The position numbers and the translations under genes are program-made. Shown piece by piece: positions 1 to 64,000 of a stretch of 64,000 nt of DNA. The stretch's first letter is position 1. The number at the start of each line of letters is the position of its first letter. Below the pieces are notes generated by a model that searched no databases, was not told where the DNA came from, and saw only the letters and a program-made list of their open reading frames with translations. Source of the DNA: Klebsiella phage FKP3; the sequence record PP895363.1. The stretch is one strand, 5' to 3'.

Positions 1-889
1 CTAAGTTGTCATTAAAACGTGACCTATATTCAGCATCTGTTTCAATATCTGTACCAGATGAAAATTCAGTGAAGTTACCAGCTTCCACGTAACCGTTGAA
101 GGTCGAAGAGATAGAACTAATACCTTGTACTCCAAGTGGATTATATCCAGCTTGGTCTGCAATAACCGGGATTAAGCTCCACTTAAAACCTACATCCTGA
201 GAGGCGTAAAATTTAATACTCGTAGATAGTCCTACAGGGTTAGTATAATCTGAGCTTTTAAACCCAACATATACAGTATTACTTGCAACAGAAACTAAAG
301 CTTGATCTGAATCCTGCACATTAGCAATGATAAAATCTCTAAGATCTGTTAGAAATGTAGATGAGCTTGTTGTTAATGTTATAGAATTTAAATCATCTGC
401 TGAAGTTTTTTGTGCATAAAAAGTAATGCTGTTTGCTACATTAGTAGCCTGTGTTTTAGAAACACTAAAAGCTGCAATCATACTTTTTAATTCAGTATCT
501 GTACTAACAGTATAATCTAAGCTATTAGTTGCTGCAAAAGAAACAGATGTGTCTACTAGGTAATCCCAAGGTGCTCTTTTATCTGTTTTAATATAAGCAT
601 AACCACTTCCTGTGGTAGCTCCTTTTCTATAGAAGCCACGTTTAGAAAAGATTTCATCAAGATAGACACCCTCTGCCCCATCTAGTGTTTGGGTGTTATA
701 TACCCCTTGCATTCCTTCCCAAAGAGTATAGTCTGTATATGCAATAATACGGAATAATTGTCCGAACACGGTATCTTCAGACGTGGCTGTATCCGCACCA
801 AATGTATTTTTTAAAGCTGTTAGATAATTATCCAATACTTCATCGTAAGTAGGGATTACAAACCCTGCGTCTGTTAAACCGTAATCACT
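1..889 (-). CDS. baseplate J-like/tail protein, N-terminal part (gene continues beyond window start)
   Basis: ATG at 887-889 (minus) opens a frame that stays open to position 1 (MSDYGLTDAGFVIPTYDEVLDNYL...). It is missing from the ORF track because no stop lies inside the window. Located next to the tail-fibre gene. Confidence 0.35.
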
Positions 890-1139
890 CATTCTTTTCC
901 TCTTCTTTTTTAGGGGGCGGTGTTCTGCCCCAACGTAAATCTATCAAATTATTCATTAGTCGAGAGGGTGTAACCATGAAAACATACACCCAACCCATCC
1001 ATTCAGGAATTTCTTTTTCGATACCTAAGTAAATAAACATAGCAGTCATTGTTAAAAACCCCACTGCGTTCCAGAATTTTGTGGAACTAATTCTTCCTGT
1101 ATGGATATTTCCTAGTAATCCTTTTATAAAATTTTTCAT
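885..1139 (-). CDS. small hydrophobic (membrane) protein
   Basis: 84 aa ORF with one hydrophobic segment; overlaps downstream gene start by 5 nt. Confidence 0.3.
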   Translation of the reverse strand: MKNFIKGLLGNIHTGRISSTKFWNAVGFLTMTAMFIYLGIEKEIPEWMGWVYVFMVTPSRLMNNLIDLRWGRTPPPKKEEEKNE

Positions 1140-1175
1140 AGAACCTTTTAAAAATTTATTTTATTGATTAATTAC

Positions 1176-3173
1176 TTAAATTTGGACAGCTTTTGTAGCT
1201 CCTGTCATAATAAATTTATAGGGTTTACCAGCACTCATTGAAATATTTGCTCCGGTTGTCGTGATTAGTAGACTACTATTATATACTAAGGTACTGCCAG
1301 AGACATTACTAATAATTGTAATTTCCTCCCCTACTAATCCATTTATTTGAGTTACAGATGTTGCTGAAGTTAAGAATATAACTCTACGCCCGTAAGAATC
1401 AATGACAGGATTACTGGTATTTTGATATATTTGACCATATTGTTGTACTGTATTATTTGCATCCCCTGAGACCAGCTTATAAATCACATCCCCTGCTGTT
1501 TGCGTAATTTTACCTACTGTTGAACCAGTACCTGCAAAGAATAGAACAGCTCCTGCTGATTTGGTTCCTGAGCCTACAATAATATGTAAAGATTCTATAT
1601 TACAAGAAGTACCAATATTTAGTAGTCCAGTACTACTAGTTACAACAGATCCAGAACTCGTATTATAAGTTGGTGAAACACGGACTTGACCTGAAAATTT
1701 AGTGTAATTATTTAATATAATAGAGTAATCTAAAGGTTCAGAACCATCTGTAACATGGCATCTATTAAAATAACATCCATTCAATTCCGCTTGACTATTC
1801 GTAGGAGAGACTCTACGATACCAGTGAACACCAGCTTGCGGGTATCCTGCATCATCAGCACCGCTAAACCAACTATGGTTCCATTTAGTAAATTGCCCAG
1901 CATCTTGTACAACATGCACGTTGGAAGCATTGTTACTAACGACCATACAACTGTTGAAATTAACTTTGGTGGCTTCTGGTTGTATCTTAATAACATTATG
2001 CGATGCGGCAGCTTGTCTATATGTTTCAATTTTACAAGACTGAAAAGAAACATGTTCACAAAAACCAACCTCCAGAGCATATGGAGAAAACTCAATATGC
2101 ATATGATTGATTTGCATATTATTAGTGTTATCTGTAGCGTTAGTGCCAATAAATACTGCTGGTGCTGACCCGGTCGGAGTAGAACAATATAAAAACCTAC
2201 AATTATTTATAAAACCATCCCAGACTTCATTAGCATACAAGGCTGTATTAAAGCCTCCTGCATATAATCCTTCGATACGGACATGAGTCCCAACAAAATT
2301 GATTGAATAACATACTCTAGCATCTCTATTGTCTGTAAAAGTATTATACCCCGTTGTACTAAAAAACTTCTGGGATGCACAGGCAATATTCTTTAAATTT
2401 AAACCTGATACCCGCGATGAAGCACTATCCGTGGTTGATGTTATTTTTATTAAAGGTTCTGTACTTAAACCATCATGGGTAAGCAAAAATGTGCCTGTGG
2501 TAGTAGAAGTACCGGGTGTACCTTCTAACTTAGGGTCTACCCCTTTGAATAAATAAAAAGAGCTGTAAATTATTCTTGGTGGAAGTTTAACTGTGCGTTG
2601 TCCTGCATTCCATGCTACAATTTGTTCTAATATATTTTTGTTTATAAGTGCTGCACTAGCAGCTTGTTCTGGAAAGCTAGAACCTGCGGAAGGATCTAAA
2701 CTAGGTATTCCTAGACCGTATTGTATTGCTTCTATACTTAATCCAACATCTAAGCACCAAGCTCCTGATATCCCGCTTGGGTCTGATAATGGTGCAATGA
2801 ATAATCTAGGATATGTAGAAACTAAAGAAGACATATTAGAGGCATCAAAGTACCACTCCCCAGCACCACCGTCATTTTCTGAGAAAGCTCCTTTTGTATA
2901 CGCTCGATCACCAGAAGATGCTTTTAGAGTAGCAAGATCTGCTATAGAGTTTACTTGAGGAATAAGCAAATCAGATAAAAGTTTATTGTAAGATGTCCCT
3001 ACTTTACTAGCCCCTGTCTCCGATAATAAGGCACCATCTGATATAAATTTATAATTTTCAGCTAAATCTAAAACTGTTATTTTCTTTGTGTTATCTGCTT
3101 GGTCTAAGATAAGTAGATCTGTATCTTCAATAGATGTTGCAGAAGGAAGACTTGCTATTTTAATTGTTGCCAT
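1176..3173 (-). CDS. tail fibre / tailspike-like protein
   Basis: 665 aa, Ser/Thr/Gly/Asn-rich with repetitive beta-rich composition typical of receptor-binding fibres; lies in the baseplate block. Confidence 0.45.
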   Translation of the reverse strand: MATIKIASLPSATSIEDTDLLILDQADNTKKITVLDLAENYKFISDGALLSETGASKVGTSYNKLLSDLLIPQVNSIADLATLKASSGDRAYTKGAFSENDGGAGEWYFDASNMSSLVSTYPRLFIAPLSDPSGISGAWCLDVGLSIEAIQYGLGIPSLDPSAGSSFPEQAASAALINKNILEQIVAWNAGQRTVKLPPRIIYSSFYLFKGVDPKLEGTPGTSTTTGTFLLTHDGLSTEPLIKITSTTDSASSRVSGLNLKNIACASQKFFSTTGYNTFTDNRDARVCYSINFVGTHVRIEGLYAGGFNTALYANEVWDGFINNCRFLYCSTPTGSAPAVFIGTNATDNTNNMQINHMHIEFSPYALEVGFCEHVSFQSCKIETYRQAAASHNVIKIQPEATKVNFNSCMVVSNNASNVHVVQDAGQFTKWNHSWFSGADDAGYPQAGVHWYRRVSPTNSQAELNGCYFNRCHVTDGSEPLDYSIILNNYTKFSGQVRVSPTYNTSSGSVVTSSTGLLNIGTSCNIESLHIIVGSGTKSAGAVLFFAGTGSTVGKITQTAGDVIYKLVSGDANNTVQQYGQIYQNTSNPVIDSYGRRVIFLTSATSVTQINGLVGEEITIISNVSGSTLVYNSSLLITTTGANISMSAGKPYKFIMTGATKAVQI

Positions 3174-3789
3174 CTATATTAGCCCTTAATGTCATGTTAA
3201 GTTGGGTAACTATCTCTTCCCCTAACTGTGTAATTAATAAATATTGTTCTAAAGATATAAAATTAGCCCACTCATTCCACCAGGTGGAATATGTTTGATC
3301 CGGCAACCCATCGATGTTTATAAACTTATATAATCGGTTTGCATCTGGTATAGTACCAAAGAACGAACATGTAATTCGTGCATCATCGTCACTAACTTCA
3401 GGATAGATATATTCTTCAGAAGGTTGTGTAGAGAAAACAGTTGTAACATTGTCTTCACCAACTGCAACGTTAGCTACCATAGTATAGTAACGTTCATCTC
3501 TATCAAAGCTAGAAGTGTAGCTATTAATATTATCTACAAATCTGTTATTAGCAATCTGAGATAAGAATATTCTATCTACTGTTTCTTTTTTCCTAGCCAC
3601 ACCTATAATCTCTTGAAGATAAGGTGTACCAAAATTGGTGTTTAGGAACCACTCCCCTTTAAACGTTTTAAGAGTAATTCCTAAAGTTTGTGCTGCCATT
3701 TCAGTACGGGTAGTTGTGAGGGTGAGATCACCCTCTGCAATAATCAAATCATTTGTACTGTCCAGCTTAAGGTCAAAAGATACGCCCAT
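3160..3789 (-). CDS. baseplate/tail structural protein
   Basis: 209 aa ORF within tail module, tightly packed with neighbours. Confidence 0.3.
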   Translation of the reverse strand: MGVSFDLKLDSTNDLIIAEGDLTLTTTRTEMAAQTLGITLKTFKGEWFLNTNFGTPYLQEIIGVARKKETVDRIFLSQIANNRFVDNINSYTSSFDRDERYYTMVANVAVGEDNVTTVFSTQPSEEYIYPEVSDDDARITCSFFGTIPDANRLYKFINIDGLPDQTYSTWWNEWANFISLEQYLLITQLGEEIVTQLNMTLRANIDGNN

Positions 3790-3790
3790 A

Positions 3791-4489
3791 TTATCCTCCT
3801 AAAGGAGCTGTAGAACTGCCACCAGACTCAACACCACCGTGGGTATGTCTATCTACGACACTACCATCTGCAAGCGTTAGAGTTCCATCTGGAGCTATTT
3901 TTAAGCCATTAATATTGAAAGTTCCATTAGAAAGAGTTAAACTTCCCGCGCTGTCTGCCAAAGTAATCTCAGAACCATTAATCTCTATCTTAAGTCCAGC
4001 GCTATTGTATATTGATATTGTATCCGTAGAATCAAATTCAGCATAAGTGTTCTTATTATTAGAAATTACTATCTTGTCAGAATCTACTGCATCTGTAGTA
4101 TCAGCGGCTGTGGCTATTTTTGGAATAAAACAAACAGGGTATAATCCACATGGTTGAATAAGTGTAGAAGTGCTGGTAGTTTCCCCTGTTGTTTGCAGTG
4201 CATTAGATGGGTCTCTTTCCGAGAAGATTACTGTTCCAATATCTCCAGCTTTTAAAGGAAACGATATACGGGCAGTACCTCCACCATTAATTGCAAACGG
4301 TACATCATGGAATGTTGGATATTCTATTTCATCTTCAGTACTACGCTTATTAGTTACCAAAGATTCTAAAGTCACTGTCTTAGCTCCATAATCTACCGCT
4401 GTTACTCTTACAGGTAGTGCTGTATGAACTTCTGCGATTTGTTCATTTATCAATCCTCGCATAGAAGTTACAATATTTAAAGAATCCAT
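3791..4489 (-). CDS. baseplate hub/spike-like protein
   Basis: 232 aa; beta-rich N-domain and Gly-rich C-terminus reminiscent of gpV/gp5-type spike proteins; position in baseplate block. Confidence 0.3.
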   Translation of the reverse strand: MDSLNIVTSMRGLINEQIAEVHTALPVRVTAVDYGAKTVTLESLVTNKRSTEDEIEYPTFHDVPFAINGGGTARISFPLKAGDIGTVIFSERDPSNALQTTGETTSTSTLIQPCGLYPVCFIPKIATAADTTDAVDSDKIVISNNKNTYAEFDSTDTISIYNSAGLKIEINGSEITLADSAGSLTLSNGTFNINGLKIAPDGTLTLADGSVVDRHTHGGVESGGSSTAPLGG

Positions 4490-4490
4490 A

Positions 4491-5492
4491 TTAACCTTTC
4501 TTAATTATCGAAGATACTGAAACGGATTCCACTTCTGTTGTCCAGTCTTTCCCTTCTTTATCCCCAGAATGTACGACAGAGACAACCTTAAAAGCTCCAT
4601 CATAATCGTGGCTTTTTAACCATATAGTTTTTTCAGGGAGGATTGCACCATTCATCTCACATTTAAATTTTACACCGTCAGTAGGTTTTTTTGATTTTTT
4701 ACTAGACTTTGTAACTTTTTTAGTTGGTTTAATATCATTATGGAAAGGCTCAGGGCTTCCGACTAAACCTGTTTCAGGAGAGATGTAAGCGCAACGAGCA
4801 CTTGACATTTGAGATCGAGGTGTAACATAAACTGACCCATCTTGAATAGATATATTATGATCTATTCCTCGGCAAATACTCTCTAAATAATGTGAGGTGT
4901 TACCGCACATAACTGTTGAAGATGACAATGTTTCTTCAGTATCTATGTGAATATTACCTTCAGTTGTACCTAAATCTTTTACAAGATCTCCTACAACTTT
5001 TTTAACTTTAGTTCCTTTTGGATAACTGCGGCTAGTTCTGGCTTCCGCTATATTTATCCCGCCATCTAAACAATGCAGAACCGTTCTTCGGTCTGTATTA
5101 TTGAAAGAATCACTAACCCATTGCACTGTTCCTTTAAAGATCATAGTTAATTCTTGACCTTCATATCCAACGGATAAGGCTACAGCCAAGTTGTTTCTAA
5201 TACTTCTGTTGATATAATTAACAGTATCGTCAGTTAAGTTATAGATTGTTATTTCAGCTTGGTTAGGATCTTTATTATTATCTTTACGAATATTAAAAGA
5301 TATTTGATATTCTGTTAATAAATAGAGGTTAGATGACGACTTGGTAGTGCTAGCCATTTTCGTATCTAAATCAACAGTAGAACTAAAAGAAGAATTCTTA
5401 GTCTTCTTTCTTTCTACGTTAGTTGCAGCACCAATTAATAATTTATACGCCCTGTTTAAATTAGGGGCTGGGGCTTTTACATAATCTGCCAC
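4491..5492 (-). CDS. tail/baseplate protein
   Basis: 333 aa ORF, start 2 nt after the upstream gene's stop. Confidence 0.3.
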   Translation of the reverse strand: MADYVKAPAPNLNRAYKLLIGAATNVERKKTKNSSFSSTVDLDTKMASTTKSSSNLYLLTEYQISFNIRKDNNKDPNQAEITIYNLTDDTVNYINRSIRNNLAVALSVGYEGQELTMIFKGTVQWVSDSFNNTDRRTVLHCLDGGINIAEARTSRSYPKGTKVKKVVGDLVKDLGTTEGNIHIDTEETLSSSTVMCGNTSHYLESICRGIDHNISIQDGSVYVTPRSQMSSARCAYISPETGLVGSPEPFHNDIKPTKKVTKSSKKSKKPTDGVKFKCEMNGAILPEKTIWLKSHDYDGAFKVVSVVHSGDKEGKDWTTEVESVSVSSIIKKG

Positions 5493-5506
5493 GTAACCTC
5501 CATATT

Positions 5507-5926
5507 TTAAGCTTGGTTAGGTAATGAATCTATATACACAAGAACAAAACGTTTATCTATACCTGTATCATCATAGTTAGGTCTACCGTTTATTTTAACA
5601 GTATCTACCAAGTACAACTCCCCGTCAGGAACAGCTTCCATATATTTGTATGGGAGAAGTAGGTCTAAGCCATTTGTTACTTTGAAGGTAATGCTAGGTT
5701 CATCACCCGATAACCCTAATAACATTTGCCATGATTCATCACGAGTATTCCAACGCAAACGTATGTCATAGTCTACGCCATCCAATGTTACAGTATAGGT
5801 TTGGTCTGGATATTCATCTGTTTTTAATAACCAAGAAAAATAAACAGATCTGTCTTCTATGAATACAGCATTATAACCAGTATTAGTTGTAGCTCTACTG
5901 GCTTCTGAAAATGTAGAAACTGTCAC
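5507..5926 (-). CDS. hypothetical tail protein
   Basis: 139 aa ORF in tail module. Confidence 0.25.
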   Translation of the reverse strand: MTVSTFSEASRATTNTGYNAVFIEDRSVYFSWLLKTDEYPDQTYTVTLDGVDYDIRLRWNTRDESWQMLLGLSGDEPSITFKVTNGLDLLLPYKYMEAVPDGELYLVDTVKINGRPNYDDTGIDKRFVLVYIDSLPNQA

Positions 5927-5935
5927 TATAACTCC

Positions 5936-6616
5936 TTACTGATTTGAGGCAGTACCATTATTTCTATTCGATGTTCCGGTTGCCTCCCCGGTACGTTCAG
6001 TTAGATTCCCAGATGGGCCTGGGCCTTTCTGTTTAACTGTTCCACCAACGTTCTTATTGCCTTTTGTTTTAGTTGCAATAACATTAGTTTCGGCGTAACT
6101 TACTAGGCGAATTTGTTCAAATTCTAAATCAAACTGCATAGAATATTCAGACTGATAATCATAAGATATACCTTTAAGAATAACATTCTCAAAAATCTTA
6201 TGCTCTGTTATTAGGATAATAGGCTGTCTTGCCTCGAAGATTTGATCTAGGTATGTAATAGCTTGACTTATACGTGTCCCGTTAACGCCTGCGCTATAAA
6301 GCATATCCCGCATTAATCGTATTGGCGTTTCAGTGATCATCCCGGATAAAGAAAAAGTATTATTTTTTATCTGAACGTGGTCTGATACATTAGCACCACT
6401 CTCCACAGGATATGCTGTCACGTCTGCCTGGCGTTTAATCCCAACACTAGGTACAGCGTCGAATACAATAGCTTGATAATCTTGAATATAAGAATTACTT
6501 GCATTATTATATACGCTAGCTAAAATACAAAAACCATTCTGACCTTTGTCTGTAGTTTTTGCATTTGTATTAGATGTGTTATTTACTGTATTTGCCATAA
6601 TAATACTATTGTACAT
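5936..6616 (-). CDS. hypothetical tail protein
   Basis: 226 aa ORF in tail module. Confidence 0.25.
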   Translation of the reverse strand: MYNSIIMANTVNNTSNTNAKTTDKGQNGFCILASVYNNASNSYIQDYQAIVFDAVPSVGIKRQADVTAYPVESGANVSDHVQIKNNTFSLSGMITETPIRLMRDMLYSAGVNGTRISQAITYLDQIFEARQPIILITEHKIFENVILKGISYDYQSEYSMQFDLEFEQIRLVSYAETNVIATKTKGNKNVGGTVKQKGPGPSGNLTERTGEATGTSNRNNGTASNQ

Positions 6617-6668
6617 CAGTTATGATAACATGTTTATCGATACATTGTCAATACTGATGTACAACGTT

Positions 6669-8642
6669 TTAGCCTCCGGTAGAAGATTGTCCACTATTTA
6701 TCTGTAGAGTCAGATCTCTTGTGTAACCACTAAATGATGCATCCATTTCGCTACGTAAGAAATTACTGAATCCATAGCCATCCGGCACAACGTTAATTGT
6801 GAACGAATTGTCAGGGATTGTCAGGGTTGCCTGTAGATTAACAGCAGAGGCAGTAGGATAATACAGATTGCTTCCAAGTGGGCCACCACGATTAACCGCA
6901 AAGCTATACGGATCAAGTCCATTGTAGCTATTGCCGATACCGACTTGGTTAGGGCCAAGTGCTGCTGTACCCGCCATTAGGTTAGCGTTCTGTACCCCAG
7001 GGATACTGTTCAGGCTTGCTACGCTATCAGTGAAACCTTCTAGGTGCGGAATTAACCATTGGCCTAACCAGCTATCGCGATAGTAGGACATACCCAGGAA
7101 GGTATCACTTGCGAGCTGCTCATGTCTGTTCTCAGGATTGATACCTGAAACCCATCTAGCCAAACTAGCCAAGGCTATAGCGACCTCACCTGCGGATTTA
7201 CCAATACTTTTTGCTGCATCCATGAAAATTGGAACGTTCTGAGCGAACTCCGGCGCACCCTTCATTGCATCCATGAAACCAACAACTAGATTAGCATTAA
7301 ATCCATTACCGAACTGGTTCAGTTTTTCAGATAGAATAACATAATTTTGAGCTGCCACCATTTGCTCTTCATTTAGAGCACCACCAGTTTGGGTTAACTG
7401 GCGAACCATATCCATGTATTCTTTACCATTATCTAAGAACATACGTTGGTAGTGCATTAAGTCATCACCGAGGTTCTCCATCAGACGACCAATCTGCGCT
7501 GAGTTCATACCACGGCGCTGACCTTCGTTCACAGTTGCTTGGATAAAGTCAAGAGGTCTGTTTTGGAATTGGGCAATCTGATCTTTAGTCCAGCCAAACT
7601 GGTTCATAATGTCATTAATACCACTATCTCCGCCTTTCCATTTGCCAGATTTTTCATCAAACTGGCTCATCATTGCAGAGTTACCTAAACGTTCACGAAC
7701 GTCCTTGATGTTGTCGATTGCTTTGATGATGTTAGCTGAGTCAACACCGTTCACACGCCCCCATGATTCCATAGCAAGTACGGCATTAGGGTTTGTTTGT
7801 ACGTTCTGAGCACCTCGACTGACCATGTTGGTACGTTGTGCGCTTTCACTCATAATATTACGAATTTGAGCAAGACCAGCTACTAATGCACCACCTACCA
7901 ATGATCCAGCTAGCATTGATGGGTTTAACCCCAGAACACTTTCCTTCACACGTTCATAGCGGCGAGCGCGGTCACGCGCTCTTTGGTCACGAATACGTTT
8001 CTCTTCCCGTTCACGTAATTTGCGCTCACGTTCACGAGCACGAATTCTAGCTTTAGCAATAGCCTCTTCTTCGCGTTTAATACGGCGACGACCTCTAACT
8101 TCATCCTCAATACGAGCGTTTGCTGCTCGATGTGATCGACGAATGTTATCTAACTGATGCGCCATTGTTTGGTTTACACGCGCTAGGGTTATCTTCTCTT
8201 GGCGGTATAAGTCAAGTGTTTGTGCAATAATCCTGTTTGCTTGTGTTAATGTGGCAATATCGGCTTTAGGTAGGGCCGCAGCTCGGAAGGAGAAGTTCTC
8301 CATCTTCATTGCTGCAATGTCTGCTCTACGTTGTGCCGGATCAACCTTGGGTGGTTTAGGTGGTCTACCTGGAGGGCCAGGAGGTGGTGGTGGTGGATTT
8401 CCACCTGGGGGATGTGGAGGAGGATTACCTCCTCCCTGACCACGCATTAAATCCCGAACACGTTTCGCGTAACGTTCCATCTCCTGCATCTGCTTTCTCA
8501 TCCTTGTCATGTCTAAGGATGGTTTAATACCTTCTGCGAAAGTCTTAACACTCTGAATAGAGTCTTTAGCTTCTTTCAGGCTTTGTTTATCCACCGTGAA
8601 GGTAACAGTGTTTTTAATTTTAGAGGTATTAATTTCTAGCAA
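6669..8642 (-). CDS. tail tape measure protein
   Basis: 657 aa. Contains a long Arg/Glu-rich coiled-coil segment (RERERKLREREEKRIRDQRARDRARR) and a Pro/Gly-rich tract (PPPHPPGGNPPPPPPGPPGRPPKPP). Sits directly downstream of a frameshifted chaperone pair, the canonical tape-measure position. Confidence 0.5.
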   Translation of the reverse strand: MLEINTSKIKNTVTFTVDKQSLKEAKDSIQSVKTFAEGIKPSLDMTRMRKQMQEMERYAKRVRDLMRGQGGGNPPPHPPGGNPPPPPPGPPGRPPKPPKVDPAQRRADIAAMKMENFSFRAAALPKADIATLTQANRIIAQTLDLYRQEKITLARVNQTMAHQLDNIRRSHRAANARIEDEVRGRRRIKREEEAIAKARIRARERERKLREREEKRIRDQRARDRARRYERVKESVLGLNPSMLAGSLVGGALVAGLAQIRNIMSESAQRTNMVSRGAQNVQTNPNAVLAMESWGRVNGVDSANIIKAIDNIKDVRERLGNSAMMSQFDEKSGKWKGGDSGINDIMNQFGWTKDQIAQFQNRPLDFIQATVNEGQRRGMNSAQIGRLMENLGDDLMHYQRMFLDNGKEYMDMVRQLTQTGGALNEEQMVAAQNYVILSEKLNQFGNGFNANLVVGFMDAMKGAPEFAQNVPIFMDAAKSIGKSAGEVAIALASLARWVSGINPENRHEQLASDTFLGMSYYRDSWLGQWLIPHLEGFTDSVASLNSIPGVQNANLMAGTAALGPNQVGIGNSYNGLDPYSFAVNRGGPLGSNLYYPTASAVNLQATLTIPDNSFTINVVPDGYGFSNFLRSEMDASFSGYTRDLTLQINSGQSSTGG

Positions 8643-8654
8643 GGGAGTTCTCCG

Positions 8655-9409
8655 TTATTCTGCTGGAATCATCTTTTTGAGAGCTTTATCTAACTCTTGT
8701 ACTGTTTTTTGTTGCCCTTTCTTTATATCAACATCTTTGTGGTACATAGCATCAACATATTCTTCAAAAGATAGATATTCGTATAGTTTTAATAAATAAT
8801 CCACACCGTAATTATCCAATGTGGATAAGGTTTCTGACGTATTTTTAACTACCTTACAAAGAATTACTTCATACCATGTTAAACTCATAGTTTGCGATGC
8901 TATTTGTATTGCATGTTCAATAGCTGGGCTTAACTCTGTACCAGGCTCTCTATTCCTTTGAATTGGGTCAATAGTTTGCCGAAACCGCGTTTGAAAAAAG
9001 GGCCATAGTTCACCTCAAGAACTTTAGCTGTCAGGTCAATAACGAGTTCAGGGTGTGCGAAAAATAATTCATCAAAGTTTTCAGATACATTATGACCTGA
9101 TTCTGTGTAAACTTCATCTAGAATTTTCTTTAGAAAGTTAGCTAGATTTTTTTCTTCTAGACCAGAAAACAGTTGAATCAAAGCCATTGCAATACGAGGT
9201 TCTAAATCTTCGTCTGCTGACATAGCTGCTGTGTCATACATAACCATAGGGACGGCTAAAACACTGCCTAGTTCAGGAATCCTTTCAAATACTTTAGTAG
9301 GATTCCACTTTAAAATTCTAAATGTTGCGAAACGTCCTTCTTCTAATGGAATATCAACCATAACTTCTGGACGTGCGAATTTTTGAATTGTATTATCTTT
9401 TTGTTCCAT
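8655..9409 (-). CDS. tail assembly chaperone, -1 frameshift fusion product (GT-like)
   Basis: After a -1 slip at TTTTTTC (8993-8999, minus) the frame is open with no stops. It runs directly into ORF 8655-8888 (MSLTWYEV...), which sits in the -1 frame relative to 8930-9409. Confidence 0.45.
8930..9409 (-). CDS. tail assembly chaperone (G-like, 0-frame product)
   Basis: 159 aa ORF between the tube and tape-measure genes; ends ...GPFFKRGFGKLLTQFKGIESLVQS* and contains slippery heptamer T_TTT_TTC at 8993-8999. Confidence 0.5.
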   Translation of the reverse strand: MEQKDNTIQKFARPEVMVDIPLEEGRFATFRILKWNPTKVFERIPELGSVLAVPMVMYDTAAMSADEDLEPRIAMALIQLFSGLEEKNLANFLKKILDEVYTESGHNVSENFDELFFAHPELVIDLTAKVLEVNYGPFFKRGFGKLLTQFKGIESLVQS

Positions 9410-9421
9410 TATTTCCTCTCT

Positions 9422-9447
9422 TAAAAGAAAAGGGCATTTCTGCCCTT
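9422..9447 (-). terminator. rho-independent terminator after tail tube gene
   Basis: On the minus strand: AGGGCAGAAAUGCCCU hairpin followed by UUUUCUUUU. Confidence 0.5.
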
Positions 9448-9451
9448 TATA

Positions 9452-9931
9452 TTACTGAATAGTTAGAGCTGTAATTGAGTTAAGTACGTTAACTCCAGCA
9501 CCTACTGCTGAACGAAGCAGGCTTGCATCTTTAAGACCAATTACCCACTGGTTCTCTTGAATTGTTTCTCCGATGGTGTCATCAGGTTGACTTTGAATCC
9601 ATCCAATGGTAGAAATATAGTATCCACGAGGATCTTCCAGATAGACTGAGAATGCAACTTGGCGAGTTGAATACATAGTCTGTGCATACGCAGAAAGAAC
9701 TTCGTTGGCTGGTGATGTACGTTGTAGCGACATAGTTAGAGTACCTAGACGGTTACGACTAAGTGCTAGTGAAACATCTCCATCAGTACCAGAATATGGG
9801 TTGATGATATCATTACTTTTAGAAATAACGATCTTAGTGTCTGCGGCAAATCCCCACGGCTCCCATCCACCAAGAGATAGAATCACCTGGGAAGGGTCGT
9901 AAGCATAGATGCCAGTAAGCATTTTATCCAA
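9452..9931 (-). CDS. tail tube protein
   Basis: 159 aa ORF immediately downstream of the sheath gene and upstream of the chaperone pair (myovirus gene order). Confidence 0.45.
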   Translation of the reverse strand: MDKMLTGIYAYDPSQVILSLGGWEPWGFAADTKIVISKSNDIINPYSGTDGDVSLALSRNRLGTLTMSLQRTSPANEVLSAYAQTMYSTRQVAFSVYLEDPRGYYISTIGWIQSQPDDTIGETIQENQWVIGLKDASLLRSAVGAGVNVLNSITALTIQ

Positions 9932-9957
9932 AGTGGATCTCCTTTATTTACATTCAT

Positions 9958-9978
9958 GCGGGGTTTCCCCCGCTTTTA
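9958..9978. promoter_or_regulatory. GC hairpin between sheath and tube genes
   Basis: GCGGGGTTTCCCCCGC followed by TTTT on the plus strand (antisense to the flanking genes). Could terminate antisense transcription or attenuate. Confidence 0.3.
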
Positions 9979-9979
9979 A

Positions 9980-11386
9980 TTATGAAGATGTTGTGCTGCT
10001 ATTGCTAGTAGTACTGCTCGAAGTACGATTGGTCAATACGTTGACCTGTACTTTGACATAGTGGAAGAACCCAGCGTAGACATATTCAATAACCATTCCA
10101 TCAACCAGACGTTGATTGATTTGAGCATCAGTCATATCTGCACGAGAAGGGATATAGACAGTAGGTTTTAAACTTACTAATTGACCTGTTTCTTCTGAAG
10201 TAACAATTTCATTGGCAATAGTACCGTTCAGAATACCTACTTGAATTGGGTTAGCAGTAACTGCTTGACGAATCAATGCTAAACCAGCAGAAGTTGCACG
10301 AACACCTGAACCCATCATGGATTGTTGTTTGAACAGGGCGAACAGGGATTCATCTACACGTGCTTTGAACCATAATGCATGAACAATATAGTCAGCATAG
10401 AAGCCACTAACCATGAATCCATCACGGTAGAACAATGTTCCATGCTCTTTACGATAGATATTTCCGTTCTGCTGAACAATGTAGTTCTCAGCTGTAGTGC
10501 TAAGTTTTTCTAGTTCAATACCAACAAGAGTTTTACCATGTAAGGTTGTAACACCTGGTTGAGCAGAACAAATACTACCAACCACAGCAGCTTCCGGGAA
10601 GACAGAGTCGGCTGTACTCATCCACAATGCCATGCTGGTGTTATTATAACCCATATTCCCAAGACGTTTGAGAATGTTGCCTTCCGCATTAGTGGTAATT
10701 GCTGTATCAGAACTGGAGAAGAAATAAACTTTATCATGTTCTTCTACATAACCTGCCAAGTCGATAATATCTTGATCAGCGTGGGAGTCTGACAGTAACC
10801 AGAACCAGGAGTTATCTGCATCTGCAATAGCGGTAATATCTTCTGAGATATCATTTGCATATGCTACTGTTCCTGTTAAGCCGCTTGCAGAAACTGTTGC
10901 TAGTTTACCAACTACCGGGGTAAAGGTAATAACAGCACCATCATTTGCTACAGTGAAATACGCACTGTATGTAGAATCTGCATTAATGAGATCTGTTAGT
11001 CCTACTACAATCTCTTGGGCAGTGGCGGAAGTATCTGCAACAAAAGTAAAATCTTTTGAATTTTGTCCTGCTTTAATAGTGACTGTGTAGGTAGCACCAT
11101 TAACAACAGTAGGGGTGAAAGTAAAAGTACTTACTTCACGTTTACCAATCATTACTTGCTGTGGTTTAAACAAGCCATCAAATAATAGTTTAGCCATTTT
11201 ATAGGCTGGATCACTTGTACTAAAACCTGCGGCTAGTAATGCATCGGTTGAAGTAAAGTAATCTACAAGATTATCAGTGACGTTATGCCCTGTAAGAATT
11301 AGAGGGATATCAAATTGTGTTTCACTGATTGAAGTAGCGCCGTAAGTTAGAGTAACGGAAACTACCTTATCACGAAAAGTTGCCAT
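9980..11386 (-). CDS. tail sheath protein
   Basis: 468 aa ORF preceding the tube gene, size and position typical of a contractile sheath. Confidence 0.5.
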   Translation of the reverse strand: MATFRDKVVSVTLTYGATSISETQFDIPLILTGHNVTDNLVDYFTSTDALLAAGFSTSDPAYKMAKLLFDGLFKPQQVMIGKREVSTFTFTPTVVNGATYTVTIKAGQNSKDFTFVADTSATAQEIVVGLTDLINADSTYSAYFTVANDGAVITFTPVVGKLATVSASGLTGTVAYANDISEDITAIADADNSWFWLLSDSHADQDIIDLAGYVEEHDKVYFFSSSDTAITTNAEGNILKRLGNMGYNNTSMALWMSTADSVFPEAAVVGSICSAQPGVTTLHGKTLVGIELEKLSTTAENYIVQQNGNIYRKEHGTLFYRDGFMVSGFYADYIVHALWFKARVDESLFALFKQQSMMGSGVRATSAGLALIRQAVTANPIQVGILNGTIANEIVTSEETGQLVSLKPTVYIPSRADMTDAQINQRLVDGMVIEYVYAGFFHYVKVQVNVLTNRTSSSTTSNSSTTSS

Positions 11387-11463
11387 TTATGCTCCTGTTA
11401 GAAACTTTGGTCTTAGAAAAATTATCCACATGGATAAAGGTTATTTAATCTTATGATGTACTC

Positions 11464-12174
11464 TTAAGAGTTATTCCACCACGTAGATGATGTGTTTTTA
11501 GGGAGTCCGTCCTTATTTACAAATGAGTATACGGCATCAGAGGATTCCAAAACTCCTGCATAAATGTTCACTAGATCTAGGGACAAACTCAAAGGTGTAG
11601 GATCTTCATAACTAGTACGATATGAGGTGACTGTTAGATCTACCTGCTCTACTTCTGTAGTAGCTAAATCCTCAATAACCATTGTTGTATTAAATGTTAA
11701 GAATATTCTTGCCCTAGGCTCTGTCTTATCCCCATCTAAAATTGTATTAGCTTGAGCTACATTTGTTGCGGATAGGAAACTAACTCCTTTGGAATAAAGA
11801 TATTGGTATTTTAGTTCATCTGCACCGCGTAAGGCTGCAAGAACATAGGTTAGTAATGTGACAGGTCTTCCACGACAAGCTAGTAATTCGATGTCATACT
11901 TATTATCCATTAAGTAGGAAAACATATCATTCTCAAAAGAAAACTTTTGAGACCAACCATTAGAGTCATCGGATGATACAATCCGTAATGCTAAATAAGG
12001 CCCATCGGGTTTTATGAATGGTTTATCCATTAAAAAAACAGGCAAGCCTACAAGTCTATGAATAAAAGCTCCAATATTTTCAAGAATATTGTTTTCATAG
12101 GCTTCTATTTGTTCATAGATACTAGCCAAAGTTACCACCTTCCTTTTCATAAGACCAAGTATTATTTTGGTCAT
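11464..12174 (-). CDS. neck/tail completion protein
   Basis: 236 aa ORF between head and tail modules. Confidence 0.25.
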   Translation of the reverse strand: MTKIILGLMKRKVVTLASIYEQIEAYENNILENIGAFIHRLVGLPVFLMDKPFIKPDGPYLALRIVSSDDSNGWSQKFSFENDMFSYLMDNKYDIELLACRGRPVTLLTYVLAALRGADELKYQYLYSKGVSFLSATNVAQANTILDGDKTEPRARIFLTFNTTMVIEDLATTEVEQVDLTVTSYRTSYEDPTPLSLSLDLVNIYAGVLESSDAVYSFVNKDGLPKNTSSTWWNNS

Positions 12175-12562
12175 CTAGGATAGCTACACAGTGACAATGA
12201 ATTAAAAACGATGTTCTTGTCCAATCTTTAAGAGCATAGATAGAGTACCACAAACCATCTATTAAAATCTGATCTGATAGTTGATCTGTTCCCTGTTGAA
12301 TTCCGTGTATCTCTGTTTTTGTCCAAAAGCTATATTGAGCTTTCGATCTATATCCTTCAGGAAGCGCCTGTAAAGTTTTCCCTGAGATAGGTTGTAAGCT
12401 AGCTGCTTCTATGTTGAATGTCGTATATTGGATAGAATTATCCATGTTACCAAAAACAGATGTAGAACTTTCCACATATGTTCGTCTTCGCCCTTGATAA
12501 GTGGTGAGATCAAGGAGAGTAAAATTATCTAATAGCATTTGTATCTCCTTTTTAGTATACAT
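12122..12562 (-). CDS. neck/head-tail joining protein
   Basis: 146 aa ORF, overlaps downstream gene in a different frame. Confidence 0.25.
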   Translation of the reverse strand: MYTKKEIQMLLDNFTLLDLTTYQGRRRTYVESSTSVFGNMDNSIQYTTFNIEAASLQPISGKTLQALPEGYRSKAQYSFWTKTEIHGIQQGTDQLSDQILIDGLWYSIYALKDWTRTSFLIHCHCVAILDDQNNTWSYEKEGGNFG

Positions 12563-12583
12563 TAAAAATTAACTAATTGCAAG

Positions 12584-13072
12584 TTATTTTTTAGAACGTC
12601 TACGAGTAACTTTAGTTTCAATACCATTTATTAAGTGACCACTATCAATAAGTATGTGAGTAGAATAGTTACCTTTATCTTGACGTATTTTAATAGTTAC
12701 AGGAGATAGTGGACGATATCTTTGTAACGCAATTGCTTGGGCAATACCTTCTCGGGAAGCTTTTGCTACAGGTTCAAATGCTGCCAAACCTTTTCCGTGT
12801 AATAAGTAATCTCTGAACACTGTAGTCCATAACTTAGGTATTTCTTTACTTGCATGTAGTGCTCCGTCCGTTAAAAACGGCCTTGCTGGAGTATTATTAG
12901 TATCACTACCGAACTGCTGAATAGCTGCAATGGCAGGAAGAGTGAGATCAGTTTCAGGATGTTTCTTTGGAGTTAGATAGCCTGCATCTATCTCAATATT
13001 ATCTAAAGCTAATATTTTTTTAAAATACTCATCAAGAGACATATCGTCTCCTTTTGTGATCTCACTTTTCAT
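12584..13072 (-). CDS. head-tail connector/neck protein
   Basis: 162 aa ORF. Confidence 0.25.
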   Translation of the reverse strand: MKSEITKGDDMSLDEYFKKILALDNIEIDAGYLTPKKHPETDLTLPAIAAIQQFGSDTNNTPARPFLTDGALHASKEIPKLWTTVFRDYLLHGKGLAAFEPVAKASREGIAQAIALQRYRPLSPVTIKIRQDKGNYSTHILIDSGHLINGIETKVTRRRSKK

Positions 13073-13620
13073 TACCTATCTCTTCTATAAAATCCCACTG
13101 GCCCATAATTTCTTAGATAATTAATATTTCTAGTATTTCTATCTACACTAGCAACACCACCTAAGCCATTTACAGAGTTAGGATCACTATTTACACGTTC
13201 GATTTCTCTGGCATCTACACCGCCAACGAGAATTTTACTTGTAACACCTCGTCCAGATGCACAACCAGGGATCATCATGTCTCCATTCAGATACCCGTTA
13301 TAGATATCCTCCCAAGGTGAATGGTATTCTGATTGCCCATTGCTGAACACTACTTCTACTTGTATTTCACCAACTTTCTCTTTCCTAGAGATAGCCCCGC
13401 CAGTTTGGTCGTTGTGATTTAATAGATCAGTGTTCCAAAGATATTCAAGAACGGAAATTAAACTATTCCATAGCACTGCACACTTATTACTATCATTATT
13501 ACCTATAATATCAATCCATGTTTGAATTATCTGTTCAACTATCTCATCAGGAAGAACTTCTTGTGAGGGATTGAACACAAGTATGCGTATCATAGGGACT
13601 AAATCAGCAGCTACTAACAT
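13072..13620 (-). CDS. head completion/neck protein
   Basis: 182 aa ORF, 1-nt overlap with neighbour. Confidence 0.25.
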   Translation of the reverse strand: MLVAADLVPMIRILVFNPSQEVLPDEIVEQIIQTWIDIIGNNDSNKCAVLWNSLISVLEYLWNTDLLNHNDQTGGAISRKEKVGEIQVEVVFSNGQSEYHSPWEDIYNGYLNGDMMIPGCASGRGVTSKILVGGVDAREIERVNSDPNSVNGLGGVASVDRNTRNINYLRNYGPVGFYRRDR

Positions 13621-13629
13621 AGATGCTCC

Positions 13630-13989
13630 TTATTTCTGTGAAGGGGCGGAACGCTGAGATCTTTTCTTAGCTGGGGTATCTACTGCTTTTACTTCTAAAA
13701 CTTCTTGTTTTTCATTCTGAACAGGCGCATAATCTTCATAGCTTACTAAAAAGAAGCCTCTCTGTTCTTCACTTCCAAAAGGATTTACTTTCAGTCCGGT
13801 TTCTTCTCTAAGACGAGTTAAGAAGTGAATAAAATTTCCACCTAGAGCCACACGACCATCTTTAGTATAAAAAGACATAGGAGGTGCAGTGGTTAGTGTT
13901 TTCTCAAAATCTAAGTTAGAAGCAAGTTCTGAGAAATCTTTTACCATTTCATGGTAACTAAAATAAGTTTTTACAGTTGGATTTGACAT
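13630..13989 (-). CDS. hypothetical head-proximal protein
   Basis: 119 aa ORF directly after capsid terminator. Confidence 0.25.
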   Translation of the reverse strand: MSNPTVKTYFSYHEMVKDFSELASNLDFEKTLTTAPPMSFYTKDGRVALGGNFIHFLTRLREETGLKVNPFGSEEQRGFFLVSYEDYAPVQNEKQEVLEVKAVDTPAKKRSQRSAPSQK

Positions 13990-14002
13990 ACGGTTCTCCT
14001 CG

Positions 14003-14035
14003 TATTATAGTCTTATTATAACAAAAAAGCCCACC
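14003..14035 (-). terminator. bidirectional rho-independent terminator after major capsid gene
   Basis: AAAAAAGCCCACCCGCAAGGGGCAGGCTTTTT: GC stem flanked by an A-run and a T-run. Confidence 0.55.
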
Positions 14036-14068
14036 CGCAAGGGGCAGGCTTTTTATCATCCGTTAGGA

Positions 14069-15070
14069 TTAAGCAGTGGTCAGACGAACAACCAGTTCTG
14101 GACGAGTGTTAACAGCCAGAAGTGAGAATTCAGACTGAAGCTGAACTTGACGGTGTTCTGAAACCATGAAGGTATACAGTTCACGAGCCACAGTGTTGGC
14201 TAGCTCTGGAGTGTCTGCTGGCGCGTAGTGCGCTTGGAACATATCTGCAATACCCATTGGTAGAACATATGCTTCACCAGCAGGAATGTTACCGTGGATA
14301 TCTTCGATATAAGTAACACCATCCCACTCGAATACCTGAACGTCCATATTACCGCTTAGACGGTCGCGTAGCAGGTTAGGAGTACCTTGGTAGTACTGAT
14401 ACGCCTGACGAACGAATGGAGAGTTCACCAGAGACGCGAAGAATTTGCGTGAACACAGTGCAACGATACGAGTTGCAGTAGAACCGTCTTGCTTTGTATC
14501 AATGATATAAGCACGAGCTTCTGCTTCAACAGTTGCTGCTGGAGAAACAGTAGTTGACGCGAAATCAATCGGTACAACTTTCTGAGTTGCGCCCCATTCA
14601 GTGTACCAGTTGTACGCTGAGTTTACGCTACCATCAGTACCGACATAAGCAGTACCCATTACAGCATTTGCGAAGATGGTTTCTTTTGTTTTAGCAACGT
14701 CACGCAGGATTTGAGCCATGTAACGGTTAACAACTTCCGCTTCAGTACGCAGTTGATCATTAATACCAGCCATAGCGAAGCTACGGAAGGACTGAATGTC
14801 TTGTGCTTTGATGTTCTTATCCAGAGGGAAGAACGGAATACGGAATACTTTAACAGTTGGCTGAGCCATAGTAAGGAAGTTACGTTCCCCACCACGTTCA
14901 CGTGCTGGGATCAGTCCGTCATTCACTTTCTCTTTACCGACTTCAATAGCGGTAGTTTGGTGATAGTAAGTGTCGAACAGACCTAAACTTGAAATAAGAG
15001 TGTCAGGAGAGTCCTGTAGCTCAATCATTGGGCTAAAGTCAACAACCTGATCCAGAATAATAGCTGGCAT
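14069..15070 (-). CDS. major capsid protein
   Basis: 333 aa ORF; highly biased codon usage and a strong terminator behind it. Lies downstream of scaffold and decoration genes, matching lambda-like C/Nu3-D-E order. Confidence 0.5.
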   Translation of the reverse strand: MPAIILDQVVDFSPMIELQDSPDTLISSLGLFDTYYHQTTAIEVGKEKVNDGLIPARERGGERNFLTMAQPTVKVFRIPFFPLDKNIKAQDIQSFRSFAMAGINDQLRTEAEVVNRYMAQILRDVAKTKETIFANAVMGTAYVGTDGSVNSAYNWYTEWGATQKVVPIDFASTTVSPAATVEAEARAYIIDTKQDGSTATRIVALCSRKFFASLVNSPFVRQAYQYYQGTPNLLRDRLSGNMDVQVFEWDGVTYIEDIHGNIPAGEAYVLPMGIADMFQAHYAPADTPELANTVARELYTFMVSEHRQVQLQSEFSLLAVNTRPELVVRLTTA

Positions 15071-15094
15071 GTAAAATCTCCTTTATAATAATAA

Positions 15095-15487
15095 TTAAGA
15101 AGTGAAAACGACTTTTTCAGTCAGTTTCAGATCATGAGTTTCGAGAGCGGCGACACCAGCATCGTCAATCAGAGAACCGTTGCTGTAATAAACTGCAAAA
15201 CGGTTAAGAGTTAGATCGCGAACACCAACAACTGCTGTAAATGTTTCACCAACTGCTACATCGTCAATACTGAACAGTGCATCAGTCCAAAGCAGAACTT
15301 TTACAGCATCAGCAGCGCTTGCAGCTTCAGTGTTATCTGCACCAAGTACAGAACCGATACGCATGGTAGCAGTTTTAACAAGGTTGATTTCACGAACGCA
15401 ATGTCCAAGGTCAGAGCTAAATACACCACCCAGAACTAGGAATCCGAATTCCTGGCGGTAGTTTTGTAATGTAATTCCTGTTGCCAT
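15095..15487 (-). CDS. head decoration-like protein
   Basis: 130 aa ORF between scaffold and capsid genes. Confidence 0.3.
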   Translation of the reverse strand: MATGITLQNYRQEFGFLVLGGVFSSDLGHCVREINLVKTATMRIGSVLGADNTEAASAADAVKVLLWTDALFSIDDVAVGETFTAVVGVRDLTLNRFAVYYSNGSLIDDAGVAALETHDLKLTEKVVFTS

Positions 15488-15505
15488 TAATTAAATCTCC
15501 TAAGA

Positions 15506-16633
15506 TTATTTCTGGGCGTGTTGTTTCAGAAGGTTAGCTTTTTGCTGAATGAGTTCAGAAGCACTTTTAGCAACCAGTTCAGGATTAGAAGCTTCTACCC
15601 CAATCTCTTTGCCAAACTCTTTCTTAACTGCTTCAATTTCTTCACGAGCTTTACTGAAAGCTTTAACTACAGTTTCTGCAACTTCGTTATTTTCAATAAG
15701 GTATTTTACGAGAGTTTCTACTTTATCTTCTTCTACGAATTCGTAAGATTTGATAACTAGAGTGTAGTCATTTTCGATACGAGCGGCTTCTGCTTTTAAT
15801 AGTTCTTCAGCCTGAGCACGTGCTTTTTGAATTTCTTCCTGAGCTTCAGCCTGAGCCTGAGCTTTAGCATCAGCGGCTGCTTTTTCTACTGCTTCTGCAA
15901 TCTGGGCTTTAATCAGATCTTGGAATTCAGCAGATTTCAGGAATTCTTCTTTGTTAATATTATCCAAAGGGGTATCTCCTTTATTTAGTTCATTTGTGTT
16001 TGCAGATGATTGTTTATTGTCTTCTGCTGGGTGATCCTCTGCAATCACAGAGTTGTTATTGGTGCGAGCTGAATGAGCTTTCACCAGATAATCTTTAACA
16101 TGTGCATGTTTTAAAGCACCTTTAACAAGGCTACCTAAAGCATCATCAATTAAGTTATCAAAGAAGTCTACAGATACTAAAACATCACCTTCAACTACTT
16201 GGTAATCTGTTGTCTGAACTACTGGATTTGCAACGTCACCTACTTCTACAAGTAGTCCGTTAATAGTAAAATCAGTAGAGAACATTCCGTAATCACTACA
16301 GAAAATAACAATACCATTATCGAAATCAGCATCAACAACATATACCCAATCCCAACCCATTTCGTATTTTTCACGAACGGCTTCATTCAGGAGAGTCATT
16401 AACTGTCCGAAATAGGATTTACGTAATTCAGTAACGTCTTCGCCCATATCTTCTAGAGCTTTCAGTTTTTCTAAACTGATATCTGGTTTATCACCAGACT
16501 TAAATAATAGAGGGGTATTAAAACCAGAAGCTGCACCACCTTGGAAATCGAAGGTATATGCGATGTGCGCTCCGCATGAGTCTTCCGTAGCTTTACCCGA
16601 AAAGTCTACGTCAGCTAAATATGTATGTGCCAC
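15506..16633 (-). CDS. scaffolding protein (possibly fused to prohead protease-like N-domain)
   Basis: 375 aa; C-terminal half is a charged Ala/Glu/Lys/Gln-rich coiled coil (AKAQAQAEAQEEIQKARAQAEELLKAEAARI) typical of scaffolds; located between portal and capsid. Confidence 0.4.
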   Translation of the reverse strand: MAHTYLADVDFSGKATEDSCGAHIAYTFDFQGGAASGFNTPLLFKSGDKPDISLEKLKALEDMGEDVTELRKSYFGQLMTLLNEAVREKYEMGWDWVYVVDADFDNGIVIFCSDYGMFSTDFTINGLLVEVGDVANPVVQTTDYQVVEGDVLVSVDFFDNLIDDALGSLVKGALKHAHVKDYLVKAHSARTNNNSVIAEDHPAEDNKQSSANTNELNKGDTPLDNINKEEFLKSAEFQDLIKAQIAEAVEKAAADAKAQAQAEAQEEIQKARAQAEELLKAEAARIENDYTLVIKSYEFVEEDKVETLVKYLIENNEVAETVVKAFSKAREEIEAVKKEFGKEIGVEASNPELVAKSASELIQQKANLLKQHAQK

Positions 16634-16635
16634 GT

Positions 16636-17115
16636 TTAATCCTTCTTAACTATTCTACCCATTGCACCAATACTCAAACCTTTAAGAATACCATCTTTTC
16701 TTGCTTGATATAGTTCTGGATCGTAGAATTGTATTTTGACGAGTGGTGTACCTTCAACCACAAATTCATCTCCAATATAACAGTCCACCTCATTAACCCA
16801 TGCTTTGACAGGTTTAAATTTATCTGTATTTTTAAGATGGCCTAAATTACCACTAACATTGGAAATATTTTGATTAAAGTTGTCAACCATTTTTCTAATC
16901 TCAAGATCAGACATACGTTCACCATGTAGGTCATCGTATTCAGGTGGACAGTACATTACTTCGATAACCTGCATTTTTTCTTCATCAAACTTATTCTGTT
17001 TAATTACTTGCGCAGGTGTTTCTTCTGGAGTAGAATCTTGTTGAGATGGGGGAGTATCTTTCGTTCCGCTGAACGCTTTAAATAGTTCCCAAAGAGAGTC
17101 TTTATTAAGTTCCAT
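16636..17115 (-). CDS. hypothetical head protein
   Basis: 159 aa ORF after portal. Confidence 0.25.
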   Translation of the reverse strand: MELNKDSLWELFKAFSGTKDTPPSQQDSTPEETPAQVIKQNKFDEEKMQVIEVMYCPPEYDDLHGERMSDLEIRKMVDNFNQNISNVSGNLGHLKNTDKFKPVKAWVNEVDCYIGDEFVVEGTPLVKIQFYDPELYQARKDGILKGLSIGAMGRIVKKD

Positions 17116-17151
17116 AATGTTCCTTATAAAAACAAATATCCCATAAGTCTT

Positions 17152-17180
17152 AGTCTACAGGATATTTGTTTATTTGTCAA
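17152..17180 (-). promoter_or_regulatory. sigma70-like promoter (TTGACA-N17-TAGACT) on minus strand
   Basis: Minus strand reads TTGACA AATAAACAAATATCCTG TAGACT, upstream of gene 16636-17115. Confidence 0.35.
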
Positions 17181-17200
17181 TACCTAATTTAAAAAATTTT

Positions 17201-18772
17201 TTAATTTGATAAATTGGCAGCAGATGGGTCTAAAGAAGATACACTTGTAGATGTTCCATTTCCAGCACCAGCGGCTAATCCATCCCCAGCTCTTGAAGTT
17301 TTATCAGGCATATATGTTGCCAAGAACTCTTGGAACTTATCCTCGTCAGCCACAATATCATCAGGAATACGATAAGATAGGCCACACATCTCAAAGAATT
17401 CGTTTAACACCTGTGGTGTTAATGGTATTGCTCCTGCTGCAACAAGTTGCTGGATAGCTTTAGCATTGACTTCAAGATCAGGATCACCAATATCATTACT
17501 CTTGAACTTAGGCATATCTTCATCAGATAAAAATATGTTGTTCATGCGTAATAGTTGGGGAATTACTTGAGTATTTAAAGCTTCTGTGATAATGTCTACA
17601 TCACGTTCTATAAAATGGGATAGGAGTGTTTGTTTATTATCTGCAAGAGAAAAACTACCACCCTCTCCATCTCCCATGATAAGAACACTAGCACCAAACC
17701 TATTATAGATATCTAATTTACGTTGTTTTATTAATGCCTGTGTATCAAATTGCTTACCATTACCTTCCACACCCTGGAAATGCAAGTCATATTGACGCAT
17801 AGAGGTGTTTTCATAAATGTCTGAAGGGAGAACCATATAAGATTGCTCACCTGCGTGTAGGTTAGCTATATTGGCTTGTAGCACTCTGAGAGATTGTGCT
17901 TCGTCACCTTCAGGGTTTAATGATGCCCTATTTAGAATATCACTAGGAACTAATAGAACGGGCATACCGCCTAAGTCTTTAGATACACCAACAACCTCAA
18001 ACTCTTGGATTAAAGATTTTTCACGCCAAGACCTGTAAACTGCCAAGAGAGGACTAACTCCTAATGGAGTATTTTCTGTAATGTTTGTACCCAGATACAG
18101 AACCTTACTCATAGGTATTTCTTTGCGTCCAATGAGATTAGGATTAATATTTCCTACAGAGGTAAGCATTGAATTGGTGATATTCTGATTTACTGTAAGA
18201 ATTGTACGACCATCATCAGAATAAGTGAAAGGTTGTACTGGATCAATTGTATCTTGTGGTCTGAATGCAAGTTTAACAATACGCCAATAACCAAAATACG
18301 GGCTTTTCGGATCTTCATCAAGTTCATAAACTTTCTCTGCAAAAGCAAAACCAAACTGTTTATAGGTTAATAAAGATCTAACATATTGTCTTAATGTTCC
18401 ATTCATATTTCTTAGACAATAATCTACAAATTTTGCAGCTTGTCTTGATTTTTTTGAATTTACATTACTTGTAATAGTAAAATCAAAGAATGCTCTATCT
18501 ACAAAGATGTAAGTAGCATCTAACGCGGTAGCTACATCTGGGTCTTCCCCCATTTCTTTGAAGGTACGGATATTTTCTGGAAAACGAGTCTCATATGGCT
18601 GCATGAAATTAGTGAAAGCCTTAATAGAATTAAGACCAATAGTACCAATTTCAGGAGAGAGTACCAGACTTTTTTCTTTCTCCAAAGATTGTGTTGGAGA
18701 TAAGGCTGCTTTATTTACCTGCCCTTTATTCCAGTAATCCGACTTTTTCGTATATTTACGTTTTCCTGTCAC
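17201..18772 (-). CDS. portal protein
   Basis: 523 aa ORF directly downstream of the terminase large subunit gene; size and position typical of a portal. Confidence 0.5.
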   Translation of the reverse strand: MTGKRKYTKKSDYWNKGQVNKAALSPTQSLEKEKSLVLSPEIGTIGLNSIKAFTNFMQPYETRFPENIRTFKEMGEDPDVATALDATYIFVDRAFFDFTITSNVNSKKSRQAAKFVDYCLRNMNGTLRQYVRSLLTYKQFGFAFAEKVYELDEDPKSPYFGYWRIVKLAFRPQDTIDPVQPFTYSDDGRTILTVNQNITNSMLTSVGNINPNLIGRKEIPMSKVLYLGTNITENTPLGVSPLLAVYRSWREKSLIQEFEVVGVSKDLGGMPVLLVPSDILNRASLNPEGDEAQSLRVLQANIANLHAGEQSYMVLPSDIYENTSMRQYDLHFQGVEGNGKQFDTQALIKQRKLDIYNRFGASVLIMGDGEGGSFSLADNKQTLLSHFIERDVDIITEALNTQVIPQLLRMNNIFLSDEDMPKFKSNDIGDPDLEVNAKAIQQLVAAGAIPLTPQVLNEFFEMCGLSYRIPDDIVADEDKFQEFLATYMPDKTSRAGDGLAAGAGNGTSTSVSSLDPSAANLSN

Positions 18773-18836
18773 TTGTTTCCCCTAAGTCGTTTTACAAAAG
18801 ATAATCTGCCCTAGAAAAGGGCAGATCTATAAAAGT

Positions 18837-18866
18837 ACTTTACCATACTTTTAATACTTTTGTCAA
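18837..18866 (-). promoter_or_regulatory. sigma70-like promoter (TTGACA-N18-TAAAGT) followed by leader hairpin 18804-18826
   Basis: Minus strand TTGACAAAAGTATTAAAAGTATGGTAAAGT; hairpin AUCUGCCCUUUUCUAGGGCAGAU then U-rich tract, lying between terminase stop and portal start. Confidence 0.35.
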
Positions 18867-18869
18867 TCT

Positions 18870-20033
18870 TTATCTTGATCTTATTTTATAAGGTTGACCA
18901 AAAGATGCCCTACTTCCACTAGACATTTTACCATATCCTGTGGTAGCTCCTAGTGGCGTAGGAATGGCTACAGCCTTGAATACAGCCTCTTTCATCAGTG
19001 TATTAAAACAAGATGCCGCAGCATCCGGGATATCGTCTTTGAGTGTTGCAGTAGACCTCTCTCCATTGAAAGATTCTAATTCTTTATAAAAGTGATCTAA
19101 AGTTTCTTTATTTGGGAAAGAGTCTTCAACAATATATACAAAACCATTTTGACAAGCACTACTAAAAGGCATAAAACGCTGTAGTTTCTTTTTGTTCCCT
19201 GGCATTGCATCAGGTTTTACAATGAAACCTTCAGAAATAAGCTTCTTAGCAGATTCTGTATATTCAATCAAACCTGCACCAGATGGGTCTTTAGGAAGAA
19301 CTACAATAACCTCATCTCCATCAATTTTACATTGATTAAGAATCAAATTATCTCGTTCACCCGGTAATCTTCTAAATCTACCAAAGATTTTACTTTTCTC
19401 ATCTACTGCATCGTAATCATAATCTCCGAAGATATAGACATTACCATCAGTATCTTTACCCATTTTGACAGACGTGGTATAGTCTGGATAACGATACGAT
19501 TCTGTCGGAACAGATACAGCTTTATCCCATGCTCGCATATACTTCATATTATTTGGCACATCTGAATATTTAATTACATGCAACCATTCTCTATTGAAGA
19601 AACTTTCTTCTTGTGCTCTTGCAAACCAACACCCATCTAAGAGCTGTGCTCTTTTCACTGCGGTTTGTGCTTTCAGAGAGGCTAGATATTTAGGATTAAG
19701 ACGTATAAGCTCTGGATTATCAAATATAGTTCCGCCGATAAATACAAAGCTCTGCGGTTCGATAGTAACTATTTCGCCTGTATTTGGGTTTTCCATGAAG
19801 CAGTTTTCAGGATACTTTTCCTTTAGTTCTTCTGGGTCTTCTGCAAATACCGGTTCATCATTTACAATAAGAAAATATAGTTGTTTACCACACATGTCGT
19901 CGCGTGGAAATCCTGCTTCATCTAGATAAGGTAATACCCAATTAATAACCCAACTATCTGCATCTGGGTTACAGGTGCATAGCATAAAAGATGTTGCAGA
20001 CTCAGAACGTAAACGACCAAGAAGGTAAAGCAT
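18870..20033 (-). CDS. terL: terminase large subunit, downstream exon (nuclease domain); true 5' boundary 20034-20078
   Basis: 387 aa ORF with ...SFMLCTCNPDADSWV... (ATPase motif III-like) and a C-terminal nuclease-sized domain. Same reading frame (mod 3) as the ATPase fragment 21390-22253. Frame is open upstream to 20078. Confidence 0.6.
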   Translation of the reverse strand: MLYLLGRLRSESATSFMLCTCNPDADSWVINWVLPYLDEAGFPRDDMCGKQLYFLIVNDEPVFAEDPEELKEKYPENCFMENPNTGEIVTIEPQSFVFIGGTIFDNPELIRLNPKYLASLKAQTAVKRAQLLDGCWFARAQEESFFNREWLHVIKYSDVPNNMKYMRAWDKAVSVPTESYRYPDYTTSVKMGKDTDGNVYIFGDYDYDAVDEKSKIFGRFRRLPGERDNLILNQCKIDGDEVIVVLPKDPSGAGLIEYTESAKKLISEGFIVKPDAMPGNKKKLQRFMPFSSACQNGFVYIVEDSFPNKETLDHFYKELESFNGERSTATLKDDIPDAAASCFNTLMKEAVFKAVAIPTPLGATTGYGKMSSGSRASFGQPYKIRSR

Positions 20034-21389
20034 TTCATATTGTGTGAAATGTGTCCTGGTGTTCGAGAAGGCACGTTACGACCTTCCCCGAGATTACTCT
20101 CTGCTGCATGTTTCCATGCAGAGCAGACTATATCATCATCCATTAGGATGCCTTGCGCTTCGCCTCACTTGAGGCTACTCTACTCACTTCCGTATTTCTA
20201 CGTGCTTTCGATAGTCGTTAAACTTTACACCACACAAACTAAAAATTATAATCCTTGGATACTTCTGTAAAAGTTTTCCTAGATTTTATTCCGTACACTC
20301 TCTGATAGTTTAGGTGTTCACTGCAATGCATCTTAACTATTGCACCACATTTAAAACCTTTCTCTAACATCTCGCATATCCATTTAACTGTCTCTACTGA
20401 TAAGGTAGCTGGTCGCGTCAGATTGAAAGTATAATCTTTCACTATGTCTGCAAATATAGCCTTCCTTTTAATATTTCGTACTGTGTGATAAGCTACACCA
20501 ACTGTTTCAGAAACATCTTTCGGACTCAAGCCCTCTTCTAAAAGCTCACAGATCGTTCTTACTTCATGTTCTGTCATATTAGTATTTGGACTATTTATAC
20601 CAGCAGCTTTTACATGTAAACCTGTGTCATAAGCATGTTGTACGTTCTGAGAACAACTTACCCATTCCAAATTACTAGGATGATAATTCATTTTATTTCC
20701 ATCCTTATGGTTTACTTGTTTGTACTCCTCTGGAGAAGGATTCTCTACAAAGATTTCAGCCACTATGACATGGAGAGATTTTGTAGTTCTGCGTCCTGTA
20801 TCAGTAGTCATTGCAACAGCAGGATAACCTCCTCTATTACAACGAATAGTTAATTTATTATTTAGTTTTGTACTAAAGATTTCATAATTATCAGTCATAT
20901 GATACTTAGAAAATCCTTTTATTTCATGCATTTTCACCTCCTGCTAACATTAGGAGTTTGCATGGTGTCTTAGCTTGGTATTGCCCTCGTCTCTACGTTA
21001 GGGGTTTCACCAAATTCACAAGGTTTTCGATACATGTTCCCATGTAAAGGCTCTAAAAATCAAAGCTCGTCGAAACCGACCATACTGTATTGTGTACCTT
21101 GCAGTACGTGTTGATTTACTTAGCATATAGGTAAATCGGAGGATTCCTCCTCACCCTTTATGTTACCATAAAGATCAGACCATATCATAACCCACGTCCT
21201 ATGGGTTGTTGGCGCTTGGAGATCGCTTGATCCCTACTCTACTTACAAGCTTTAGCATCTTGCGTCTTGCTTTCGATGGTCGTTGCACCTTACTCCGAAG
21301 AGTCTTGGCTCAGGATTGTCCTCACAATGAGGAGTTTCCCTGAATTCACCAACTTATTCAACATACATTACTGTATGAGGCCACCAAGT
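20034..21389 (-). mobile_element. putative group I intron carrying HNH homing endonuclease, interrupting terL
   Basis: 1356 nt separates the two terL halves. About 450 nt of ORF-free, structure-rich sequence precedes the HNH ORF. That sequence contains AAUCCUGAGCCAAG and UAACGUAGAGACGAGGG strings, which I recall as resembling group I core elements of the Anabaena tRNA-Leu intron. An RBS (GGAGGUG) precedes the HNH ATG. Confidence 0.5.
20239..20937 (-). CDS. HNH homing endonuclease (intron-encoded)
   Basis: 232 aa; ...VNHKDGNKMNYHPSNLEWVSCSQN... HNH motif, paralogous to ORF 32345-32920. Confidence 0.7.
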   Translation of the reverse strand: MKMHEIKGFSKYHMTDNYEIFSTKLNNKLTIRCNRGGYPAVAMTTDTGRRTTKSLHVIVAEIFVENPSPEEYKQVNHKDGNKMNYHPSNLEWVSCSQNVQHAYDTGLHVKAAGINSPNTNMTEHEVRTICELLEEGLSPKDVSETVGVAYHTVRNIKRKAIFADIVKDYTFNLTRPATLSVETVKWICEMLEKGFKCGAIVKMHCSEHLNYQRVYGIKSRKTFTEVSKDYNF

Positions 21390-22253
21390 TTAATGGTTAG
21401 TTTCCGCTGTTACGTTATCATTTTCTAAGTGGTCGAATTTTAATGTTCCACCTCCGGTAGCTCTGAACTCCATTTCCATAGCTTGTTCACGAACATGTGG
21501 CTGAAGTTTCAGATATAGCTTTTTAGCTTCTGTAAATAACCCACCAGGCTTACGTAGAGCTGTTGTATTTTTACGGAATAGGATTCCGCCAAACAGTGGG
21601 TCTTTGCAAGCATATTTTAAAGCTTTCAGCAGGAGTAGACGAGACTTGCCGCTATTCCCAGTAACGAAGATATGATCGCCACGTCTAAAGACAACATAAC
21701 TGCTTGGAGTTTCAAAACAATATTTTTTATCATCACTTGTCATTACCTCGTGTATTTTTAGATAAGTGTTAGTTTTACCTGAGATATTAAATGGTACTCT
21801 TTTACCGAAAGGATTTTCTACATACCCTCTAAGTGGTTCTCCTGCTTGCTGCAATGCAATAAGATCTCCAACTAAAATCTCAAAATGTTTTTTAGATTTT
21901 TTCTTTTTATAGAATACAAACCTGTGTTCCATACTAAGTTCTTGGAATAAACCCACACCATTTGTTATTCTATATAAGTTATCTTTTGTATCATACTCTA
22001 CAAAGTATGGACTAACTAACTCCAGTTTCCTGTTTCTTGGATTGTATTGATAAATATCTTCTCCCGAGTATTGATCAATTCTCTTCCATCCTGCTGGTGT
22101 TAAATACTCTGTCTCTGCTGTAACGCATCCCGCAGCACCCCCATAAATCATTACCTCTGGCATTAAATCCATTGCTAATGTTTGTTTACCCGGTTGAGCT
22201 TTTACTTCAATCTCAATATTTGCTAAGTTTGTCTTAACTGGTTTACGTGCCAA
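21390..22253 (-). CDS. terL: terminase large subunit, upstream exon (ATPase N-part) containing a mini-intein
   Basis: MIYGGAAG|C...intein...N|SGKSRLLLL: the flanks join to GGAAGSGKS, a perfect Walker A motif. Confidence 0.65.
   Translation of the reverse strand: MARKPVKTNLANIEIEVKAQPGKQTLAMDLMPEVMIYGGAAGCVTAETEYLTPAGWKRIDQYSGEDIYQYNPRNRKLELVSPYFVEYDTKDNLYRITNGVGLFQELSMEHRFVFYKKKKSKKHFEILVGDLIALQQAGEPLRGYVENPFGKRVPFNISGKTNTYLKIHEVMTSDDKKYCFETPSSYVVFRRGDHIFVTGNSGKSRLLLLKALKYACKDPLFGGILFRKNTTALRKPGGLFTEAKKLYLKLQPHVREQAMEMEFRATGGGTLKFDHLENDNVTAETNH
21654..22127 (-). mobile_element. mini-intein (158 aa) inserted in the terminase Walker A P-loop
   Basis: Starts with Cys (CVTAETEYLTPAGWKRI...), ends ...DHIFVTGN followed by Ser; no endonuclease domain; excision predicted to restore GAAGSGKS. 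Confidence 0.6.
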
Positions 22254-22261
22254 AGTTCCTC

Positions 22262-22591
22262 CTATTTAGAAATGATTCCGGCATCTTGCAACGTTTTTAT
22301 GTATGCTTGCAATGCCATCAGCTTTTGTCTATCCTTTTCCCATAAGGCATTGTTCTTTGTTTGATTATCTACAACCTCAGATCTAGAGACGCCTTTTGTA
22401 ATTTGAGTTTGTGTATACACTACAGGTGTTTCTGGAGATTCCAGGTTGCTCTGCTCAGGACTGGCTATTGCCTCTTTTGCAACAGCTTTGCACTCATCAA
22501 TGAGAACTGGTTGGGAATGATTTGTTGATGATGTGCAGCCCGTTATCATTAGGGGCAAAGCAAGACATGCTGCCAGTAGTAGTTTTTGCAT
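22262..22591 (-). CDS. o-spanin (Rz1-like outer-membrane lipoprotein)
   Basis: 109 aa, signal peptide MQKLLLAACLALPLMITGC with lipobox ITG|C; its start is embedded out of frame in the 3' end of ORF 22497-22937. Confidence 0.5.
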   Translation of the reverse strand: MQKLLLAACLALPLMITGCTSSTNHSQPVLIDECKAVAKEAIASPEQSNLESPETPVVYTQTQITKGVSRSEVVDNQTKNNALWEKDRQKLMALQAYIKTLQDAGIISK

Positions 22592-22937
22592 ATTCTTTAG
22601 CCTCTTGTTGGAGTTCAGTTTCTTTTTTCGATAACTTCTCTTTTAGAATTTCAGTATCATTTGAAAGCTTGGCTATTGTATTATTCAACTGAGATCTATC
22701 TGCATCCGCTTTAGCTTGTAATGTATCAAAGTCTTGTTTAGCTTTCGCTTGTTGAATTTGTTGTGTTTGTTGCTCTTTAGCAACCCCTGCATTATAACCG
22801 TCTTCATAAATACTGTTTTTAATATGTATTGCACCAAATACGATAACTAACAGGAGAATAACTCCTATTACAAGATACCTAATCGTCTTGTTGTTCTTTA
22901 TCGTATTCAGTAAAGATATTAGTAAGCTCATCTTCAT
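22497..22937 (-). CDS. i-spanin (Rz-like)
   Basis: 146 aa with an N-terminal TM helix (YLVIGVILLLVIVFGAI) then a long coiled-coil; overlaps the lipoprotein gene in the classic Rz/Rz1 arrangement. Confidence 0.5.
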   Translation of the reverse strand: MKMSLLISLLNTIKNNKTIRYLVIGVILLLVIVFGAIHIKNSIYEDGYNAGVAKEQQTQQIQQAKAKQDFDTLQAKADADRSQLNNTIAKLSNDTEILKEKLSKKETELQQEAKEYAKTTTGSMSCFAPNDNGLHIINKSFPTSSH

Positions 22938-22963
22938 TTACTCTAAATTTAGGTATTGTGGAA

Positions 22964-23167
22964 TTATTGATAATTTTCTTCACTTCCATTGGTTTCGCTT
23001 TCGTCAAGATCTGTTCCCATTGTTCTGTTGTAATCATTCAATTCTTCCTCAATATTCCAGTTACGGGTATAATCGTTTTTCTTATCTCTGTGTGCTGAAG
23101 CACGATTATAGTCATGTTTTGCTACATAGTTTCTCATATAGTATCCTCCTACATTTGATCTTATCAT
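22964..23167 (-). CDS. hypothetical protein
   Basis: 67 aa ORF. Confidence 0.2.
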   Translation of the reverse strand: MIRSNVGGYYMRNYVAKHDYNRASAHRDKKNDYTRNWNIEEELNDYNRTMGTDLDESETNGSEENYQ

Positions 23168-23195
23168 AGAATCAGTATAAAAAGCAAGCTTTTTA

Positions 23196-23229
23196 AAAAT
23201 AAAAAATCCCCTAACCTTTCGGAGAGGGG
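23196..23229 (-). terminator. rho-independent terminator
   Basis: Minus: CCCCUCUCCGAAAGGUUAGGGG hairpin followed by AUUUUUUAUUUUU. Confidence 0.5.
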
Positions 23230-23300
23230 CGTTAAATAACGAGGAGGAGGGAGCAAAGCTCCCAAGAGAGGAGAAGTGTATCTTTAATGATTGTTAAAGA

Positions 23301-23588
23301 TTAAATAGATATTTTATGAGGTGGGGCATCCTGCGGATCGTCAATTTCTTCACTTTCTGCGTAGTGTTCTTCCATCCAACCTTCAACCTGTTCTTTAATG
23401 GTTTTAGCTGCTTGGAATTTTAGATTCTTAGGAGCATCTTTATCATCAATCAGATCGACAATATACTGTGCTGCCTCAACATACTTGTCTGCAAATAATT
23501 CCTTTACTTTTGCTTCCGCTGCAATCATTGCATAAATTTGTTGCATTTCTGCTGTGGGTCTTCCACGACCACGTTTAATTTTTGCCAT
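23301..23588 (-). CDS. small basic protein (possible DNA-binding; small terminase candidate)
   Basis: 95 aa, N-terminal KRGRGRP AT-hook-like motif; first gene of minus-strand late block. Confidence 0.25.
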   Translation of the reverse strand: MAKIKRGRGRPTAEMQQIYAMIAAEAKVKELFADKYVEAAQYIVDLIDDKDAPKNLKFQAAKTIKEQVEGWMEEHYAESEEIDDPQDAPPHKISI

Positions 23589-23652
23589 ATTAGCCTCCTA
23601 ATATTCATTCTATCATGAAACTATTAGTTTGTAAAGTATTAAATGTAAGATA

Positions 23653-23676
23653 ACAAAAAACCCGCCGAAGCGGGTT
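23653..23676 (-). terminator. rho-independent terminator after tRNA array
   Basis: Minus: AACCCGCUUCGGCGGGUU followed by UUUUUGUU. Confidence 0.55.
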
Positions 23677-23757
23677 GATTATTTGCGTTAAGAGACGCAA
23701 CCCTCTATTCTTAGAAGGAACTAGGCATGTTCTTCGAAGATACCCGCTGGGCGAGTT

Positions 23758-23833
23758 TGGTACTCCGAACTGGACTCGAACCAGTGTTTGACGATTATCA
23801 GTCGCCTGTTCTTGCCATCTGAACTATCAGAGT
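23758..23833 (-). tRNA. tRNA-Ile (GAU)
   Basis: Cloverleaf folded by eye: acceptor ACUCUGA/UCGGAGU, anticodon loop CUGAUAA, T-loop GGUUCGAGUCC, encoded CCA. Confidence 0.6.
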
Positions 23834-23953
23834 ATGAATGTGTGGGCTAGTCTCTTAGCCCTATGCTATACTTGTCTCTTACAGACTGACGTAGCACACG
23901 TGCAGCGACCCTTCATATTTATTTTACATCTACAGAAGGTCATTAGATAGATT

Positions 23954-24031
23954 TGGCAGCAAAGCGAGGAGTCGAACCCCTTAGTCTGTGGTTTGGAGCC
24001 ACATAGAGCGCCATGCTCATTTAAACTTGCT
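23954..24031 (-). tRNA. tRNA-Trp (CCA), boundaries approximate
   Basis: Anticodon arm UGUGG-CUCCAAA-CCACA, T-loop GGGGUUCGACUCC; acceptor pairing imperfect. Confidence 0.45.
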
Positions 24032-24042
24032 CGGCTATTGTT

Positions 24043-24121
24043 TGGAGTCAGGGGCGGGAGTCGAACCCGCAATCTTGAGCATATGAAACTCACATGGTAA
24101 ATCCATTCCACCACCCTGCGC
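24043..24121 (-). tRNA. tRNA with CAU anticodon (Met or Ile2), boundaries approximate
   Basis: Anticodon arm UGAGU-UUCAUAU-GCUCA, T-arm GCGGGUUCGACUCCCGC, CCA encoded; acceptor stem not cleanly resolved by eye. Confidence 0.4.
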
Positions 24122-24208
24122 ATTATTTGGTAGTAACTAAGAGAATCAAACTCTTCTCACAACGCCGTATGAAAGCGTTCGAAACATCAGCTTCACAGTT
24201 ACTTTTAA

Positions 24209-24472
24209 TTAAACACGATGAATAATTTTAACTGTCTCGCCTTTATCATTCATCAAATAAGCACTTTCATCTTTGTGTATGAAGGTGGTAGAACTTCCGC
24301 TGATAACGCTGGCAATAACACTATCTGGCTTTTGATAGCCTTCAAAATGGTATTGGACTTTTATGTTACCATCGAGTTCTATATAATGTTCTTCTTCATC
24401 TACATCAAAAGGTACTGAATCATAAATTTTTGTCCCTTGTGGGAACTTACGAATAATTTTTAATGTGTACAT
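24209..24472 (-). CDS. hypothetical protein embedded in tRNA array
   Basis: 87 aa ORF with AAGGAA RBS. Confidence 0.3.
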   Translation of the reverse strand: MYTLKIIRKFPQGTKIYDSVPFDVDEEEHYIELDGNIKVQYHFEGYQKPDSVIASVISGSSTTFIHKDESAYLMNDKGETVKIIHRV

Positions 24473-24559
24473 AATGCTTCCTTAGTAGTATTTAGTATTA
24501 AATAAATGTGCCGTCCCAAGCCGAACGGCGATTAGTGTTATTGCTTGGCATTGATAATA

Positions 24560-24634
24560 TGGTACTTCCTACAGGAATCGAACCTATGACGCTCACCGTG
24601 TAAAGATGACGTTCTGCCATTGAACTAAGGAAGT
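24560..24634 (-). tRNA. tRNA-Val (UAC)
   Basis: Acceptor ACUUCCU/AGGAAGU perfect, anticodon loop UUUACAC, T-loop GGUUCGAUUCC, CCA encoded. Confidence 0.6.
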
Positions 24635-24706
24635 ATGGCGGGGATTTCCCGCACTGTCTATCGCGATATGGACTCCGACAGTGTTCTCGGTTAAATACCC
24701 CATTAT

Positions 24707-24794
24707 TTGGTGCTTCAGGTGAGACTCGAACTCACAATCCTCTAGGGCGCTGGCTTCTAAGACCAGAGTGTATATCCATTTCCACCACTGAAGC
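24707..24794 (-). tRNA. tRNA-Leu (UAG), class II
   Basis: Acceptor GCUUCAG/CUGAAGC, anticodon arm CUGGU-CUUAGAA-GCCAG, long variable arm, T-loop GAGUUCGAGUCUC. Confidence 0.6.
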
Positions 24795-24925
24795 ATTATT
24801 TAGTATAGGTTAAGAGTTGTATCGGCCCTCTTCTTAAACGGTGAAAGGAAAGTTTGGTTTTTCTCCAAACGTGCTAACACCTTTTACATCCACTCTAAGT
24901 CATCGGACGCAACCTATATTTTTTT

Positions 24926-25001
24926 TGGTGGAGCCGGAGAGAATCGAACTCTCAACAGGAAAGGTGCAAACCTCCCTCGCTACCTTAGTACATGCAACCC
25001 C
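24926..25001 (-). tRNA. tRNA-Ala (UGC)
   Basis: G3-U70 pair present, anticodon loop UUUGCAC, T-loop GAGUUCGAUUCUC. Confidence 0.5.
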
Positions 25002-25133
25002 AAATTTTTGCGCCCCTTTGTAGTGAATGTCTTTAAGCGGAGTCTTTAATGCAAGCAATAAATTTACTCACACACTTAATCTTAGACCTACTCAGATGGA
25101 CGGCTTTAGCATGGCGTCCCATACCTTCTTAAT

Positions 25134-25209
25134 TGGCACGGATGGAAGGAGTCGAACCTCCGGCGCAGGGCTTCGTAAACCCTCGTTCTGTCCACTGAAC
25201 TACACCCGT
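25134..25209 (-). tRNA. tRNA-Arg (ACG)
   Basis: Anticodon arm AGGGU-UUACGAA-GCCCU, T-loop GAGGUUCGACUCC. Confidence 0.55.
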
Positions 25210-25338
25210 ATAATACTTTGCCTAAAACGCCACAACTTGTTTGGTCTTGCACCGTGTCAGTTGCTATTTATCGGTAGAATTTGAGCCATTAACCTGAGCG
25301 AATATTTGTCATGGTTGTCACACCATCAAGGCAAAACT

Positions 25339-25413
25339 TGGTGCAACCTACAGGTATCGAGCCTGTCTATCTGCCTTTTCAGGGCAGCACTCATCCATCT
25401 AAGTCAAAGTTGC
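25339..25413 (-). tRNA. tRNA-Phe (GAA)
   Basis: Anticodon arm CUGCC-CUGAAAA-GGCAG, acceptor GCAACUU/AGGUUGC. Confidence 0.6.
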
Positions 25414-25553
25414 ATATTATTAATTGTCATCATGGAAACCGAAAATCCACGCCATATCAACTCGAAGTTAAAAATCCTTGACTTCGGCACCATCTGGTGC
25501 TGGCTAGGCACTACCTAGCAGGACAGTCACAAAATCGTGACGATGACAAAATT

Positions 25554-25631
25554 TGGTCTCCGTAGAAAGATTTGAACTTTCGACCCCACCGCCCCAAACG
25601 GCATACTCTGACCAGGCTGAGCTACACGGAG
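25554..25631 (-). tRNA. tRNA-Pro (UGG)
   Basis: Anticodon loop UUUGGGG, T-arm GAAAG-UUCAAAU-CUUUC, acceptor CUCCGUG/UACGGAG. Confidence 0.5.
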
Positions 25632-25716
25632 ATAATACTTTCGAGGAGATCTCACCCTATACAGCAAAACCGTATACTATCTGTCAGGGTTACTGTATAC
25701 TGTGCTCCTCTGAATT

Positions 25717-25792
25717 TGGCTGGGGATCTTGGAATCGAACCAAGTCGATGACGAGTTCAAAGCCCGTCGCCTTCCCATTTGGCTAATCCCCA
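25717..25792 (-). tRNA. tRNA-Gln (UUG)
   Basis: Anticodon arm ACGGG-CUUUGAA-CUCGU, T-arm CUUGG-UUCGAUU-CCAAG, acceptor UGGGGAU/AUCCCCA. Confidence 0.55.
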
Positions 25793-25799
25793 ATTAAAC

Positions 25800-25888
25800 T
25801 GGTATAGTGGACGGGATTCGAACCCGCAAGGTAGTTTCCTACTCTAGATTGAAAGTCTAGCTACTTCGACCGATTTGTATACCACTAT
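25800..25888 (-). tRNA. atypical tRNA: anticodon loop CUUUCAA (UUC, Glu-like) but with 16-nt variable arm (class II architecture)
   Basis: Perfect acceptor AUAGUGG/CCACUAU, anticodon arm CUAGA-CUUUCAA-UCUAG, extra arm AGUAGGAAACUACCUU, T-arm GCGGG-UUCGAAU-CCCGU, CCA encoded. Confidence 0.4.
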
Positions 25889-26007
25889 ATAAAATTATTT
25901 AAAAAGGAATGCTAGAACTTGAAGGAGAAAACCATGAGCGAAAAGAGAAAGTTTTCTAACATTCCTGTCTAAATAATCTTGAAATAATCACTTTGTTCAA
26001 GAGTTGT

Positions 26008-26086
26008 TGGTGCGGGTGACAGGATTCGAACCTGCGACGAACTGGGTGGAAGCCAGACACTCTACCAGACTGAGTTACACACGCAC
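26008..26086 (-). tRNA. tRNA-Gly (UCC)
   Basis: Anticodon loop CUUCCAC, T-arm GCAGG-UUCGAAU-CCUGU; acceptor has one C-C mismatch. Confidence 0.5.
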
Positions 26087-26118
26087 TGATTAAGAACTCT
26101 ACAATATTACTCTACTAC

Positions 26119-26148
26119 ATTTTAATACTTATTGTCAAGTGTTAATTT
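26119..26148 (-). promoter_or_regulatory. sigma70-like promoter TTGACA-N18-TAGAGT upstream of tRNA-Gly
   Basis: Minus strand TTGACAATAAGTATTAAAATGTAGTAGAGT, about 30 nt upstream of the tRNA 5' end. Confidence 0.45.
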
Positions 26149-26334
26149 AAAATTGTGAGACAGTGACGGATATCTCATAGATGACTAATCCTACGTCCGG
26201 CTTAAGCAAGGCGACGATATCGTACACCTTCTCGTCGATTGGCAGGAGCCGTTCCTCCTGAATTACTATCTAGCATCTGAGATGAAGACAGCCTCACCAA
26301 TCAACCTACTCCCAGTCACGGTTTCAGAACTTCT

Positions 26335-26409
26335 GGTGCTCCAAGTAGGTTTCGAACCCACGACCCCATGCTTACAAGGCAAGTGCTCTACCAACTGAGC
26401 TATTGAAGC
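26335..26409 (-). tRNA. tRNA-Thr (UGU)
   Basis: D-arm GCUCAGUUGGUAGAGC, anticodon loop CUUGUAA, acceptor GCUUCAA/UUGGAGC. Confidence 0.55.
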
Positions 26410-26626
26410 AAATAGTATTTTATTATTGAAAGGTATTCCACCATAATATCAAGGTTTGCCGATGCAGTAGTTCGGGAACTAGACAATGCCGCTTACGCGC
26501 TGGTTATCTCAATTCAAACCCACTGCAAACCGTGGTAGTTGAGGCCAGTTTCTTTTCCACTTGTTTCCACTTATAAGTCTTAACCAGACCGGGATACGGG
26601 CTTATAAGATCATCAATAATAAAATT

Positions 26627-26711
26627 TGGCGATGGATCAAGGATTTGAACCTTGCTGGAGATTTCTCTCACGGATTAACAGTCCGCCGCCCAACCACTAG
26701 GCCAATCCATC
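26627..26711 (-). tRNA. atypical tRNA: Asn-type anticodon arm (GUU) with 15-nt variable arm and G73
   Basis: Acceptor GAUGGAU/AUCCAUC perfect. Anticodon arm GCGGA-CUGUUAA-UCCGU, as I recall for E. coli tRNA-Asn. Extra hairpin GAGAGAAAUCUCCAG precedes the T-arm CAAGG-UUCAAAU-CCUUG. Confidence 0.4.
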
Positions 26712-26788
26712 ATTATTCTTTGTTAAGAGTAGGCGCGTATTCCGTCGCCTCGTGTTATTTTCTCCTGTTTCCAGGCTCCCTTTAGAGC

Positions 26789-26864
26789 AGCGGGCAGGGA
26801 GAATCGAACTCCCTTAGCATCTTTCAGCAAACCCGAAGGTCATTGTCTAGCCACGACCACCCGC
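26789..26864 (-). tRNA. tRNA-like gene, anticodon region not foldable by eye (possible aberrant or pseudo-tRNA)
   Basis: Good 7-bp acceptor (GCGGGUG/UGCCCGC) and T-arm GGGAG-UUCGAUU-CUCCC, but no 5bp/7nt anticodon arm found; no encoded CCA. Confidence 0.3.
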
Positions 26865-26902
26865 ACAGTTATGTGTACCTCTAAAGCTCTCTTAACTAAT
26901 CT

Positions 26903-26985
26903 GGTGTGGGTAGATGGATTCGAACCACCGCGCCTTTCGGATCTGATTTACAGTCAGGTGCATTCAGCCACTCTGCCATACCCAC
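26903..26985 (-). tRNA. tRNA-Tyr (GUA), class II
   Basis: Acceptor GUGGGUA/UACCCAC, anticodon loop CUGUAAA, long variable arm, T-loop GGUUCGAAUCC. Confidence 0.6.
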
Positions 26986-27059
26986 ATTATCTGGTGTGGT
27001 ACTTGTTACTGATTCTTCTGACGATACAGATACCTCTCATATAACTTTCCCACATTATC

Positions 27060-27136
27060 TGGTACGCCGGAAAGGATTCGAACCTTTATTCCTCTCGTTA
27101 AAAGCGAGATGCCTTATCCAGTTTAGCTACCGACGC
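27060..27136 (-). tRNA. tRNA-Lys (UUU)
   Basis: Anticodon arm UCUCG-CUUUUAA-CGAGA perfect, T-loop AGGUUCGAAUCCU. Confidence 0.6.
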
Positions 27137-27244
27137 ATAAATATTTTTTAAGATAGCAACCGCTTAACGATTGCTATAAGTTAAGGTTACTTTTAAACAA
27201 TAAATCAATCACCAATAACATCCTTGCTATCTTAAAAAACACTT

Positions 27245-27330
27245 TGGCGGAAGAGGGGAGGGTTGAACTCCCACGCCCTTTCGGACGGCAGTTTAGCAAA
27301 CTGCTATGGCTACCATTTCATCACTCTTCC
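27245..27330 (-). tRNA. tRNA-Ser (GCU), class II
   Basis: Acceptor GGAAGAG/CUCUUCC, anticodon arm GCAGU-UUGCUAA-ACUGC, long variable arm, G73, CCA. Confidence 0.6.
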
Positions 27331-27334
27331 TAAA

Positions 27335-27832
27335 TTAATTTCCTTTCGTTCTGTATTTGATGGCTCTTTTTTCAGGATCGTAGTTTTGTTTTCTTCTTTC
27401 CTGTTCGAGCAATCTTGCTTGTCTATATGCAACAGAACATTCTTCACAACGGCAACCTCTTTTTTGATACGCATAACTTGTACCGTGAACGATAGGTTTT
27501 TCAACCCTGTTTATTACCGTCCCAGTTTCACTTACACGTCTTGCTGCCGCAGAGTTACAGCTATGATGGCTATAACTAATATTCTCTAACCCAAAGAACA
27601 TCTTATCTGGTTCCTCTGAATATCTCCAAGGAACAATGTGTTCAATGCTATAATTGTCTTCGTTCATCTCTTTACCACAATGGTAACAAGAAGTTCTTCC
27701 TGTCTCGACAATCATTTGCCACATGAGTTTTCTTATCAGAATGTTTCGCGCTTTTCCCATCGACATACCTAACTCGTCGCTCACGATACACTCCTTATAA
27801 ATTGGCGCGACTGACGATACTCGAACTCGCAT
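27335..27832 (-). CDS. HNH endonuclease embedded in tRNA array
   Basis: 165 aa; CYHCGKEM...SIEHIVPW...N...HHSCN and a C-terminal CxxC zinc motif; the annotated start overlaps an aberrant tRNA-like element, so the true start may be an internal Met. Confidence 0.6.
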   Translation of the reverse strand: MRVRVSSVAPIYKECIVSDELGMSMGKARNILIRKLMWQMIVETGRTSCYHCGKEMNEDNYSIEHIVPWRYSEEPDKMFFGLENISYSHHSCNSAAARRVSETGTVINRVEKPIVHGTSYAYQKRGCRCEECSVAYRQARLLEQERRKQNYDPEKRAIKYRTKGN

Positions 27833-27870
27833 TCTCTCCTGTGACAGGGGAGTACCATTACCTAGCCAGC
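27794..27870 (-). tRNA. aberrant tRNA-Asp-like element (anticodon loop CUGUCAC) abutting the HNH gene
   Basis: Anticodon arm CUCCC-CUGUCAC-AGGAG. T-region GCGAGUUCGAGUAUCGU recalls tRNA-Asp GCGGGUUCGAGUCCCGU but its pairing is degraded; acceptor strands do not pair. Confidence 0.25.
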
Positions 27871-28027
27871 CCCGCGACTATAATTTATAAATCTGGTCGT
27901 TCATCTCTGTTAACTAAACGGATACCACCGTCAGATAAAACTTCAAGTTTTGAATATTGATAAACTACGACCTTGTTATCACTCATTGTTACTCCGGTTA
28001 ATACAAGCATTATAATCTCCTAAGTTT

Positions 28028-28118
28028 GTGGCGGAAGATAACGGAGTCGAACCATCACCATATCGCTACAGCGGGCTGGTTTTCAAGACCAGTTGCGTAC
28101 CGCTACGCCCTATCTTCC
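28028..28118 (-). tRNA. tRNA-Ser (UGA), class II
   Basis: Acceptor GGAAGAU/AUCUUCC perfect, anticodon arm CUGGU-CUUGAAA-ACCAG, long variable arm, G73, CCA. Confidence 0.6.
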
Positions 28119-28133
28119 ACATCTATACTTACT

Positions 28134-28163
28134 ACTCTATCATACTTTTCAATCAGTTGTCAA
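28134..28163 (-). promoter_or_regulatory. sigma70-like promoter TTGACA-N18-TAGAGT
   Basis: Minus strand TTGACAACTGATTGAAAAGTATGATAGAGT just upstream of tRNA-Ser(UGA). Confidence 0.4.
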
Positions 28164-28194
28164 GAAAAACTTTCCACCTTTTTTGACAATTATT

Positions 28195-28269
28195 TGGTAG
28201 AGCCACTAGGAATCGAACCTAGACTGTAGAGTTAGAAGCTCCATTTGCTATCCATTACAACATAGCTCC
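28195..28269 (-). tRNA. tRNA-Arg (UCU)
   Basis: Anticodon arm UGGAG-CUUCUAA-CUCUA, T-arm CUAGG-UUCGAUU-CCUAG. Confidence 0.55.
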
Positions 28270-28283
28270 ATTTATTTAGGCCA

Positions 28284-28313
28284 ACTATAACACACACTAT
28301 TCGTTATTGTCAA
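28284..28313 (-). promoter_or_regulatory. sigma70-like promoter TTGACA-N18-TATAGT upstream of tRNA-Arg(UCU)
   Basis: Minus strand TTGACAATAACGAATAGTGTGTGTTATAGT. Confidence 0.45.
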
Positions 28314-28467
28314 GCTCTTTTTTAATTTCTTTTTTAGCTTTCTGACGTTCAGTAGCTTTACACACTTCTTGCCAAGAGTCGTACTCATCTCCTTTACGAT
28401 AGCCACGGCTACGACAAAGAGAACATAGACAACCTTCTTGACTATATTTCAAACCATGAGGTTTCAT
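28297..28467 (-). CDS. small Cys-rich protein (56 aa)
   Basis: MKPHGLKYSQEGCLCSLCRSRGYRKGDEYDSWQEVCKATERQKAKKEIKKELDNNE; below the ORF-track size cutoff. Confidence 0.2.
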   Translation of the reverse strand: MKPHGLKYSQEGCLCSLCRSRGYRKGDEYDSWQEVCKATERQKAKKEIKKELDNNE

Positions 28468-28475
28468 GAGTTTCC

Positions 28476-28727
28476 TTAGATTATCAGAGTTTTAAACTTA
28501 ATGCAAATGATTTTCTTCTTACCGCCTACATACTGCCAATGATGTATCTCCGCAGCTACTTCTAGGGAAGTTCCTACTTCACGGTAGGCGTGAGTGATTA
28601 CATCAATCCAGTATTCACAATCAGGCTGATAAATCATACTGTAGTGCTTATCAATCAACGTATTGATACCGCCGCAATCTCCAATTGTCTTACGCCACGG
28701 TGTACTCTTCATAACAAACTTTTCCAA
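28476..28727 (-). CDS. hypothetical protein
   Basis: 83 aa ORF. Confidence 0.3.
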   Translation of the reverse strand: MEKFVMKSTPWRKTIGDCGGINTLIDKHYSMIYQPDCEYWIDVITHAYREVGTSLEVAAEIHHWQYVGGKKKIICIKFKTLII

Positions 28728-29065
28728 GTTTTATCAGGAATTTCTGATGGAGGAATCTTACCTTCTGTCTTGGCTTTATCGTCTACTGCTTTTTTAATAG
28801 CTTGAACCTGTGCCTCGGTTAAAGGGCCATCATCTTTTTCGTATGCCATTATATTTCTCCTATTTATTATCAAAACACATAAAGGAGGACAATGATCAGG
28901 TGACGTTTGCCAACGCCCTGCCGAAGTTTAGAGATGGTTGCAAATCATCCCCAACCGCATCACTGGTTTAAACTCACATGATCAGTGCTTGTTTCTGGAT
29001 ACTCACACGCCCATACGTGCAGACAGTTTTAACGCCAATCAATGCCTTTCTTTATATGTTCTGTA

Positions 29066-29190
29066 TGGTTGACTGCTACAGGACTTGAACCTGTTTCTCT
29101 TCGCGCGGATTTACGTTGTACCAACATGTGAGGAATCGAACCTCTCCACTACCCTACCGAAGCGCATATACCTATCATGCTCATACAGTC
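29066..29190 (-). ncRNA. composite tRNA-like element (two T-arm-like hairpins enclosed by a 7-bp acceptor-like helix)
   Basis: 5' UGACUGU pairs with 3' GCAGUCA followed by ACCA; internal GGAGAGGUUCGAUUCCUC and ACAGGUUCAAGUCCUGU hairpins; about 124 nt, too long for a standard tRNA. Confidence 0.25.
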
Positions 29191-29559
29191 ATTGGAGGAT
29201 GATATGGGATTTTAACCCATCTAATACTGTTTTGCAGACAGTCTCCTAGACACTCGGACAATCATCCCATTGAAAATGGTGTGACTGGTGGGGCATGATC
29301 CCACATCATCTCCTTCACAGGGAGAAACGTTAACCAGCTTACGCTCACAGTCACCATTGATTTTGCAGTTGCTATTCTCCTTAAACACCGCACATACGGT
29401 ATTAAGCAGAATAACTTTCGTGCTGCTTCACGATGTGGAGTTCCCCACATTGAAGTTTGTTCACACTTGTCACAGTGCTTCTCTTCCGAGTAAACCACTC
29501 TCGTAGTTGCTGACAAACAACTCGTAAAATATATTCTCGTAAGAACATATATTGCGAGA

Positions 29560-29650
29560 GTTTGGCACCAGGAGGAGGAATCGAACACTCCTAATCAGGT
29601 CATGACTCCTGACTATCTCAAACCAAACACTGTTGTGTCGGCTATTGCAT
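29560..29650 (-). ncRNA. tRNA-like remnant (T-arm and CCA-like 3' end, no pairing 5' strand)
   Basis: GGAGUGUUCGAUUCCUCC T-arm-like hairpin and 3' ...CCUGGUGCCA; 7-bp hairpin AGUCAGG-AGUCAUGA-CCUGAUU upstream. Confidence 0.2.
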
Positions 29651-29708
29651 AATAGCGAGCGCTCACTCCTATGCAGACCTTCACCAGTGTCGAGATCCTG
29701 GTATTGTT

Positions 29709-29797
29709 TGGTGCGGGTAGTGGGAGTCGAACCCACAGGAGGAAACCCTCCGAGGGATTTTAAATCCCTTGCGTACTGCCAATACCGCCATACCCGC
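29709..29797 (-). tRNA. tRNA-Leu (UAA), class II
   Basis: Acceptor GCGGGUA/UACCCGC perfect, anticodon arm AGGGA-UUUAAAA-UCCCU, long variable arm. Confidence 0.6.
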
Positions 29798-29808
29798 ATT
29801 AAATTTAG

Positions 29809-29883
29809 TGACCCCCGGAGGATTCGAACCTACCTACCTCTCGATTATGAGTCGATTGCTCATACCTAATGAGCTTGAGGGCC
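29809..29883 (-). tRNA. tRNA with CAU anticodon (Met or Ile2), no encoded CCA
   Basis: Acceptor GGCCCUC/GGGGGUC (two G-U pairs), D-arm GCUCA-UUAGGUA-UGAGC, anticodon loop CUCAUAA. Confidence 0.45.
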
Positions 29884-29929
29884 AAAGAAGTATTACTTTA
29901 ACATAAAATAATACTTCGTGTCAACACTT

Positions 29930-30205
29930 TTAAGCGAAATTTTTAAATTCTTCATCATCCTTGCGGCTAAGAAGAGCATAAATAAGTGCCAACACAGTTT
30001 CTTGACTACGAGGTAAACCCATCTCATCGAGAAGTAAATCTATGTTTAAAATCTCTTTATCTTTAGCTGCGTCTTCACGCAGAAGCAATGAACCGTCTGC
30101 TTGCTCTACAAACATGCTTTCAGGATTAAAAATAAAAAATGTATTTTCATCTTGATCCGTAATCAAATGCTTAAGTAGTCCACTAACATCAATCTGCTCT
30201 TCCAT
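29930..30205 (-). CDS. hypothetical acidic protein
   Basis: 91 aa ORF with promoter 30226-30255 immediately upstream. Confidence 0.3.
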   Translation of the reverse strand: MEEQIDVSGLLKHLITDQDENTFFIFNPESMFVEQADGSLLLREDAAKDKEILNIDLLLDEMGLPRSQETVLALIYALLSRKDDEEFKNFA

Positions 30206-30225
30206 AATTTTCTCCTCTGTTTAGA

Positions 30226-30255
30226 ATCTTATCAAAAGATTACAATGCTTGTCAA
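30226..30255 (-). promoter_or_regulatory. sigma70-like promoter TTGACA-N18-TAAGAT
   Basis: Minus strand TTGACAAGCATTGTAATCTTTTGATAAGAT, about 20 nt upstream of the gene start at 30205. Confidence 0.4.
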
Positions 30256-30257
30256 TA

Positions 30258-30524
30258 CTAATTTGTATCTATTTCATCATCACCATTTGACATAGTTAAA
30301 AATAAATCTGTAATACCTTGATGTTGATATGCCCTTTCGGGGCTATCATCAAATGCCAAGCCTGTACAAATTGAACAAAGATCTGATTCCTGGATAAGAC
30401 CATTCTTATCTCGTTTGGAGTGATTCTTTAATAATCTATTACAGGCTCGACACCTAAAATAAAAGTTGTGTTGTTTCATAAAACCTTCGTGAACCCGATA
30501 GGGTGATAATCGGCTTCTCCTCAC
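30258..30524 (-). CDS. zinc-finger protein
   Basis: 88 aa with CRACN...CSIC Cys pairs. Confidence 0.3.
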   Translation of the reverse strand: MRRSRLSPYRVHEGFMKQHNFYFRCRACNRLLKNHSKRDKNGLIQESDLCSICTGLAFDDSPERAYQHQGITDLFLTMSNGDDEIDTN

Positions 30525-30557
30525 TTTTATCTTAACACGAAGGTTTCATTTCGTCAA

Positions 30558-32276
30558 CTATTTCACTTCAATCAAATGATTCATAACCTCTTTATCCAGA
30601 CGAGCACGGATATCGTTGAAATCTTCATCACGACCGTTCACCTGGGGAATTAATACATTCCCGTTACGGAAGATGGGTTGAAGCAGGTTATCTTCATCAT
30701 TAATCTCTTCAAACGAGATGTTATCCACTTGATGCAGGATACCATCTTTACGAACAACCTTGATGAATCCTTTCGCAGAGCGTTTACTTGGGTCTGTTTT
30801 CGGTTCTTTGCTCACCATGATTTCGTAATCGTCAATGAAGCAGCCAGTCGCTTTCACAGCCATACCAAAGGTATCACGAGTGTTAAACTGATAGGTGAAG
30901 CTACCAACGCCGAATACGATGTTTGAAGAAGCAAAACCCTTTTCTTTGAGACGTTTAAGAATTTCGATCTCACGCTCAACAGTGATAGAATCCCCGTAAA
31001 TCATGCCGATGTGAGTATCCAGCACTTTATAGCCTTTGCTGTTCACTTCACCACCAAAGATTTCCCACAATACTTGGATGGAACCTACAGCCTCATGGCG
31101 TGGAATCTGTTGACATTCTGCGTCAATAACCCAAGTCTGAGTCGTTAATGAATAACGGGGTTCAAAATAACCATTTTTTGTACTAACCAAAAGGTCTTCA
31201 ACTTCATATGGTTTAATGTTTTCCAGTTCTTCTTCACTAACAATGTTGTATCCCGCAACTACTTTAACCGGATCACCAGAATCAGGACGAACAACCAAAC
31301 GACCATTACGCATCATGATTTCTTCTTTCAGTTCCGGCAGAATACGAGTGAGCACAGCCCAGTAATCGTAAGAGTCTGCAACATAAGAGCAGAAACCTTC
31401 CGGCACAATGTCTCGGATGAAAGTCAGAAGGAATTCCTTCTCAGCCAGATAACGGAGGCCATCTACATCACCTGCTAAGTGAGGGAAATGCTCTTCCAGA
31501 TCTTTTACGATACGACTGATATTGGTAGTTGCAACAGAGTGTTCAGAAGCAGGGATACTACCAGCTACAAACTGATCATCATCAATACCATAGTATTCGT
31601 GGACAGCTTCAATACCCAAGATGTTATCTGTACCAGTGAACGACGCTAGGTGAGCGATGCCACTCTTATACCCGTCTTCTACGGTGGACAAACCACGCAG
31701 ACTGAAATCATGACACTGGAAGTTAACGTGATCCACGTTGTCACAGGTTGCCAGGGCGTAGGACATTGCCACACGCTTATACTGGAACGCAGCGGTTGCG
31801 TTGGTGATCGTTTTCCAGCTTTCGGTTGACATAAGTGTTTCGATGTAGTTAGTCACCCAGAAGAATTTCTCTACGGTGTTATGGATGGTATACACCGGAA
31901 TACCAATCGGTGACAGAATACCTTCCGGCAGAGCGCGGATTTCAACTGGCAGATAACCCAGATCGTGAAGTTCACCCCAACATTCTGCTGATGGTGCAGC
32001 AGCGCCAAGTGCGTTTTTGGACATACGAGCAAATTTCTTCACAGCAGCTCCACGCTTCATCTTGAAGAATTTCTTCCACATTCCAACCATTGAGTCCATT
32101 ACCATGCGGCGCAGACCCAAGACAATAACGCCACGAGCATTCTTATCAGCGTAATGAGCAAAGTTTTTGTCATTACGTGGTGTCAGGTTAGAGAAGATTA
32201 GCTTTGTGTTCTGGTTGTACATCGGCTTGTGACCAGGTTTATACCAATCAGCAGCGAACGGTGCAAAAATTTCCAT
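30558..32276 (-). CDS. nadV: nicotinamide phosphoribosyltransferase (NAMPT/NadV)
   Basis: 572 aa; DWYKPGH, LHDLGYLPVEIRALPEG, HVNFQCHDFSLRGLSTVE, IYGDSIT motifs closely parallel bacterial/phage NadV sequences as I recall them. Confidence 0.8.
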   Translation of the reverse strand: MEIFAPFAADWYKPGHKPMYNQNTKLIFSNLTPRNDKNFAHYADKNARGVIVLGLRRMVMDSMVGMWKKFFKMKRGAAVKKFARMSKNALGAAAPSAECWGELHDLGYLPVEIRALPEGILSPIGIPVYTIHNTVEKFFWVTNYIETLMSTESWKTITNATAAFQYKRVAMSYALATCDNVDHVNFQCHDFSLRGLSTVEDGYKSGIAHLASFTGTDNILGIEAVHEYYGIDDDQFVAGSIPASEHSVATTNISRIVKDLEEHFPHLAGDVDGLRYLAEKEFLLTFIRDIVPEGFCSYVADSYDYWAVLTRILPELKEEIMMRNGRLVVRPDSGDPVKVVAGYNIVSEEELENIKPYEVEDLLVSTKNGYFEPRYSLTTQTWVIDAECQQIPRHEAVGSIQVLWEIFGGEVNSKGYKVLDTHIGMIYGDSITVEREIEILKRLKEKGFASSNIVFGVGSFTYQFNTRDTFGMAVKATGCFIDDYEIMVSKEPKTDPSKRSAKGFIKVVRKDGILHQVDNISFEEINDEDNLLQPIFRNGNVLIPQVNGRDEDFNDIRARLDKEVMNHLIEVK

Positions 32277-32344
32277 TTGTTTCTCCTTTCTCTTGTTTGT
32301 TTCGATGGGAGAAGATTAATTCATCCTCTCCATAAAGTCAACAA

Positions 32345-32920
32345 TTATTCGACAGAATCTTCAACTTTTATACGCAAGAATGTACAACCTCTATGTGATC
32401 TACGTTTACCCAAGCAAACATCACTAACCAATCTAAAATCGAAACCAGCTTCTTCCAGCTCTTTGTTACCATTGCAGATATGAATTATTTCATTCTCTGC
32501 ACTTATTACAAAAGTCGTGTATAAAAGTCTTGCAGCCTTTCTACCAGTATGGATTGTTTTTAAACCAGTATCTATGGCATGTTTCTGATTTTCTTGGTTC
32601 GTTGACCATTCTAAGTTGTCCTTATGATTGTTCTCCTTATTACCATCCTTATGATTAACCTGTCTTTTGTTCATGGGGTTTGGTACAAAAGCCTCGGCAA
32701 CTAATCTGTGAACTCTAAAGCGCTTTGACTTTCTGTTTACTGACAAATAAACATTCAAATACCCATACTTATCTCTTGAAGGTTGTAAAACACAACCTGT
32801 GTAGAGCAGAGGTTTGCCAGTATCACTACGGTATACTATACGATCAAGAGAACGGATAGTACCGTCATCACCTACTTCGTAGAACCCCTCATAGCCGGGA
32901 ATAGCAACAAATTCTGTCAT
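32345..32920 (-). CDS. HNH homing endonuclease
   Basis: 191 aa; VHRLVAEAFVPNP...VNHKDGNKENNHKDNLEW...; same family as 20239-20937; inserted between nadV and prs. Confidence 0.7.
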   Translation of the reverse strand: MTEFVAIPGYEGFYEVGDDGTIRSLDRIVYRSDTGKPLLYTGCVLQPSRDKYGYLNVYLSVNRKSKRFRVHRLVAEAFVPNPMNKRQVNHKDGNKENNHKDNLEWSTNQENQKHAIDTGLKTIHTGRKAARLLYTTFVISAENEIIHICNGNKELEEAGFDFRLVSDVCLGKRRSHRGCTFLRIKVEDSVE

Positions 32921-33843
32921 TTAACTATTAACTTCTGTAGCATTTCTTGGTTCTCCACTAAAATACCTTTGGTATTACGACCATGTATGTTATTTCCCCA
33001 AGCATTAAAACAATGAATGGAGTCTATGATGCCATCAAAAATATCTATTCCTTTACCAAAGATGCCGTGTGTCACATACAGTTCTACACGCCCTGCATTT
33101 CTCTCCTTAAGAAGTTTACCTAATGCAAGGAATGTTCCACCGTTATCACAAATATCGTCCACAATCATAAGGTTTGCACCGTGGAAGTCTTGCACACTGA
33201 TATCTGTGCGAATGATGTCTCCAGTCGCCGTATCACGAATCTTATCTGCACAATGTACAGGAAGCTCCATACGTTTAGCCAGTTTGAAGATTTTCTTCAA
33301 CGCTCCACCATCTGGGCTAACCAACTCAAAATTCTCCATACGTAGTTTCCATTTTAAAACATGGAAAGCAATCTCATCTTGAGAAATGGCATCCAGATTG
33401 GTAATCACTGCTGGTGTCACTTCACTGTGTGGGTCAGCCACCAATACACGAGAGAACTCCAAGATGTTTAGAAGACGAGCAAACGACTTAACACCAAACG
33501 CCTCACCTTTCTCGCAGTAACGATCTTGTCGTGCATACGGAACGTATAGGGAAAACAGTTCAATTGGTTTTGGATTGAATCGTAAGATTTCGTCCAAAGC
33601 ATCCTTCACCATTACCACAGCCATAAAATCATCTGAGGAACGGATATCTTGGTGAACTTCTACTTTTTGAATAGTAGTTAAGTCAATGAAAGAATATTTG
33701 AAAGCCTCCATATCAATCTTCACATGCACTTCACCACCGGAGAAGGTGAACACCTTTACTGAAATATCATTATCGTGACCCCACTGGTCAATAACATTAA
33801 TCTTCATCTTCTTCCTCCGATTCTTCCATTGCTTCAATTTCAC
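32917..33843 (-). CDS. prs: ribose-phosphate pyrophosphokinase (PRPP synthetase)
   Basis: 308 aa; LVSPDGGALKKIFKLAKR and PRPP-binding loop LMIVDDICDNGGTF; 4-nt overlap with HNH gene. Confidence 0.7.
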   Translation of the reverse strand: MKLKQWKNRRKKMKINVIDQWGHDNDISVKVFTFSGGEVHVKIDMEAFKYSFIDLTTIQKVEVHQDIRSSDDFMAVVMVKDALDEILRFNPKPIELFSLYVPYARQDRYCEKGEAFGVKSFARLLNILEFSRVLVADPHSEVTPAVITNLDAISQDEIAFHVLKWKLRMENFELVSPDGGALKKIFKLAKRMELPVHCADKIRDTATGDIIRTDISVQDFHGANLMIVDDICDNGGTFLALGKLLKERNAGRVELYVTHGIFGKGIDIFDGIIDSIHCFNAWGNNIHGRNTKGILVENQEMLQKLIVK

Positions 33844-34048
33844 TCAGACGATCAAGGATTGCCTCAGCCTGTTCCCAGAAAGCATCATAGGCTCTACGCT
33901 CACGTGGGGATAGCTGTGAAGGTGTGAAATCATCTTCATACATCTTGTTGATGATATCTTGCATATCATTCGATGTGTTCTCGAACATACAATAACTCAT
34001 GTTTGGCATATCTTTCTCCTTCTTTAGTTGATAGACGCTAGTGTACAT
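33797..34048 (-). CDS. hypothetical acidic protein
   Basis: 83 aa ORF, last minus-strand gene before the divergent region. Confidence 0.3.
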   Translation of the reverse strand: MYTSVYQLKKEKDMPNMSYCMFENTSNDMQDIINKMYEDDFTPSQLSPRERRAYDAFWEQAEAILDRLSEIEAMEESEEEDED

Positions 34049-34111
34049 AGCTAGACACCATAGGTCAATAGTTATTTATAAATTAATAATTAATTAATAG
34101 TAAATTAATTA

Positions 34112-34140
34112 TTGATTATATAATCTACTTATACTATAGT
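34112..34140 (+). promoter_or_regulatory. sigma70-like promoter TTGATT-N17-TATAGT at start of plus-strand block
   Basis: TTGATTATATAATCTACTTATACTATAGT in the AT-rich divergent intergenic region. Confidence 0.4.
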
Positions 34141-34297
34141 ACTGTCATTGAGTAACATAACAGATCTATGATACTCTGTACAATACATATAGTATATACA
34201 CATAACAAACACTAGAATCTCCCCTCGCTTCGCTCGGCGAACTTCGTGTTTAGGGTAGCATATATAAAAACAAAAGTCAATACTGCAAAGGAGAAAA

Positions 34298-34438
34298 ATG
34301 AAAATTAATTTAGACCAAGTAAAAGACCTCACACCTAAGTATAAGAGAGGTGGTGCATCACGCCGTAGAACGCTCCGTGAGGGCATTGACAAGCCACGGC
34401 TAGTGGTTTATCATCCAGAGAAAGAAAACGGCTCATAA
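34298..34438 (+). CDS. small basic protein (46 aa)
   Basis: AAAGGAG RBS 7 nt before ATG; MKINLDQVKDLTPKYKRGGASRRRTLREG...; below the ORF-track cutoff. Confidence 0.25.
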   Translation: MKINLDQVKDLTPKYKRGGASRRRTLREGIDKPRLVVYHPEKENGS

Positions 34439-34456
34439 CGCGATACAGGAGGTCTG

Positions 34457-34759
34457 ATGGACTTTACACATACAACTTTGATAGGAGAGCTTCGCGGATT
34501 CTATAACGGTGAAGCTTTCTGTGCTGCTTTCCATGACGATGATATGTCGGTGGAATGGAAGCAATTGGAGTTTATCTTAGAAAAAGCAAATACAATGCTT
34601 GACTTCGACCACGTAGAGTGGTACGTTGGTAACTCTGTTAAGGTAGTTGGTTTGGATCGTAATCAGATCATCGACCTTGATTGCAAATTAATCAACTTCC
34701 AATTTGGGAACAAAATTCCCTTGGAACGACAACTACAACTTGTTTGTGAGGAGAAATGA
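34457..34759 (+). CDS. hypothetical early protein
   Basis: 100 aa ORF with GGAGG RBS. Confidence 0.3.
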   Translation: MDFTHTTLIGELRGFYNGEAFCAAFHDDDMSVEWKQLEFILEKANTMLDFDHVEWYVGNSVKVVGLDRNQIIDLDCKLINFQFGNKIPLERQLQLVCEEK

Positions 34760-34977
34760 TGAGCGAATATGAAAAAGGTGTATGGTATAGTTGGGGTATC
34801 GATGGTGATAAAGAACCTTATTTCCCAGTACCAGAAGGTACGTTAGTATCCGTGATCCATCGAGACGGACAATTATTTACCAATGTGCGTACAGGCAGGG
34901 ATGAGGCAGAAGAATGGTGGATTGATGAAAATAATCCTTGGCCTGGTGATATCATGTCTTTCCTAGTGGAGGAATAA
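34756..34977 (+). CDS. hypothetical early protein
   Basis: 73 aa, ATGA overlap with upstream gene. Confidence 0.3.
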   Translation: MMSEYEKGVWYSWGIDGDKEPYFPVPEGTLVSVIHRDGQLFTNVRTGRDEAEEWWIDENNPWPGDIMSFLVEE

Positions 34978-34978
34978 T

Positions 34979-35164
34979 ATGGCTCCTATTTATCGTGTGA
35001 CATTAGGGGGTATTCATGATGTTAAACAAACACACAACTATGCAGAGGCCAAAGAACATTTTCTTATTTGGGTTGCTGAGTTGATTGAGTGGGGTGAAGT
35101 GACATATAATAGTGTTACTCTCACAGCAGATCATGTTCCTGTTTTGGAGTATATGCGAAAATGA
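34979..35164 (+). CDS. hypothetical early protein
   Basis: 61 aa ORF. Confidence 0.25.
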   Translation: MAPIYRVTLGGIHDVKQTHNYAEAKEHFLIWVAELIEWGEVTYNSVTLTADHVPVLEYMRK

Positions 35165-35400
35165 GTAAATTTCCGCTTACAGGTGTTATCTACTCTTGTG
35201 TGGGTAAAGGTGGATTGTATTCAGTGGTTAGTTTCCCTTCCCCTGCTGGCGTATCCAAGGTGTTTGATCCTATTGTAATCTACGAAGACCTTCATAGTGG
35301 TACACAATACTGGCGTTTCCAGGGAGACTTCTTAGATCGTATGGAGGTGGTGAGTGGCGAAAACACCGAAGAAGCAATCCGCTCGAAAACCCGCTACTAA
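35161..35400 (+). CDS. hypothetical early protein
   Basis: 79 aa ORF, ATGA overlap. Confidence 0.3.
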   Translation: MSKFPLTGVIYSCVGKGGLYSVVSFPSPAGVSKVFDPIVIYEDLHSGTQYWRFQGDFLDRMEVVSGENTEEAIRSKTRY

Positions 35401-35677
35401 GCGAGCATCACCATCTGCACCGAAACCTAAGTTTGACACGGAGGCATTTGTCTTTGACACACCGATTGAGAAGATTGAAGAGGCGCTCCAACGCTTTGAA
35501 GAGCAGGAGGCAGATCCTATGGCTGAACCTCTCACGCAGGATCAACTCTACTGGTGGGGATGGTGGGAATTGCACATGCCAGAGGCAAAAAGACGTGGCA
35601 TGACTACAGTTCCAATCTGTGCGAAAGAATCTGCGGTATTGGGACTTTATGAGAAACCGAGAGGCAGGAAGAAATGA
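35354..35677 (+). CDS. hypothetical protein with basic N-terminus (GTG start, overlaps upstream gene)
   Basis: 107 aa; GGAGGTGG RBS; Lys/Pro/Ala-rich N-terminus, Trp-rich centre (YWWGWWELH). Confidence 0.3.
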   Translation: MAKTPKKQSARKPATKRASPSAPKPKFDTEAFVFDTPIEKIEEALQRFEEQEADPMAEPLTQDQLYWWGWWELHMPEAKRRGMTTVPICAKESAVLGLYEKPRGRKK

Positions 35678-36345
35678 GGCTAGTTCATGGCATAGGTATA
35701 AATGATGCAGATCATAGAATAACCGTAAATGAGATGATAGGTGGCAAATTAAAACAAACTTGGATTTGTCCTTACTACTCAACTTGGAAAGGTATTTTAA
35801 TGCGCACAAAAGAATCATTTTGGTTAAAGAATCCTACCTATCATGGGTGTAAAATAAATAAAGACTGGTTAAGATTTTCTAACTTCGAAACCTGGCTAAA
35901 GGAACAACCTAGCCATGCCGAGTGGTTAGCCAATCCTAAAGATTGGGCGGTGGATAAAGATTTTGTATTCCCTGGAAATAAGACTTATTCCGCAGAAACT
36001 TGTTGCCTTTTGCCGCGCTATGTGAATAATGCACTCTTAGATAGTTCCTCTATTCGTGGAGAGTATCCGCTTGGTGTTTCTTATCACAAGCAACATAAAA
36101 AATTATACAGCTCTATAAAGATAGAGGGTAAACAACATTTCCTTGGCTTACATTCTGATACTAAAGAAGCTCATAAGGCTTGGCAAGTAGCTAAGATAGA
36201 CGCGCTGAAAGGTATCCTTACAAGATACAGAAAGGAGAATCATTATGATACTCGTATTTGTCTAAGATTGTTGGATGAAATTTACTTAATTGAAGAGGAT
36301 GTTAAGAATGCAAGAGAAACAAAAAGGTTTGGTCGTATGGCTTGA
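35674..36345 (+). CDS. AP2-domain-like DNA-binding protein (possible degenerate homing endonuclease)
   Basis: 223 aa; EYPLGVSYHKQHKKLYSSIKIEGKQHFLGLHSDTKEAHKAWQVAK resembles AP2/HNH-associated DNA-binding domains. Confidence 0.3.
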   Translation: MRLVHGIGINDADHRITVNEMIGGKLKQTWICPYYSTWKGILMRTKESFWLKNPTYHGCKINKDWLRFSNFETWLKEQPSHAEWLANPKDWAVDKDFVFPGNKTYSAETCCLLPRYVNNALLDSSSIRGEYPLGVSYHKQHKKLYSSIKIEGKQHFLGLHSDTKEAHKAWQVAKIDALKGILTRYRKENHYDTRICLRLLDEIYLIEEDVKNARETKRFGRMA

Positions 36346-36670
36346 TGATTTACGTGATCCTAAAGACTACGGCTACCCAGAGGCTATCTGGGTTAAATCC
36401 GCACAAGAGATCTGGAGCTTGTATCTCACTCTTCAGGTGAGGAGCATGACGAACGAAGTGACAGAAATGCACTTTGATAATGACCTCGGTACTGGAGCAG
36501 ATGGGTATTACGTATTCACCAGACTGGAGAGCATGATTGCTGCGGGAGGTTTTAAAGGTTTGCAGACCATCTATGTGCATACATCCAATCCGGCGGCTGC
36601 ACAGAAGTTCATGCTGGCAAAGGAGCATCTTGCTAGTTACGGTATCGAACTGATTCGTAAACACTATTGA
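36308..36670 (+). CDS. hypothetical protein
   Basis: ORF-track 36290-36670; ATG at 36308 is the likelier start. Confidence 0.3.
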   Translation: MQEKQKGLVVWLDDLRDPKDYGYPEAIWVKSAQEIWSLYLTLQVRSMTNEVTEMHFDNDLGTGADGYYVFTRLESMIAAGGFKGLQTIYVHTSNPAAAQKFMLAKEHLASYGIELIRKHY

Positions 36671-36679
36671 GGAACCAAA

Positions 36680-36811
36680 CATGTACGTTATCTGGGTAGA
36701 TGAAGGTGATGGGTGGTATATCTATAAAGAAACAAATCATTGGCCTGATGTGCAGAAAGCCCTTGACTGTTTCGATTATTGTTACTATGATTCACACTTT
36801 GAAGACGAATA
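36680..36811 (+). CDS. small protein (43 aa)
   Basis: GAGG RBS; MYVIWVDEGDGWYIYKETNHWPDVQKALDCFDYCYYDSHFEDE. Confidence 0.2.
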
Positions 36812-36826
36812 GACAGGAGAAATAAC

Positions 36827-36994
36827 ATGTGGAATAAACCAGCACAAGGTCAACTTCCTTACCCACATCAGGTGGTGATTGCCATTACACCAGAAGGAAA
36901 AGAAGCGGAGATGTATCGTATTGGTAATCTTTGGTTCCCTGTCGGTGACACATGTTATGTCTACTGGACACCTGAAATGTGGAGGGCTAAGTGA
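36827..36994 (+). CDS. small protein (55 aa)
   Basis: CAGGAG RBS; MWNKPAQGQLPYPHQVVIAITPEGKEAEMYRIGNLWFPVGDTCYVYWTPEMWRAK. Confidence 0.25.
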   Translation: MWNKPAQGQLPYPHQVVIAITPEGKEAEMYRIGNLWFPVGDTCYVYWTPEMWRAK

Positions 36995-37341
36995 AGGATA
37001 ATATTTGCTACCAACATCTCTATTGGATACATGATGAAGAGACTTACACACAACGTGTCATTGTATGTGCGGCTAACAAATACACCCTGACAACTGGGGA
37101 AGAACTGGTCGTACCATGTGTCAGACACGCAAATCCGGTATTATCACAACAGATAAAGGTGTTGATGGATACTGGATTGTTGGCTAAGTCCTATTGTCAT
37201 CCAGATGATCAAGGGTTTATTGACCAATACTATAATTGGTGGAATCGTGCAGATGCATTTATTATTGCAGATCATGCTAATCAAATTGATTATGACAGAA
37301 ATGGTCATTATCGTGAGTTATTTAGTGAGGGGCTATATTAA
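36991..37341 (+). CDS. hypothetical protein
   Basis: 116 aa ORF, 4-nt overlaps both sides. Confidence 0.3.
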   Translation: MKDNICYQHLYWIHDEETYTQRVIVCAANKYTLTTGEELVVPCVRHANPVLSQQIKVLMDTGLLAKSYCHPDDQGFIDQYYNWWNRADAFIIADHANQIDYDRNGHYRELFSEGLY

Positions 37342-37832
37342 TGAGAGATATTCTTACAGAACTTGGAGTAAACCACTGTAGTCATAAGCTTGAAGATGAC
37401 TGGTTAGATTTTTATGCTCTTAATTACGCTCAAGCACGTAAGAGCTTTAGTGAAGCTTTATCTCATGTTCAAGAATTATTTGATGTAAAAGAAGATGAGG
37501 TATTGGCTAAAACATACACAATCAGTTCTTATGATTACACTAACCCTGAGTTTATGTTAAAATTTTGGAGAGATGTTAATCAGTTCATTAAAGAAAATAC
37601 ATCAAAGGATTGGAGTTTTTCCTGTATTACTGTTGAAGATACTGAAAAATTCCTAGACCAATATGATGACTTTGGTGAAGATTGTAAAGAAATTAGTGTT
37701 TATGCTTATGTTAAAAGCTTTGACCAGTTTACATCACAAGAGCAAAAAGATGCAATCAATACAATGAGGTATTATGAGATGAAGCTGAAAGAAGCAAAAG
37801 AAAATTTAGATCGCTATAAAAAAGGTGTTTAA
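37341..37832 (+). CDS. hypothetical protein
   Basis: 163 aa ORF. Confidence 0.3.
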   Translation: MRDILTELGVNHCSHKLEDDWLDFYALNYAQARKSFSEALSHVQELFDVKEDEVLAKTYTISSYDYTNPEFMLKFWRDVNQFIKENTSKDWSFSCITVEDTEKFLDQYDDFGEDCKEISVYAYVKSFDQFTSQEQKDAINTMRYYEMKLKEAKENLDRYKKGV

Positions 37833-38382
37833 CATGTATTTAACTTCAGACCTGCATTTCATGCATAAACGTATTAGGGAGTTTGCTCCTAGTTTTAGAC
37901 CGTGGGAAACTCTGGAAGAAATGACAGAGGCTCTTATTACAGCTTGGAACGAAAAAGCAAAAACACCGGGCACAAAAATGTATCATCTTGGGGATTTCTG
38001 TTTTAGTACGCCAGAAGAAACAGATTTCATTGCTTCCCGTTTAAACGGCGACATTACCTTCATCGTTGGGAACCATGACTACTCAAAACACCGCGAAGTT
38101 CTTGAAAAGTATGGTGAAGTGAAGTATTATGAAGAGGTGAAGTATAAAAAGAAATTTTTTGTTCTTTTTCACTATCCTGTTGCATCATGGAATAAACAAG
38201 GCCGTGGTTCATTTCATTTACATGGCCACTCACATGGTAGTTTCCCGGATGAAGCTTACGGTAGGATGTTAGATGTTGGTTGGGATGCTCACGGAAAGAT
38301 CTTGCATTTTGACGAAGTGATTGAAATTCTAGAGGGTAGGGAAGTTAAGGTCATTGACCATCATAAGATTATTAAGGGATAA
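37825..38382 (+). CDS. calcineurin-like metallophosphoesterase (candidate RNA 3'-end healing phosphatase)
   Basis: DLHF...GDF...GNHD...HLHGHSHG metal-ligand motifs; first gene of a phosphoesterase/ligase/kinase cassette. Confidence 0.55.
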   Translation: MFNMYLTSDLHFMHKRIREFAPSFRPWETLEEMTEALITAWNEKAKTPGTKMYHLGDFCFSTPEETDFIASRLNGDITFIVGNHDYSKHREVLEKYGEVKYYEEVKYKKKFFVLFHYPVASWNKQGRGSFHLHGHSHGSFPDEAYGRMLDVGWDAHGKILHFDEVIEILEGREVKVIDHHKIIKG

Positions 38383-38383
38383 T

Positions 38384-38599
38384 ATGAAGTATATTACAGC
38401 GTTGCTCCTACTCATATCTTTCCAAGTTTTAGCAGATGAAAACTCTAAAGATGTATTTTTGTTTATACCTAAAACTGATGAAATCTTTGAGGTTAAAACT
38501 TACGATGGAAAACAGTTATGGTGTTATGTCTCTGATAAGTTAATCACGAGATTGACTATAAAATGTTTTGATAAAAACTTTGATAAGGAAAGGAAATGA
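38384..38599 (+). CDS. small secreted protein
   Basis: MKYITALLLLISFQVLA signal peptide; the ORF track extends the frame upstream to 38354. Confidence 0.3.
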   Translation: MKYITALLLLISFQVLADENSKDVFLFIPKTDEIFEVKTYDGKQLWCYVSDKLITRLTIKCFDKNFDKERK

Positions 38600-39519
38600 A
38601 ATTTAATGTCGATGACTTGGTAGCTAAAAAGTTAGTCACGAAAAAGACTTATACCGAAGGCCCGTTCGCGGGTCTGTCTGTGCTGAAGTATAAGAACAAT
38701 GTGTTCTGGGATAACCTCTGGCATACAGATCCTCGTCTACTGGAATGCCGTGGGATGGTTGTTGATGCAGAAGATAACGTTGTGATCTGGCCTTTCACAA
38801 AGATTTTCAACCGTTTTGAGAATGGAACAAACTTACCACTTGATCAGCAGGTTGTGTGCGTTCGTAAAGTTAATGGCTTTATGGCAACTGCTGCGGTACG
38901 TGGTGAAAAACTTCTTGTGTCAACAACAGGAACCTTGGATTCCGAGTTCTCCACTCTTGCACGGAAACATCTTGACGAACTTAAGTTTGACCGTGTGGCG
39001 TTTCCAGAGAATTTCACATTTATCTTTGAAATCTGTGATAGGAGTGATCCGCACATCGTAGCTGAGGAAGAAGGGGCATATCTTATTGGTGTCCGTGACC
39101 TTGCTTTGAACGGTGTTATGGTGGAAGAACATAAGCTTGATCGTATTGCTGAGGTTATTGGCGCAAAGCGACCTACATGGGGTGTTGTTCCTTTTGGTGA
39201 TGTGGTCTATAATGTCCAGCATGTCCAGCATGAGGGTTATGTCATCCGTAATATCGGAACAGATGAAGAAAACAGCGAACTTCTTATGAAAATCAAATCT
39301 CCACATTACTTGGCGAAAAAATTCCTGATGCGCGGAGGGGATAATAAATGGGATATGATTTGGGATAATCCACAAGAAGCAAGGAAACGTATTGACGAGG
39401 AATACTATTCACTGTTAGAGTGGCTACGTTTCGCTTTTGAAAAAGAAGAATGGAAATCTTTAGATTCCCAAGCCCGAAGAGAGAAAATCGAAACTTACTT
39501 TGAGAGAGGAGAAGGATGA
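38596..39519 (+). CDS. RNA ligase (covalent nucleotidyltransferase superfamily)
   Basis: Motif I KVNGF, motif III FIFEI, motif IV EGYVIRN, motif V KIKSP in correct order and spacing; paired with a P-loop kinase. Confidence 0.55.
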   Translation: MKFNVDDLVAKKLVTKKTYTEGPFAGLSVLKYKNNVFWDNLWHTDPRLLECRGMVVDAEDNVVIWPFTKIFNRFENGTNLPLDQQVVCVRKVNGFMATAAVRGEKLLVSTTGTLDSEFSTLARKHLDELKFDRVAFPENFTFIFEICDRSDPHIVAEEEGAYLIGVRDLALNGVMVEEHKLDRIAEVIGAKRPTWGVVPFGDVVYNVQHVQHEGYVIRNIGTDEENSELLMKIKSPHYLAKKFLMRGGDNKWDMIWDNPQEARKRIDEEYYSLLEWLRFAFEKEEWKSLDSQARREKIETYFERGEG

Positions 39520-39920
39520 AAACACTTATTATTTTACGTGGTGTGTCTGGTGCTGGTAAGTCCACAGTGGCAGATATGTTGGCAGAAGATTTGTGGCCTA
39601 TCTGTGAAGCAGACAAATTTCATTACACTCAGGATGGTGTTTACGATTGGAAACCTGAGAATGTTCATGCAGCACATAAATGGTGCCAAGATAAGGTAAA
39701 GGAGGCGATGGAACAGGGTTTACTTAAGATTATCGTATCGAATACATCCACCACGCAGAAAGAACTTGCTCCTTATCAGGATTTAGCAGAAGAGTACGAA
39801 TATCAGGTGGTAAGCTTAGTTGTAGAAAACCGTCATGGGAATAACTCTATCCATAATGTTCCACAGAATATTCGTGATGCTCAAGAAAAACGTTTACGTG
39901 ATTCCTTAAAATTACAGTAG
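39516..39920 (+). CDS. P-loop polynucleotide kinase-like protein
   Basis: ILRGVSGAGKST Walker A close to the N-terminus, 134 aa, 4-nt overlap with the RNA ligase gene. Confidence 0.5.
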   Translation: MKTLIILRGVSGAGKSTVADMLAEDLWPICEADKFHYTQDGVYDWKPENVHAAHKWCQDKVKEAMEQGLLKIIVSNTSTTQKELAPYQDLAEEYEYQVVSLVVENRHGNNSIHNVPQNIRDAQEKRLRDSLKLQ

Positions 39921-39932
39921 GAGGAATAATAA

Positions 39933-40091
39933 TGGTAACAACGTATGTATTGTTTGCAATTTTCTATTCTGGTAATGGTAATTCAACTTATCAGGCAGAT
40001 TTTAACTCGCAAGGGGCTTGCATTATGGCGTTAGAGGAAGGCAAGCGTGAAAGGGTTTTTGATAATGGTATGTGTGTGCCGAAGGGGTGAG
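39933..40091 (+). CDS. small hydrophobic protein (52 aa)
   Basis: AGGAGG RBS; MVTTYVLFAIFYSGNGNSTYQADF... Confidence 0.2.
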
Positions 40092-40092
40092 A

Positions 40093-40335
40093 ATGAATAT
40101 TCCAGATGATTTTTATACCCACGAGAACTCGTGGAGAAAGGCTCTTGAACGTCTTATCGAACTGGAGCCTGTAACTGGTGAACCTGATGAAGATAACCGT
40201 GGGTTTTGGGAACATGAATTACGTGCATTCAATCACGCTTATGAGCAACTTCATAAGGGTTGTCCCCATGATGGTGCTACCTACTATGATATGAGTGGGC
40301 GTGAACGCTGTGGAATGTGTGGAGGTGATATTTGA
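40093..40335 (+). CDS. hypothetical protein with C-terminal CxxC pair
   Basis: ORF-track 40072-40335; ATG at 40093 has a better RBS. Confidence 0.3.
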   Translation: MNIPDDFYTHENSWRKALERLIELEPVTGEPDEDNRGFWEHELRAFNHAYEQLHKGCPHDGATYYDMSGRERCGMCGGDI

Positions 40336-40517
40336 GAAAACTTATTGTACCGTGGCTCTATTGCCCTTGTGGGAGCAGTAAGATTGAAGTAGAGACTGAA
40401 AAAGGTGATGAGTTATACCTCTATTATGGCGACAAAGTGAAATGCCTTGTTTGCGGAAATGAAGGTGAAATTGAAACAGATGATTGCTGCGCGTATGCAG
40501 TGTGGGAGGATGAATGA
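40332..40517 (+). CDS. zinc-ribbon protein
   Basis: 61 aa with CPCG...CLVCG. Confidence 0.3.
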   Translation: MRKLIVPWLYCPCGSSKIEVETEKGDELYLYYGDKVKCLVCGNEGEIETDDCCAYAVWEDE

Positions 40518-40738
40518 GTACAGCTATTTATGTAAGAGGCGTGAGTGAGCACGAGCAATGCCTTTTCTCTTTTGGGGAAGGTGTAGAGATTGAAGATATG
40601 TATCAAGAGATTTGCGAAGTCTTGGATAATGAAGGATTCACAATTGTAAACTCATTCCTCGTTACCTCATCAGAATATTTAGAGGTTGATTTAACACAGA
40701 TGATGTTTAGTGTCCAAGAAACAGTTTTTGATTGGTAA
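40514..40738 (+). CDS. hypothetical protein
   Basis: 74 aa ORF. Confidence 0.25.
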   Translation: MSTAIYVRGVSEHEQCLFSFGEGVEIEDMYQEICEVLDNEGFTIVNSFLVTSSEYLEVDLTQMMFSVQETVFDW

Positions 40739-40747
40739 GGAGAAATA

Positions 40748-41866
40748 ATGCTGCAATTAAATCCTACATTGTATGGTAAAGACACCAAAGGTAATATTAA
40801 AGAATGGTCTGTCTATACGGATGGTGCAACTGTTACAGTTGGTCATGGTCGTCTTGGTGGAAAGATTACTACGAAATCCTATGAAGCAGAAGCTAAAAAT
40901 GTTGGTCGATCCAATGAAACTACACCAGAAGAGCAAGCGGAATTAGAAGCTTTGGCAAAATGGACGAAGCAGCTTAAACGCGGATATTACCACACCATTG
41001 AGGAAGCACAAGATCACGAACCCTTTACACCGATGAAGTGCCAGGATTATAAGGACTTCTCTCATAAAGTGCGTTTCCCAGGATATGCGCAATACAAGTT
41101 GAATGGTTTACGTTCTATGATTAACGATGATGGTGAATGCCTATCAAAAGCTGGTGAAGTGTATACACTTCCTGAACACTGGACTAAAATTCCTGAGTTC
41201 ATTCAGGAAGATTTTGGGTATCCTTTAGATGGTGAAGTGTTTGCTGGCTTGGGTGTTCTGAGTCTGCAAGTCATCAATGGAGCATGGAAGAAGTATAAGG
41301 CTGGTATCACTGAGCAATTAGGCTACTATGTATATGATATTCCTGTACCAGATCTACCATTCAAGAAGCGTGTAGAGTTCTTGAAAGACTTAGCAGAAAT
41401 GGTTGTACAGGCTGGCTTAGAAGACCTTATTCATGTTGTGCATTCTGAGTACATTGAAAACCAAGAGCAGTTAGACGATTTTTATGCAAAAGCTTTGGAA
41501 GATAAAGCCGAAGGTATCGTGTATCGCAACGAAGACGGTATCTATGAGTTCGGTAAACGTTCCTATGATGTTATCAAACGTAAACCTCGTGGTAATATGG
41601 AAGTAAAAGTAACGGGTATGACTGTTGATAAAAATGGTGATGGGGTATTGACAGGGATCACAAAAGATGATAAGATTGTCGAGTTCCTAATGAGGAAAGA
41701 TTCACATCCTACCATTAACTATCGCAAAGCCGATAACGCTTCGCAACTTATCGATCAATTTGTAGAAATTGAATATGAAGAATTATCTGACGCCGGGATT
41801 CCTACAAAACCAGTTGGTGTTCGTCTAAGAGAGATGATTGACGGGACATGGGAACCTGCCGAATAA
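40748..41866 (+). CDS. ATP-dependent DNA ligase
   Basis: Motif I KLNGLR, motif III LDGEVFA, motif IV EGIVYRN, motif V VIKRKP; 372 aa. Confidence 0.65.
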   Translation: MLQLNPTLYGKDTKGNIKEWSVYTDGATVTVGHGRLGGKITTKSYEAEAKNVGRSNETTPEEQAELEALAKWTKQLKRGYYHTIEEAQDHEPFTPMKCQDYKDFSHKVRFPGYAQYKLNGLRSMINDDGECLSKAGEVYTLPEHWTKIPEFIQEDFGYPLDGEVFAGLGVLSLQVINGAWKKYKAGITEQLGYYVYDIPVPDLPFKKRVEFLKDLAEMVVQAGLEDLIHVVHSEYIENQEQLDDFYAKALEDKAEGIVYRNEDGIYEFGKRSYDVIKRKPRGNMEVKVTGMTVDKNGDGVLTGITKDDKIVEFLMRKDSHPTINYRKADNASQLIDQFVEIEYEELSDAGIPTKPVGVRLREMIDGTWEPAE

Positions 41867-41876
41867 GGAGGTAGAA

Positions 41877-42056
41877 TGTTTTACATTATTATGTTTGTGT
41901 TGTTTATTATCGCTATCGGTATTATAACCCTTGCGGAACAAGAAAGAAAAACTATTCCAGTACTAATCGCTCGTGTTATAGTTGCAGCTATGTCTGGGAT
42001 TGGTTTTGGCATAGTTGCATATGCCCTAGCACAATATATTTCTGATTTAATTTAAG
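41877..42056 (+). CDS. small membrane protein (59 aa, two TM segments)
   Basis: AGGAGG RBS; MFYIIMFVLFIIAIGIITLA... Confidence 0.3.
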
Positions 42057-42064
42057 GAGAAAGA

Positions 42065-42787
42065 GTGATTACAGATTTTTATAAACCTATTAAAGCCGAT
42101 AATCAATTTTTCATTGACGCTGCTAAACATGTTATTGCATGGAATGCTAAAGCACGAGGAGGAGAAACTCCTGAGTTTACCAATGAAATGTTTATTGCAC
42201 AGTTAGGATATGTCAGAGAAGAGTTAAAAGAATTTCAAGACGCTGCGAAGATTAACGATCATGTTGAACTTTTGGATGCTGCCGCAGATGTTTTTGTAGT
42301 AGCTAGTTACCTAGTTTTTATGTTTACTAGTGAAGAAAATCTTGAAAAGATTTTAAGCACAGGTGTTGGTGATGTTTTCCCTGAAACAGTGTATGATGAA
42401 TTTCTTTTATATGAGAAAGAAATGTCCACTGAGGTACAAATTATCCCTCTTACTATAGCTATGCTACGCATGGCAAGAGACACTCTAGTCCGTTCTAAGT
42501 ACAACTACAAAAAAGTTGTTAAAGAAGTATTACGGAGTAATGACTCCAAATACCCAACTCGCAAACAACTTCTGGCAGTGTGGGAGACTAAGGACATTGA
42601 TTTTGCGCTGGAGCAAGAATGTGCTGCAATCGAGGAGCGTAATAAGGATCGTCAAGAAGGTGCGTATACTGGTGTACATGCCACCTACAATGAGAAACAG
42701 AAAGTTTATGTGTTTTTTGATGATAAAGGGAAGATCATGAAACCTTCTACCTTTTCTAAACCTGATATTAAAAGTATTGTAGGCTAA
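42065..42787 (+). CDS. possible MazG-like nucleotide pyrophosphohydrolase
   Basis: GTG start after AAGGAG; all-alpha, acidic ...EELKEFQDAAKINDHVELLDAAADVFVV... pattern resembling MazG/HisE motifs; weak. Confidence 0.25.
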   Translation: MITDFYKPIKADNQFFIDAAKHVIAWNAKARGGETPEFTNEMFIAQLGYVREELKEFQDAAKINDHVELLDAAADVFVVASYLVFMFTSEENLEKILSTGVGDVFPETVYDEFLLYEKEMSTEVQIIPLTIAMLRMARDTLVRSKYNYKKVVKEVLRSNDSKYPTRKQLLAVWETKDIDFALEQECAAIEERNKDRQEGAYTGVHATYNEKQKVYVFFDDKGKIMKPSTFSKPDIKSIVG

Positions 42788-42812
42788 CTTTATGCCCCTT
42801 CGGGGGTAATGT

Positions 42813-43109
42813 TTGGAGGAAACCGTGTTTGAACAAAATCAAATTTTCGAGAACGGATTAGTACAGGTTATTCAAAACCTCAAACGTGCAGGTATCGAAG
42901 ACATTACAACAGAAGTTGTTGGATTGCATAGTGGCAACAAACACATGAAGTTCCGTTTCCATACTGAAGCACAGTGGTTAGCTGATCCTGCTAATAAAGT
43001 AAATGAAGCTGTGTGCCTATTTGGTAAGACTTACAAGGGTGAGTACAAGATGCCTGACTATATCGTGACCTATGAGAAGGTACAGTATTTCGTTGTTGAA
43101 GTGAAATAA
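42813..43109 (+). CDS. hypothetical protein
   Basis: 98 aa ORF. Confidence 0.3.
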   Translation: MEETVFEQNQIFENGLVQVIQNLKRAGIEDITTEVVGLHSGNKHMKFRFHTEAQWLADPANKVNEAVCLFGKTYKGEYKMPDYIVTYEKVQYFVVEVK

Positions 43110-43118
43110 GGAGAAACT

Positions 43119-44003
43119 ATGTTTGCTAAAAAATTCAAATCTGCCCTTCCGCTGGCTGCTGCCGAAGGTCTGTCTATTGCCGAACTAAATAACATCACTG
43201 ATCGTCCTCTGGACTTCGTGATTGCAGAAGGTCAGCAAGCTCATACAATTGGCCTCGTTAAGTTTGAGGATGACCAATCTTATGTGAAAGAGTTTAACGG
43301 TTTGCAACTGATCAACGTTGGTCAATCTATCAAGAAAGTGAACAAGAAAAAAGTGAAACGCCTGGTTGCTGCTAAGATTAAACAGATGGAAGAAGACCAT
43401 GCTATCGATAATCCAGGCATTGAGTTCTTCCTCGACAAAGAAAGCAAGAAAGCTATTGAAGCTGATGTTATTTTCTCTCTCCTCCCGGAGACAGAGGCAG
43501 ATGATTTCTACAACTACGTAGTGCTTGATACTGAGATGGACATTCTGTACGTTATTAATGGTAGTAAGAAAGTCAGCGAGGAAATTACTGCATTCCTGCG
43601 TGATGTTCTGGGTAGTTTTGCAGTTATGGGTTTTGGTGTCCATGAAGACCTTATTGTAAAAGGTTTTGGTGAGATTTTAGAGACTCATGAATTTGAGCGT
43701 CTAACTCTTGGCAACTACATCAAACTGGAAGATGATGAAGGTATCGTTGTCTGGAGCAAAGAATCCCTGTATGACTCTAAAGCTCTAGAGCTGAAAGAAG
43801 ATGGCAAATCTGTTCAGGCTATTGGTCTGGAGTACGATGGTGTTGTCAACTTCATTGTGGATAAAGATTTCCGTCTGAGCGGAATCAAGTTCCCGAAATA
43901 CTTCAACGACGAGGAAGGTAGTATCGAAGCAGCAGTCCTACTGTGCTTCAAAGAGGTACGTGGTATGCTCGAAGATCTGGCTGGGGCTACTTTTAAAAAA
44001 TAA
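43119..44003 (+). CDS. hypothetical protein
   Basis: 294 aa ORF, acidic, GGAG RBS. Confidence 0.3.
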   Translation: MFAKKFKSALPLAAAEGLSIAELNNITDRPLDFVIAEGQQAHTIGLVKFEDDQSYVKEFNGLQLINVGQSIKKVNKKKVKRLVAAKIKQMEEDHAIDNPGIEFFLDKESKKAIEADVIFSLLPETEADDFYNYVVLDTEMDILYVINGSKKVSEEITAFLRDVLGSFAVMGFGVHEDLIVKGFGEILETHEFERLTLGNYIKLEDDEGIVVWSKESLYDSKALELKEDGKSVQAIGLEYDGVVNFIVDKDFRLSGIKFPKYFNDEEGSIEAAVLLCFKEVRGMLEDLAGATFKK

Positions 44004-44006
44004 CGC

Positions 44007-44036
44007 TTGACTTACTGACTTCGTTTGTGTTAACAT
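44007..44036 (+). promoter_or_regulatory. candidate promoter TTGACT-N18-TAACAT with downstream hairpin
   Basis: TTGACTTACTGACTTCGTTTGTGTTAACAT then hairpin ATGCCCTCC...GGTGGGCAT. Confidence 0.3.
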
Positions 44037-44077
44037 GCCCTCCTACTTAGTTAGGTGGGCATTATGAGGATAATATT

Positions 44078-44287
44078 ATGAAGAACATTCTACTTGTTTT
44101 ATTATTAATCACAAGTGCTTCTGCAAAAGCAGGGCAAATAACCATTCCAAATTCAGGAGAAACTGTGAGTGGTGATACAAAAGTTTGTTTCTATTCTAAC
44201 TCAAATTATGACTTCACCTACGAAGTATCTGTAAATCGTCAATGTCCATATACAAAGACATTTTCAACCGACGAGGATGATGAATAG
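44078..44287 (+). CDS. small secreted protein
   Basis: Signal peptide MKNILLVLLLITSASAKAGQ; ends with TAG that is in frame with the following nuclease ORF. Confidence 0.35.
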   Translation: MKNILLVLLLITSASAKAGQITIPNSGETVSGDTKVCFYSNSNYDFTYEVSVNRQCPYTKTFSTDEDDE

Positions 44288-44296
44288 GAGGGTAAT

Positions 44297-45412
44297 ATCG
44301 GCTACATATTAATAGAGCCGGAAGATTTACATAAGTATATTGATGAAAATACAACACTTGTAATTGACTATGATCAGATTGCTTTCCAAGCAGCATCTGC
44401 TTTAGAGAAACGTTCAATCAGAGTTATACACAAATCTTCTGGGAACACAAAAGAGTTTGATAAACGTACCGATTTTTGGGGAAGTAGTAAAACAACCATT
44501 GGGGGTTGGTTAGGAGCTTTAAATAGCTCAAGAGAGAAGGCAGGCAAAAAAACTTTCTCAAAAGAAGATTTTGACATTGAAGATGTTCAAGTTGCTCCTG
44601 ACAATATTGCATTCACTTTTCAAGCAGCAAAAACAAAAATCGGTGGTATTTTAGACCATCTAAAAGTAACAAAATACCGTGGCATTATCGGTGTAGGTAA
44701 AACATTCCGGCATTTATTCCAAATGCCAACAGAATACAAATCTGAAAGATCTGAAATAAAACCCTTACAATTATCTGAGACTAAAAATTACCTTGTTGAG
44801 CAGCATAACGGGGATGTGGTTACAGGTATTGAAGCAGATGATGAACTTGAAAAATTCGGTTTTACTGGATACTTAGATTATCGTAAAACAGGAAAATTCT
44901 CATATATCGTTTGTTCTATTGATAAGGACAGCTTATCCACTCCTAGCTTACTATTCAACTTCTATAAAGAAGATGGCGTGTTTAAAACACCTCAGATAAT
45001 TCTGATAGATGACTCTATCGGAGATATTTGGGTAGTAGAAAAAAGTAAAAAGAAAGAGGTTAAGGGTTGGGGTAGTTATTGGTTAGCATATCAGATGCTT
45101 ATGGGAGATAAAACAGATAGTATCCGTCCATACCAAGATTTTGATATTAAATTTGGCGATATGACATGTTATAAATTAATATCCCAGTGTAAAACCCAAG
45201 CAGAATTATTCCAAACCGTAAAAGATCAATACTATGAATGGTTCCCTACAGGAGTTACTTTTACATCTTTCGATGGAGTAGATGTATATCTGACTACTGA
45301 TGAATGGCTAGAAATAATATTTCAATTGGTTTATATGAAACGTTGGGATAAAGATGAAACGACATTTGAGAGTATGCTACAAAGCTATATCTCAAAAGAG
45401 GAGGAAGTTTGA
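44297..45412 (+). CDS. 5'-3' exonuclease / flap endonuclease (T4 RNase H-like); start codon uncertain (AUC at 44297?)
   Basis: LVIDYDQIAFQAASAL and LMGDKTDSIRPY parallel T4 RNase H (ICLIDFSQIALSTAL, LKGDKKDNV) as I recall it. The frame is open from 44288, but the first in-frame ATG/GTG/TTG is at 44723. AGGAGG lies 5 nt before the ATC at 44297. Confidence 0.5.
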   Translation: MGYILIEPEDLHKYIDENTTLVIDYDQIAFQAASALEKRSIRVIHKSSGNTKEFDKRTDFWGSSKTTIGGWLGALNSSREKAGKKTFSKEDFDIEDVQVAPDNIAFTFQAAKTKIGGILDHLKVTKYRGIIGVGKTFRHLFQMPTEYKSERSEIKPLQLSETKNYLVEQHNGDVVTGIEADDELEKFGFTGYLDYRKTGKFSYIVCSIDKDSLSTPSLLFNFYKEDGVFKTPQIILIDDSIGDIWVVEKSKKKEVKGWGSYWLAYQMLMGDKTDSIRPYQDFDIKFGDMTCYKLISQCKTQAELFQTVKDQYYEWFPTGVTFTSFDGVDVYLTTDEWLEIIFQLVYMKRWDKDETTFESMLQSYISKEEEV

Positions 45413-46377
45413 GTAAGTTAACAAATGAACAGAAAATCGAAATTGCATCGATGAAAGCTGCGGGTTATTCTTCCCGACATATCGCAGCCAAGGTGCTAGG
45501 AAGCTCTAGTAGAAAAAGTACAGTAAACGACTTTCTTGCGAGACAAGAAAGCGTTAGTGAGATTAAAGATATTCCTGATGGAATTAAGCAACCTGTGATA
45601 AAAATTATTGATGTGGAAACAGCACCAGAAATTGTATATAGTTTCCGCCGTTTCAAAGCTTTTATTTCGCCAGATCAAGTTATTAAACGCGGCTACCTGT
45701 TGTCTTATTCTATCTCTGATCTCTACACCGGAGAAGTTGAAGGTAAAAATTTAACTTCATACCCGTTGTTCGATATCGATCATACAGATGATTGGGAATT
45801 ATGTCAAGACTTATGGCAGATTCTAGATGATGCTGATGTGGTTGTCGCACATAATGGGTATAAGTTTGATAGAGCCTACATTAATCAAAGATTTGCTTAT
45901 CATGGTATGAAACCACCATCTACGTATGTTGTTGTAGACACATTGAAAGCAGCCAAGAAACAGTTTGCGCTACCATCCAACTCATTAAAAGAAATGGGTG
46001 CATACTTTGAAACAGAGAGCGAAAAGCTAGATAATGAAGGATTCCCACTGTGGAAAGCTTGTTGCGAAGGGGATAGAAGTGCTTTCGAACGTATGCAAAC
46101 ATATAATGACGGGGATGTAGTTTCATTACGTGATTTGTATATTAAAATCTTGGCGTGGATTCCTCAACATCCTAATCTGTCAGCTTATTACGAAGACGAG
46201 AATGTTCGTTGTCCTCGTTGTGGGAAGGATCATTTAGAAATTGTACCTGGTAAGTTTTATCATACCACGGTAAGTACATTCCAAGTGTTGCGCTGCTCCT
46301 CTTGCAACAGCTTGTCTCGTGGGCGTATTAACCTACGTAATAAAGAAAAACGTGCCAATACAACTATTGGTATCTAA
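45409..46377 (+). CDS. DEDDy-type 3'-5' exonuclease with N-terminal HTH and C-terminal Zn ribbon
   Basis: Exo I IIDVETAP, Exo II VVAHNGYKFD, Exo III YNDGDVVSLRDLY; CPRCG...CSSC. Confidence 0.5.
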   Translation: MSKLTNEQKIEIASMKAAGYSSRHIAAKVLGSSSRKSTVNDFLARQESVSEIKDIPDGIKQPVIKIIDVETAPEIVYSFRRFKAFISPDQVIKRGYLLSYSISDLYTGEVEGKNLTSYPLFDIDHTDDWELCQDLWQILDDADVVVAHNGYKFDRAYINQRFAYHGMKPPSTYVVVDTLKAAKKQFALPSNSLKEMGAYFETESEKLDNEGFPLWKACCEGDRSAFERMQTYNDGDVVSLRDLYIKILAWIPQHPNLSAYYEDENVRCPRCGKDHLEIVPGKFYHTTVSTFQVLRCSSCNSLSRGRINLRNKEKRANTTIGI

Positions 46378-46382
46378 CACAC

Positions 46383-46407
46383 AGGGGCTTCGGCCCCTTT
46401 CTTATTT
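46383..46407 (+). terminator. rho-independent terminator
   Basis: AGGGGCTTCGGCCCCT followed by TTCTTATTT. Confidence 0.5.
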
Positions 46408-46416
46408 AGGAGATTA

Positions 46417-46816
46417 TATGTCTGATGCATTAAACATTCAAATAGATGGCACGCATTACAAACGTCTTAAAATGCAGCCTCTGGAACTAGCCTACTTGGT
46501 GGGTGGGACGCCTTGTTTTACTAAGCTTGCAAAATATCTTGTTCGTGATAAAGGGGATCGTAGGATTAACCTTGACAAAGCTATCCATTGCATTAAAATT
46601 GAAGAGCAAATCAATGAAACTGCTACTTACCATGTTCTAGACTGCTATCCAACCCTTTCTAACTATGCTAAAAAAGACCAAGCCCAGATGGTAATCAACA
46701 TGTACTCTGATGACCCTTTTATACAAGCGGCTTTAAAAGCAATGCTTAATCAAGATTACAGAGCTGCTGTCCTAGAGGTGGAAGCTCTTAAGAGGTCACT
46801 AGATGGCGGAGAGTAA
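46417..46816 (+). CDS. hypothetical protein
   Basis: ORF-track 46319-46816; ATG at 46417 follows AGGAG. Confidence 0.3.
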
Positions 46817-46991
46817 ACAATACAAGGAAGGAGATGTTTATCATATTTATAATAAAAGAAAAAGCAAACTTCTTCATACTATTGTTATCCCCGAACATAT
46901 GTGTAAATCAGGTTTAGATAGAATGCTATTTTTCAAATATAACATTCCACCGGGTGATTATTCAGCAGAGAAGGTAGGTAGTAGTGAATAA
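46803..46991 (+). CDS. hypothetical protein
   Basis: 62 aa ORF. Confidence 0.25.
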   Translation: MAESKQYKEGDVYHIYNKRKSKLLHTIVIPEHMCKSGLDRMLFFKYNIPPGDYSAEKVGSSE

Positions 46992-47556
46992 AGAACCAAA
47001 AATAATGTGGGGAGAAGGAACTCCCTGGAAAACACAAGCAGAATTTTATACATATATAAGAGGGTGTTTACGAAAAGCATGGATGAGACACCCCAATAAA
47101 ATAAGAAAAATCAATGCAGTTAGATTCAAAGTAGATAGACTTGACAAAGATGGTAATGTCATGTTAGATAAGAAAACAGGTAAGCCAAAGCAAATATGGA
47201 ATTGCACTTGTGATATCTGTGGTCATACAGGTAAAATGGCAGACTTCCAAGTAGATCATATCCATCCAGCTAAAGCCTTAACATGCTATGAGGATTTACC
47301 AGGATTTGTTCTACGTCTTCTATATGTCAAAGAAGAAGATTTGCGTATCCTGTGTAAACAGTGTAATGCAATACATGCTTATGCAGATAAGCATGGGATT
47401 TCTTTTGAAGAAGCTAGGATAGAGAAAGAAGCAATTGCTTTGTGTTCGGCTAAAAAAGATAAAGCTTGGCTTACAAAGCGTGGGGTTATTCCCGCCAGTA
47501 CAATAATTAAGCGAAGAAAACAGATAGTTGAAATTTTGCTTGCATCTAAGTCTTAA
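46984..47556 (+). CDS. HNH-motif nuclease
   Basis: CTCDICGHTG...DHIHPAKAL...CKQCN: Cys pairs flanking an HNH-like His. Confidence 0.35.
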   Translation: MNKEPKIMWGEGTPWKTQAEFYTYIRGCLRKAWMRHPNKIRKINAVRFKVDRLDKDGNVMLDKKTGKPKQIWNCTCDICGHTGKMADFQVDHIHPAKALTCYEDLPGFVLRLLYVKEEDLRILCKQCNAIHAYADKHGISFEEARIEKEAIALCSAKKDKAWLTKRGVIPASTIIKRRKQIVEILLASKS

Positions 47557-47598
47557 GAGAGTAATATAAGCCCCACAGACGGGGCTTTGAGGAGAAAC

Positions 47599-48198
47599 AT
47601 GAGAATCGTTTGTGATTGTGATTTAGTAATAGCTCCGGCTGATGTTGCCTGGCTTGCCTGGTTGAATGCTGTAAGTGGTGATAATGTGGTATTGCCAACA
47701 TCTGGCAAAGATGCACTTTATAACCTAGCCGATTACTTCCCAGACTTCGAAAAAAGGTTTGGTATTGATCCGCACTCATTCTGGGATAATCAGCATCTCT
47801 ACGACACAATGGGTACAGTGCCAGGTAGCGTGAACACTCTTAACTATCTGGGTAAGGCTGGAGATACTCTTCTTATCGCAAGCCATACAAAGGGTGGACA
47901 TTTTAGTTCCAAATATCGTTATATAAAGCGTAACCTTCCTGAATTTGATTTTGGGAGAGGCACAGGTAATGGCTTCTTCGCAACCAAGGAGAAATACTTA
48001 CTACCTTGTGATATAACAATTGATGATCGGGCAGAAAATCTTGTGCTATTCCCGGATCATGTTGTAAAGATATACTTTAATACTATTTACGAAGACCCAT
48101 TTTTAGAAGAATTAAAAGCACTACCAAATGTATTGATAACTTCAATTGAAGATCCTTGGAAGGATATCTTTAATGTTGTGGACATTTATCATAAATAA
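47599..48198 (+). CDS. HAD-superfamily phosphatase (possible 5'-deoxynucleotidase)
   Basis: N-terminal IVCDCDLVIAP (DxD catalytic motif) after GAGGAG RBS; ORF-track 47587-48198. Confidence 0.35.
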   Translation: MRIVCDCDLVIAPADVAWLAWLNAVSGDNVVLPTSGKDALYNLADYFPDFEKRFGIDPHSFWDNQHLYDTMGTVPGSVNTLNYLGKAGDTLLIASHTKGGHFSSKYRYIKRNLPEFDFGRGTGNGFFATKEKYLLPCDITIDDRAENLVLFPDHVVKIYFNTIYEDPFLEELKALPNVLITSIEDPWKDIFNVVDIYHK

Positions 48199-48207
48199 GG
48201 AGAAACA

Positions 48208-49155
48208 ATGCCAGATATTAGCGCAAAAGTAATTGCTCATTCACATAATGGGCGTGGAAATGAAATCATCACCTTCGAGTTGGAATATCCTCGAATCATC
48301 CATAGCGAGTTAATGACACATCGCTTATTCAGTAGAAATGCTGCTTCTAGCCGCGCAATTCCAGTAAAAACACTAATTGAAATGGTTAGAAATGAACCTG
48401 CAATGCCTTATCGGTTTGGGGCTAATCAACCAGGTATGCAAGATAAGGGCGTAGAACACGATGGTATTGTGGGTGCAGGATACACTGGTCGTGAATGGTG
48501 GAAATTGGCTGCTCTTAGTGCAGCACGTTTTGCAGAGGAACTAGCAGAAGCTGGTTATCATAAGCAGATTGCTAATCGTCTCCTAGAGCCGTTCCAGAGA
48601 ATGAAAACAGTACTCACTGCAACAGAGTATGAAAACTTTTGGTGGCTGCGTGTAGACGCTGATGCTGATCCGACTATCGAAGCTCTTGCTATTGCGATGC
48701 ACAAAGAGTATGAAGCATCTGAACCAGAACTGTTGCAACCCGGACAATGGCATACGCCTTATGTCTATCATTCAACAGATATTAAAGGTAATTTTGCTGG
48801 ATATTACATCTTAGATGAAAATGGTGAATGGCCTGTAGATTTGACACTGGAAGAAGCGAAGTCTATTTCAGCTTCCTGTTGTGCTCAGGTGAGTTATCGT
48901 CGTCTAAACTCTACTAAAGATAAGGCTTTGGATATCTATGGACGTTTACTGACTGGTCGTAAGGTACATGCTTCTCCATTTGAGCATCAGGGAACACCTA
49001 TGGAAGAAATAGATGGGTATAAAAATATGCAGGAATACAAGTGTGGTTGGGAAGACGGGGTAACACATATGGATCGAGATGGTGATTTATGGTCTGCAAA
49101 CTTTAAAGGATGGATTCAACATCGTCAGCTTTTGGATAACCACACCAAGTGGTAA
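48208..49155 (+). CDS. thyX: flavin-dependent thymidylate synthase ThyX
   Basis: ThyX signature RHRLFSRNAASSRAIP (RHR-X7-S); 315 aa. Confidence 0.8.
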   Translation: MPDISAKVIAHSHNGRGNEIITFELEYPRIIHSELMTHRLFSRNAASSRAIPVKTLIEMVRNEPAMPYRFGANQPGMQDKGVEHDGIVGAGYTGREWWKLAALSAARFAEELAEAGYHKQIANRLLEPFQRMKTVLTATEYENFWWLRVDADADPTIEALAIAMHKEYEASEPELLQPGQWHTPYVYHSTDIKGNFAGYYILDENGEWPVDLTLEEAKSISASCCAQVSYRRLNSTKDKALDIYGRLLTGRKVHASPFEHQGTPMEEIDGYKNMQEYKCGWEDGVTHMDRDGDLWSANFKGWIQHRQLLDNHTKW

Positions 49156-49164
49156 TTTAAGTAT

Positions 49165-49222
49165 TGACTTTTACTTGAGATTAATGTAAGATAGCATAAC
49201 GTTGGGAGAGCTATAGCTCTCC
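49165..49222 (+). promoter_or_regulatory. promoter TTGACT-N16-TAAGAT followed by perfect palindrome GGAGAGCTATAGCTCTCC
   Basis: Located in the 88-nt gap between thyX and the next gene; the palindrome lies between the predicted +1 and the RBS. Confidence 0.35.
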
Positions 49223-49243
49223 TTTGGAGAATAAGGAGAATTT

Positions 49244-49657
49244 ATGTCACTAATTAATACAACCACTTGGGCGACCGTAAGCATGTCTACCATCAAAGCT
49301 ACACCTATCTGGCAGAAAAAAGAACAGGAAAATAATGGCACAATCCCAAATTCAGAATATTCTAATGTGTTACGAGCTGCTCTCGTTATGTTAGGTATGC
49401 CTGAAAATGGACATTACACTGTTGAGCGCGATATGAATATTCGTAGTAATAATAATCGTCGTGTTGTTTATGCTAAAACCACTTTATTTACTTTCCCTGT
49501 AGATGCAAATTGTCTATTTAAACGTGTATATCAAAACAATGACATTTTACATTTTGGAGAAGAAGAATTCGAAGGTTGGGGTGTTTCTCATATTAAAATG
49601 GAAGACTTTGGAAATGAACATGATCCGTCACGTAATGATGATGGCTCTGATTTCTAA
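49244..49657 (+). CDS. hypothetical protein
   Basis: 137 aa ORF. Confidence 0.3.
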   Translation: MSLINTTTWATVSMSTIKATPIWQKKEQENNGTIPNSEYSNVLRAALVMLGMPENGHYTVERDMNIRSNNNRRVVYAKTTLFTFPVDANCLFKRVYQNNDILHFGEEEFEGWGVSHIKMEDFGNEHDPSRNDDGSDF

Positions 49658-49669
49658 TTGAGAGGCCAA

Positions 49670-49918
49670 ATGACCGAAAGTAATAAATATGAAGGTTGTG
49701 ATATTGAAGTTTACTTTGATGAAAGTATTGGCTGTAATGTCACAGTAATTAAAGACACATCTAAACGATTATCCCCTAAAAGACAAGAAGCAGATCGTAA
49801 AGCTAAAGAAAAAGGTTTTCAAGATATTACTCATTTTGAAGGATTCTTATATGCAAATGGCTTATATAACGAAATGAAAACAGGGTATGATGTAGATGTT
49901 TTAAATATGCATAATTAA
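49670..49918 (+). CDS. hypothetical protein
   Basis: ORF-track 49658-49918; ATG at 49670. Confidence 0.3.
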   Translation: MTESNKYEGCDIEVYFDESIGCNVTVIKDTSKRLSPKRQEADRKAKEKGFQDITHFEGFLYANGLYNEMKTGYDVDVLNMHN

Positions 49919-49928
49919 TGGAGTAGAA

Positions 49929-52178
49929 GTGATTCGATACGTAACCAAATCTAATGGAAAGAAAGAAGAGTTTAATCCCGAGAAACTTCGTAAATGGTCT
50001 GAATTCGCTGCTGGAAAACTAAACTGGTCTGAAATTGAATTAGAAGCTGTAAAACGTTGTTATGATGGGGTGTCAACACGCGATCTGCATAAGGCAATGA
50101 TCTCTGCGTGTATTGACAAGAAAACTCAAGCATATAGTGATATGGCTGGTCGATTACTTCTTGGTATGATTTATAAGCAGGCACATGGGGGATACCACAG
50201 TATCCCTTCCCTGAATGATTTCTATAGAGATATGGTGAGCCAAGGCCACTGGATCAAAATGGATTATACCGAAGAAGAAATTAAAGAAATCGGCAAGATT
50301 GTTAAACACGATAAGAACTTGGGCTATGGTTACTCTGTTCTTCGCCAAATGTCAGATAAATACTTAGTTAAAGATGCCGTGAACGATATTGTTCATGAAT
50401 CTCCACAGTTCTTATTTATCGGTGTGGCAATGAAGGTAATGGAAATCCAGCCAAAGGAACGACGCATCGAAGATATTAAGCGCCTGTACACCTATGTCAG
50501 CGATCTTAAAATCAATCTGCCGTCACCTTATCTGACGACACTGCGTACTCCTATTCCGGGCAGTGCTTCTTGTTGTTTGTTCCGTGCAGACGATACAGCA
50601 GAATCGTTGGCTATTGCAAACTATCTTGCGCACGAGTATACTCTGAATAACGCTGGTATTGGTGTTAACCTTCAGACTCGTGCTACGGGACAAGGAGTTA
50701 AGAAAAACCGTATTATTCACGGTGGATTACTTCCCTATTTGAAGTGGATGGAAGATAGTGTTGGTGCTTCAAAACAGGCAAGTCGTGGTGGTAGTGCTAC
50801 CGTCACATACACTATCTTGGAACCAGATTTTGATGACTTAATCCGTATCAAGAATCCAACAACTCCAGTTGACAAGCGTGTAGATAAGTTAGATTATTCT
50901 GTTGTGGTTAACCGTTCCTTCCTGCGTCGTGCAGCGAAAGGTGAAGAATGGATGTTGGTAAGTTGTGATGATGCTCCAGAACTCTACGAGGCTCTTTATA
51001 AGAGCGAAGAAGAGTTTGATGAGGTTTATGACCGTGTTAGTCGTAAACGTATTAAAAAGAAATTCGTTAAAGCTCGTGACCTATTGACGGAGATTATTAT
51101 TCAACGTGCAGAAACAGGACGTATTTATATGTTCTTTGCTGACAACGTAAATAATCACACACCGTTTATTGATACCGTGTATCAGTCAAACCTGTGTCAG
51201 GAAATTTTCCTGCCGACGAAAGCATTCCATAAGATGACGGATCTTTTCACTGGTGATAATACTGAGGATCAGGAATTAGCTTTGTGCTTCCTATCTTCTA
51301 TCGTTGCTGGTAGAGTTAAACCGGAAGAGTATGAAGATGTCGCTTACTATACCGTATTGACAATCGACAACGTTATTGAGACAATGGTTTACCCATTCAA
51401 GCACAATGAGATCACAGCGAAAGCTCGTCGTTCCATCGGTGTTGGGATTACAAACCTCGCTCATTATCTCGCAAGTAACTTCGCGACATATTCTGACCCT
51501 TATGGTAAGAAACTGATTCACGAGTTAGCTGAACGCCACTATTTCTGGTTGGCAAGTGCATCTCTTCGCTTGGCGAAAGAGAAAGGTAATGCAGAATGGA
51601 TTGACAAAACCAAATGGCCTCAAGGTTGGCTCCCAATTGACACCTACTCAAAAGCGGTAGACGATATTGGCAACTTTGAGTTGAAACACGATTGGGAAGG
51701 ATTACGCCAGGAGATTATTGCCCAGGGTGGTATCCGCAATAGCGTATTAACCGCTATTGCACCAAACGAATCAAGTAGCCTAGTGAGTAACACTACTAAC
51801 TCTGTATATCCAGTACGTGACACAATCATGTATAAACAGAGTCAGAAAGGTAATGTATTGTTCATTGTACCTGACTACGAAAAGCTGAAGACTGTTTATC
51901 AGAGTGCATGGGATACTCCTGCAAAAGATATTGCGGAAATGTACGGATTGTTAACTAAATTCATGGATCAGGGTATTTCCTGTGACGAATGGGTTGACTA
52001 TTCGAAAATGGATGGTGGTCGTCTATCTATTAAAGCTCAGATGCAATTTATCTTTACATTTGCTAAGTTAGGTGGTAAGTCTCTTTACTATCTGAATAGT
52101 AAAACTAAGTCAGCCGAATCTTTGGCTCAAGAGGATTCTGGTTTTGATGAAGATGGTTGTTCCGCTTGCAAGATGTAG
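49929..52178 (+). CDS. nrdA: ribonucleotide reductase large subunit NrdA (class Ia)
   Basis: 749 aa, N-terminal ATP-cone (VTKSNGKKEEFNPEKL), catalytic-core length and C-terminal Cys pair (CSACKM). Confidence 0.85.
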   Translation: MIRYVTKSNGKKEEFNPEKLRKWSEFAAGKLNWSEIELEAVKRCYDGVSTRDLHKAMISACIDKKTQAYSDMAGRLLLGMIYKQAHGGYHSIPSLNDFYRDMVSQGHWIKMDYTEEEIKEIGKIVKHDKNLGYGYSVLRQMSDKYLVKDAVNDIVHESPQFLFIGVAMKVMEIQPKERRIEDIKRLYTYVSDLKINLPSPYLTTLRTPIPGSASCCLFRADDTAESLAIANYLAHEYTLNNAGIGVNLQTRATGQGVKKNRIIHGGLLPYLKWMEDSVGASKQASRGGSATVTYTILEPDFDDLIRIKNPTTPVDKRVDKLDYSVVVNRSFLRRAAKGEEWMLVSCDDAPELYEALYKSEEEFDEVYDRVSRKRIKKKFVKARDLLTEIIIQRAETGRIYMFFADNVNNHTPFIDTVYQSNLCQEIFLPTKAFHKMTDLFTGDNTEDQELALCFLSSIVAGRVKPEEYEDVAYYTVLTIDNVIETMVYPFKHNEITAKARRSIGVGITNLAHYLASNFATYSDPYGKKLIHELAERHYFWLASASLRLAKEKGNAEWIDKTKWPQGWLPIDTYSKAVDDIGNFELKHDWEGLRQEIIAQGGIRNSVLTAIAPNESSSLVSNTTNSVYPVRDTIMYKQSQKGNVLFIVPDYEKLKTVYQSAWDTPAKDIAEMYGLLTKFMDQGISCDEWVDYSKMDGGRLSIKAQMQFIFTFAKLGGKSLYYLNSKTKSAESLAQEDSGFDEDGCSACKM

Positions 52179-52183
52179 TATCA

Positions 52184-52209
52184 AGGGGCGAAAGCCCCTT
52201 TATTTTTCT
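52184..52209 (+). terminator. rho-independent terminator after nrdA
   Basis: AGGGGCGAAAGCCCCT followed by TTATTTTTCT. Confidence 0.5.
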
Positions 52210-52219
52210 AAGGAGGATT

Positions 52220-52549
52220 ATGAATTCTATAATCGTATTGTCTGGAGTAACCAAGTTACTACCGCTCAAGAATTATGTCTTGGTTGACCCAAAAGATTTC
52301 ACATTGGATTGGTGTTGTCAGTTTATCGGAGGAACGGATTTTACTAGTGCGGAGATCTGGGAATCTTTTGACTCTAAGGCAACTGCATATACGCTCTCCA
52401 GAGTAAGAACCTATGGTTCAGAATTTAGTGTGCTACTAACACAAAGTGTGTGGGATGGTTTGGAAGAATACTATCGAGAATATGGTGTCAAAGAGAGTGA
52501 GATAGAAGTGTTAAAATCATGGTGTGATATAGTGGAGGATTTAAAATAA
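52220..52549 (+). CDS. hypothetical protein between nrdA and nrdB
   Basis: AAGGAGG RBS then ATG 52220; ORF-track 52157-52549. Confidence 0.3.
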   Translation: MNSIIVLSGVTKLLPLKNYVLVDPKDFTLDWCCQFIGGTDFTSAEIWESFDSKATAYTLSRVRTYGSEFSVLLTQSVWDGLEEYYREYGVKESEIEVLKSWCDIVEDLK

Positions 52550-53634
52550 TGGCAGCAATTAACCTACATAACGAAACTTATAAAGAGGGTAAATACCCTG
52601 TCTTCTTAGGTGAACAACTGGGAATTTTCGATTCTATCAACGTCACCTATCCTGAAATGCATCGTTTGTACAAACTACAAAAGGCCCAAGATTGGGATGA
52701 AAATGAAGTCAACTTAGATCAAACAAGAAAAGACTTCGTAGCGTGTTCTGCAAATAACTACGATGTGATGATAAAGAACCTGTCGTTCCAGTGGGAGAAT
52801 GATTCCCTGGCGAAATCTATTATCACGTTGTTCGCTCCGTTCCTGAGTAATAACGAAGCTTGTGCGATGATGATGAAGCAGTCTGAAATTGAAGTGCTTC
52901 ACGCTCTCACTTACTCTGAAATTATCCGTCAGTGTATTCCAAATCCAAACGAAGTGATTGAACAAATCATGGAGAATGACCGTATTTTCCAGCGTATGGG
53001 TGTTGTGGAAGAAGTTATGTCCGAACTGTATGAAGCTGGTCACAAATACGCCCTTGGTGAATTGGAAGCAAATGACGACCTGCGTCTGCTGATCCTCAAA
53101 GGTATGATTGCTCTAATTGGTCTGGAAGGTATTCAGTTTATTTCTTCTTTCTCTGCAACATTTGCTTTAGCAGAGCAACAATTGTTCGTTGGTGCATGTA
53201 AGCTGATTCAGAAAATTATGTTGGATGAGGTATTGCATGTTAAGATGGATTATGCTATTATTGACGCGCTGATGAAAGAACCTGAATGGAAGAAAGTTTA
53301 TGAAGATAACATTGAAGAGCTGACTGGTATTCTGGATACTATTATTGCCCAAGAAGAAGATTGGTGCGATTACCTGTTCAGTGAAGGACGTGTTATTGTT
53401 GGCCTGAATGCTGAGCTGTCAAAACAATGGGTTTACTTCAATGCTGCACCTATTTATCGTCGTTTAAAGATGAAACACAAATTCCGTGCTCCAAAACAAA
53501 CCCCTTTAGCCTGGATGGATGTGTGGCTAAACCCGGATCAAATTCAAGCAGCAGCCCAAGAGATTCAGCGTACTGATTATAAACTTAATTCAGCAAATAA
53601 AGATATTTCTGATGATGAAGAGTTTGATTTTTGA
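52549..53634 (+). CDS. nrdB: ribonucleotide reductase small subunit NrdB
   Basis: 361 aa; di-iron ligand context (...EVLHAL..., ...EGIQFISSFSATF...) and acidic C-terminal tail. Confidence 0.8.
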   Translation: MAAINLHNETYKEGKYPVFLGEQLGIFDSINVTYPEMHRLYKLQKAQDWDENEVNLDQTRKDFVACSANNYDVMIKNLSFQWENDSLAKSIITLFAPFLSNNEACAMMMKQSEIEVLHALTYSEIIRQCIPNPNEVIEQIMENDRIFQRMGVVEEVMSELYEAGHKYALGELEANDDLRLLILKGMIALIGLEGIQFISSFSATFALAEQQLFVGACKLIQKIMLDEVLHVKMDYAIIDALMKEPEWKKVYEDNIEELTGILDTIIAQEEDWCDYLFSEGRVIVGLNAELSKQWVYFNAAPIYRRLKMKHKFRAPKQTPLAWMDVWLNPDQIQAAAQEIQRTDYKLNSANKDISDDEEFDF

Positions 53635-53643
53635 GGAGAAAAC

Positions 53644-53847
53644 ATGATTGAATTTGAAGACGCTAGTATAATTTCAGAATTAGTTGTTGAGGAAGGTGGT
53701 GCTGTTGACTTTGTGTCTAATGATGGAAGTCTTAAGAAAGGTTACTCCATATTCGTCAAATCAGAAGAATCAGGAGATATTTTTGAGTTGGTGTTATCAG
53801 AACTAGAGTTGAAAACTATGCTTAAACAGATTAAAGAGGAGTTATAA
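53644..53847 (+). CDS. hypothetical acidic protein
   Basis: 67 aa ORF. Confidence 0.25.
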   Translation: MIEFEDASIISELVVEEGGAVDFVSNDGSLKKGYSIFVKSEESGDIFELVLSELELKTMLKQIKEEL

Positions 53848-54173
53848 TGGGAATTGATATTGGCTGGAAAATGATTCAAGGTGCTCCTTTCTCAGTTTGG
53901 GAGCAAGCATTAGGAGATAATGAAGAAGTTGTTGAAGGATATGATGGGGATTTCACTTGGTTCCTATATGATTGTCTTAAAGTAGTTTCTGCTTCTCCTT
54001 ATTATGATGCTGCTCAAGAAGATTGTATGTTTGGTGTTGAACTAGCTGGCGGGGATTATGCAAAAGATATAGATTTGAAATTCCTTACTGTAAAGGCTGA
54101 AGAAATTGCTAAAGAACTTAAAGAGAAATATGGAATTGAGACAACAACCATTTGCAGTCAAAATGTTTGGTAA
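53847..54173 (+). CDS. hypothetical protein
   Basis: 108 aa ORF. Confidence 0.3.
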   Translation: MGIDIGWKMIQGAPFSVWEQALGDNEEVVEGYDGDFTWFLYDCLKVVSASPYYDAAQEDCMFGVELAGGDYAKDIDLKFLTVKAEEIAKELKEKYGIETTTICSQNVW

Positions 54174-54754
54174 GAGGGGTAAGAGTGGAGAATACTCATA
54201 ACGTAAGAGAGACAGGTATTGAAGGTCTCCTAATAATCACACCTAGAGTATTTGCTGATGACCGAGGATTTTTTCTAGAATCTTTTAATCAAGCTCGTTA
54301 TGATACTCTTATTGGAAAATATACATTTGTTCAAGACAATCATTCTCGTTCTTCAAAAGGAGTCCTGCGTGGACTCCACTATCAAGAAACAAATCCTCAA
54401 GGTAAGTTGGTGCGATGCACAAGTGGCATGGTCTTTGACGTAGCTGTTGATTTGCGTGAAGGTAGTCCGACCTTTGGAGAGTGGGAGGGTGTGGTACTTA
54501 GCGAACAAAACAAGGTGCAGTTCTGGATTCCACCAGGCTTCGCCCACGGTTTCGTTGTGGTTTCTGATACTGCCGACTTCGAGTACAAATGCACTGAATA
54601 TTACGATCCTACGTCAGAGCGTAGCCTCGCTTGGAATGATCCAGATGTGGCTGTTGATTGGGGATTTGACCTCATCTTTAATGATGACTACTTTAAGCCT
54701 ATCTTGTCCCAAAAAGACCGAGAGGCTAAAACGTTAAGGGAGATCTTTGGATGA
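54152..54754 (+). CDS. rmlC: dTDP-4-dehydrorhamnose 3,5-epimerase-like cupin (RmlC)
   Basis: VLRGLHYQ...PPGFAHGFVVVSD...YDPTSERSLAWNDPDVAVDW: hallmark RmlC motifs; the start may be the internal GTG at 54185. Confidence 0.7.
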   Translation: MQSKCLVRGVRVENTHNVRETGIEGLLIITPRVFADDRGFFLESFNQARYDTLIGKYTFVQDNHSRSSKGVLRGLHYQETNPQGKLVRCTSGMVFDVAVDLREGSPTFGEWEGVVLSEQNKVQFWIPPGFAHGFVVVSDTADFEYKCTEYYDPTSERSLAWNDPDVAVDWGFDLIFNDDYFKPILSQKDREAKTLREIFG

Positions 54755-55593
54755 AACGTTACTTAGTATTGGGAGCGCAAGGACAATTAGGCCAAGCACT
54801 CAAGAAAGTGAAACCCGATGACGTGGAACTCATCAGACCTGATCGTAAACGCAGCGACATTACCAATTTTGAGCAAATCCGTAACTTGATTATTGATGAG
54901 ATGCCAGATGCAGTTATTAACTGTGCAGCTTACACGGATGTTGACAAAGCAGAAGATAACATTCAAGCGGCTTTAGAAGTAAATGCTTATGGTGCGGCTA
55001 ATATTGCTAAAATTTGTAGTGAATTGCACATTGATTTAATCCACATTTCGACTGATTATGTTTTTGATGGTTCATTCCCTGGTATTGAAGGTGCTCAGAC
55101 CAATCCTTTGAACGTATACGGTTATTCCAAACGTTTTGGTGAGGAATTAGTTCATGCCGTTCATCCTGGGGCATTAATTATTCGTACTGCTTCGGTATAC
55201 AGTGAGTTTGGCAATAACTTCCTCAAAACACTGTTAAGTCGTTATAACGCAGGTCAGAGGGAGTTTGATGTGATCTGTGATCATTATTCCTGCCCAACAT
55301 ATGCTCCTGATCTTGCTGAGACGATTTTTACTATGCTGGAGTACGGGGTTGGTGCTAGGATATATCATTATGCAGGCAAGGACTATTTAAGTTGGTATGA
55401 CTTCGCTACAAATATTTTCTGCGAAATAGATACGACAGTTAAAGTGAATCCAATATCTGCTTCGCAATATAATTCCAAGGCACCACGTCCTGCTAAATCT
55501 TATCTTGAAACCAAAGGCTTTCTGAATCCAAAACCAGTAGTCTGCGGTATTAATGAATCACTGAAAGTTCTATTAAATAAGGAGAGAGAATGA
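54751..55593 (+). CDS. rmlD: dTDP-4-dehydrorhamnose reductase (RmlD)
   Basis: GAQGQLG Rossmann, VINCAAYTDVDKAE, ISTDYVFDG, NVYGYSK (YxxxK), IIRTASVYSEFGNNFLKTLL align along the full length with bacterial RmlD as I recall it. Confidence 0.75.
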   Translation: MKRYLVLGAQGQLGQALKKVKPDDVELIRPDRKRSDITNFEQIRNLIIDEMPDAVINCAAYTDVDKAEDNIQAALEVNAYGAANIAKICSELHIDLIHISTDYVFDGSFPGIEGAQTNPLNVYGYSKRFGEELVHAVHPGALIIRTASVYSEFGNNFLKTLLSRYNAGQREFDVICDHYSCPTYAPDLAETIFTMLEYGVGARIYHYAGKDYLSWYDFATNIFCEIDTTVKVNPISASQYNSKAPRPAKSYLETKGFLNPKPVVCGINESLKVLLNKERE

Positions 55594-55856
55594 ATTTTGT
55601 AATCTACGGTAAACCTGACTGCCAATTCTGCAACATGGCTAAACAACTGTTGGAGATGAGAGGTCAGGATTTTAAATATCTTACCTTGGATGAAGATTAT
55701 TCTCTAGACCACATGCAAGCAGTGGTCATAGAGAAAACAGGAGTTCCACCACGCACTTTTCCTCAGATTCTAGTACAGGAAGATGCTGACGTGGACTATA
55801 AACACGTAGGAGGTTTTACAGAACTACGTGAATTCATGGCTCAGATTGCGGAGTAA
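55590..55856 (+). CDS. glutaredoxin / NrdH-like redoxin
   Basis: 88 aa, CQFC active site near the N-terminus. Confidence 0.65.
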   Translation: MNFVIYGKPDCQFCNMAKQLLEMRGQDFKYLTLDEDYSLDHMQAVVIEKTGVPPRTFPQILVQEDADVDYKHVGGFTELREFMAQIAE

Positions 55857-55860
55857 CAAT

Positions 55861-56007
55861 ATGAAAGGTAAACAAAAACGTAAGATCTTTTCTCGTGCTT
55901 TAGCAGCAGAGCTTAAGTCCCACACTAAGAAAACAAAACCGAAACGTGAACCAACTCAAGAACACATGCTTTTTGATGTTCTGGATCATGGTGAGGTTGA
56001 CGCATAA
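55861..56007 (+). CDS. small basic protein (48 aa)
   Basis: MKGKQKRKIFSRALAAELKSHTKKTKPKREPTQEHMLFDVLDHGEVDA; not in ORF track. Confidence 0.2.
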   Translation: MKGKQKRKIFSRALAAELKSHTKKTKPKREPTQEHMLFDVLDHGEVDA

Positions 56008-56014
56008 GGAAAAC

Positions 56015-56515
56015 ATGGCTAGAGTAGTAGATGAGTTTGATATGCTTCGCTTAGATGAAGGCTTAAAGCTAACTGTCTATAAAGATACCCTTGGGTATTG
56101 GACAATTGGTATTGGGCATCTTTTAACAAAAGTCAAAGATAAAGCAGTGGCTATTGCTGAACTGGATAAGCTAGTAGGTCGTAAGACCAATGGAGTTATC
56201 ACTGAAGCAGAAGCACGTGCTATATTCCGAGATGATGTTGATAAGGCAACTAAGCAAATCAAACAGAGTAAGATCCTGTCTCCTATCTACGATAAGGTAA
56301 CTCCTATTCGTAAAATGGCAATCATCAATATGGTATTCCAAATGGGGATTGCTGGAGCAGAATCTTTCCAAAATAGCTTGACATTAGTTAGTAATTCGTA
56401 CTATACTCAGGCTGGTACTAACTTACGGAAGAGTAAGTGGTACAAACAAACGCCTAATCGTGCAGAGCGAGTAATCAAGGTTCTAACCTCTGGAACACTT
56501 GATGCTTACAACTAA
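56015..56515 (+). CDS. T4-type lysozyme (endolysin, GH24)
   Basis: MARVVDEFDMLRLDEGLKLTVYKDTLGYWTIGIGHLLTK: near-identical motif layout to the T4 e catalytic Glu/Asp/Thr region; ORF-track 55946-56515. Confidence 0.85.
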   Translation: MARVVDEFDMLRLDEGLKLTVYKDTLGYWTIGIGHLLTKVKDKAVAIAELDKLVGRKTNGVITEAEARAIFRDDVDKATKQIKQSKILSPIYDKVTPIRKMAIINMVFQMGIAGAESFQNSLTLVSNSYYTQAGTNLRKSKWYKQTPNRAERVIKVLTSGTLDAYN

Positions 56516-56551
56516 CAAAGGGGCGTAAGCCCCTTATTAAGGAGCGGTACT

Positions 56552-57307
56552 ATGGGAAATAAACCAGCAAAAACTCGTCGTCAAGAGTTAGCAAACAATG
56601 ATAAACGCGAAAGTCGCTACGCACAAAAGGCTGTAGGAAATGACGACTATCGTTTAGACGAATTTTATCCTACCGAAGCGCAACAAGACATTGTACATAG
56701 TATGGTGTGGAATGATTTGACTATCGTTACTGCCCCAGCAGGTACTGGTAAAACATCCACAGCCCTATGGAAAGCACTACAAATGCTCCGTGCAGGAGAC
56801 TATCGTAAACTTATCTTCCTTAAAAATCCAACGGAAGTCGGTGATGACCAGATTGGTTTTTTATCAGGGGATAAAACAGACAAACTGGCAGCCCACTATG
56901 ATTCAACGAAACGCATCTTCCAGCAGTTCATGACCGCGAATAAGCTAGAAAATGATATTTCTTCTGGTAAGATTGAGCTTAATATTCCGAACTACATGCT
57001 TGGTGCCACCCTGGATAACTCCATTGTTTTAATTGATGAAGCACAGCTCATGTCCCCGGATACTTTAAAGCTTCTCGTTGAGCGAGCAGGTATTAATACT
57101 CATGTTGTTGTTCTTGGAGATATTAGGCAAACATATGCTATTAAGAAACGTCCTAATGGTCTAAAAGATCTTCTAGACCATCTCGTACCAGAAGATGAGT
57201 ATGGTGATAGACAACCTATCGTAGACTTTATCGGTTATGTAGAAATGTCCTCGGATGAAAACAAACGTTCTCGTCTTTCTAAGTTGATGACAGACGTTTA
57301 TAAGTGA
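56552..57307 (+). CDS. phoH: PhoH-like ATPase
   Basis: PAGTGKT Walker A, IVLIDEAQ Walker B-like, 251 aa. Confidence 0.75.
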   Translation: MGNKPAKTRRQELANNDKRESRYAQKAVGNDDYRLDEFYPTEAQQDIVHSMVWNDLTIVTAPAGTGKTSTALWKALQMLRAGDYRKLIFLKNPTEVGDDQIGFLSGDKTDKLAAHYDSTKRIFQQFMTANKLENDISSGKIELNIPNYMLGATLDNSIVLIDEAQLMSPDTLKLLVERAGINTHVVVLGDIRQTYAIKKRPNGLKDLLDHLVPEDEYGDRQPIVDFIGYVEMSSDENKRSRLSKLMTDVYK

Positions 57308-57345
57308 TAATAATAAGGCAAGGACGCCACTTTTAAGGAGAGATA

Positions 57346-57837
57346 ATGGTTTTTGTTGAGATTGATAAGAATGGAATAGACGAGTGTTATCAAGCAGGGT
57401 TAGTAAAACCCAATGAGTTTAGACAAATTTGTAGTAATCTTATCGAGCAGGAAATATCTTTAAGATTAGAAAATCTGACTTTAAGACAAAAATTTAAAAT
57501 GTTTTTATCGTGGATTACAAATAAAAATTATATTTTAAGCTACTATCAAGAACTTTCTGATAGTAATGGGAGCTTACTTGAGTGTATAATAGATATAGCA
57601 GGCTCAACTCCTGAGCTTCTTCTTTTAGATGAAGAAGAGAGTAAACTATTGTTCTTAAGTAATATATTCCATAAAAAATCTTTGCTAGTGAGAGAATGCA
57701 GTGATTTACTGAATCATCCTCTGGCAGTATCCAGTAAAATAACAGTAGATAAAGAAACATTGCGAGCCATTGATTATTTAAGAAAATACACTAATGGTGG
57801 CAAAGCTGTTCTTAAAACACTTCAGGAGGAGAAATAA
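57346..57837 (+). CDS. hypothetical protein
   Basis: 163 aa ORF. Confidence 0.3.
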   Translation: MVFVEIDKNGIDECYQAGLVKPNEFRQICSNLIEQEISLRLENLTLRQKFKMFLSWITNKNYILSYYQELSDSNGSLLECIIDIAGSTPELLLLDEEESKLLFLSNIFHKKSLLVRECSDLLNHPLAVSSKITVDKETLRAIDYLRKYTNGGKAVLKTLQEEK

Positions 57838-57838
57838 T

Positions 57839-58465
57839 ATGACAACAATTATTGCAACAAGAAATAAAATCCTTAGTGATGGTAAAGTGACTGTAGGCTC
57901 CAGAGTAGATCAATACAATTTTAAAAAAGTAAGAAAAATTGGTGATTATCTTGTAGGTGGTGCAGGTCGTTTATCTTCTATTTTAACTTTTTTCTCTTGG
58001 TTTGAACAAAACCTACAATGCCAAGCCGCACAGGAAGCTATTCCAGGTTTAATGATTCAATCTGATCCAGACAAAGAAGATGAAGAATTTGTAGCACTTG
58101 TTGTTCATCCCGATGGTAAAATTTTTATTCATGAAGGAAACAATCCAGCACGTGCAATGCCGATAGAAGCTGAATACTACGCTGTAGGAAGTGGAGCAGA
58201 TTACGCTTTAGCAGCATTAGATAGTGGCGCTACACCAGAAGTTGCAATGGATGTCGCTAAACTGAGGGATGCTTTTTCTGGAGGAGATACCTTCACAGAA
58301 GAGCAAAAAGTTCCCGTGGATATTACTGACGAGGATCTCCGTGGATTCACCCGAGCACAACTTTTAAATCTCCTCCTTACAGGTAGCCCTGATGGCGAAG
58401 AAGGGGATAGAATTCTGGCTGAAGGCTCAGATGAGACAGACGCATCAAGTAGTGTAGACAACTAA
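57839..58465 (+). CDS. HslV-like Ntn-hydrolase peptidase
   Basis: Begins MTTIIATRNK (Thr2 nucleophile exposed after Met removal, cf. HslV MTTIVSVRRNG); ...YAVGSGADYALAALDSGA... parallels HslV IAIGSGGPYAQAAARAL; ORF-track 57794-58465. Confidence 0.5.
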   Translation: MTTIIATRNKILSDGKVTVGSRVDQYNFKKVRKIGDYLVGGAGRLSSILTFFSWFEQNLQCQAAQEAIPGLMIQSDPDKEDEEFVALVVHPDGKIFIHEGNNPARAMPIEAEYYAVGSGADYALAALDSGATPEVAMDVAKLRDAFSGGDTFTEEQKVPVDITDEDLRGFTRAQLLNLLLTGSPDGEEGDRILAEGSDETDASSSVDN

Positions 58466-58467
58466 TA

Positions 58468-58495
58468 AAAATGCCCTTCGGGGCATTTTAAGGAG
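58468..58495 (+). terminator. weak terminator-like hairpin
   Basis: AAATGCCCTTCGGGGCATTT followed by TAAGG (short U-tract). Confidence 0.3.
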
Positions 58496-58500
58496 GAGAT

Positions 58501-58935
58501 ATGTTACCTATCCCAGTAGAGTTTTTTGATAAACAAGTATATGCTTATCAGCAAACATGTAAGCGTGCTGAAAATTATTTAAGTTATCTTTCTAACAAGC
58601 GTTACGTTTTAACTGAGAAGTTAAGTTGGTGGAGAACACGCCAATGGGAGGTTAATGCTTTTGGAGAAATGATGCACGTTGTTGGTTCTCTCGATAATGC
58701 CATAGAATGGCTACTTCAAGAAGATAAGATATCTCCTTTAGATTATCAACTACTCAAGTTCTATGAATACTCTGATATGGTAGATGCTTTATTAGAAGTA
58801 TTAAAAGCGCGTGAGGAAAATCAGGTAATTCCTGTATCTCTGGAGGAGTTTCAGGTTCTTATGGATATTAGCTCCTTTGAGGAAGATCCTGATTTAACTA
58901 AAGAGGATATTTTAGAAATTGGCAAACAACTATGA
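58501..58935 (+). CDS. hypothetical protein
   Basis: 144 aa ORF. Confidence 0.3.
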   Translation: MLPIPVEFFDKQVYAYQQTCKRAENYLSYLSNKRYVLTEKLSWWRTRQWEVNAFGEMMHVVGSLDNAIEWLLQEDKISPLDYQLLKFYEYSDMVDALLEVLKAREENQVIPVSLEEFQVLMDISSFEEDPDLTKEDILEIGKQL

Positions 58936-59428
58936 AAGGCCGGATAATGATTTTTATCCTACCCCACAAAAGTGTATAGATAGTTTATTCGGTATTATAG
59001 ATTTTAAAAATCTTGTGGAAGAGGGATGGACTTTTGCTGAACCTTGTAGAGGTTTAGCAAATGCTATCTATCAGCATTTTCCAGAAGGATCTGAATATTG
59101 TGAGTTAGATGAGGGGATAGATTATTTTAATAGTAGTTGGAAGAGAAAGCCAGATGCTATTATCACAAATCCTCCATTTAAACTGGCATTACAATTCTTA
59201 GAGAAGAGTCTACAAGAATGTGATGTATGTATATACCTCCTTCGTTTAGGATTCTTAGAATCCAAGAAACGTAGGGAGTTTCATAAAAATAATCCCCCTA
59301 ATCATTTGATCGTTTTGTCAGAAAGACCCTCTTTTGTTGGTGGCGGGACAGATAAAACAGCATATGCGTGGTATGTTTATGACCCTAAGAATCGTCTAGG
59401 GCTTACACAACCTTTCTATTTTGTATGA
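58919..59428 (+). CDS. small amino-type DNA methyltransferase (N6A/N4C), TTG start overlapping upstream gene
   Basis: DNDFYPTP near the N-terminus and catalytic NPPF tetrapeptide; 169 aa. Confidence 0.45.
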   Translation: MANNYERPDNDFYPTPQKCIDSLFGIIDFKNLVEEGWTFAEPCRGLANAIYQHFPEGSEYCELDEGIDYFNSSWKRKPDAIITNPPFKLALQFLEKSLQECDVCIYLLRLGFLESKKRREFHKNNPPNHLIVLSERPSFVGGGTDKTAYAWYVYDPKNRLGLTQPFYFV

Positions 59429-59439
59429 GGAGAAACTAA

Positions 59440-59663
59440 TGGAATCAACTTTTAATTTTAACATCTCGCTTATCTTTACAGAAGATGATGACTTGAGCCT
59501 TAATATCACTACAGATTCAGACGGTATTGAAACTATTCAACAAGCAGCAATTTCTATGTTCTTCAAAGAAGCTATGACGGCACAAACAGAAAGCATGGCT
59601 GGACTGGCTATAGAGTACGGGAAGATTGCTAAAAGTCTTCAGGATGAACGAGATAACTACTAG
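59440..59663 (+). CDS. hypothetical acidic protein
   Basis: GAGGAG RBS then ATG 59440; ORF-track 59421-59663. Confidence 0.3.
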
Positions 59664-59671
59664 GAATAAAA

Positions 59672-59875
59672 ATGCCATACAGTTATTACTTAGTGTACAC
59701 TAATGAAAGTACTAAGAAGGACACGGGAACTAATGTCTACGCTGCTAATGAACAGCAAGCAAAAGATATTGGTGCTGTTCTTCTGTCACGTATAACAGGA
59801 AAGAATATCACTCCTGATAAAGTTTTTGTTGATGAAGAATCAACTATTCAGGAAGATGATATCACAACCACTTGA
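59672..59875 (+). CDS. hypothetical protein
   Basis: 67 aa ORF. Confidence 0.25.
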   Translation: MPYSYYLVYTNESTKKDTGTNVYAANEQQAKDIGAVLLSRITGKNITPDKVFVDEESTIQEDDITTT

Positions 59876-59924
59876 CATACGATGAAGAGTAGTGCATACT
59901 CTTCATAAATAGCAGGAGGGCATT

Positions 59925-60587
59925 ATGAAATACGTACTTTATCATCGTCTATCTAAAAGAAAACAACAAGGTAATCAATACGGTATTGAAGCTCAAGAGA
60001 TTGACATTCAAAGATTTCTTGATACTCAAGAAGATTGCACTGTTATTGGTAGTTTTGCTGAGTACTATACGGGTAAAGGCGACTGGCGTCAGCGTAGGGA
60101 ACTTGTTAAAGCTGTTAACCTATGTAAGCAAACAGGAGCCACCTTAGTTGTTGCTAAGGTTGACCGTTTAGGACGTAACACAGCATCCGTTGCAGCTTTG
60201 CTGGAAATGATACAAGTGCGTGTAGCTACAATGCCTTCCGCAGAAAACATGATCATTAATATTCTTGCAGTTCTTGCAGAAGAGGAAGCAAAAGGAATCT
60301 CTGATCGTGTTAAGAAAAGTTTAAAAGTAGCTAAAGAGAAAGGCACTCTCTTAGGTGCTGCTAATGAAAAATACCATAGAACAGATTACTCGAAGAAGGA
60401 ACATACTAAGTACTCTTTGGAGTGGGCAGAAGAATTTAAACCATTGTTAACTGCATACAGATCTCAAAACATGCCATTTTTAACTATTTCAAAAAGGTTA
60501 AATGAGGCAGGCAAAAAAACAATAAGAGGTGCAGCTTTCGATGCAAAAGCAGTACAACGTTTATGTCACAAATTAGAAATAAGTTGA
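59925..60587 (+). CDS. serine recombinase (resolvase/invertase family)
   Basis: N-terminal YHRLSKRKQQ (Y-x-R-x-S nucleophile motif), VVAKVDRLGRN; 220 aa with a C-terminal HTH-sized domain. Confidence 0.55.
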   Translation: MKYVLYHRLSKRKQQGNQYGIEAQEIDIQRFLDTQEDCTVIGSFAEYYTGKGDWRQRRELVKAVNLCKQTGATLVVAKVDRLGRNTASVAALLEMIQVRVATMPSAENMIINILAVLAEEEAKGISDRVKKSLKVAKEKGTLLGAANEKYHRTDYSKKEHTKYSLEWAEEFKPLLTAYRSQNMPFLTISKRLNEAGKKTIRGAAFDAKAVQRLCHKLEIS

Positions 60588-60596
60588 GGAGACCTA

Positions 60597-60793
60597 TGGA
60601 ATCATTACACGAAGAACAAATTACAAAAACGTTCTTATCTATGCGAGAAGCACTTGATTATATCCAGTTTATCGCAAAAGATAGGGTTTTAATAGAAACT
60701 TCTCCAAATGGTTGGAATGTTTCTTATATGGCAACCAGATGTACTGTAACATCTCCTACGGAAGGAAGTACTGAGGTAGATGTTACTAGTTAA
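60597..60793 (+). CDS. hypothetical protein
   Basis: GAGGAG RBS; ORF-track 60563-60793. Confidence 0.25.
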
Positions 60794-60802
60794 GGAGCAC
60801 AT

Positions 60803-61375
60803 ATGCCTTTGGCTTTTAATGGTAAAATAAACACAGACAGCATCTTAAAAGCTGTCGCAATCCTACAAAATAATTTTAAAACTTATAATCTACCTATTTG
60901 TGTAGACTTTGATCATGTCTTTGATCAGAATTCTCCTACTAAGTGTATAGCTCGTAGTAATATTGATAATCCAAAAGAGAATTTGTTTTATGTAACAAAT
61001 CCTTCTCAAGCTGTTATTAATCAAGTAAGATCTGGGTTATTGACGAGTGGTAAGTACTTTTCATTACTTCCTTGTCGATCATTATCTTTAGAAGATACAA
61101 CACACTATTCAAATAGTTTAATAGTAACTGCATATGTTGTAGCAGAAACAGATCCTATCGCAGAACTTGCAAGAGAAGTAAAATCATTGTATAATGCTAT
61201 GGGGATAGCATATACTATATTTACATGCGAGGATATGACTCATTGTATGGAGTTCATTGTAAATGGTATTGTTGTATGTCGTGTGGAATGCTATGCAGTA
61301 AATGAGAAATATATAGCTGTTGCAACTGTTATTGTCGAGCCTACCTTCAGCTACGCTGTTGGAATGACTTATTGA
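60803..61375 (+). CDS. hypothetical protein
   Basis: 190 aa ORF. Confidence 0.3.
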   Translation: MPLAFNGKINTDSILKAVAILQNNFKTYNLPICVDFDHVFDQNSPTKCIARSNIDNPKENLFYVTNPSQAVINQVRSGLLTSGKYFSLLPCRSLSLEDTTHYSNSLIVTAYVVAETDPIAELAREVKSLYNAMGIAYTIFTCEDMTHCMEFIVNGIVVCRVECYAVNEKYIAVATVIVEPTFSYAVGMTY

Positions 61376-61384
61376 GGAGAAAAA

Positions 61385-62121
61385 GTGAAACTTTATGAAT
61401 TTATTAAATTGGAGGATGATAAAGACTTATTTATCATAGGGGATTTACACGGATGTTACGATCTCTATAAAAAGGAGAAAGAGTTTTAGGAATTAGAGAT
61501 ACAGATTATGTTATTTCTCTCGGAGATCTTACTGACAGGGGTAAACAAAATCTGCGATGTGTAATTGAATTCACACGTAAGTCTAACCGTTTTGCTATCC
61601 GTGGTAATCATGAAGATATGCTAATTAAAGGCATGTTAGAAGGTAGTAGAGATTACTATGAATGTTGGTATCAGAATGGTGGTCATACTGTTTGGAGTGA
61701 GCTTGGGGAAGATGGTGTTAGTCTACTAGCGACAATGGTAGAAAATCTCCCCGTTGTTTTAGTAGTAGAACATAGAGGTAAAAAGTTAGCATTTATACAT
61801 GGAGGTTATCCTTCTGCTTATGAATATTTACCAGTAATAGAGATACCTAATCTAGGATTATCTAAGGAAAAGGAAAATATTTTTGCAGAGTCTTTAATGT
61901 GGGATAGGGATATGATTTCCTGTGCTCAGGAGGGGATTTCTTTGCCTGAAGTATTAGGCGTAGACTATGTGTTTCATGGTCACTCTTATGTACCTGAACC
62001 ATTAATAAATGCTAATCGTATATACATGGACACAGGAAGTGTATTCAATAACAACCTCACCTTCACATATTTTAATATGGAAGGAGAATTACAATTTTAT
62101 TCAACTCTTGAGGAGGATTAG
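61385..62121 (+). CDS. lambda-type Ser/Thr protein phosphatase (metallophosphoesterase) requiring a -1 frameshift near 61468-61474
   Basis: GTG start after GAGGAG. Frame A gives ...IIGDLHGCYDLYKKEKEF* (TAG 61487-89). Frame -1 continues GERVLGIRDTDYVISLGDLTDRGKQNLR...AIRGNHEDM... through to 62121. The junction lies in TAT_AAA_AAG. Confidence 0.5.
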
Positions 62122-62288
62122 TGGTTACAATCAATAATAGCCAACTCAAAGATGAACACAACTATTGTCCACATTGTGGCGGGTTAGTTAACTTCAAAGA
62201 ATGTCGTGTTCTTTTGGTTAGCCCTCCGATCAGACAATACTATTGCTCAAGCTGCCACAAAGTGGCAATATCTATTAGAGGAGATTAA
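62121..62288 (+). CDS. small zinc-ribbon protein (55 aa, GTG start)
   Basis: CPHCG...CSSCH; GGAGGA RBS overlapping the upstream stop. Confidence 0.2.
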   Translation: MVTINNSQLKDEHNYCPHCGGLVNFKECRVLLVSPPIRQYYCSSCHKVAISIRGD

Positions 62289-62543
62289 ATGTACAAAATA
62301 ACAATCAAAGAAACTGTCGGTGAAGTGACTAAAGAAACCACTATCGAGACAGACAACCTTGAATTAGCCAAAGAGATTTTGGTATCCGAGGAAATTATCA
62401 AAGTGGAGACAGATGTCCCTAATGAAAGCATTGATCCAGATGTAACGAAGCTAAGAGACATTTGGAAACAGCAAATCGAAGATATTTGGAAAAATCCACA
62501 AATACCTTATACTCTAGGTAATCCTTTTACTGTTACCTGTTAA
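62289..62543 (+). CDS. hypothetical acidic protein
   Basis: 84 aa ORF. Confidence 0.3.
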   Translation: MYKITIKETVGEVTKETTIETDNLELAKEILVSEEIIKVETDVPNESIDPDVTKLRDIWKQQIEDIWKNPQIPYTLGNPFTVTC

Positions 62544-62552
62544 GGTGACATT

Positions 62553-63125
62553 ATGCAAGGATTATTTTATACTGGTGTAGGAAGTAGAGATATTTCCGAT
62601 GAAGAATGGGATATAATGGTTGCTGTTGCTAAATGGTTAGCACAGTGGCTTAAGTTAAGATCAGGTAAGGCAGGAGGCTCCGATTCTGCATTCGAGTATG
62701 GTGTGTCCTTGTCCAACTTTCCTGATAATAAAGAAATTTACATTCCGTGGCCTAAATTTGAAGGTAATGAAATAGCAGGGGAGAAAATTTGTCTTGACAG
62801 CCCTGATACAATGAACTACGCTATAAGCGTTAAATATGCAAAAGAAATACACCCAGCTTGGGATAGATTATCTCAAGGGGCTAAGAAATTGCATCAACGT
62901 AATGTTCATCAGGTGCTAGGGAGAGATTTAGAAAATCCTGTTCCCTCTTTATTTTTATTGGCTTGTTCAGATGTAGATAAAAATGGGGATGCAAAAGGAG
63001 GGACTAGAACTGCATGGATGTTAGCAAAACAGTTTAATATCCCTTGCTTTAACATACGAGGTAAAAGTAAACGGGAAATCTTTGAATTCATTAAACCTAT
63101 TCTAGAGGAGACAATTAATGCTTGA
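62553..63125 (+). CDS. DprA/Smf-like (SLOG Rossmann) domain protein
   Basis: N-terminal YTGVGSRD, then SGKAGGSDSAFEYG, HQVLGRD and ...GGTRTAWMLAKQ... follow the DprA Rossmann-domain motif pattern. Confidence 0.35.
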   Translation: MQGLFYTGVGSRDISDEEWDIMVAVAKWLAQWLKLRSGKAGGSDSAFEYGVSLSNFPDNKEIYIPWPKFEGNEIAGEKICLDSPDTMNYAISVKYAKEIHPAWDRLSQGAKKLHQRNVHQVLGRDLENPVPSLFLLACSDVDKNGDAKGGTRTAWMLAKQFNIPCFNIRGKSKREIFEFIKPILEETINA

Positions 63126-63639
63126 AGCATGTCTGAGAGGAGGAGAACGTACTAATGTGAGTCATATGCATCACGATCTCGTAGATTTAACTAAGACTAT
63201 CCAAGGGCGTGTACGAGATACCCTTCACCAAGGTACTCGTTTTGTTATGGACAAAGTAGACTTTCTTTATCATAATTGCGATGTCTTCTTGACACGAGAT
63301 AATGTTGCATATACTATTCCATTTTATCCGCTAGATAAAGATTTAAGTCAACAAGAGATTGAAGATATTAATCTTCATTTCTTAGGGTATGTTCCATTTG
63401 AAAACACTGTACTACAAACATTCACTACCGTGATGGTGAATGAGATTTTACGTGCAATTGTTCGTGAGTTAGATAACGGAGCACAAAAAGTAGCTGTGCA
63501 TTTTGCTCCTGCTGATACTATCCAGTATGCAGGGACTACAGCGTATCCTTTATATGGGTTCATTTCAAATAATACCCTGCAAATGGAAACTTCTTTCTTC
63601 ATTGAAATTATTAAAGAATCAGAAGGAGTGAACAAATGA
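63118..63639 (+). CDS. hypothetical protein
   Basis: 173 aa ORF. Confidence 0.3.
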   Translation: MLEACLRGGERTNVSHMHHDLVDLTKTIQGRVRDTLHQGTRFVMDKVDFLYHNCDVFLTRDNVAYTIPFYPLDKDLSQQEIEDINLHFLGYVPFENTVLQTFTTVMVNEILRAIVRELDNGAQKVAVHFAPADTIQYAGTTAYPLYGFISNNTLQMETSFFIEIIKESEGVNK

Positions 63640-63794
63640 AAACTATCGAGCAACTGATTGCAGAAAAGTTAGAAGAAGCTATTGTTATGGCTCGTGCTGA
63701 GGGTTTAGGGCATGATTATTTCAACATTGCTTTAGAAGATGGGGAAAATGTTGAAGTAAATGTTTCTTGGCGTAGTTCTTCTTATGATTGTTAA
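63636..63794 (+). CDS. small protein (52 aa)
   Basis: ATGA overlap; MKTIEQLIAEKLEEAIVMARAEGLGHDYF... Confidence 0.2.
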   Translation: MKTIEQLIAEKLEEAIVMARAEGLGHDYFNIALEDGENVEVNVSWRSSSYDC

Positions 63795-63809
63795 CTAGGG
63801 GAGGGTTGT

Positions 63810-64000
63810 ATGGCAGGCTTAGAACATTCTTTTGTGGAGTCTTGGGAAGGCTGGGATGAGGTAGGTAGTGCTGGTGATCTTTGTTTTTATGATTGTAAAC
63901 TTCTACCGCATATCCAAGATATTGCTCCCGAAGGTACAAAGCATACAGTCATGATTTTTCTAATGAGTGAATCAACTGTACAATTTGATTTTTATTCACA
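63810..64000 (+). CDS. hypothetical protein, N-terminal part (runs off window end)
   Basis: ATG at 63810 after GGGGAGGG; frame open to the window end. Confidence 0.25.
   Translation, partial: MAGLEHSFVESWEGWDEVGSAGDLCFYDCKLLPHIQDIAPEGTKHTVMIFLMSESTVQFDFYS

Follow-up and report, generated by a model that had tools for sequence, protein, structure and literature searches.

The window analysed here, the whole 64,000-nt stretch of the Klebsiella phage FKP3 sequence (PP895363.1), carries on its minus strand a terL gene with an interrupted reading frame. The interruption is real and intronic. In an alignment with terL of Klebsiella phage KP13-26, which is uninterrupted, the gene falls into three exon pieces. 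Exon 1 (21393..22253) has a TTG start, contains a split P-loop, ends with ...AAC CAU and is an ORF collinear with nt 1-861 of the KP13-26 gene. It is followed by a mini-exon of 39 nt (21063..21101), which encodes QGTQYSMVGFDEL, including the Walker B motif (hhhhDE); a blastn piece (q1153-1188) matches nt 862-897 of KP13-26 terL here, and the fit is exact and in frame. Exon 3 (18870..20054) begins with ACA CAU (THF...), encodes the remainder of the ATPase domain and the nuclease domain, and matches nt 901-2085 of KP13-26 terL as well as Pfam Terminase_6N and Terminase_6C. Joining the three exons in silico gives an ORF of 2085 nt, equal in length to that of KP13-26. The two proteins are identical in 692 of 694 residues, and 40 of the 42 nucleotide differences between the genes are synonymous. 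FKP3 is a viable lytic phage (PMC11663894); the essential terL must therefore be expressed.

The exons are separated by intron 1 (21102..21392, minus strand), a group I intron of 291 nt without an ORF and with a terminal G at 21102, and intron 2 (20055..21062, minus strand), a group I intron of 1008 nt with an ORF in its P6a loop and a terminal G at 20055. A sequence-only reading of the window had proposed one insert of 1356 nt at 20034..21389. Its landmarks are present: the exon-1 frame runs into a TAA at 21392..21390 and the downstream terL frame has a Met at 20033, in the same phase and 1356 nt away. The insert is also intronic as proposed, but it is not a single element, since the KP13-26 alignment shows three exon pieces and there are two complete tandem group I ribozymes, one before and one after the Walker B exon. 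The proposed boundaries miss the 5' end by 3 nt and the 3' end by 21 nt: intron 1 begins at 21392, with the U of that TAA, and intron 2 ends at 20055, so that the 21 nt of 20054..20034 (THFTQYE) are exon. Likewise, the nuclease frame is open from 20075 and not from 20078, because 20078..20076 is itself a TAA, and the roughly 450 nt described as ORF-free upstream of the HNH ORF hold the mini-exon (21101..21063). The gene is not split between its ATPase and nuclease parts either: the interruption falls inside the ATPase domain, to either side of Walker B, and exon 3 keeps a match to Terminase_6N (positions 119-213).

The HNH homing-endonuclease ORF occupies 20239..20931 on the minus strand (230 aa plus stop) and is I-HmuI-like, with two C-terminal HTH-like repeats. 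It had been read as 20239-20937 with its own RBS; the RBS is there, an AGGAGG Shine-Dalgarno sequence at 20943-20938, but the start is the ATG at 20931. The Shine-Dalgarno sequence can pair with CUCCU at 20956-20952 to form a hairpin. The product matches Pfam HNH_3 (30.3 bits, cutoff 24.8), the I-HmuI structure 1U3E in PDB (E=5.3e-8 over residues 3-107) and phrog_59 (E=2.5e-38), and it is 100% identical to the annotated HNH protein of Klebsiella phage FKP3. FKP3's own copy aside, its nearest relative is only 47% identical, and exact-protein look-ups with either start codon returned no match. Judged by these similarities, the gene is that of an I-HmuI-type homing endonuclease, borne by an intron in a loop that is predicted to leave the ribozyme core intact. 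The sequence-only reading was right to place it in an intron, but the intron that Rfam detects is intron 1, which has no ORF, and the HNH gene belongs to intron 2.

Exon 1 contains a further insert, outside the introns: an intein-like segment of 158 aa (21654..22127, minus strand; C43..N200) inside Walker A, GGAAG|C...GN|SGKS. It has an intein-type signature (C43 ... N200 | S201, interrupting GGAAG|SGKS), and the TerL proteins of two uncultured phage contigs (L005 and L006) lack it and read GGAAGSGKS. Its score with Pfam Intein_splicing was 15.1 bits (E=0.021), under the cutoff of 35.8, no sequence match was found in PDB, and a homologue search gave just five near-identical fragments. An AF2 model of the insert is all-beta at a pLDDT of 51, and with this low-scoring model Foldseek found nothing in PDB with E<0.1. 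With the profile score below cutoff and no PDB or fold match, its earlier identification as an intein is unconfirmed. The description of the locus as an unusual nesting of selfish elements was overstated as well: the insert lies in the P-loop about 260 nt upstream of the introns and is not nested with them, and terL genes with several introns have already been documented (PMC11878797).

Structure and relatives of the two introns

The Rfam model Intron_gpI (RF00028) matched intron 1 at 21403..21156 (minus strand) over the full model (1-253) with 87.2 bits (E=7.4e-21), well above the gathering score of 50 bits and in support of the group I call made from sequence alone. P1 is formed by CCAUUA (21396-21391) and UGGUGG (21386-21381), so that the pairing proposed earlier (ACCAUU with GGUGG) was essentially right, and the 5' splice site follows U21393 in the U21393·G21384 pair of this helix. 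P10 pairs CUUG (21388-21385) with CAAG (21101-21098), the start of the mini-exon, in four of four pairs. In the core from P3 to P9, with its pseudoknot of P3 (21353-21347/21214-21208) and P7 (21281-21276/21183-21178), all helices are fully paired; the further helices we assigned are P2, P4, P5, P6/P6a with a UUCG loop, P7.1, P7.2, P8, P9, P9.1 and P9.2.

For intron 2, the same model gave two collinear partial matches of 36.4 bits (P8-P7'-P9) and 25.7 bits (P1-P6), each below 50. A single match above threshold is probably missing because the 716-nt P6a insert, which holds the ORF, splits the match. Its helices comprise P1 (21066-21060/21056-21050), P3 (21023-21017/20157-20151), P6a (20968-20956/20239-20227) and P7 (20216-20211/20131-20126), all on the minus strand, together with P2, P4, P5/P5a, P6, P7.1, P7.2, P8, P9, P9.1 and P9.2. 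The ORF is looped out of P6a, where the T4 td intron also has its ORF, and not out of P8/P9 as had been suggested. When the sequence of intron 1 is placed in the helix columns of intron 2, 51 of 51 pairs form, 19 of which have changed on both sides in a compensatory manner; the two cores are 63% identical. The two strings that had been likened to the core of the Anabaena tRNA-Leu intron, AAUCCUGAGCCAAG (21317..21304) and UAACGUAGAGACGAGGG (21000..20984), are indeed present, but they fall in different introns and not in one.

In both introns the extra helices P7.1 and P7.2 can be drawn after the 5' strand of P7 and ahead of the 3' strand of P3, as can P9.1/P9.2, and the Rfam alignment of intron 1 has a 60-nt insert exactly where P7.1/P7.2 belong. 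We infer from this anatomy, and not from a subgroup-specific covariance model, that both belong to subgroup IA (IA2-like). Pieces of the cores resemble other phage group I introns, namely those of the SPO1 and Aeromonas-phage DNA polymerase genes, of S-CBWM1 psbA (annotated), of KIL1 terL and of PVP-SE1. The KIL1 terL intron, which is the best DNA match to intron 1, was rejected as its orthologue, as it sits at another site, FIAANV|... (equivalent to FIGGTI|FDN).

Intron 2 belongs to a family of HNH introns in terL. Six HNH homologues (38-47% identical) each lie inside an intron at exactly the FDEL|THF site of other phage terL genes, in Shewanella phage 1/40 (S140_93-95) and in the uncultured phage contigs L005, L006, L008, L009 and L011; public records annotate them only as a split terL with an HNH gene. 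We aligned intron 2 and the six orthologues with MAFFT after deleting the ORF. Of the cells in helix columns, 90.8% are paired, against 31-49% when the partners are slid, a contrast that is inflated by deriving the structure from the window's own sequence. Covariation is strong from P1 to P9, with 35 pairs changed on both sides, and none of 500 shuffles reached any of the observed measures. P2, P3, P4, P8 and P9 are 100% paired, and P7.2 covaries although no more than 70% of its cells pair in this alignment. For P9.2 the paired share is low, at 45.7%, which we attribute to a one-column shift in the MAFFT alignment. The U·G pair of P1 (U21063·G21053 in FKP3) is kept in all seven sequences. The ORF is enclosed by a P6a stem in FKP3 and all six orthologues: an automatic search found a stem of 13-16 bp, unrelated in sequence among the orthologues, in five of the seven, and those of the other two, one of them interrupted, were located by hand.

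Pattern scans that included IMG/VR and JGI metagenomes found neither an orthologue of intron 1 at its site (NH|QG) nor a second genome with the tandem arrangement. In the same collections, a tighter intron-2 pattern had an L011-type locus without intron 1 as its sole match. A looser one, GAGCTTTRAN{2,6}AGAGCCT, was too loose: none of the 80 loci examined, among the matches listed, was terL. A scan of IMG/VR for the junction of exon 1 and intron 1, AAYCAYTAAACTTGGTGG, yielded 14 matches, all by chance in unrelated coding DNA. Within the window, a low-threshold Rfam scan gave no intron signal beyond introns 1 and 2, and a GATATAGTC motif at 43064 (minus strand), considered as a third intron, falls inside a plus-strand ORF and was judged to be due to chance.

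Splicing, exon retention and mobility

Judged from the sequence comparisons, two independent, homologous group I introns of the IA type very probably reside in the terL gene of this Klebsiella phage of the Stephanstirmvirinae; they lie 39 nt apart and flank the Walker B codons. Each ribozyme would fold after transcription and bind guanosine. Cleavage is expected after the U of the P1 U·G pair, U21393 in intron 1 and U21063 in intron 2, and ligation of the exons at the terminal G, G21102 and G20055, respectively. The resulting 694-codon terL mRNA should have the junctions CAU|CAAGG and GCUU|ACACA, and its product would carry NHQGTQYSMVGFDELTHF, in place of separate fragments ending with ...AETNH and starting with MLYLLGR. 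The guide of intron 1 (CUUG-GUGG) is predicted to pair with both flanking exons, in P1 and P10, and the guide of intron 2 is probably UUAGAGC. Being distinct, the guides should keep the two reactions apart and the mini-exon in the mRNA.

The locus could also be read as one group I intron of about 1.3 kb that begins at 21392, ends at about 20034-20055 and holds the HNH ORF in a peripheral loop, the QGTQYSMVGFDEL stretch being a meaningless relic. Rfam finds one match above threshold in the region, the outer ends (a U before the 5' end and the G at 20055) also fit group I rules, and the outer exons are in phase because 39 is a multiple of three. We nevertheless regard a single intron as very improbable: two full sets of P1-P9 exist, and the supposed relic encodes the Asp-Glu of Walker B, present in all TerL proteins examined, and equals the KP13-26 codons in 34 of 36 aligned bases, with every difference synonymous. 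In addition, the orthologous intron of L005-L011 begins directly after FDEL without an upstream intron, and the guide of intron 1 pairs with CAAG of the mini-exon (P10), not with ACAC of exon 3. Equally hard to believe is an unspliced split gene, in which the HNH gene would be free-standing and TerL would be made as separate polypeptides that assemble later, like the products of some T4-family gene pairs split by endonucleases. Related terL genes are in fact annotated as two or three CDSs (Shewanella phage 1/40, phiTE, phiA009, PD114), and exon 3 offers an in-frame ATG at 20033. This ATG, however, has no Shine-Dalgarno sequence, the 13 codons of the mini-exon lack a translation start, and without them Walker B is absent from every fragment. 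Further, both inserts can be recognised as ribozymes and are supported by covariation, and their removal restores the ORF to the nucleotide.

Exon skipping would be a variation on two introns, whereby these act as one RNA unit and a substantial share of transcripts lacks the 39-nt exon, giving an in-frame TerL without Walker B that might be regulatory or dominant-negative. Skipping of short exons (23 nt and 34 nt) between group I introns is documented (PMC10136302), with Twort orf142 as a precedent, and SIOphi terL offers another (PMC11878797); the length of the mini-exon, a multiple of three, and the homology of the two cores would permit it here. Their 63% identity is far below that of the 'highly similar' Twort pair, though, and the guide sequences differ and are each site-specific: ACCAU at the end of exon 1 is unable to pair with GAGC of intron 2, and ACAC at the start of exon 3 is unable to make P10 with intron 1. 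We therefore consider substantial skipping unlikely and retain two separately spliced introns as our interpretation.

Differences from the intron-less allele are concentrated at the junctions. Eight of the 42 lie in nt 861-912, across both junctions (scan-permutation P=0.0013); all eight are synonymous, and they include C>U and A>U changes at both positions that need a U for splicing. This cluster looks like a footprint of co-conversion. Intron 2 is a putative mobile element, with an I-HmuI-like HNH enzyme presumably translated from the ORF in the P6a loop. In a mixed infection, we expect the enzyme to nick or cut terL alleles that lack the intron, close to FDEL|THF, and repair would then copy both intron 2 and adjoining exon sequence into them. 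Intron 1, which encodes no enzyme, would spread, if at all, probably by co-conversion with intron 2. Splicing and homing of the two-intron gene, as well as the activity and target of the HNH protein and the co-mobility of the introns, are predicted from sequence, and the mobility of intron 1 is conjecture, because neither an NH|QG orthologue nor a second tandem genome was found. A more specific proposal, tentative and in our view rather less probable than not in its entirety, is a composite mobile unit. In this proposal, the HNH protein of intron 2 would break intron-less terL by FDEL|THF, and the repair tract would routinely extend at least 40 bp upstream, carrying and maintaining intron 1. 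The 52-nt synonymous block would then be the footprint of a single event, and the 39-nt exon could occasionally be skipped to give an ATPase-dead TerL.

Annotation and comparison with known systems

FKP3 terL should be annotated as a single joined CDS, 694 codons long and interrupted by two introns, not as fragments and a stray HNH gene. Correct annotation matters because terL is a standard marker for taxonomy, for the prediction of packaging mode and for genome orientation, and FKP3 is a phage-therapy candidate. A covariance-model scan alone catches just the ORF-less intron; ORF-bearing introns, as in FKP3 and PD114, fall below threshold and are revealed only when the gene is compared with an intron-less allele. 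FKP3 and KP13-26 provide such a pair, with and without introns at 98% identity, which could be used to study homing, co-conversion and exon inclusion versus skipping. Selfish elements gather at the two catalytic ATPase motifs of TerL, the intein-like insert in Walker A and the introns around Walker B, where at least four distinct intron insertion sites lie within about 50 bp across unrelated phages. Elements of this kind are well known in phages, and the tandem terL introns leave current concepts unchanged.

The closest relatives, the FDEL|THF family, share with intron 2 the insertion site, P1 (GCUU|U..AGAGC), the ORF in the P6a loop and an orthologous HNH protein (38-47% identity), but their genomes have neither intron 1 nor the P-loop insert. 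Phage Twort and the terL genes of Bastillevirinae provide earlier examples of group I introns in tandem with short exons between them. According to PMC10136302, introns 2 and 3 of Twort orf142 (Landthaler & Shub 1999) are a nearly identical pair around a 23-nt exon that can be skipped. Like FKP3 terL, orf142 is a phage structural gene with two IA2-type introns and a very short exon (23 versus 39 nt); in FKP3 the cores are 63% identical, the guides differ, one intron holds an HNH gene and splicing is predicted. In Bastillevirinae, group I introns of the terL and DNA polymerase genes are spliced in vitro and in vivo, and terL resembles that of FKP3 in that it has two or three of these introns, with small exons between them, and homing endonucleases of HNH or other types (PMC11878797). 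The clades differ: these are Herelleviridae of Bacillus, whereas FKP3 belongs to the Stephanstirmvirinae of Klebsiella.

Individual parts of the locus have counterparts elsewhere. The DNA polymerase intron of Bacillus phage SPO1 shares a 51-nt piece with intron 1 at 86% identity. I-HmuI, which is likewise intron-encoded, has a homologous HNH domain and C-terminal helix-turn-helix DNA-binding modules; its host gene and target are different, and nicking, which is known for I-HmuI, is assumed for the FKP3 protein. The T4 td intron has the layout of subgroup IA (P7.1/P7.2, P9.1/P9.2), an endonuclease ORF extending from P6a and an RBS that can be sequestered in a hairpin. Intron 2 shares the layout and the P6a-looped ORF, and an RBS hairpin is possible in it, but the td enzyme, I-TevI, is of the GIY-YIG and not the HNH type, and the host gene is another. 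In Salmonella phage PVP-SE1, the intron of the helicase-primase gene gp13, annotated as a joined CDS with the I-HmuI-like HNH gene gp14 inside, matches both ends of intron 2 at 92% identity, in two pieces that cover 13% of intron 2; it differs in gene and guide, and its HNH ORF extends into the 3' core. For intron 1, a parallel may lie in collaborative homing, which Zeng, Bonocora and Shub reportedly described in 2009 for an ORF-less cyanophage psbA intron and the free-standing endonuclease F-CphI. Like the psbA intron, intron 1 has no endonuclease and could rely on a nearby enzyme that cuts close to its site; unlike F-CphI, this enzyme would come from a gene inside a second intron, at a distance of 39 bp.

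Two inserts and a mini-exon in terL

The terminase large subunit gene (terL) lies on the minus strand, where the frame of its first exon runs from a TTG at 22253 to a TAA at 21392..21390. The sequence-only reading had proposed that this gene is interrupted, and this is the case: the exon-1 stop, the HNH ORF (a full open frame of 232 codons, 20937..20239) and the first methionine of the downstream terL frame at 20033 were all located, as were both Anabaena-like strings it had quoted. It had also proposed a single element at 20034-21389. Alignment of the 3384-nt terL region to the uninterrupted 2085-nt terL of Klebsiella phage KP13-26 yields three matching pieces, not two (1-860, 1153-1188 and 2200-3384 of the query, the middle one only 36 nt long), showing that these coordinates merge two inserts with a genuine exon, besides missing 3 nt at the 5' end and including 21 nt too many at the 3' end. 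Read at the nucleotide level, the alignment places exon 1 at 22253..21393, a 291-nt insert (intron 1) at 21392..21102, a 39-nt mini-exon coding for QGTQYSMVGFDEL at 21101..21063, a 1008-nt insert (intron 2) at 21062..20055 and exon 3, which begins THFTQYEM..., from 20054, all on the minus strand. Joined, the three exons measure exactly 2085 nt and encode a protein with 692 of 694 residues identical to KP13-26; at the nucleotide level there are 42 differences, 40 of them synonymous. The junctions are unambiguous, since sliding them by one base alters a conserved residue (NH|QG to NQ.., DEL|T to DEL|S).

Exon 1 contains an insert of its own, a 158-residue segment (C43..N200, followed by S; 21654-22127, minus strand) within the P-loop, GGAAG|SGKS. 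It is common to the window, KP13-26 and Escherichia phage PD114 and absent from two of the uncultured-phage contigs (L005, L006). The end residues fit a (mini-)intein, as had been proposed for terL; however, the Pfam Intein_splicing score is only 15.1 bits (E=0.021), and searches of PDB sequences matched no solved structure. An AF2 model had a pLDDT of 51, too low for structure searches. Residues 1-91 match a PHROG of PhoH-like ATPases, which hints that a related insert may exist in another P-loop protein. With about 260 nt between the insert and intron 1 downstream of it, the nesting of intein and intron also envisaged does not exist.

Two related group I introns

The assignment to group I holds for intron 1, which gave an end-to-end match to Rfam Intron_gpI at 21403..21156(-) (87.2 bits, E=7e-21; gathering score 50). 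Its P1 is CCAUUA/UGGUGG, with U21393 at the splice site paired to G21384, and the mini-exon opens with CAAG, to which a CUUG beside the P1 guide pairs, forming P10. P2, P3, P4, P5, P6/P6a (with a UUCG loop), P7, P8 and P9 are perfectly paired, with extra hairpins P7.1 and P7.2 between the 5' strand of P7 and the 3' strand of P3, and P9.1 and P9.2 after P9. The intron has no ORF and ends in G21102. From this anatomy we infer a subgroup IA layout, typical for phage introns.

Intron 2 had no Rfam match at the gathering threshold. A low-threshold scan of 19980..21130 found two collinear partial matches in it, one of 25.7 bits to P1-P6 at the 5' end and one of 36.4 bits to P8-P7'-P9 at the 3' end, split and sub-threshold because of a 716-nt loop that holds the HNH ORF. 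The HNH protein has homologues of 38-47% identity in Shewanella phage 1/40 (L007) and in five uncultured-phage contigs (L005, L006, L008, L009, L011), and every one of them sits in a terL interrupted at the identical FDEL|THF site (...GAY GAG CUU | U(G/A)A..AGAGCC ... G | ACN CAY UU..). In five of the seven introns, automatic search located a stem of 13-16 bp and unrelated sequence around the ORF; in L009 and in phage 1/40 the stem was placed by hand, that of phage 1/40 being interrupted. This stem is P6a, as in the T4 td intron, and the earlier placement of the ORF in a P8/P9 loop is not borne out.

After replacement of the ORF loops by GAAA, the seven introns were aligned with MAFFT and the helices scored as drawn on the window sequence. 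Standard pairs occupied 90.8% of 511 cells, compared to 31-49% when partners were slid by 1-3 columns, a comparison biased towards the test structure, which came from a sequence in the alignment itself. Both sides had changed in 35 of the 75 pairs, and none of 500 shuffles matched any of five measures. P2, P3, P4, P8 and P9 were 100% paired, with compensatory changes; P7 was invariant and the U·G pair at the P1 splice site retained in all seven. P9.2 scored poorly (45.7% paired), which we attribute to a one-column MAFFT shift, since by eye the window and L005 introns each form a 5-bp hairpin there.

When intron 1 was aligned with these introns, all of its 51 pairs in the columns of P1-P9 were formed, both sides being changed in 19, and its core identity to intron 2 was 63%, next to 62-72% between intron 2 and its orthologues. 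By their shared pairing and core identity, the two inserts are homologous ribozymes of a single lineage. Known phage group I introns similar to pieces of both are those of the SPO1 and Aeromonas-phage DNA polymerases, the annotated S-CBWM1 psbA intron and that of Pseudomonas phage KIL1 terL (an annotated joined CDS). In two terminal pieces that make up 13% of its length, intron 2 is 92% identical to the helicase-primase intron of Salmonella phage PVP-SE1.

The endonuclease and the proposed spread of the introns

The HNH protein (230 residues from the ATG at 20931, with AGGAGG upstream) is 100% identical to the annotated HNH of FKP3. It passes Pfam HNH_3 (30.3 bits, cutoff 24.8), matches phrog_59 (HNH endonuclease) and has two helix-turn-helix-like repeats, seen as weak HTH matches, in its C-terminal half. 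Its closest solved relative is I-HmuI (1U3E, E=5e-8), a homing endonuclease with nicking activity from the intron of the SPO1 polymerase gene. In T4, sequestration of the Shine-Dalgarno sequence is a known restraint on the translation of intron ORFs. The minimum-energy fold of five orthologues pairs this sequence with an upstream CUCC, suggesting that translation of the endonuclease may be similarly restrained; in the window, a CUCCU/AGGAG hairpin is possible at 20938-20956(-) (-5.4 kcal/mol), which is not the minimum-energy fold. Among L005-L009, the pairing is retained despite sequence change (CUCC/GGAG vs UCUC/GAGA).

The gene thus interrupted contains two complete ribozyme anatomies, whose removal restores the ORF exactly, and the gene of an I-HmuI-type enzyme in P6a. 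We infer that splicing must occur, since terL is essential in a phage that is viable, the mini-exon is devoid of translation signals and exon 3 lacks a Shine-Dalgarno sequence. By established group I chemistry, the introns would splice independently with separate guide sequences (CUUG-GUGG in intron 1, UUAGAGC in intron 2), and the difference between these should favour inclusion of the mini-exon. Judging from I-HmuI and T4 intron biology, in a mixed infection the enzyme would target intron-less alleles, into which repair would then copy intron 2; the enzyme-less intron 1, at a distance of 39 bp, would be carried along by co-conversion.

Of the 42 differences to KP13-26, eight, all synonymous, are crowded into a 52-nt segment of the spliced ORF (nt 861-912) that spans both junctions; a permutation test gives P=0.0013 for a cluster of this kind at any position in the gene. 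Two of these differences affect the final exon base ahead of each intron, where KP13-26 has CAC|CAG and TTA|ACG and the window CAU| and CUU|, the final bases in the window being the U residues needed for the U·G splice-site pairs. The cluster is what co-conversion of flanking exons in homing would leave, and would fit either one event bringing both introns or two successive events.

Occurrence and comparison with known terL introns

The window phage belongs to the Stephanstirmvirinae. In the terL region it shares 95-98% identity with Klebsiella phages KP13-26, KP2025 and phi1_175008, and FKP3 is assigned together with these three to the proposed genus 'Sichuanvirus' (PMC11726925). The tRNA cluster of the window has 21 tRNA-model matches, in agreement with the 21 tRNAs reported for FKP3 (PP895363; PMC11663894), in a paper that mentions neither intron nor HNH nor intein. 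Within the cluster are also a weak partial tmRNA-model match (24.4 bits, 24926-25001, minus strand) and a sub-threshold tRNA-Sec match (39.7 bits, 28033-28118, minus strand; plain tRNA score 29.7); a tRNA-like element and a tRNA with a long arm would probably account for them. Upstream of terL, two small overlapping ORFs (22262-22937, minus strand), one with a lipoprotein signal (MQKLLLAACLALPLMITGC...) and one transmembrane/coiled-coil, have the look of a spanin pair; Rz-like spanins are annotated at the matching position in phage phiTE.

An intron-less terL is found in KP13-26, KP2025, two phi1_175008 records and five Stephanstirmvirinae contigs of IMG/VR. None of 149 matching records spans even 80% of the window terL region, and pattern scans of IMG/VR and JGI metagenomes found neither a second tandem pair nor an orthologue of intron 1 at NH|QG. 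In PD114 (MH675927, Justusliebigvirus), terL is listed as three hypothetical proteins; a different insert, about 1 kb long (L002 2239-3246) and with a 226-residue HNH ORF, interrupts it at FIGGTI|FDN and is missed by Rfam at the gathering threshold; the annotated introns of KIL1 and Vibrio phage 11895-B1 occupy this same site. Near Walker B, introns are also found at GF|DE in phiA009 and VD|EG in phiTE, giving, with NH|QG and DEL|THF, four different sites in a stretch of about 50 bp; the Walker B region of terL is a hot spot for introns in phages unrelated to one another. KIL1 has a second Intron_gpI match (L003 3366-3588, 68.9 bits), which coincides in part with the 3' end of terL as annotated and is followed by an HNH gene; this annotated end may be an intron-truncated exon. 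As terL of phage 1/40 and of L009 is interrupted a second time, downstream of its FDEL|THF intron, with another HNH gene inside the second insertion of L009, multi-intron terL genes seem common in environmental phages.

We found no paper on introns in Stephanstirmvirinae. Group I introns are documented in terL of Bastillevirinae, with splicing shown experimentally; some of these genes have two introns or three, and exon skipping and small internal exons occur among them (PMC11878797). Exons between group I introns can be even shorter than the 39 nt seen here: one in Twort orf142, flanked by two IA2 introns, has 23 nt, and one in Coxiella 23S rRNA has 34 nt (PMC10136302). With the window, the known terL introns extend to a new host clade and to a new insertion site, NH|QG, and gain a named FDEL|THF family, whose members public records annotate only as split genes.

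Follow-up and report, generated by a model that had tools for sequence, protein, structure and literature searches.

Genes for dTDP-L-rhamnose synthesis are known from phages of the phi92/phAPEC8 type (Stephanstirmvirinae), which have a broad host range and are of interest for therapy, and in which the purpose of these genes is an acknowledged loose end. The pathway has been published and called "peculiar", and DNA glycosylation was floated as its role (Olsen 2020). In phi92, nrdB is followed further along by gp069, gp068 and rmlB-rmlA-rmlC-rmlD (gp067-gp064), and then by the glutaredoxin gene. RmlA is found in phi92-like and phAPEC8-like phages alike, and their rmlBACD cassettes occupy the same slot, with gp069 on one side and the glutaredoxin, gp062, lysozyme and PhoH genes on the other. 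In the literature on rhamnose in phAPEC8/Stephanstirmvirinae and on glycosylated phage capsids, we found no functional study of these rml genes, and a JEP7 paper on "virion glycosylation" dealt with other phages and was uninformative on the phi92-like case.

Outside this subfamily, the bacterial pathway provides full-length homologs of both proteins discussed below, while the phage rmlC and rmlD genes sit in a virus without rmlA and rmlB. Among giant viruses, Mimivirus has a UDP-L-rhamnose pathway and chloroviruses have capsid glycans. The resemblance is that one virus encodes both rhamnose nucleotide-sugar enzymes and the glycosyltransferases for virion glycans; however, these pathways are UDP- or GDP-linked and the hosts eukaryotic, and no homology to the phage genes is claimed. 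Finally, capsid glycosylation has been reported for mycobacteriophages of the Che8 type (cluster F1; Freeman 2023, as cited in PMC11256854). They encode several glycosyltransferases together, as do phi92-like phages, and the GT-A of the phage lineage studied here is distantly homologous to theirs, with matches to 559 Mycobacterium phage records (24-31% identity, E values as low as ~1e-13). Unlike the Che8 type, the phages considered here infect a Gram-negative host and encode a nucleotide-sugar pathway as well, and glycosylation of their virions is hypothetical.

We analyzed a 64,000-nucleotide stretch of Klebsiella phage FKP3 (PP895363.1), referred to as the window, which represents a phi92-like (Stephanstirmvirinae) Klebsiella phage with 97.8% identity to phage KP2025. 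A first-pass annotation of the window had singled out adjacent rmlC and rmlD genes as its most likely novel system. This was an overstatement, as both genes are already annotated in KP2025 and other near-identical GenBank phages, and the pathway, besides having been published (Olsen 2020), is near-universal in the subfamily. Our analysis is therefore a modest refinement of a feature known in this phage family beforehand; what is new includes the retention of rmlC and rmlD only, under strong purifying selection. Our preferred reading, to which we assign a probability of about one half, is that functional, vertically inherited RmlC and RmlD finish a host intermediate to dTDP-L-rhamnose for use by phage glycosyltransferases.

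Table 1. Features of the rml locus and its surroundings, with positions in the window.
Feature	Position	Strand	Basis or remark
Ser/Thr-rich C-terminal tail of tail sheath	9980-10042		Weak acceptor lead
Terminator-like hairpin after nrdA	52183..52200	+	Consensus scan
phi92 gp069 orthologue, 108 aa	53847..54173	+	phrog_15453; upstream boundary of rml slot
Junction, 11 nt	54174..54184	+	Holds rmlC Shine-Dalgarno; sequence read
rmlC, dTDP-4-dehydrorhamnose 3,5-epimerase	54185..54754	+	189 aa; PF00908, TIGR01221, catalytic residues
rmlD, dTDP-4-dehydrorhamnose reductase	54751..55593	+	280 aa; PF04321, TIGR01214, motifs
Glutaredoxin gene	55590..55856	+	PF00462, E 5e-12; downstream boundary of rml slot in all relatives
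GC-rich palindromic hairpin immediately downstream of lysozyme gene	56518..56535	.	Consensus scan, minus strand reported

The identity of the two genes is clear. Family motifs had been described along the full length of both proteins, and we could locate all of those quoted; both proteins also score above the cut-offs of their equivalog models. RmlC matches Pfam PF00908 over profile positions 1-168 of 168 (E 1e-71) and reaches 249.4 bits against NCBIfam TIGR01221 "rmlC" (cut-off 155.75), with RGLHYQ at residue 62, PPGFAHGF at 116 and YDPTSERSLAWNDP at 140. Its H65, K74, Y134 and D178 correspond to Salmonella His63, Lys73, Tyr133 and Asp170, which we take to have the catalytic roles assigned to them in Salmonella 1DZR, and these residues are invariant in an alignment of Salmonella RmlC, phi92 gp065 and the window protein. 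Identity to gp065 is 77% in a MAFFT alignment and 78% by tblastn. Homology to bacterial RmlC (Salmonella 1DZR) extends over the full length with the same catalytic residues, but the phage protein and that of phi92 have a 7-residue insertion near the C-terminus, unlike bacterial RmlC. While the gene itself had been correctly called, its start had not: TTG at 54152 is a mechanical ORF start only, which overlaps the upstream gene, and the likely start is the GTG at 54185, with AGAGGGG upstream, giving the length annotated in phages KP13-26, KP2025 and phi1_175008.

RmlD in turn matches Pfam PF04321 (E 2.7e-77) and the TIGR01214 "rmlD" equivalog (262.8 bits, cut-off 224.05). Its Rossmann GxxGxxG motif reads GAQGQLG at residues 8-14 (G8-G11-G14), the SDR triad is present as T101 in STDYVF and Y123 and K127 in YGYSK, and NNF lies at residue 155; these motifs line up with those of 3SC6 and 1VL0. 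The protein is 63% identical to phi92 gp064, and shares full-length homology and the cofactor motif with bacterial RmlD (Salmonella 1KBZ, Bacillus anthracis 3SC6). It is not, however, of the enterobacterial RfbD type, scoring 131 bits against the enterobacterial-type model NF007440 (cut-off 308), and its best solved relatives come from Bacillus and Clostridium. Membership of the RmlD family does not fix the stereochemistry at C4, and the product may be dTDP-6-deoxy-L-talose instead of dTDP-L-rhamnose. Judged by these profiles and alignments, both proteins are full-length and catalytically intact, and not paralogues that have lost their catalytic residues.

Comparing the locus to that of relatives points to a clean loss of genes. 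The upstream neighbor of rmlC is 46% identical to phi92 gp069 over 108 aa, and the glutaredoxin downstream matches gp063, a thioredoxin-domain protein of phi92, at 72% identity. Where phi92 and IMG/VR relatives have ~2 kb (rmlB and rmlA), the window has only the 11-nt junction, which reads as a clean scar left by deletion of the gp068, rmlB and rmlA found in relatives. That rmlA and rmlB are absent from the window, as the first-pass annotation had noted, was borne out by tblastn with phi92 RmlA and RmlB (best E at least 0.5). We extended this search to the complete 149.5-kb genome of phi1_175008, a relative that is 94% identical to the window over the rml region, and the same tblastn found neither gene (RmlB best E 0.51). 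In other words, compared to phi92, the Klebsiella lineage is without gp068, rmlB and rmlA both at the locus and elsewhere in the phi1_175008 genome. IMG/VR relatives with an RmlC 90% identical to that of the window retain rmlBACD, and one 148.7-kb IMG/VR contig, UViG_3300030441_000047, has rmlACD at the locus. BACD, ACD and CD form an erosion series at the rml locus, newly recognized here, and the clean loss of rmlB and rmlA from the Klebsiella lineage is likewise new. As a comparison, we considered 80 IMG/VR rml loci, on contigs that are in many cases short and with viral status taken as given: 57 had "B+C", 12 "C only", 2 "B+A+C" and 1 "A+C". Partial rml sets are thus common among uncultivated phage contigs, which presumably depend on their hosts for the remaining steps. 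None of the 80 loci had "C+D only"; whereas these partial sets keep the early step RmlB, without a recognizable RmlD, this phage keeps the last two steps, making the Klebsiella lineage a natural minimal version of the pathway.

The remaining genes appear to be embedded in a larger expression unit. At the junctions, an ATGA overlap joins the rmlC stop to the rmlD start, and another joins rmlD to the glutaredoxin gene; rmlD is translationally coupled to rmlC, and the glutaredoxin gene to rmlD. The hairpins after nrdA and after the lysozyme gene possibly mark the upstream and downstream limits, respectively, of a unit running from nrdB through rmlC-rmlD-grx to lysozyme. Such terminator-like hairpins occur above expectation in the window, unlike promoter-like sites (34 found, against 36.7 expected in shuffled sequence); we therefore claim no promoter.

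The presumed consumers of the sugar are encoded outside the window. The first-pass annotation had pointed to the rest of the genome as the place to look for glycosyltransferases, and in the genome of the relative we found a cassette consisting of a gp166-like gene, a GT-A and a GT-B. The partner genes of phi92 rml thus lie elsewhere in the genome in the Klebsiella lineage as well, which retains a GT-A along with the gp166-like gene (at 74% identity) and GT-B (at 67%); it differs from phi92 in lacking gp163 and in having a different GT-A, 35% identical to gp165 and at another locus. A tblastn search at ≥60% identity returned 133 records for the tail sheath, 131 for RmlC and 130 for GT-B, so that rml and GT-B are near-universal in the subfamily, although their co-occurrence is not an independent test because of shared ancestry within it. 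In phi92-like phages, the glycosyltransferase genes lie beside primase and DNA polymerase genes rather than structural genes. In contrast, homologous cassettes are associated with the late or structural module in five of six contexts in other phages. In unrelated prophages of Klebsiella variicola and Enterobacter huaxiensis, all three genes lie between lysis and terminase/capsid genes, in both cases accompanied by an RmlB-like NDP-sugar dehydratase, and in a prophage of Pseudomonas alliivorans the immediate neighbors of the cassette are the major capsid gene on one side and head-tail connector genes on the other. Temperate phages of these three host genera thus share the cassette. Searching the three glycosyltransferases by sequence against PDB chains gave nothing usable. 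The predicted model of GT-B (pLDDT 95.8) has Foldseek matches of the GT4 type (PglA, PimB', TarM), a family whose characterized members are mostly retaining enzymes. Because GT4 enzymes serve many acceptor types, this fold does not discriminate between acceptors.

Considering that the Klebsiella lineage lacks two of the four pathway genes, and likewise two of the four glycosyltransferase genes known from phi92, rmlC and rmlD could be a functionless remnant, decaying after the loss of rmlB and rmlA. We rejected this reading as hardly credible, based on the selection acting on the two genes. For rmlC, dN/dS is 0.034 between the window and phi1_175008 (68 synonymous and 15 non-synonymous differences), and values for rmlD are 0.035-0.07, compared to 0.005-0.03 for nrdA and nrdB. 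Both genes are thus under strong purifying selection despite substantial divergence (dS up to ~1.0 for rmlC). In addition, all four sequenced relatives have uninterrupted ORFs for both, every catalytic residue is kept, and the deletion is clean, with ribosome-binding sites and coupling preserved. If the genes are functional, rhamnose might be placed onto a modified base of the phage DNA, in the style of T4 glucosyl-hydroxymethylcytosine. This idea, in print since Olsen (2020), had also been put forward in the first-pass annotation, as the rml genes lie among genes of nucleotide metabolism (thyX, nrdAB, grx), and the position of the glycosyltransferase cluster beside replication genes agrees with it. 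The position of the rml genes is weak evidence, however, as the same terminator-bracketed block also contains the lysozyme gene, with PhoH and HslV next. Moreover, phi92-like phages with the full pathway have been described as "exceptionally susceptible" to RM and as phages that "lack any effective protection" (Maffei 2021, PMC8594841); this restriction sensitivity, reported for sister phages rather than for this phage, argues against DNA glycosylation. In the annotation of the relative's genome and one Pfam scan, no ThyA-family dCMP/dUMP hydroxymethylase was found, the only thymidylate-synthase-like gene being ThyX (Thy1, PF02511), and T4 BGT and AGT are absent among the 50 Foldseek matches listed for the GT4-type GT-B. 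The presence of several DNA methyltransferase genes implies that the bases are ordinary ones, and the homologous glycosyltransferase cassettes sit within structural modules of ordinary temperate prophages. The likeness to T4-type DNA glucosylation thus goes no further than the broad notion of a phage combining a nucleotide sugar with a glycosyltransferase, and a role in DNA-base modification is not supported; we consider it very unlikely.

Two further readings leave the DNA unmodified. By drawing host dTDP-4-keto-6-deoxyglucose onward, RmlC and RmlD could make dTDP-L-rhamnose that allosterically inhibits the host glucose-1-phosphate thymidylyltransferase, which would shut off the flow of dTTP into dTDP-sugars and spare it for phage DNA, a reading that needs no glycosyltransferase and that the CD-only set fits well. 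[quoted passage not shown] The dTDP-sugar pool has furthermore been described as a thymidine reservoir, with hyperactive G1P-T lowering dTTP (PMC12773781). However, the ancestral and commonest state in the subfamily includes phage RmlA and RmlB, which would consume dTTP, and the conserved glycosyltransferase cassette is left unexplained, making dTTP economy rather improbable. Alternatively, phage glycosyltransferases or host enzymes could use the dTDP-L-rhamnose on LPS, O-antigen, enterobacterial common antigen (ECA) or capsule, so that superinfecting phages are excluded or progeny are kept off debris; ECA might also be disturbed by the mere diversion of its intermediate. In line with this, RmlC and WecE compete for one ECA intermediate, many GT4-type GT-B enzymes, such as PglA, PimB' and TarM, act on lipid-linked or polymeric glycans, and phi92-like phages recognize surface glycans and bypass the O-antigen via the NGR glycan. 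Against it, the cassette in temperate phages lies in the late lytic operon or head-tail module and not in a lysogenic-conversion locus, the annotation of the relative's genome lists no flippase, polymerase or partner of the GtrAB type, and a lytic cycle would leave little time for envelope turnover. We therefore regard envelope remodeling as unlikely.

Returning to the preferred reading, the retention of the last two steps alone under strong selection suggests that dTDP-L-rhamnose itself is needed, and it implies that the phage depends on an intermediate made by the host. The ancestral state of the phi92/phAPEC8 subfamily would have been the four-gene cassette rmlB-rmlA-rmlC-rmlD, passed on by vertical inheritance, and deletion of its first two genes in the Klebsiella-phage lineage would have made these phages dependent on the host for dTDP-4-keto-6-deoxy-D-glucose. 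The likely source is RffH/RffG of ECA synthesis, or RmlA/RmlB where present. Phage RmlC would epimerize this intermediate at C3 and C5, and phage RmlD would reduce C4 with NAD(P)H; with dTDP-L-rhamnose as the phage product, the host intermediate would therefore be diverted. That the phage completes the host intermediate to dTDP-rhamnose, as first suggested from the window, is the most economical reading, given that RffH/RffG make dTDP-4-keto-6-deoxy-D-glucose and that ECA_PG occurs in all Enterobacterales (PMC7439462). E. coli hosts have RffH/RffG too, yet E. coli phages retain rmlA and rmlB, an observation that counts against this explanation.

The dTDP-L-rhamnose would most likely be the donor for the gp166-like, GT-A and GT-B cassette, which, judging from where it sits in other phages and from its distant homology to mycobacteriophage glycosyltransferases, would probably act late in infection on structural proteins of the phage and not on DNA. 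Taken further, it is possible, although we propose it only tentatively, that a Gram-negative myovirus puts L-rhamnose-containing glycans on its virion proteins using two enzymes, a hijacked ECA intermediate and a portable three-gene glycosyltransferase cassette. If this holds, virion glycosylation, so far shown for mycobacteriophages, would extend to therapy-relevant phages of enterobacteria. Glycosylated virions would bear on how the immune system recognizes therapeutic phages of Klebsiella and E. coli, and on their pharmacology; if virions are not glycosylated, the dTTP-sparing or envelope-remodeling readings would merit attention from the viewpoint of phage metabolism.

Two other leads on the acceptor were set aside. 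EF-P of enterobacteria is lysylated, not rhamnosylated, and EarP-like arginine rhamnosylation of EF-P was dropped, as no EarP family match was seen for GT-B. The Ser/Thr-rich tail of the sheath was rejected as acceptor evidence because it does not track the rml and glycosyltransferase genes: phages of the Klebsiella and phi92-like lineages have this tail, but phAPEC8-like phages, which have both sets of genes, lack it. The Vequintavirinae, which are not among the RmlC matches, have other short sheath tails.

The first-pass annotation read two adjoining plus-strand ORFs as RmlC and RmlD, and we found both as described, together with all of the motifs quoted for them. By alignment, His63, Lys73, Tyr133 and Asp170 of Salmonella RmlC correspond to H65, K74, Y134 and D178, and G8-x-x-G11-x-x-G14, Thr101 and Tyr123-x-x-x-Lys127 of RmlD match the same motifs in solved RmlD structures; catalytic residues of the former and motif residues of the latter are thus retained. 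While the rmlC ORF itself stands, its start at 54152 is only a mechanical ORF start: the probable start is GTG 54185, which sits behind AGAGGGG and is annotated in relatives. The stop of rmlC overlaps the start of rmlD, and that of rmlD the start of the glutaredoxin gene (grx), as ATGA in both cases and each time with a Shine-Dalgarno sequence within the upstream gene, and the block from nrdB through rmlC-rmlD-grx to lysozyme is flanked by two terminator-like hairpins. Directly 5' of thyX, a 203-aa ORF (47587-48198, +) matches the deoxy-pyrimidine 5'-nucleotidase family NT5C (PF06941, E 3e-6), one more pyrimidine-nucleotide enzyme in the block with thyX.

Features of the rml region and of the glycosyltransferase cassette
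Feature	Location	Strand	Basis
gp069 orthologue	53847-54173	+	orthologue of phi92 gp069, just upstream of rmlC
rmlC	54185-54754	+	PF00908 E 1e-71, whole profile; NCBIfam equivalog TIGR01221, 249.4 bits (cut-off 155.75)
rmlD	second ORF, 3' of rmlC	+	PF04321 E 2.7e-77; NCBIfam TIGR01214, 262.8 bits (cut-off 224.05)
terminator-like hairpin	52183-52200		consensus scan only
terminator-like hairpin	56518-56535		consensus scan only
GT-A, 210 aa	L003:13062-13694 (phi1_175008; outside window)
GT-B, 320 aa	relative's genome, outside window		orthologue of phi92 gp164, 67% identity
gp166 orthologue, 189 aa	relative's genome, outside window		74% identity

The rml region is 97.8%, 97.6% and 94% identical to those of the Klebsiella phages KP2025, KP13-26 and phi1_175008, and rmlD-grx shares ~72% identity with phi92, a phage of E. 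coli, and with the relatives of phi92; on these identities, we assign the window to the Stephanstirmvirinae, as a phi92-like myovirus. In phi92, the slot from nrdB/gp069 to the glutaredoxin gene holds gp067 (RmlB-like), gp066 (RmlA-like), gp065 (RmlC) and gp064 (RmlD). RmlC of the window shares 77% identity with that of phi92 in a MAFFT alignment (78% by tblastn), and RmlD 63%, but in phi92, gp068, rmlB and rmlA stand where the window has 11 nt between the gp069 orthologue and rmlC. As the first-pass annotation had stated, rmlA and rmlB are lacking: tblastn with phi92 RmlA and RmlB found no match in the window, nor in the complete phi1_175008 genome, to which we extended its proposed rest-of-genome search. 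RmlA and RmlC are present throughout phi92-like and phAPEC8-like phages. At no less than 60% identity, the sheath protein matches 133 records, RmlC 131 and the glycosyltransferase GT-B 130, and the latter two are therefore near-universal in the subfamily; none of the RmlC or GT-B matches came from Vequintavirinae. The nearest IMG/VR relatives by RmlC (90% identity) keep rmlB-rmlA-rmlC-rmlD, and one 148.7-kb IMG/VR contig carries rmlA-rmlC-rmlD, with a clean 12-nt junction replacing rmlB. Taken together, the phi92 slot, the occurrence across the subfamily and these gene orders indicate that the four-gene cassette is ancestral and erodes from its upstream end (BACD, ACD, CD), the window representing the end state.

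Such erosion could have left decaying remnants, a reading that we reject based on substitution patterns. Among the four genomes without rmlA/rmlB, Nei-Gojobori dN/dS was 0.034 for rmlC (68 synonymous versus 15 non-synonymous differences, window against phi1_175008) and 0.035-0.07 for rmlD, with 0.005-0.03 for nrdA and nrdB. Purifying selection on both rml genes has therefore stayed strong after rmlA/rmlB were lost. In addition, rmlC is mosaic. Between the window and phi1_175008 (L003:31145-31714), dS of rmlC is ~1.0, versus 0.1-0.35 for flanking genes, and the pattern is reversed against KP13-26 and KP2025 (rmlC ~0.01, rmlD ~0.2), which indicates recombination with breakpoints inside the two-gene cassette.

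RmlA and RmlB are present in many Enterobacterales strains. In addition, RffH and RffG make dTDP-4-keto-6-deoxy-D-glucose, a step required for enterobacterial-common-antigen synthesis, and all Enterobacterales have ECA_PG (PMC7439462). Phage RmlC and RmlD would divert this host intermediate to dTDP-L-rhamnose; given the RffH/RffG supply, we infer from established pathway knowledge that the two enzymes suffice.

Concerning the use of the product, the search for glycosyltransferases that the first-pass annotation had also proposed was fruitful in the relative's genome, which encodes GT-A and GT-B (named by fold type) and a gp166 orthologue, all outside the window. No orthologue of phi92 gp163 was found in the Klebsiella-phage lineage, and in place of gp165 the lineage has a GT-A that shares only 35% identity with it. 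This GT-A is 50-51% identical to those of prophage cassettes in Klebsiella variicola and Enterobacter huaxiensis, and its locus differs, which suggests that gp165 was replaced through exchange with temperate phages that infect the same hosts. The high-confidence GT-B model (pLDDT 95.8) matches GT4 enzymes, among them the protein O-glycosyltransferases SdgB and Gtf3 along with sucrose-phosphate synthase, PglA, TarM, PimB' and BshA/MshA. "Bacterial" GT-B homologues proved to be prophage-located. In K. variicola and E. huaxiensis, the prophages run from antiterminator Q and lysis genes through the cassette (gp166-like, RmlB-like NDP-sugar dehydratase, GT-A, GT-B) to HNH, terminase and capsid; in Pseudomonas alliivorans, gp166-like, GT-A and GT-B are immediately flanked by the major capsid gene on one side and head-tail connector genes on the other; and in Pseudomonas silvicola and a metagenomic phage, GT-A and GT-B are followed by terminase. 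GT-A also matches 559 mycobacteriophage records, and capsids of the same kind of phage, cluster F1, are described as glycosylated (Freeman 2023, via PMC11256854). In temperate phages, this portable cassette is expressed together with structural genes or in their midst, twice with a sugar dehydratase alongside. It is best explained as a protein (virion) glycosylation module, and we infer that in Stephanstirmvirinae the rml genes would supply its donor.

Another GT-B homologue, more distant at 42% identity (L025:2742-9026, a Trinickia symbiotica contig), lies outside any obvious prophage and adjoins an intimin/invasin-like adhesin gene (IAT_beta, Big_1 domains), where the same GT family may take part in bacterial protein glycosylation. 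At its C-terminus, the tail sheath protein (ORF 9980-11386, -) has a low-complexity stretch rich in Ser/Thr (9980-10042; ...NRTSSSTTSNSSTTSS) that could be an O-glycosylation site. This Ser/Thr-rich tail is shared by the phi92-like phage alia and absent in the phAPEC8-like ZCKP1 and PsgM04F; as its presence does not track the rml genes, we rejected it as evidence of an rml-linked acceptor.

Other uses of the sugar were weighed against virion glycosylation. Glycosylation of phage DNA with dTDP-rhamnose has been speculated upon for the full rml pathway (Olsen 2020, PMC7552041). The first-pass annotation likewise proposed DNA-base modification, a role that we consider disfavoured. The window's thymidylate synthase is ThyX (Thy1 family) and not of the ThyA family, from which known hydroxymethylases derive; several DNA methyltransferases are encoded in the relative's genome; and no T4 DNA glucosyltransferase was among the 50 structure matches listed for GT-B. 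Moreover, the phi92-like phages tested were "exceptionally susceptible" to RM systems "despite ... a putative dTDP glycosylation machinery" (Maffei et al. 2021, PMC8594841). Remodelling of the host envelope is possible for GT4 enzymes, but the cassette's place in the late operon of temperate phages speaks against it. Finally, dTDP-L-rhamnose might shut RmlA and spare dTTP, given that RmlA is feedback-inhibited by this product and that the dTTP pool is coupled to dTDP-sugars (PMC12773781); this idea agrees well with the operon context and with a phage that has CD only, but poorly with an ancestral cassette that included a phage RmlA.

The annotation of the pair (as rfbC/rmlD in close relatives) and the discussion of a family-wide rml pathway in print precede this work; new are the erosion series, its end state of two genes that depend on the host and are kept under selection, and the link of the rml genes to a portable glycosyltransferase cassette. 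More interesting than the pair itself is the testable possibility of rhamnosylated virions in enterobacterial phages. Partial 6-deoxyhexose pathways seem widespread in environmental phages: among 80 IMG/VR loci from uncultivated viral contigs, RmlC is accompanied by an RmlB-like dehydratase only in 57 and stands alone in 12, with rmlC and rmlD only in none of the 80. Such partial sets (L034-L105) often come with a second, distant SDR.

Elsewhere in the window, the TerL gene (18870-22253, -) is interrupted by 1,338 nt (20052-21389) that phi1_175008 lacks. This insertion encodes a 232-aa HNH_3 endonuclease ORF (20239-20937) and looks like a mobile intron, with an Rfam group I intron match (RF00028, 21156-21403; 87.2 bits versus a gathering score of 50) besides weaker ones. 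At ~30558-33843 (-), two ORFs, 572 aa and 308 aa long, match in position the genes annotated in the relative as nicotinamide phosphoribosyltransferase and ribose-phosphate pyrophosphokinase. With the NMN adenylyltransferase and PnuC-like transporter annotated elsewhere in that relative, these would, going by its annotation only, form a putative phage NAD+ salvage set.
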